A stretch of DNA of 62,709 nt, the filler included, from Stramenopiles sp. TOSAG23-6 (Eukaryota), in NCBI GenBank assembly GCA_900128565.1. It is 17 parts of 17 records of this genome, joined end to end, with 100 filler letters (N's around TTAATTAATTAA, not from the genome) between each part and the next. Parts side by side here need not be neighbours in the genome. Positions count along the whole stretch, not along the records: positions 37,067 to 40,652 come from LT637447.1; 16 more parts are not named here. One strand, written 5' to 3'. The notes under the pieces are model-generated. The model searched no databases. It saw only the letters and a list, made by a program, of their open reading frames with translations, and had not been told where the DNA came from. Both the position numbers and the translations under genes were made by a program. Shown piece after piece: positions 1 through 62,709 of this stretch (position 1 is the stretch's first letter; each line of letters starts with the position of its first letter).

Positions 1-11536: not shown

Positions 11537-13664
11537 TTAAAATGAAACTTTAGTGATTGGTTCATCATTATTTCTTTGGACTTTTATATAAAATGGTCCT
11601 CTATCAAACGATTTTTGCAAGTCTTGTACGATTTCATTACCTAATAAATTTCTCCTTGGACATCGAAGTGCAGCTGCTATAATAGAATACTTCCCTTCAC
11701 TGCATTCTTTGGGAAAACCAAGTTCAGAATTGGTATCAAATAAAAACTCTTTAAAACTTTCAGATAAAAAAAGTTGTCGGAGGCCCCAACCTGATTTTTG
11801 TTCCGCCGCAGCAGTCAATGCAGAAAATAAGGTACAACGTAATGCACAACGATCAGTTGATAGGAGAGGTTGTGAAGCTTTCCCAGAAATAATTGAACGA
11901 ATACTGTTTTTAGAAAAATATGTTTACAATTTGAAATTTGTTAGGTCTAAAATATATTTGAAATCTTAGAAATAGGTACAAAAATAAAACTCGAAATTGA
12001 AACTATATTTGAAATTGAAATTTGAAATGAATAATAAAAAAAAGAAAAACATACATAAAGGCTACACCACCACTACCATCCCATAAAAGAGAATTTTTTT
12101 CTTGAGAATAGTCTAGATCTTTTGTTGTCGTTAGAAGTGACGTAATAGCCACCCACGCAGAAATCCCAAGTTCAATATTTCGTGTATGATTTAATGCGGC
12201 TTTCATCCAATGGCTTAATATTTCATGAGTTGTTTTCTGGGCATTATCTAACTGTGTTATTTGGCCTTCTGCATTGCTTTCACTTTGCATAAAAAGAGTT
12301 TCATAACAATCCTTTGAGCAAGACGCCCATTTCACAATGCAATCAAGTGCAATGGCCGAAGCTTGTTCGCCACATTCCTCGCGCAATGCTCGTAATATTG
12401 CACATAAGAAAGCACACTCTTCAATTTGTGCATGTTGTAAATAACGTAATTTTTGAGAGGACATATTTAATTCTCCATCCTCCTCCATTTTCCACTTTGC
12501 TGCATTTGATGAACAGCATATAGCTGCACGAGATACAATGTTAAGTGCAATACCAGAGCACATTGCAGCCATCATATTTCCACCAGCATTACCTTGATCG
12601 AATGAACTTGTTTTAGTTTCATTAATTGCATAATAATTTGACGGTACAACGACACCAAGTATCGAATATAATAATTTTATTATACCATTATTTCTAACGT
12701 ATAATACTCCATGTAGTTTGGAAAAATATTTCAAAAAAAAAAACCAAAAATTGTTAGGTACAAAATTTCGTACGAAAAAAAAATTCAAATTTGAAAAAAA
12801 ATAAAACATACATAAAACGTCGAGACTAGAAGAGGCAAAGTTTCTAATATAGCAAGTTGAAGTAACAAATCCGTTCCAGATAATACATCGGAAATACTAT
12901 TCAAGGCACCGACTTCACACACAGTGTGTGATGCTAAAAAATATATCAGTGAAAAAAATTGTTAGATATAAAAATTTTCTATGAAAAAAAAAATAAATTC
13001 GAAATTCATGATGAGAACAAACATCGCAATGAACACTTGACAAGACAGCAATTCGAACATTTAATTCAAGAACTCGAGCAAGAATGGTAGATGCGGAGTC
13101 TTTCATCGCCCAGGCTTTCTCAAAAGTGATAATTTGGTCAAGTAAAGCAAGTAATGTTTCTGTGTTACGAGCGTAACAGATGAGGACTTCAATGGTAAGT
13201 TCAGCGACAGCTGTATCTTCAGCAGCCAAGCACTGAACAACAGATTTTGTAATATCGGGTGTTTGTAATATCGATGTATCCAAACTATCCAGAGGTTGAC
13301 ATGTAGACAATGTGGGAGAAAAACTACGCAATATATGACGCAAAGCTAAAGTACAAATCCGTGGGTTGCCAGAGGACAGAGCCATGGTCAAACACGGTGC
13401 AACTTCTGCGCTAACCAGCAAGTTTAGTCCATTTGGTGAGTAAAATATTCTATTCAAAACCTTGCAAATGAGACGAATACGTTCGCCAGCATCTGTACTA
13501 TTTTGACGGCAAGTGATGAGGAGTCCTCCAAATATTGACTGAAACGGATGTAATTTGAGTAATGCATCAACGTCAGACGTAGACGATATTTCTTCCATAG
13601 ACGTAGATGCTTTATGTTCAAACGAAGTCAAATTATTCCAAAACGACTCCATTAAGTTCTCCAT
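11537..13664 (-). CDS. PSMD5: 26S proteasome assembly chaperone PSMD5/S5b/Hsm3-like ARM protein; introns ~12926-13022, 12711-12811, 11904-12054
   Basis: Helical-repeat protein with DLLLQLAILE, EFLFDTNSE...EGKYSII and C-terminal GPFY, recalled as PSMD5-like. Frames join across three family introns. Confidence 0.65.
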
Positions 13665-14212
13665 TGGAGTCACTTTCTTTCTTCCAATCCTTGAATTCAA
13701 CTACTTTATGTTACTACTGTTGTATATATAGCTACAGTAAGGTAGTAAAGGTAAGGTTCGTGTGGAACAAGAAGGCAGACGCGAATTTGACCATGAATCA
13801 TGATGTTTTACAAGTTGACACGTGTAGAATCCCAAATCGATTTGGATTTCGTGTTAACAACAAAAGCATAAGATTATTCATACAACAATCGTTTGAAAAA
13901 GATACCAAAACACGATCGATGAATATGCCAAAGAATGAATTTCCAAATTTTATATCATTTTATAGTTTATAATTTTATAATGGATTTTGTGAATAATAAT
14001 AATAATAATATTCGTTTTAAAAGATTCCAATAAAAAAACGTATGAAAAAAATGGTATGGAATCTATAATAATGATAGTATTAATCTTATCGAGTATCGAC
14101 TGATACAACATTAAGTAGAAGGTGGAGCACTTTTATGAATTTCTTTCAATTTCATATTATTAAATTTGTGCTTCCTTTTCTTCTGTATATAAAAGAATCA
14201 TGGAAATTTTTC

Positions 14213-14715
14213 CTACAATAATAACCACCTTGTTGGACTTTTACATGCATCTCTTGCATGTATTGTGAAAAACAAAATTGTAAGAAATTTGTTAGGTACA
14301 AAATTTCGTATGAAAAAAAAATGTAGACAAAAAAATTCATGATGAAAACCTACATGCTTCTCAAAAATTCGAAGCTGTTTTTGCTTTCTTCTTTCTTTTT
14401 TCGCTACTTTTCTTTGTTTTTCATACAAACCAATTCTCGATCGTTTACGACCAAATTTTGAGCTTTCTACATTTCGACAGTGATTTTTCCACCGAAAGAG
14501 TTGATTGCGATACTCATTTACTCTTTTTATCTCATTCAATATATATTGTAAAAAAAAATTTAAATTGTTTTTTGTTAGGTACAAAATTTCGTATGAAAAA
14601 TAAATGAATTTAAATTCATGAAAACATATGATTCTTCTTCATTTAATGAAACTAAATGTGGTACATTCGAAAGCGCCATAGACAAAGCATCTGCATTTGT
14701 GGGTTTATTTGTTGG
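14213..14715 (-). CDS. 3' exons of unknown basic protein (14630-14715, 14354-14540, 14213-14257)
   Basis: Open frames joined by family introns 14541-14629 and 14258-14353; no homology recognised. Confidence 0.45.
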
Positions 14716-14869
14716 ATGTATTTTGGAAAAATATTTCAAAAAAAAAAAAACTAAAATTTGTTAGGTACANNNNNNNNNNNNNNNNNNNNNNNNNNNNNNN
14801 NNNNNNNNNNNNNTTAATTAATTAANNNNNNNNNNNNNNNNNNNNNNNNNNNNNNNNNNNNNNNNNNNN

Positions 14870-17050
14870 AATGTCGGTGATAATGGACGGGAAAGTAATT
14901 CTTCTCTGAACTTTAACTCTAAATTATGAGAACTTTCAATAGTTCTGTTTGTATTTTTTATAAACTCTTCCTGTAATTTTAGAAATACATCATCCTCATT
15001 TTTATTTGAATCGTCGACGCTTTCAATTGGTAACAACGGTAAACTTTTTCGAGCAGATTTCCAAGAGTTAATGATATCATTGTATATATCATCCAAATTC
15101 ATTTTTTCAAGAACTGTCTTGCGGGTAATTTTTGATGTTAATCCTAACGACACCTCTTCAAACTTTTCGAATAGTTTTACATCAGGTTTTGTTAGTTTTC
15201 CTGCGATATGAAGTTCAGGGAAATTATTCATATTAAGTTCTACAAATTGGGATATTGTGAATGGTGGAATAAATTTTTTATCATATCCTTTATCCCATTC
15301 GTAATCTTTACCGCTAATTAAATGAGACCCAGGAAATTGAACATGAGGGTAGTGTTGAATTTCATTATACCACCATGAGTATGTCATCATCGGCTGATGT
15401 AGGATTGTCAAGTCTGTTCTAAATCCTTCACAAAGTGTCAAGTAGCGGAGAACTGTCCATTGTAAGTCGTAAGTAGTTATTAGAAGGGAACCCTGAGGAA
15501 TATGCGAAACAAGAGCTTTTCCATATTCTTCAATATAATGAGCATTGCTCATATCTTGCTCTGGGTACCAGTAGTCTGTTTGGTATTTAATCATGTATGC
15601 ACCGACTCCAGCAATGATGAAGAGATAGAAGTACCAAATTTTGATTTTCAAAGATTCCTTCGATATCCATGAAGATAAGCTAAATTTGCACAGAATATAT
15701 TCAATTCTACAAACGTCAAAAAGTACATGAAGCCAAGCTGAAGCTCCGACCCCAAATGTAATGAAGATAATAACATTTGGTTGCATCCAAAATCTCATAT
15801 GAACGCCAAACAACAACCCTTGGGACAGTGGGATATTAGATAATGTATGGAAAATTATCAAGTAAAATGCCCAGGTGAATAATAGAATTTGTCCAATGGA
15901 ATTTTGTGCTTTTGATAATTGTTTTTTTTGGGTGCTTTTAGATTCCCCTTTACGACCCCTGTCACGTAGTAATGTTTTTATTGAAGTGATTCTTTTTGAA
16001 ACTACTTTTTTCCTATTAATATATGGACTATGAGGGATTTCTCCCATACCAAACTGCCACATAACCTTGAAACCTACAAAGATAAAAGGAATACACAATG
16101 GTGAAGGCAACTCTCGTGTAAATAGATCAGAGAAATAATTAAATAACCTCTCCATTAAACCTGCGACCTTTTCATTTGCACGATTTCCAGAATATAACTG
16201 AAGCGTTCCATAATCAGCACGGCGGAAATGATGGAAAAAACCACACGTATTGAGAAAAAATATTTTTTTTGTAAAATTTGTTAGGTACGAAATTTCGTAG
16301 GAAAAAAAATAAATTCGAAATTCATAATGAAAACGTACTTATTGTTCCCGTATTTCCCCAACTAGATGGATTAGGAAAATATTTTTCAGCGACTATTAGA
16401 TATAAGTATGGAGTTAAACCAAGAAGATAGTAACCAGCTAGTCGCCAAAACAAAGCTTTAGTAAGTACCCGTTGATGAAACAAAATCCAAAGAAACCAGG
16501 AAATTAAAGGTATCTGAAACAGTACTGTTGTATGTTGGTTACACATTGCCAAACCACAACAAAATGAACCAAAAATAGCAACATTCGGATCATTTTTCTT
16601 TGAAAATAAACATGTAAGATAGACAATCAAGGCTGCAAAAAAATTATTCATTGCAAACACTTCACTTGATATTGCGTACAACCAGACAAGTGGGGATATT
16701 GAATAGAGAATACCAGCCAGGGCGGCGACGACAATATTACCTCGTCTTGTATCACGGGTTAATAAATCAACACTTAGGAATACAAAAACACCAGCTAATG
16801 AGGCAAAACAACATGACATCATATTTGATCGCCACGCTGGAGTACCACCTAACCATTCCATTCGCTTTGTAGCTATGTTGGATAACAATATAAATAGTGG
16901 ATATCCTGGAGGATGAGCAACACCAAGGCTACATGACTCTGCAACTAATTCACCACTATCACCTCCAGCAACAGTCGGATACACTGTCTGTATGTATATT
17001 GACATTGGTATTGCAAACACAAGTGCAGAAACTGTTAGTAAAAGCATCAT
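14870..17050 (-). CDS. TMEM260: TMEM260/DUF2723 family protein O-mannosyltransferase-like, 3'-truncated; intron 16245-16338 (copy 1 of 4)
   Basis: PTVAGGDSGEL...GVAHPPGYPLF, EVFAMNNFF, NQHT, and WGNTGTISGFFHHFRRADYGTLQL across the intron, plus RFWMQPN. Confidence 0.92.
16245..16338 (-). other. GT-GT intron in TMEM260
   Basis: ata a|GTACGT...TCGTACCTAAC...CTCAATACGT|gt ggt; no AG lies between the branch box and the conserved GFFHHFRRADYG exon. Confidence 0.8.
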
Positions 17051-17286
17051 AGATGCTTTTCCCGGTTTCGCTTGATCTTTCCTTTTTGAAAAGCTAAAGA
17101 GAGAGAGAAGAAGTCGCTGCTGTTGCTTGTTCCTAAAGATTTTTTGAACGATTTTGAATTTTGAGATTTATTTCGTGTTTTTTGAAGTTTGAAACTCGAA
17201 CTGAACTCGCTCCTTCAGCTCTTATTTTATTTTTAAAACTTTTTTTATCTCCTCGATCTTTCGCTTTCGAGTGAGTGAGTGTGACT

Positions 17287-18472
17287 ATGATATCTTTTTC
17301 TATTCTCCTCGGTATAGTTGCAATCGCTACCGTGTGCATTATTTACGATCAATCTGAAAAAAATCAACATCGTCGTTTGGATATATCGTTAAATTCGGAA
17401 TTGCGTCACCGACGTCTAGTTTCTTCAGTAGATGGTGACGCGTATGTATCTATGGATAGTGTTGGCTCTTGGGGAGGAAAGTGTACTTGCCCTAGTGGAG
17501 AAGTATTTGCAGTAGGAGATTTGAAACAATCGTGCAAAAATCTTGCATGCTTTGGCGGAACAACAACAACTCCAAAGTGTGACCCGGATAAGAAAACATC
17601 AGGAAATTGGAGTAAAAAGAGTGTTCACTGTGGTGGATCTCTTCACCTACAATATCTTCAGGATTCAGCTTTAACTATGAAAGATGCAGCGAGTGCAAGC
17701 TCTAGTAGCATCGACGTGATATATGATAATATGGAAGGCGCGGGAGGATATGGTGGAACTTGTCTTTGCCCTTCAGGAAAAGCTTACTTCGCTGGTGATG
17801 CAAATGGCAGCTCTTGCAAAGACATAATGTGCTTTGGTGGTGTTATGACAAGCTGTCAAAAATTTGAAAATACCTTATGGAAGAATAAAGGTGTTGCATG
17901 TAGCGCAATGATCAGTGGTACCGTGGGTGAAGCTGTAAAGAAACACGAATCTGCAAAAAAAATACTTAAAGCAGCACAAGTTGAATTTACAGAGGCAAGT
18001 GGAGGAACTACACAATGTGCTCAAGAAATCAGGGGCTATGACGATTGTATCTGTAAAGGTGGACAAATTAGGATGGGATATTCACATCGTTGGACTCACT
18101 GGATAAGAAGCGATCGAATGACATGCAACTTTGAAAATTGGCGAAAAGATCCTTATCAAGGTAAAGCAAAAATCTGTCAATGTAAAATAGAACCAAAAGA
18201 TGAAAAAACTATAGAAAACGCGAAGGATGCTTTAGTTACAGCAACGACAAATGAAAATGACACGAAAATTGTAAGAGAAAAAATGGTAAAAGATGATAAA
18301 GAGAAAAAGTCGCTGTTTAAGATAGCACTGGAAACTTCACCTAATAATTATAAAGAAGCTTACAATGATTTGTTGGCAGCTAAAGCAATAGCTGATGCAA
18401 AAGCTGAAGCAGATGCAAAAGCAAAAGCTGAAGCAGATGCTAAAGCAAAAGCTGAAGCAGATGCTAAAGCAA
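17287..18472 (+). CDS. Secreted or anchored Cys-rich protein with AKAEADAK repeats, 3'-truncated (copy 1 of 4)
   Basis: N-terminal hydrophobic segment, two GGxCxCPSG...GD...SC..CFGG modules, a CxCxGG...DPYQGKAKICQC module, then Ala/Lys/Glu repeats running into the gap. Divergent from TMEM260. Confidence 0.75.
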
Positions 18473-18572
18473 NNNNNNNNNNNNNNNNNNNNNNNNNNNN
18501 NNNNNNNNNNNNNNNNTTAATTAATTAANNNNNNNNNNNNNNNNNNNNNNNNNNNNNNNNNNNNNNNNNNNN

Positions 18573-20753
18573 AATGTCGGTGATAATGGACGGGAAAGTA
18601 ATTCTTCTCTGAACTTTAACTCTAAATTATGAGAACTTTCAATAGTTCTGTTTGTATTTTTTATAAACTCTTCCTGTAATTTTAGAAATACATCATCCTC
18701 ATTTTTATTTGAATCGTCGACGCTTTCAATTGGTAACAACGGTAAACTTTTTCGAGCAGATTTCCAAGAGTTAATGATATCATTGTATATATCATCCAAA
18801 TTCATTTTTTCAAGAACTGTCTTGCGGGTAATTTTTGATGTTAATCCTAACGACACCTCTTCAAACTTTTCGAATAGTTTTACATCAGGTTTTGTTAGTT
18901 TTCCTGCGATATGAAGTTCAGGGAAATTATTCATATTAAGTTCTACAAATTGGGATATTGTGAATGGTGGAATAAATTTTTTATCATATCCTTTATCCCA
19001 TTCGTAATCTTTACCGCTAATTAAATGAGACCCAGGAAATTGAACATGAGGGTAGTGTTGAATTTCATTATACCACCATGAGTATGTCATCATCGGCTGA
19101 TGTAGGATTGTCAAGTCTGTTCTAAATCCTTCACAAAGTGTCAAGTAGCGGAGAACTGTCCATTGTAAGTCGTAAGTAGTTATTAGAAGGGAACCCTGAG
19201 GAATATGCGAAACAAGAGCTTTTCCATATTCTTCAATATAATGAGCATTGCTCATATCTTGCTCTGGGTACCAGTAGTCTGTTTGGTATTTAATCATGTA
19301 TGCACCGACTCCAGCAATGATGAAGAGATAGAAGTACCAAATTTTGATTTTCAAAGATTCCTTCGATATCCATGAAGATAAGCTAAATTTGCACAGAATA
19401 TATTCAATTCTACAAACGTCAAAAAGTACATGAAGCCAAGCTGAAGCTCCGACCCCAAATGTAATGAAGATAATAACATTTGGTTGCATCCAAAATCTCA
19501 TATGAACGCCAAACAACAACCCTTGGGACAGTGGGATATTAGATAATGTATGGAAAATTATCAAGTAAAATGCCCAGGTGAATAATAGAATTTGTCCAAT
19601 GGAATTTTGTGCTTTTGATAATTGTTTTTTTTGGGTGCTTTTAGATTCCCCTTTACGACCCCTGTCACGTAGTAATGTTTTTATTGAAGTGATTCTTTTT
19701 GAAACTACTTTTTTCCTATTAATATATGGACTATGAGGGATTTCTCCCATACCAAACTGCCACATAACCTTGAAACCTACAAAGATAAAAGGAATACACA
19801 ATGGTGAAGGCAACTCTCGTGTAAATAGATCAGAGAAATAATTAAATAACCTCTCCATTAAACCTGCGACCTTTTCATTTGCACGATTTCCAGAATATAA
19901 CTGAAGCGTTCCATAATCAGCACGGCGGAAATGATGGAAAAAACCACACGTATTGAGAAAAAATATTTTTTTTGTAAAATTTGTTAGGTACGAAATTTCG
20001 TAGGAAAAAAAATAAATTCGAAATTCATAATGAAAACGTACTTATTGTTCCCGTATTTCCCCAACTAGATGGATTAGGAAAATATTTTTCAGCGACTATT
20101 AGATATAAGTATGGAGTTAAACCAAGAAGATAGTAACCAGCTAGTCGCCAAAACAAAGCTTTAGTAAGTACCCGTTGATGAAACAAAATCCAAAGAAACC
20201 AGGAAATTAAAGGTATCTGAAACAGTACTGTTGTATGTTGGTTACACATTGCCAAACCACAACAAAATGAACCAAAAATAGCAACATTCGGATCATTTTT
20301 CTTTGAAAATAAACATGTAAGATAGACAATCAAGGCTGCAAAAAAATTATTCATTGCAAACACTTCACTTGATATTGCGTACAACCAGACAAGTGGGGAT
20401 ATTGAATAGAGAATACCAGCCAGGGCGGCGACGACAATATTACCTCGTCTTGTATCACGGGTTAATAAATCAACACTTAGGAATACAAAAACACCAGCTA
20501 ATGAGGCAAAACAACATGACATCATATTTGATCGCCACGCTGGAGTACCACCTAACCATTCCATTCGCTTTGTAGCTATGTTGGATAACAATATAAATAG
20601 TGGATATCCTGGAGGATGAGCAACACCAAGGCTACATGACTCTGCAACTAATTCACCACTATCACCTCCAGCAACAGTCGGATACACTGTCTGTATGTAT
20701 ATTGACATTGGTATTGCAAACACAAGTGCAGAAACTGTTAGTAAAAGCATCAT
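18573..20753 (-). CDS. TMEM260: TMEM260, duplicate contig copy 2
   Basis: Same translation as copy 1, offset 3703. Confidence 0.9.
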
Positions 20754-20989
20754 AGATGCTTTTCCCGGTTTCGCTTGATCTTTCCTTTTTGAAAAGCTAA
20801 AGAGAGAGAGAAGAAGTCGCTGCTGTTGCTTGTTCCTAAAGATTTTTTGAACGATTTTGAATTTTGAGATTTATTTCGTGTTTTTTGAAGTTTGAAACTC
20901 GAACTGAACTCGCTCCTTCAGCTCTTATTTTATTTTTAAAACTTTTTTTATCTCCTCGATCTTTCGCTTTCGAGTGAGTGAGTGTGACT

Positions 20990-22175
20990 ATGATATCTTT
21001 TTCTATTCTCCTCGGTATAGTTGCAATCGCTACCGTGTGCATTATTTACGATCAATCTGAAAAAAATCAACATCGTCGTTTGGATATATCGTTAAATTCG
21101 GAATTGCGTCACCGACGTCTAGTTTCTTCAGTAGATGGTGACGCGTATGTATCTATGGATAGTGTTGGCTCTTGGGGAGGAAAGTGTACTTGCCCTAGTG
21201 GAGAAGTATTTGCAGTAGGAGATTTGAAACAATCGTGCAAAAATCTTGCATGCTTTGGCGGAACAACAACAACTCCAAAGTGTGACCCGGATAAGAAAAC
21301 ATCAGGAAATTGGAGTAAAAAGAGTGTTCACTGTGGTGGATCTCTTCACCTACAATATCTTCAGGATTCAGCTTTAACTATGAAAGATGCAGCGAGTGCA
21401 AGCTCTAGTAGCATCGACGTGATATATGATAATATGGAAGGCGCGGGAGGATATGGTGGAACTTGTCTTTGCCCTTCAGGAAAAGCTTACTTCGCTGGTG
21501 ATGCAAATGGCAGCTCTTGCAAAGACATAATGTGCTTTGGTGGTGTTATGACAAGCTGTCAAAAATTTGAAAATACCTTATGGAAGAATAAAGGTGTTGC
21601 ATGTAGCGCAATGATCAGTGGTACCGTGGGTGAAGCTGTAAAGAAACACGAATCTGCAAAAAAAATACTTAAAGCAGCACAAGTTGAATTTACAGAGGCA
21701 AGTGGAGGAACTACACAATGTGCTCAAGAAATCAGGGGCTATGACGATTGTATCTGTAAAGGTGGACAAATTAGGATGGGATATTCACATCGTTGGACTC
21801 ACTGGATAAGAAGCGATCGAATGACATGCAACTTTGAAAATTGGCGAAAAGATCCTTATCAAGGTAAAGCAAAAATCTGTCAATGTAAAATAGAACCAAA
21901 AGATGAAAAAACTATAGAAAACGCGAAGGATGCTTTAGTTACAGCAACGACAAATGAAAATGACACGAAAATTGTAAGAGAAAAAATGGTAAAAGATGAT
22001 AAAGAGAAAAAGTCGCTGTTTAAGATAGCACTGGAAACTTCACCTAATAATTATAAAGAAGCTTACAATGATTTGTTGGCAGCTAAAGCAATAGCTGATG
22101 CAAAAGCTGAAGCAGATGCAAAAGCAAAAGCTGAAGCAGATGCTAAAGCAAAAGCTGAAGCAGATGCTAAAGCAA
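20990..22175 (+). CDS. Cys-rich AKAEADAK protein, copy 2
   Basis: Same translation as copy 1. Confidence 0.75.
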
Positions 22176-22275
22176 NNNNNNNNNNNNNNNNNNNNNNNNN
22201 NNNNNNNNNNNNNNNNNNNTTAATTAATTAANNNNNNNNNNNNNNNNNNNNNNNNNNNNNNNNNNNNNNNNNNNN

Positions 22276-24456
22276 AATGTCGGTGATAATGGACGGGAAA
22301 GTAATTCTTCTCTGAACTTTAACTCTAAATTATGAGAACTTTCAATAGTTCTGTTTGTATTTTTTATAAACTCTTCCTGTAATTTTAGAAATACATCATC
22401 CTCATTTTTATTTGAATCGTCGACGCTTTCAATTGGTAACAACGGTAAACTTTTTCGAGCAGATTTCCAAGAGTTAATGATATCATTGTATATATCATCC
22501 AAATTCATTTTTTCAAGAACTGTCTTGCGGGTAATTTTTGATGTTAATCCTAACGACACCTCTTCAAACTTTTCGAATAGTTTTACATCAGGTTTTGTTA
22601 GTTTTCCTGCGATATGAAGTTCAGGGAAATTATTCATATTAAGTTCTACAAATTGGGATATTGTGAATGGTGGAATAAATTTTTTATCATATCCTTTATC
22701 CCATTCGTAATCTTTACCGCTAATTAAATGAGACCCAGGAAATTGAACATGAGGGTAGTGTTGAATTTCATTATACCACCATGAGTATGTCATCATCGGC
22801 TGATGTAGGATTGTCAAGTCTGTTCTAAATCCTTCACAAAGTGTCAAGTAGCGGAGAACTGTCCATTGTAAGTCGTAAGTAGTTATTAGAAGGGAACCCT
22901 GAGGAATATGCGAAACAAGAGCTTTTCCATATTCTTCAATATAATGAGCATTGCTCATATCTTGCTCTGGGTACCAGTAGTCTGTTTGGTATTTAATCAT
23001 GTATGCACCGACTCCAGCAATGATGAAGAGATAGAAGTACCAAATTTTGATTTTCAAAGATTCCTTCGATATCCATGAAGATAAGCTAAATTTGCACAGA
23101 ATATATTCAATTCTACAAACGTCAAAAAGTACATGAAGCCAAGCTGAAGCTCCGACCCCAAATGTAATGAAGATAATAACATTTGGTTGCATCCAAAATC
23201 TCATATGAACGCCAAACAACAACCCTTGGGACAGTGGGATATTAGATAATGTATGGAAAATTATCAAGTAAAATGCCCAGGTGAATAATAGAATTTGTCC
23301 AATGGAATTTTGTGCTTTTGATAATTGTTTTTTTTGGGTGCTTTTAGATTCCCCTTTACGACCCCTGTCACGTAGTAATGTTTTTATTGAAGTGATTCTT
23401 TTTGAAACTACTTTTTTCCTATTAATATATGGACTATGAGGGATTTCTCCCATACCAAACTGCCACATAACCTTGAAACCTACAAAGATAAAAGGAATAC
23501 ACAATGGTGAAGGCAACTCTCGTGTAAATAGATCAGAGAAATAATTAAATAACCTCTCCATTAAACCTGCGACCTTTTCATTTGCACGATTTCCAGAATA
23601 TAACTGAAGCGTTCCATAATCAGCACGGCGGAAATGATGGAAAAAACCACACGTATTGAGAAAAAATATTTTTTTTGTAAAATTTGTTAGGTACGAAATT
23701 TCGTAGGAAAAAAAATAAATTCGAAATTCATAATGAAAACGTACTTATTGTTCCCGTATTTCCCCAACTAGATGGATTAGGAAAATATTTTTCAGCGACT
23801 ATTAGATATAAGTATGGAGTTAAACCAAGAAGATAGTAACCAGCTAGTCGCCAAAACAAAGCTTTAGTAAGTACCCGTTGATGAAACAAAATCCAAAGAA
23901 ACCAGGAAATTAAAGGTATCTGAAACAGTACTGTTGTATGTTGGTTACACATTGCCAAACCACAACAAAATGAACCAAAAATAGCAACATTCGGATCATT
24001 TTTCTTTGAAAATAAACATGTAAGATAGACAATCAAGGCTGCAAAAAAATTATTCATTGCAAACACTTCACTTGATATTGCGTACAACCAGACAAGTGGG
24101 GATATTGAATAGAGAATACCAGCCAGGGCGGCGACGACAATATTACCTCGTCTTGTATCACGGGTTAATAAATCAACACTTAGGAATACAAAAACACCAG
24201 CTAATGAGGCAAAACAACATGACATCATATTTGATCGCCACGCTGGAGTACCACCTAACCATTCCATTCGCTTTGTAGCTATGTTGGATAACAATATAAA
24301 TAGTGGATATCCTGGAGGATGAGCAACACCAAGGCTACATGACTCTGCAACTAATTCACCACTATCACCTCCAGCAACAGTCGGATACACTGTCTGTATG
24401 TATATTGACATTGGTATTGCAAACACAAGTGCAGAAACTGTTAGTAAAAGCATCAT
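22276..24456 (-). CDS. TMEM260: TMEM260, duplicate contig copy 3
   Basis: Same translation as copy 1. Confidence 0.9.
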
Positions 24457-24692
24457 AGATGCTTTTCCCGGTTTCGCTTGATCTTTCCTTTTTGAAAAGC
24501 TAAAGAGAGAGAGAAGAAGTCGCTGCTGTTGCTTGTTCCTAAAGATTTTTTGAACGATTTTGAATTTTGAGATTTATTTCGTGTTTTTTGAAGTTTGAAA
24601 CTCGAACTGAACTCGCTCCTTCAGCTCTTATTTTATTTTTAAAACTTTTTTTATCTCCTCGATCTTTCGCTTTCGAGTGAGTGAGTGTGACT

Positions 24693-25878
24693 ATGATATC
24701 TTTTTCTATTCTCCTCGGTATAGTTGCAATCGCTACCGTGTGCATTATTTACGATCAATCTGAAAAAAATCAACATCGTCGTTTGGATATATCGTTAAAT
24801 TCGGAATTGCGTCACCGACGTCTAGTTTCTTCAGTAGATGGTGACGCGTATGTATCTATGGATAGTGTTGGCTCTTGGGGAGGAAAGTGTACTTGCCCTA
24901 GTGGAGAAGTATTTGCAGTAGGAGATTTGAAACAATCGTGCAAAAATCTTGCATGCTTTGGCGGAACAACAACAACTCCAAAGTGTGACCCGGATAAGAA
25001 AACATCAGGAAATTGGAGTAAAAAGAGTGTTCACTGTGGTGGATCTCTTCACCTACAATATCTTCAGGATTCAGCTTTAACTATGAAAGATGCAGCGAGT
25101 GCAAGCTCTAGTAGCATCGACGTGATATATGATAATATGGAAGGCGCGGGAGGATATGGTGGAACTTGTCTTTGCCCTTCAGGAAAAGCTTACTTCGCTG
25201 GTGATGCAAATGGCAGCTCTTGCAAAGACATAATGTGCTTTGGTGGTGTTATGACAAGCTGTCAAAAATTTGAAAATACCTTATGGAAGAATAAAGGTGT
25301 TGCATGTAGCGCAATGATCAGTGGTACCGTGGGTGAAGCTGTAAAGAAACACGAATCTGCAAAAAAAATACTTAAAGCAGCACAAGTTGAATTTACAGAG
25401 GCAAGTGGAGGAACTACACAATGTGCTCAAGAAATCAGGGGCTATGACGATTGTATCTGTAAAGGTGGACAAATTAGGATGGGATATTCACATCGTTGGA
25501 CTCACTGGATAAGAAGCGATCGAATGACATGCAACTTTGAAAATTGGCGAAAAGATCCTTATCAAGGTAAAGCAAAAATCTGTCAATGTAAAATAGAACC
25601 AAAAGATGAAAAAACTATAGAAAACGCGAAGGATGCTTTAGTTACAGCAACGACAAATGAAAATGACACGAAAATTGTAAGAGAAAAAATGGTAAAAGAT
25701 GATAAAGAGAAAAAGTCGCTGTTTAAGATAGCACTGGAAACTTCACCTAATAATTATAAAGAAGCTTACAATGATTTGTTGGCAGCTAAAGCAATAGCTG
25801 ATGCAAAAGCTGAAGCAGATGCAAAAGCAAAAGCTGAAGCAGATGCTAAAGCAAAAGCTGAAGCAGATGCTAAAGCAA
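24693..25878 (+). CDS. Cys-rich AKAEADAK protein, copy 3
   Basis: Same translation as copy 1. Confidence 0.75.
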
Positions 25879-25978
25879 NNNNNNNNNNNNNNNNNNNNNN
25901 NNNNNNNNNNNNNNNNNNNNNNTTAATTAATTAANNNNNNNNNNNNNNNNNNNNNNNNNNNNNNNNNNNNNNNNNNNN

Positions 25979-28159
25979 AATGTCGGTGATAATGGACGGG
26001 AAAGTAATTCTTCTCTGAACTTTAACTCTAAATTATGAGAACTTTCAATAGTTCTGTTTGTATTTTTTATAAACTCTTCCTGTAATTTTAGAAATACATC
26101 ATCCTCATTTTTATTTGAATCGTCGACGCTTTCAATTGGTAACAACGGTAAACTTTTTCGAGCAGATTTCCAAGAGTTAATGATATCATTGTATATATCA
26201 TCCAAATTCATTTTTTCAAGAACTGTCTTGCGGGTAATTTTTGATGTTAATCCTAACGACACCTCTTCAAACTTTTCGAATAGTTTTACATCAGGTTTTG
26301 TTAGTTTTCCTGCGATATGAAGTTCAGGGAAATTATTCATATTAAGTTCTACAAATTGGGATATTGTGAATGGTGGAATAAATTTTTTATCATATCCTTT
26401 ATCCCATTCGTAATCTTTACCGCTAATTAAATGAGACCCAGGAAATTGAACATGAGGGTAGTGTTGAATTTCATTATACCACCATGAGTATGTCATCATC
26501 GGCTGATGTAGGATTGTCAAGTCTGTTCTAAATCCTTCACAAAGTGTCAAGTAGCGGAGAACTGTCCATTGTAAGTCGTAAGTAGTTATTAGAAGGGAAC
26601 CCTGAGGAATATGCGAAACAAGAGCTTTTCCATATTCTTCAATATAATGAGCATTGCTCATATCTTGCTCTGGGTACCAGTAGTCTGTTTGGTATTTAAT
26701 CATGTATGCACCGACTCCAGCAATGATGAAGAGATAGAAGTACCAAATTTTGATTTTCAAAGATTCCTTCGATATCCATGAAGATAAGCTAAATTTGCAC
26801 AGAATATATTCAATTCTACAAACGTCAAAAAGTACATGAAGCCAAGCTGAAGCTCCGACCCCAAATGTAATGAAGATAATAACATTTGGTTGCATCCAAA
26901 ATCTCATATGAACGCCAAACAACAACCCTTGGGACAGTGGGATATTAGATAATGTATGGAAAATTATCAAGTAAAATGCCCAGGTGAATAATAGAATTTG
27001 TCCAATGGAATTTTGTGCTTTTGATAATTGTTTTTTTTGGGTGCTTTTAGATTCCCCTTTACGACCCCTGTCACGTAGTAATGTTTTTATTGAAGTGATT
27101 CTTTTTGAAACTACTTTTTTCCTATTAATATATGGACTATGAGGGATTTCTCCCATACCAAACTGCCACATAACCTTGAAACCTACAAAGATAAAAGGAA
27201 TACACAATGGTGAAGGCAACTCTCGTGTAAATAGATCAGAGAAATAATTAAATAACCTCTCCATTAAACCTGCGACCTTTTCATTTGCACGATTTCCAGA
27301 ATATAACTGAAGCGTTCCATAATCAGCACGGCGGAAATGATGGAAAAAACCACACGTATTGAGAAAAAATATTTTTTTTGTAAAATTTGTTAGGTACGAA
27401 ATTTCGTAGGAAAAAAAATAAATTCGAAATTCATAATGAAAACGTACTTATTGTTCCCGTATTTCCCCAACTAGATGGATTAGGAAAATATTTTTCAGCG
27501 ACTATTAGATATAAGTATGGAGTTAAACCAAGAAGATAGTAACCAGCTAGTCGCCAAAACAAAGCTTTAGTAAGTACCCGTTGATGAAACAAAATCCAAA
27601 GAAACCAGGAAATTAAAGGTATCTGAAACAGTACTGTTGTATGTTGGTTACACATTGCCAAACCACAACAAAATGAACCAAAAATAGCAACATTCGGATC
27701 ATTTTTCTTTGAAAATAAACATGTAAGATAGACAATCAAGGCTGCAAAAAAATTATTCATTGCAAACACTTCACTTGATATTGCGTACAACCAGACAAGT
27801 GGGGATATTGAATAGAGAATACCAGCCAGGGCGGCGACGACAATATTACCTCGTCTTGTATCACGGGTTAATAAATCAACACTTAGGAATACAAAAACAC
27901 CAGCTAATGAGGCAAAACAACATGACATCATATTTGATCGCCACGCTGGAGTACCACCTAACCATTCCATTCGCTTTGTAGCTATGTTGGATAACAATAT
28001 AAATAGTGGATATCCTGGAGGATGAGCAACACCAAGGCTACATGACTCTGCAACTAATTCACCACTATCACCTCCAGCAACAGTCGGATACACTGTCTGT
28101 ATGTATATTGACATTGGTATTGCAAACACAAGTGCAGAAACTGTTAGTAAAAGCATCAT
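25979..28159 (-). CDS. TMEM260: TMEM260, duplicate contig copy 4
   Basis: Same translation as copy 1. Confidence 0.9.
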
Positions 28160-28395
28160 AGATGCTTTTCCCGGTTTCGCTTGATCTTTCCTTTTTGAAA
28201 AGCTAAAGAGAGAGAGAAGAAGTCGCTGCTGTTGCTTGTTCCTAAAGATTTTTTGAACGATTTTGAATTTTGAGATTTATTTCGTGTTTTTTGAAGTTTG
28301 AAACTCGAACTGAACTCGCTCCTTCAGCTCTTATTTTATTTTTAAAACTTTTTTTATCTCCTCGATCTTTCGCTTTCGAGTGAGTGAGTGTGACT

Positions 28396-29581
28396 ATGAT
28401 ATCTTTTTCTATTCTCCTCGGTATAGTTGCAATCGCTACCGTGTGCATTATTTACGATCAATCTGAAAAAAATCAACATCGTCGTTTGGATATATCGTTA
28501 AATTCGGAATTGCGTCACCGACGTCTAGTTTCTTCAGTAGATGGTGACGCGTATGTATCTATGGATAGTGTTGGCTCTTGGGGAGGAAAGTGTACTTGCC
28601 CTAGTGGAGAAGTATTTGCAGTAGGAGATTTGAAACAATCGTGCAAAAATCTTGCATGCTTTGGCGGAACAACAACAACTCCAAAGTGTGACCCGGATAA
28701 GAAAACATCAGGAAATTGGAGTAAAAAGAGTGTTCACTGTGGTGGATCTCTTCACCTACAATATCTTCAGGATTCAGCTTTAACTATGAAAGATGCAGCG
28801 AGTGCAAGCTCTAGTAGCATCGACGTGATATATGATAATATGGAAGGCGCGGGAGGATATGGTGGAACTTGTCTTTGCCCTTCAGGAAAAGCTTACTTCG
28901 CTGGTGATGCAAATGGCAGCTCTTGCAAAGACATAATGTGCTTTGGTGGTGTTATGACAAGCTGTCAAAAATTTGAAAATACCTTATGGAAGAATAAAGG
29001 TGTTGCATGTAGCGCAATGATCAGTGGTACCGTGGGTGAAGCTGTAAAGAAACACGAATCTGCAAAAAAAATACTTAAAGCAGCACAAGTTGAATTTACA
29101 GAGGCAAGTGGAGGAACTACACAATGTGCTCAAGAAATCAGGGGCTATGACGATTGTATCTGTAAAGGTGGACAAATTAGGATGGGATATTCACATCGTT
29201 GGACTCACTGGATAAGAAGCGATCGAATGACATGCAACTTTGAAAATTGGCGAAAAGATCCTTATCAAGGTAAAGCAAAAATCTGTCAATGTAAAATAGA
29301 ACCAAAAGATGAAAAAACTATAGAAAACGCGAAGGATGCTTTAGTTACAGCAACGACAAATGAAAATGACACGAAAATTGTAAGAGAAAAAATGGTAAAA
29401 GATGATAAAGAGAAAAAGTCGCTGTTTAAGATAGCACTGGAAACTTCACCTAATAATTATAAAGAAGCTTACAATGATTTGTTGGCAGCTAAAGCAATAG
29501 CTGATGCAAAAGCTGAAGCAGATGCAAAAGCAAAAGCTGAAGCAGATGCTAAAGCAAAAGCTGAAGCAGATGCTAAAGCAA
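28396..29581 (+). CDS. Cys-rich AKAEADAK protein, copy 4
   Basis: Same translation as copy 1. Confidence 0.75.
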
Positions 29582-29681
29582 NNNNNNNNNNNNNNNNNNN
29601 NNNNNNNNNNNNNNNNNNNNNNNNNTTAATTAATTAANNNNNNNNNNNNNNNNNNNNNNNNNNNNNNNNNNNNNNNNNNNN

Positions 29682-32600
29682 GATTCTTTTCATGATCGTT
29701 GGGCTAATCCTGATTACAGAGAAAATGAGATTAGACGGATTACACGAAATCGTGAAGTCCCCGCTTGGAGTGATACAAATGACTATACCACAAATGAAAA
29801 TAATACCATACAAAATTCAAACTTTGACAATTTATTTGGTGATGGTTTTCTTGATGATTTGTCTATAGATGGAGATAATGAGAGTAATGATGAATATAGT
29901 GATTATAGTGACGAAAACGAGTCTAGCCCTAACTCTAATGAAGAAACCACAAAAGATACAGAAGAAACAAAAGAAACAAAAGAAACAAAAGAAACAAAAG
30001 AAACAAAAGAAGAAGAAAGTGAAAATGAAGAAAACGTAGATTCAAATACATACGATTCGCTTTCTATTGACGAATTATTAGCTACGAAATTTGGTACGGA
30101 TTCAATTTCTAATGTTCAAAGTACATCTTCTCTCAAATTAGATACAAAGATACAAAAATTGAATAAAAAAACACAAAAATCGAATGTAAAAAACAGTTGG
30201 GCAATTCATGAGACGTTGAAAGATATTTCAAATTTCTATGAACTTATACCGAATTTAGCGTACAAACCCCCGTTTGAAATGGATAGATTTCAAAAACAAG
30301 CAGTTATTCATTTAGAACGTGGCGAATGCGTGTTTATTGCTGCGCATACTTCTGCTGGTAAAACTTTGATTGCTGAGTATGCGCTCTCTTTATCACGTCA
30401 GCATTTGTCGCGTGCTGTGTATACTTCACCCATTAAAGCATTGTCTAATCAAAAGTATAGAGATTTCAATGAAAAGTTTGGTGACATTGGACTTATTACA
30501 GGTGATGTATCAATCAATCCTACTGCTTCTTGTCTTATTATGACTACTGAGATTTTACGATCTATGTTGTATCGTGGTGCTGATATCATTAGAGATATCG
30601 AATGGGTAATTTTTGATGAGGTTCATTATGTAAATGATAGCGACCGTGGAGTCGTTTGGGAGGAAGTCATAATCATGCTTCCAGATCACGTTAATTTAAT
30701 ATTTCTATCTGCAACGACGCCAAATCATTTTGAATTTGCTGATTGGGTTGGAAGAACAAAATTAAAGAATGTGTATGTAATTTCAACCACTCAAAGACCT
30801 GTACCATTAGAGCATTATTTGTTTGTTGGTGGGGGGAGTGGTAAGTCTTCTACTGGTAAAAATAAGTGTAAATTGCATAAAGTTATGAATTCTAAAAATG
30901 GATTTTTATTACCTGGGTACAAAGCTGCTGCTGCCGTGTTAAAAGGAGAAGAAAAAAAAGCAGAAGTAAAAGCTTTAGCAAAGGGAAGAGGTAGAGGTAG
31001 AGGTAGACAGAGCCATCGTGGAAAGCATCGCTCGGCTGGAGGTAAATCAGAATCTTTTTTATTTCGTGATTTTGTACAATTATTAGAAAAAGATTCGTTG
31101 TTACCTTGTGTTATTTTTACATTTTCAAAAAAACGTTGTGAGGTTTGTGCATATGGAATGGGTACAATTGATTTGAATTCAAAAAATGAAAAGAGTAAAA
31201 TCAAAGTATTTATGAACAAAGCTCTGAGTCGCCTTCAAGGTTCAGATCGTGATTTGTACGTTTTAGTTTTTTTCAATTTTTATCTACATTTGTTTTCGTA
31301 CGAAATTTCGTACCTAACGATTTTTTTTTTTTTAAAGAAAATATTTTTCCACAATATATGCCTCAAGTAATTCGACTTTCTGAATTATTACAAAGAGGTA
31401 TTGGTATTCACCATGGTGGATTGTTACCTATCTTAAAAGAATGTGTGGAAATGTTATTTAGTTCTGGTCTCGTTAAAATATTGTTTGCGACAGAAACATT
31501 TGCCATGGGAGTCAATATGCCTGCGCGTGCAGTTGCTTTCAATGGTACTCGCAAACATGATGGAAATGGATTTCGTGAATTATTACCTGGTGAATATACA
31601 CAAATGGCCGGTAGGGCTGGGCGTCGGGGACTAGATAATGTTGGTACTGTTATAATACTTGCTTGGAATGAAATTCCAGCTGTAGCTCCTCTTCACTTAA
31701 TGCTGAAAGGATCAGCTACAAAATTAGAATCAAAATTTCGATTAACGTATACAATGATACTAAATTTGTTGCGTGTCGATGAAATGTCAGTAGAAGATAT
31801 GATGAAACGATCATTTTCGGAGGTGAAAACTCAAAAGGTTTTAGGATGCCGAAATTTACCTTCTGTTCTTTTTGCTGTAGAAAATAAAATCGAACAAACG
31901 TCGTCGAAATTAGAAATTGAAATGAAAAAAGTGTGTGGCATGTGTATACCCGGTACACTTACAAATAAAGATATTTTAGAATATTTGGATATGCAGCAAG
32001 ATATCGAAAATCTGTCTATTGATATCATGGAAGCTCTCTCATCTGATTCAAGTGCAAAGAAGGCATTTTGTCGCGGGCGTGTTTTTCTCTTTCGTAAAAA
32101 TATTTTTCCATTTTTGAGTTGTGGTGAAACGACAGTCCATCGAATTGGAATAATTTTAGGTACAAAAAAAAATTGTACATTATTAAGTGTAATTGTTTTG
32201 TGTCCTTTGGAATTTAATGCCACGTATCATCAAAATGAAAATACGAATCAAATACCATTAGAATTCAATGCCACGTGTCATCAAACTTCATCTGGGAGAA
32301 TTTTATTAGAAGTAGATATTAGAATTCGTTCTGTGTTTTACCTTTGTAAAAAGAAATTATCATTAGGTCAAAAGACACTCGGAAAGAAGAATGAAAAAGA
32401 TATATCTGGTATGTCTCAGTTTTTAAGTGCATTTGATACAAAACAAATACCAATCAAGTACGTTTTTAAACATTAAATATTTCCAAAAAAAAATTCGTTA
32501 GGTACAAAATTTCGTACGAAACATTTTGTACCTAAAACTTTTTTTTTTCAAAACAGTTTGTACCTAACAAATTATTTGAAGAAAATATTTTTTACAAAAC

Positions 32601-33224
32601 ATGCATCGCTCTGTTGAGGGGGATGATTTACAAGAATTATCTTTAACCAAAGATCTTAAAGTAAAAGCAATAGATTTAGTTCAAGCATCAAGACGAGTCA
32701 ATCAAATGAATGAACAAATAAGTTTGTCATTTTGTTCCACTTTGCCAACATCTTTGATTGATCGCATGAAAAAGTTAGCGACAGTACAATCAAAACTCCA
32801 ACAAAAAGTAACAAAATTAAAGCAAATTTTGTCAAACGAAAATTTATTTCTTTTTGCAGATTTTCAAAAACGACTTTCGGTGCTGAAAAAACTTGGTTAT
32901 ATTGATGCTAAGGAAAACTCAATGAAACTTAAAGGTAGAGTTGCCTCAGAAGTAAATACTATGGACGAACTTATTCTTACTGAATTAGTATTTGAGAATA
33001 TTTTAGGTGAATTGGATCCTGCTGAAGCTGCTGCATTATTGAGTGCTGGTGTTTTCCAGCGAAAGACAAATGATGAACCAGTATTACCCGCTAGCTTATT
33101 AGATGCAAAGAATAAAGCATTATCGATTGCTCATGGTCTTGGTGTAGCTCAAATGGAGGCTGGCTTAGATATTTTACCTGATGATTATGCTCGTAATTCA
33201 CTAAAATTTGGATTGATGGAAGTT
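29682..33224 (+). CDS. SKI2: Ski2-like DExH RNA helicase, partial; exons 29682-31255, 31360-32457, 32603-33224
   Basis: AHTSAGKT, YTSPIKALSNQKY, FDEVHY, LSAT, HHGGLLPILKE, ATETFAMGVNMPAR, QMAGRAGRRGLD, KGRVA, FGLMEV. GT-AT introns restore DRDLPQV. Confidence 0.95.
31256..31359 (+). other. Representative non-canonical GT-AT family intron (SKI2 intron)
   Basis: GTACGT...TTCGTACGAAATTTCGTACCTAAC...AAATATTTTTCCACAATATAT; removal gives gat tt|g cct caa = D-L-P-Q. Confidence 0.85.
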
Positions 33225-33379
33225 GTATGTTTTATTTTTTTTTCAATTTCGAATTTATTTTTTTTCGTACGAAATTTTGNNNNNNNNNNNNNNNNNNNNN
33301 NNNNNNNNNNNNNNNNNNNNNNNTTAATTAATTAANNNNNNNNNNNNNNNNNNNNNNNNNNNNNNNNNNNNNNNNNNNN

Positions 33380-34798
33380 ACTTTCATCAATACTTTCATA
33401 CGAGCATTTAACTTTGACATTCTCATCACANAAACGAAGACTCAAGATGTAGTGTACCAAAGCTCCCACTGGAATGAGTAATAACAGAAAAGCAAAAGCC
33501 ATAAAAATCTTTTGCTTGGACATTTTTCCATCATCCTTTGGAATATTTTGTTTAGGGTTAGGGTTGTCTTTAGGGTTAGGGTTTGTTCCTTTGTCTTTAC
33601 TTGTTTCGTTTAGTTTTATAACCCGCCGCGCATGATTCAAATTCTTGGTGATCTTATCCAATGATGTAACAAATGCATTTGCATTATACATTACAGCACC
33701 ATAACAAAGTATATCCTCAATCACAGATCCATATTTATCCTTGTCAATTAAATACGTACTTACTTCAACTGATATAGGCAGGGATACAGCTACAACAGCA
33801 GATATCAATAATTGATATATGGAATAATGCATTTGCGTTGCCATTGATAAAAAGTACCGCTCATCATATGGCATATTTTCTTCATCGGTAGTTTCATTTT
33901 CTCCATCGGAAGTTTCATTTTCTCCATCCATAGTTCCATGTACCCCACCAATAGTCGTATTTTCATCATTCATAGCTGCTTCTAACCTCAAAAGTTCTTC
34001 ATTATGTTCCATTGTACTCATTGTTGATAGAATTGAAAGAATAGTCATAATAATTACTAACCATAAAAGATATAGCATAAATTCCCATTTTCGAAAATAC
34101 TCAAAAACCAACAAGGTTATAGTTACAACAACAGATTGTACACAATGGGGAAAGAGATAAAAACATGTGTATTCTGTTTTGTCAATATCTTCCCCTATGA
34201 AAACATTTGTACTTTCGTCGCTTTCTTTTAAAAGTTTTGCCTTGAAGTGTAATTTATATTTTTGCCCGCAATGATATAACCAGTGTTGATAGAGAACTTG
34301 TACGACAACAACTGAAAAAAAGAACAGAAAAATGTATGAAATGAGAGGCGTAGCTTCTATTTGACCTTGGAATTCTAAGTTTCCACTAACAAGTTCTTTG
34401 TGTAGCAAGTCAGCAAAAATAATACCAACTGGCCAAAATGGAGCATATAAAACCATATTTAAAAATACAATTAGTAAATCGATTGTGCGCAAGGCGTTTG
34501 TTGGCCAGATAACATTCTTGTATGTTGACCATAAAATATATCCTTCACTCTGCTCTGGCGGATGATCTGACGATGATTTTTCATTTTGGGCCATTCCATT
34601 TGATTCTGGTCCTTTGTCTTGTGAAGGCATAGCAATAGCAATAGGGTTTGCTCTTACGTTATCTTCCGCGGCGATGATGAAGTTCGCGATGGTGCGTGGT
34701 TTTTTGGTCGCCGTGCTGACTTCTTCTGCCTTTGTTTCATCGTCCGTTTCGTCATTTCTCCTATTCGAACGGTGACTAGCAAGTTCAAAAAGATACAT
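33380..34798 (-). CDS. Multi-pass membrane protein, 3'-truncated; faint resemblance to an ABC transmembrane domain
   Basis: Long intronless ORF with about 7 hydrophobic segments and internal DGENETS/T and NPNPK repeats; family not firmly recognised. Confidence 0.6.
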
Positions 34799-35066
34799 AC
34801 TTCTTTTAAAATGGGATATTTGTTACGGTCATATGGTATTTTTGACAAATAAATCCTGTAGTAAATATATATATGTATCAAATTTCATGTAGTAAAATTA
34901 GTAAATGAAGGATTATTTCATGAACTTTTGAGAGCAATAAAAAGAGGACACAAAAAGAATAGCACCAAAAAGAAAACACAAAAAAAAACAAAAAGAAAAC
35001 ACAAAGAAGAGCTTTACATTCGTCATATGAAAATTAATGCACATTGAGTGTCATTAATAGACATGG

Positions 35067-35175
35067 AATTGTACGTAGAATTTCACCAACAACTGTAGAA
35101 TTGTATGTAGAACGTCATCAACAACTGTAAAATTGTATGTAGAACGTCACCATTAAATGTAGAGTGTATGTAGAC
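35067..35175. repeat. Degenerate ~32 bp tandem repeat (AATTGTATGTAGAACGTCACCAACAACTGTAG), about 3.5 units
   Basis: Directly visible head-to-tail units with no unique spacers. Confidence 0.75.
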
Positions 35176-36112
35176 TTTGACAAATATTTGCTTCATAAAC
35201 ATAGAACTGCATAAAGTAATCTTTTGCGCTATTATCCAAAGCGTCAATTTATAAGTGAACTTCTTTTCTACAATGACGTGTTAACGTTGTGTAAATACAC
35301 TATAGGAGTTGAATAGTAGATGATGCTTCAGCATCCCCTGCGACAAATAACAGTGGCTTTTGCGATAGTAATTGCCTTACAATCGTCAAAAACGAACTCA
35401 CTTACTTTCCAATATAAACTCATGAGTTTACAAACTCATTACCAATGAACACAATATTTACGCTAACTTATGAGCGTCTTTGAAATATTTAAAACACAAA
35501 GCGATCGTATATCATATAGTTTACGCTTAATCGTTTTGATTGAACAACCACTAAAACTTATCAAATACACTTCCTTTCTACAAACATCCCCGAACGCATA
35601 AATTACGAAAACAGCAATTGAAAACTTGAAAACTTGGTTTAAAACCACAATTAACTACATCCCTCCAAATAATTATAGAGGGAAAGGATAAAGACAAAAC
35701 ATGTATAAATATTTACTTACCAAAGAAGATTTGAGGAAATTATAAAGAACAATTCAAATTCAAATTCCGTATCCTTTCGAATCCAAACCCTTTTCGAATA
35801 TCCTTTCGACCCTTTTCGAATTCAAAATTTCAAATCCTTTTTTTTCAAATGATGCATCGATGCGTTTGGTGAACCGGGTATCGATAAACTTTAAAATGAC
35901 GTCATAAAACACTGTAGCTTCTACAACGTGTGTTGATTATTATCATTTCAATTTTAATAATCATCAAAGTCAACACAATTAATGTGAAATTTTTTACTAA
36001 AGTGTTGGAACTATACTATNGNAAAAAAAATTGGAAATTTTCAAACAAGTTGTGATAAAACACGAAATTATCTACAATAAAAAATATTATTCAAAATCAT
36101 TTTTATTTTGTT

Positions 36113-36910
36113 TTATAATTTAGGTAATGATTTTTGTATATGTTTCATCCGATTTTGTTTTCTTCTGATTTGACGTCTTTTATAAATATTTTCATCTTCT
36201 TTTGTTTTCGTACCAAATTTTGTACTTAACAAATTTCGAATATTTTCATTTGAAATTATATTTTTTTCTTGTTTTTTTGTAGCATTTGGCAATTTTGAAA
36301 TTGATTTTTTTTTATTAGAAAATGTTGTACCTAATGAATTTCTAATTTGTTGAGTGTCTTTTATATTTCTATAGACTGGAGCTGAGTGAATTGATCTTCT
36401 TTCTGTTTCATTATTTTTTGTCACAAACCTGTTGGAATAAATTATTGATGATGATGACGTCACATTTGGTAAAGTGAAACGTTCATTTTTTTTTTGTTTC
36501 TGTGGTTTCTGTGTATAACTTGTTGAAGATCTATGATTTAACCCTAACCCTAGTAGCCCCTTTTTCATATCAAATTTTGGAGGTAAAAAATGTCGATTTT
36601 GTTGAGCATTTTTTAACCCTAACCCTAACCCAGGTAAAATTGTAGTACATGTTTTTGTATCCGTCGAAGATCTATTAGGGTTAGGGTTTAAATCTCTACC
36701 AAATTTTGTACCTAAAGAATGTCCAACAAAAGATTTTTTTTTACTTTCATTATTGTCATGAAAATCTCTACCAAATTTCGTACCTAAAGAATTTTTTTTA
36801 TACTTTTGTACCTTTTTTAATTTTAATGGTCTCAATCTGACATGGCTAGAGTTAGTAGGGTTAGGGTTATATTGATCATCAATTGTTGTAGTGACAAATT
36901 GTTGCTCAAT
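36113..36910 (-). CDS. 3' part of Lys/Asn-rich low-complexity protein with repeated SLGTKFG and NPNP/GLGL motifs
   Basis: 240+ aa open frame next to a contig end; no homology recognised. Confidence 0.45.
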   Translation of the reverse strand: MEQQFVTTTIDDQYNPNPTNSSHVRLRPLKLKKVQKYKKNSLGTKFGRDFHDNNESKKKSFVGHSLGTKFGRDLNPNPNRSSTDTKTCTTILPGLGLGLKNAQQNRHFLPPKFDMKKGLLGLGLNHRSSTSYTQKPQKQKKNERFTLPNVTSSSSIIYSNRFVTKNNETERRSIHSAPVYRNIKDTQQIRNSLGTTFSNKKKSISKLPNATKKQEKNIISNENIRNLLSTKFGTKTKEDENIYKRRQIRRKQNRMKHIQKSLPKL

Positions 36911-36917
36911 CTTTTTT

Positions 36918-36966
<49 letters not shown>

Positions 36967-37066
36967 NNNNNNNNNNNNNNNNNNNNNNNNNNNNNNNNNN
37001 NNNNNNNNNNTTAATTAATTAANNNNNNNNNNNNNNNNNNNNNNNNNNNNNNNNNNNNNNNNNNNN

Positions 37067-39126
37067 TAGGTTGTGAGTCACTTCCACCACCGTCAGCACT
37101 AGGTTGTGAGTCACTTCCACCGCCACCCCTATCAATACCATGCAATGCAAAAGTAGAGGGATGGTGAATCGCATCTAGTCCAAAGAATCCTCGTTTCCCT
37201 CGTCGTGGCTTTGTTCTTTTGCCTCTATACCCCCTCTGTCCAGAAATTCCGTTCAAAGCAAAATTCGACGGGCTATGTATAGCATCCAATCCAAAGAAGT
37301 GTCGCGCTTTTCTCGCTGCTTTCCCATTTCGTCCTCTTTTCCCAGGACGCCCACGTGCACCATCTCTTCCATCACGTCCTGGTTTCCCTTGAATACCTCG
37401 AGTCCCAGCAACACCGCTTTTTCCATCACGTCCTGGTTTCCCTTGAATTCCTCGCGCCCCATCAACACCACTTTTCCCATCACGACCAGGTTTCCCTTGA
37501 ATACCTCGAGCTCCTGTTTCACCCCGTACACCAGAAGGTCCTTGTTCTCCACGTGGTCCCTGTTTGCCTTGCATACCAGCAGGGCCTCTCTTACCAACTA
37601 TTGTTTGTCCTGGAGGACCGGTTGGTCCTACTACAGTATCTCCCTTTGCTCCACGTCGACCACGACGTCCACGACTCCCGCGACCTCCAACAGGCCCCAC
37701 AGGACCTGTAGCACCTCTCGGACCTGTCGCTCCAGCTCGGCCTACATGTCCGTCTTCGCCATTCAAACCGTCACGACCATCACGACCTCGAGCACCTGTT
37801 TCACCTTTTACACCAGCAGTTCCTTGTTCTCCACGCTCACCTTTCTCACCTTTCAAACCTTGAAGGCCCCTATCACCTTTAAATCCCATTTGACCTTGAA
37901 CACCGCGAGGTCTTATAATGTTTGTCTGATAATATTCAATTGTTTTTGTTAGGTAAAACATTTTCATAGTAAAAAAGAAACAAATTGAAATGTTTAAAAT
38001 GTTTGAAATTTCATATATATATTTGTGTCGTCAATAATTTGGAAAGAAAAAGAAAAAGTGAATGCAGTAACATATCTTGAGGTCCACGGGCACCAGTTTC
38101 CCCTGGACTACCATCCATTCCTGGCGCTCCTCTCTGACCCTCTTTGCCATCAGCTCCAGTTAGTCCTCTACTTCCTGTAGCTCCAGTAGCTCCATCGGCG
38201 CCTCTTTTTCCGATTCCAACATCACCTTTTTCGCCTTTGTCCCCTTTTTCGCCTTTAGCACCATCTTTTCCATCTTTTCCTTTCAATGGATTGATTATCT
38301 CAGGTAAAAAGCAGCATGTCGAGTCTTTGGCTAATTCCCAACCACCAATATTTGGACATTCATTCGGAAATTCTTGACAACGTTCGACCTCGCCGACTAA
38401 GCTTCCACCGCTATTAAATACTTTAGCGCAGCACGCAACACCTCGAACAATCTGAAGATTATCCTCACAACAGTCTTCATTTACCTCTGTCCATCCATTT
38501 TGACAACCAGTAGCAAAAAATTTATATAGAGAATCTGGACTTTTGTTATCATACCTGCAGCACGCCGGACCATGCTTTTCTTCTATTACTCTTTCACAGC
38601 ATTCAGGGTCTACAGGAAACCATGTATCTGGACACCCATTATCAAATTCAGCATCAAAGATTTTGCATTTTTTCTCCGTATCATCTATTCCTCCTCCACA
38701 GCATGTTTTCCCACCTTTTGGAGGTGTAGGAATACTAGATGGATCTGAAGCAAGCGAAGGTGCCGGAGTAATTGTTTCAATATCTTTATCAACAACTTTT
38801 TTTGTACCGTCGGGGCAACATTTTCCATTGATAGATTTACAATTACTCTTTCTAGGAGTTGCACAAGCTTCACATGTCCACGGTTCACATTGCATGTTAG
38901 GTGGATGTGGAGGAAGACGTCCTAATAATTTAGATATCTGAGGATCACTATAGTTGATATCATCGATTGAATTTGATATTGGCGGTCGATTGAATCCATA
39001 AAAAGGAAATGGCAATTGATTGTATGACATACCATTTGCTGCTTCTAGTACATGGACTTTGTATAAAATAATCAATACAAAGATAGACATTTCATGTATA
39101 AAATGAGACATTGAGGCTACATTCAC
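37067..39126 (-). CDS. Secreted collagen-like protein: signal peptide, Cys-Cys-rich repeats, long Gly-X-Y domain; exons 38076-~39111 and 37067-37912
   Basis: More than 70 Gly-X-Y triplets and an N-terminal hydrophobic segment ending VLEA. The Gly register is restored by intron 37913-38075. Confidence 0.85.
37913..38075 (-). other. AT-AA intron in the collagen-like gene
   Basis: caa g|ATATGT...TTTACCTAAC...CATTATAA|ga cct is the local junction that keeps Gly-X-Y. Confidence 0.75.

Positions 39127-62709: not shown

Follow-up and report, generated by a model that had tools for sequence, protein, structure and literature searches.

The question raised by this locus is how a short A+T-rich gap is removed from the code of a collagen-like gene when the ends suggested by the collagen repeat read AT and AA, with neither terminal G. 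The gene lies on the minus strand of the piece 37067-40652 of the window, which is the whole stretch of 62,709 nucleotides that was analysed and consists of about 17 contigs of about 3.6 kb, arranged from longest to shortest, with N44-TTAATTAATTAA-N44 linkers between them. Duplicates occur among these contigs: the pattern of ORFs seen in 14870-18472 appears four times, and there is near identity between 51800-55370 and 55471-59041.

Exon 1 of the gene (38076..39111, minus strand; translation P0002) has its ATG at 39111 and begins with a signal-peptide-like start, followed by about 250 Cys-rich residues and then 22 Gly-X-Y triplets, ending with ...GAR GPQ and a G, the first base of a Gly codon, at 38076. 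The collagen code is interrupted there by the gap, and the Gly-X-Y repeats reappear beyond it in a different frame. Exon 2 (37067..37912, minus strand; translation P0001) opens at 37912 with GA CCT CGC, the rest of a Gly codon followed by Pro-Arg, and continues with 61 further Gly-X-Y triplets, interrupted by two 2-residue breaks, after which the motif FFGLDAIH is repeated; the exon is truncated by the contig end at 37067, up to which 281 codons are open. Both blocks scored above the cut-off of 27.2 bits of the Pfam Collagen family PF01391 (exon 1, 36.9 bits, E = 3.1e-09; exon 2, 101.5 bits, E = 2.1e-29), and the protein holds 83 Gly-X-Y triplets in four runs. Word-index protein searches, at near and longer lengths, returned no relatives of exon 1 residues 20-290; a full HMMER search with exon 1 gave 3341 hits, and for each of the 150 listed the best-matching stretch fell within residues 233-345, which is the collagen part, and the 80 loci kept from a metagenome DNA scan with exon 1 all matched residues 213-345 only.

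On the minus strand the joint reads ...ggt gcc cgt gga cct caa g / ATATGT...CATTATAA / ga cct cgc ggt gtt caa (a slash marks a cut here and below). With these ends, first proposed by a reading made without database searches (the sequence-only reading), the gap is an intron of 163 nt (37913..38075, minus strand). Its 5' end is ATATGT (38070..38075), and an alternative donor, GTTACT (38066..38071), preceded by TAT, takes its GT from what were bases +5 and +6 of the original donor. A branch-point-like block, ACCTAAC, recognized by motif listing and by alignment, lies at 37948..37954, with its second-to-last A (37949) at 36 nt from 37913. The 3' end, CATTATAA at 37920-37913, falls in a cluster of candidate ends (37912..37920): CAT/ at 37918, TAT/ at 37915, AA/ at 37913 and AAG/ at 37912, all on the minus strand. 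The A+T content of the gap is 0.791, as against 0.486 and 0.473 in the adjoining collagen-coding DNA, and 38075 marks the largest A+T step among the NT[AG]N[GA]T sites.

The bases of the gap were compared with independent DNA. A contig from a different study (run X3, record 8; 1663 bases, covering 37092-38754) showed 7 differences and no gaps relative to the window, with none within 38066-38076 and none within 37911-37920. The sequence-only reading had asked for a check of the raw bases at 38075 and 37913, and this contig agrees at both, which answers the point in part. An error of sequencing or assembly at one or both ends, which the fragmentary assembly with its scattered N's might otherwise suggest, is argued against by this second record, with the same bases and no indel, and its probability is close to negligible. 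Between the window and the X3 contigs all seven exonic differences were synonymous third-position changes, four in exon 1 (38224, 38299, 38572, 39070) and three in exon 2 (37476, 37866, 37884); a single RNA-library contig differs at 37349, changing Arg to Ser. By this pattern both collagen blocks are translated and under purifying selection in the frames in which they were read, so that an in-frame splice is needed to remove a stretch whose length is 1 mod 3. A hairpin that draws the intron ends together was rejected on the predicted fold of 37903-38085 (MFE -11 kcal/mol, z = +1.84), which is no better than that of shuffled sequences, 199 of 200 of which folded equally well or better.

We then enumerated donor and acceptor pairs around the gap. 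Among the 4500 pairs tried, 1470 were in frame and stop-free and 75 gave unbroken Gly-X-Y. All of these 75 except one, with introns of 172-208 nt, cost the protein 3 to 15 of the Gly-X-Y codons that it has; the exception, which joins 38076 to 37912 and removes 163 nt, is the only perfect Gly-X-Y junction without codon loss and reads GAR GPQ GPR GVQ. A Gly codon would arise by chance at one fixed phase-1 joint with a frequency of about 1/16, by our own arithmetic, as two particular G's are needed. The location and joint given by the sequence-only reading are correct to the base, and so are its statements that using the nearby AG places Glu at the Gly position (TA..AG, joining 38075 to 37911, ...GPQEPRG), that a 2-nt shift places Arg there (GA..TA, joining 38077 to 37913, ...GPQRPRG) and that the U12 donor ATATCC is absent. 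Its description of the junction as pinned by an obligatory Gly was too strong. The register is broken three times in the same protein, by GDV-GI-GKR in exon 1 and by GDT-VV-GPT and GQT-IV-GKR in exon 2, so that Gly is not obligatory at every third position. The alternatives it had weighed were also incomplete, being confined to shifts of the 163-nt unit; they missed that a GT at 38071 can be paired in frame with CAT/, TAT/ and AG ends. In other words, the sequence-only reading is right about where the element lies and overstated how firmly the working splice sites are known.

The gap has many relatives in the window. One short intron family is found throughout, with the layout GTAYGT...ACCTAAC...YAT/, and its parts follow in a constant order: GTATGT or GTACGT, a T-rich stretch (often with ttcaatttcgaattt), cgtacgaaattttgtACCTAAC, a T-run and a terminal gaaatatttttccaaaatACAT. 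The 22 tabulated copies are 88-182 nt long; the collagen copy, at 163 nt, is longer than most of them, and the family ends are inverted-repeat-like. Contig depths over the family core added up to about 46,000 in the DNA run, compared with about 10 for the gene, depth not being equal to copy number.

Fourteen family copies could be pinned by reading frame, with one open frame on each side, and in 13 of them the terminal triplet was in frame with the GT donor, where chance would give one in three (about 6e-6 by our own binomial arithmetic, a lenient figure, since in three of the copies more than one triplet would have been accepted). These copies end in AT (nine), AG (three) and GT (one), the misfit being the copy with its donor at 55811; none of the 14 ends in A. 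Judged by these frames, the window's family has a demonstrably relaxed base at the intron end, with T commoner than G, which bears out the premise of the sequence-only reading. All 14 start with GT, which was itself the criterion by which they were selected. Among the 34 copies with a visible 5' end, 32 start with GT; this count was made by eye, because T-rich runs and offsets of 2 nt misled the automatic calling. The two exceptions are the collagen copy and a copy at 14629, both of which start with ATATGT and have a GT at +5 in frame with a family-type YAT/ end. At 14629 two junctions are in frame, AT..AT (EEES/LNEIK) and GT..AT (EEESY/ILNEIK; TAT/GTTTTC...CAATAT/), and the copy thus favors neither start. 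In 13 of the 22 copies the exon and the intron close on the same two bases (shuffled mean 9.1; 95 of 10,000 shuffles reach 13). Most of these matches are AT/AT, with AG/AG at 3293 and GT/GT at 40052; in the AT-AA reading of the collagen copy AG stands against AA, a match of one base in two.

Alignment with 18 family copies showed the likeness of the gap to this family along its length. ACCTAAC with its T-rich flanks (tttt-ACCTAAC-aaaa in the family), the 5' ATATGTT and the 3' GAATATT...ACAT all align; ttttACCTAACaaaa is found at 37954, and MAFFT placed the collagen ATATGTT opposite the family GTATGTT or GTACGTT, with G changed to A at +1. In the 3' part GAATATTATCAGACAAACAT resembles GAAATATTTTTCCAAAATACAT in a manual alignment, the MAFFT placement being poor there. 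On these alignments the gap is a diverged copy of the window's transposon-like intron family, and it is clearly more diverged than the other copies. The ends of the copy are harder to place. By MAFFT and manual alignment the best gapless homologue of the family 3' end is ACAT/ at 37918 and not the AA at 37913; it lies 158 nt from the homologous 5' end at 38075, a spacing that is out of frame, so that at least one working end must be elsewhere. The intron of the helicase gene at 31256 offers a comparison for 37913: its in-frame end, ...CACAATATAT/, gives the joint DRDL/PQV, which we take to be a motif conserved in Mtr4-type helicases, and by eye ACATTATAA/ of the collagen copy matches ACAATATAT/ of this intron at 7 of 9 bases. 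The end rule of the family (GT at +1/+2; YAT, YAG or CGT last) is broken by the AT/TAA junction and is obeyed solely by junctions that run from GT(38071) to CAT/ or TAT/.

These observations suggest a mechanism in which a copy of the family, read as GTAYGT...cgtacgaaattttgtACCTAAC...gaaatatttttccaaaatACAT/, would have been inserted into a Gly codon (G/GA) of an uninterrupted collagen repeat and become a spliceosomal intron, the inserted unit being 38075-37913. After insertion the copy would have diverged, with G changed to A at +1 and G or T changed to A at -1, while cutting may have persisted at both original places, now AT...AA, by a major-type spliceosome, which in this organism would already take T or G as the last base. 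The sites would then be set by positions +2 to +6 (TATGT; U1/U6 pairing), by the UACCUAAC branch block and by its distance to the exon, and the terminal dinucleotides would not be what sets them. Below an even chance, and tentatively, we propose that a major-type spliceosome removes an intron of the form A...A, its ends being chosen by TATGT, UACCUAAC and spacing, and that the terminal pair co-varied from G-U or G-G to A-A. The claim of the sequence-only reading that the +1 base is also relaxed stands in so far as ATATGT is real DNA, aligns with GTAYGT and marks the insertion site; as no RNA junction was seen, it is no proof that the A at +1 is used today.

The main alternative for the junction shares the same insertion. 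After the change of G to A at +1, splicing could have shifted to the GT four bases downstream (38071, TAT/GTTACT), paired with CAT/, TAT/ or AAG/, to give GPQ-DIIRPR-GVQ (CAT/ 37918), GPQ-DIRPR-GVQ (TAT/ 37915) or GPQ-DIPR-GVQ (AAG/ 37912); we regard this shift as possible, if rather unlikely. All three junctions (first exon base 37917, 37914 and 37911) are in frame and stop-free, and the shift restores what most family copies show, namely a GT start, YAY before the donor and a YAT/ end, with the exon-end AT equal to the intron-end AT as in 13 of the 22 copies. It would use ACAT/, the best 3' homologue; the CAT/ version preserves the triplet phase, with eight residues between glycines, in a protein that already carries three breaks, and the copy at 14629 has the equivalent option of TAT/GTTTTC...CAATAT/. 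The version from GT(38071) to AG(37912), 160 nt long, is formally a canonical GT-AG intron that leaves a short Gly-less break in the protein, and the A at 37913 is the exact change that shifts the AG one base downstream; the donor GTTACT and the acceptor AAG of this version are both absent from the family. Set beside the 22 tabulated copies, GTTACT would be the poorest donor: A is invariant among them at +3, while A at +4 and C at +5 do not occur.

As to how the intron arose, we consider the ends 38075/37913 clearly a better reading than the GT at +5. The family-like features of the +5 reading follow mostly automatically from GTAT/GT...ACAT/, and only a one-in-three coincidence of frame is extra. 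The +5 reading leaves two things to coincidence, the perfect Gly codon at the AT..AA joint (about 1/16) and the ATAT that stands ahead of the GT. It also turns nine bases into code (ATAT, TATAA), every one of them A or T, in the midst of code with 47-49% A+T, and insertion into a break of the Gly-X-Y repeat is unlikely a priori, such breaks making up only a few per cent of the collagen domain. As to the junction in current use, recognition of a 5' splice site depends on U1/U6 pairing, which positions +2 to +6 (TATGT) and the AG at the exon end keep and GTTACT does not; yeast mutants with G1 changed to A are reportedly still cut at the mutant site. Because of this pairing, and because an unbroken repeat could arrive at the +5 junctions only by way of a stage spliced at non-canonical ends, we favor AT-AA (38076/37912) as the junction used now, with a confidence that comes close to even.

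It is also conceivable that the gap is retained or seldom removed, in which case a TGA 23 codons into the gap would end a protein of 368 residues and the downstream block would be dead or separately expressed. RNA across the junction, which the sequence-only reading had named as a check, was sought in the contigs of three RNA-library runs and one DNA run against 37067-40652, and no contig joined across the gap. One RNA-library contig (X6 record 18, 37988-38315) follows the DNA straight through the donor, unspliced, from exon 1 to 88 nt into the gap, and bin depths suggest a further contig, of X7, that spans the acceptor. The two joints listed for 37067-40652, both from X3 (37975 to 40068 and 38661 to 40080), end in the repeated intron element and have short sides of 28 and 21. 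The RNA contigs favor no particular junction and hint weakly at poor splicing; their depths are just 2-7, and the libraries may include DNA or pre-mRNA. Both terminal bases are mutated, as retention would allow, but the three exon 2 differences, all synonymous in the Gly-X-Y frame, and the 281 codons that stay open to the contig end speak against it, and we consider retention quite improbable.

Three other readings, which together with sequencing error carry only a small probability, place the cuts or the machinery elsewhere. A GA-AG intron (38076-37926, GATATG...TATCAG, 151 nt) would use the first YAG past the branch block, a CAG 22 nt beyond ACCTAAC; its junction (38077/37925) is in frame, giving GPQ-TNIIRPR-GVQ, and tunicates are known to have introns of the GV/AG class (PMC13326754). 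It is very improbable, as no family copy in the window starts with GA, the Gly register would be broken with nine residues between glycines, and 14 intron-like bases would become code. Still less probable is a canonical GT-AG intron set deeper in the coding blocks, from GTGCCC at 38093 to TTCAAG at 37895 (199 nt; joining 38094 to 37894). It leaves Gly-X-Y likewise unbroken (GET GQM), at the price of making 36 bases of perfect Gly-X-Y code (ARGPQ, PRGVQ) intronic, and a G/GT site is available by chance at any GGT codon.

Removal by the minor spliceosome is hardly credible. The U12-type 5' splice site has the consensus /ATATCCTT, and the U12 branch consensus is TCCTTAAC, about 10-20 nt from the 3' end. 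Instead of this donor the collagen gap has ATATGTTA, which matches at 5 of 8 positions. ACCTAAC is somewhat like the U12 branch consensus, TACCTAAC matching it at 6 of 8, but its A at 37949 lies 36 nt from the 3' end at 37913, and the same block is present in all GT-start copies of the family. An Rfam scan of the 62.7-kb window gave no matches, and no U11, U12, U4atac or U6atac, a result from 62 kb that says little about the genome. AT-AA is a known rare subtype of U12 introns, with eight cases in Table 2 of the available part of PMC1557818; the collagen intron has the same terminal dinucleotides as these, but its donor and branch spacing do not fit.

The family itself has closer parallels. 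Introns derived from introners or MITEs are known in Micromonas, Aureococcus, Amoebophrya and Polarella, according to the available parts of PMC11282704 and PMC7789003, and, as PMC11282704 describes, the duplicated target of an introner supplies the 3' splice site. As far as these sources describe introners, the window family is like them in its near-identical short introns in unrelated genes, its inverted-repeat-like ends (PMC11282704, PMC7789003), the direct repeat over exon end and intron end (13 of 22 here, compared with 9.1 when shuffled) and the derivation of one splice site from the element and of the other from the duplicated target. Unlike them, it has a duplicated dinucleotide that is mostly AT, with the effect that most copies end in AT and not AG, and its collagen copy is without both terminal consensus bases.

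The available part of PMC13326754 describes a similar state in fritillariid larvaceans, which are marine planktonic animals. Their introns end in AT more often than in any other dinucleotide (44% in F. pellucida, 34% in F. borealis), YAY makes up the last three bases and is often found before the 5' site as well, the polypyrimidine tract is rich in U, many introns have A at +1 (the AG/AC and AG/AT classes), the minor spliceosome has been lost and the non-canonical introns are ascribed to introner transposons (PMC13326754). The window family matches this description well, with the difference that it keeps a strict GTAYGT donor, and the match is poorer for the AT-AA reading of the collagen copy: the AT-AA junction, which has TAA last and AAG ahead of the donor, lacks the YAY pattern, which is present in the GT(38071) junctions (TAT/ before the donor, CAT/ or TAT/ at the end). 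The same part of PMC13326754 treats U2-type AT-AC introns, in which the first-last pairs G-G and A-C are isosteric; the collagen intron is like these in that its last base has changed along with the first (G to A at +1), and differs from them in that the last base is now A and not C. Taken together, the collagen intron looks like a further case of the known transposon-derived non-canonical introns.

The Gly-X-Y repeat acts in this gene as a built-in ruler, by which the insertion site of a transposon-like intron can be read to the base without RNA. If AT-AA is the true junction, it would be a natural non-U12 intron without both terminal G's, which is relevant to the range of first-last pairs that the catalytic center can accept; its removal by a major-type spliceosome would extend the first-last rule beyond G-G and A-C, with neither terminal G needed in the genome. 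If the junction at the GT(+5) is true instead, the locus would show a decayed donor rescued through a small coding insertion. For annotation, gene finders restricted to GT-AG would predict a wrong protein here (GPQ-DI-PRG) and lose most of the GT-AT introns of the family. Other genes of the window encode a protein with six TNFR_c6 repeats, a TMEM260-like protein and a Ski2/MTR4-like helicase; a protein-atlas search meant to place the organism gave generic helicase clusters and nothing else, and the stretch is present in seawater DNA and RNA runs of several studies.

The window contains a homogeneous, introner-like family of introns with the layout GTAYGT ... cgtacgaaattttgtACCTAAC ... ccaaaatACAT, the splice junction following the final T, as exemplified by the copies at 31256-31359 and 40052-40144 on the plus strand and at 58029-57908 and 12811-12711 on the minus strand. 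The majority of copies have AT, not AG, at the 3' end. The summed contig depth of the family core, which is not a copy number, reached about 46,000 in one DNA run from seawater, and RNA libraries gave about 9,000; for the collagen-like gene flanking one element, the depth was about 10. Within or next to several copies, and in intergenic stretches, telomere-like TTAGGG/CCCTAA repeats of 2-4 units were also observed (around 3520-3545 and 49430-49600, plus strand; 56720-56700, minus strand; and around 36540-36700).

Like the collagen-gene intron, a second copy (14629-14541, minus strand) starts with ATATGT in place of GTATGT; its AT..AT junction is in frame, giving EEES-LNEIK (hyphen at the junction), and a GT..AT junction is likewise in frame, giving EEESY-ILNEIK. 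The intron at 32458-32602 (plus strand) carries two copies of the family core in inverted orientation, gttaggtac...cgtacg...gtacctaa, which make up a long palindrome centred on CGTACG. Only at 55811-55680 (minus strand) is the expected AG/AT end out of frame with the GT donor, the ends that would be in frame being ..ACATA or ..CAAC; since scattered N's are found in the contig bearing this intron, an indel error is a possible cause.

Exon 1 of the collagen-like gene itself contains a set of family-like signals (39032-38874, minus strand), with GTATGT at 39032, ACCTAAC at 38902 and a terminal ACAT at 38874, in the order and at the spacing seen in the family. The stretch that they bound is 159 nt long (53 codons, in frame), and is otherwise open coding sequence that is not A+T-rich. 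It has no RNA coverage, and the signals could reflect chance or an optional intron.

The window chains about 17 contigs, the longest (3619 bases) first and the shortest (3568 bases) last. Between them lie N44-TTAATTAATTAA-N44 linkers (3621-3720, 7340-7439 and so on, at a spacing of about 3.7 kb). The contig at 14870-18472 recurs four times in the window, and 55471-59041 is nearly identical to 51800-55370, single N's included.

C-terminal to the collagen repeats (37067-37310, minus strand), the protein has two copies of the motif FFGLDAIH(S/H)PS(N/T)FAL(N/H)G, each preceded by basic runs (KARH, RRGKRG), and then GGGSDSQP repeats up to where the contig stops. Neither the motif nor these repeats could be matched to a family. 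On the opposite strand, the adjoining ORF of 265 codons (39313-40051, plus strand), for which there was no Pfam match, terminates at a family intron with its donor at 40052.
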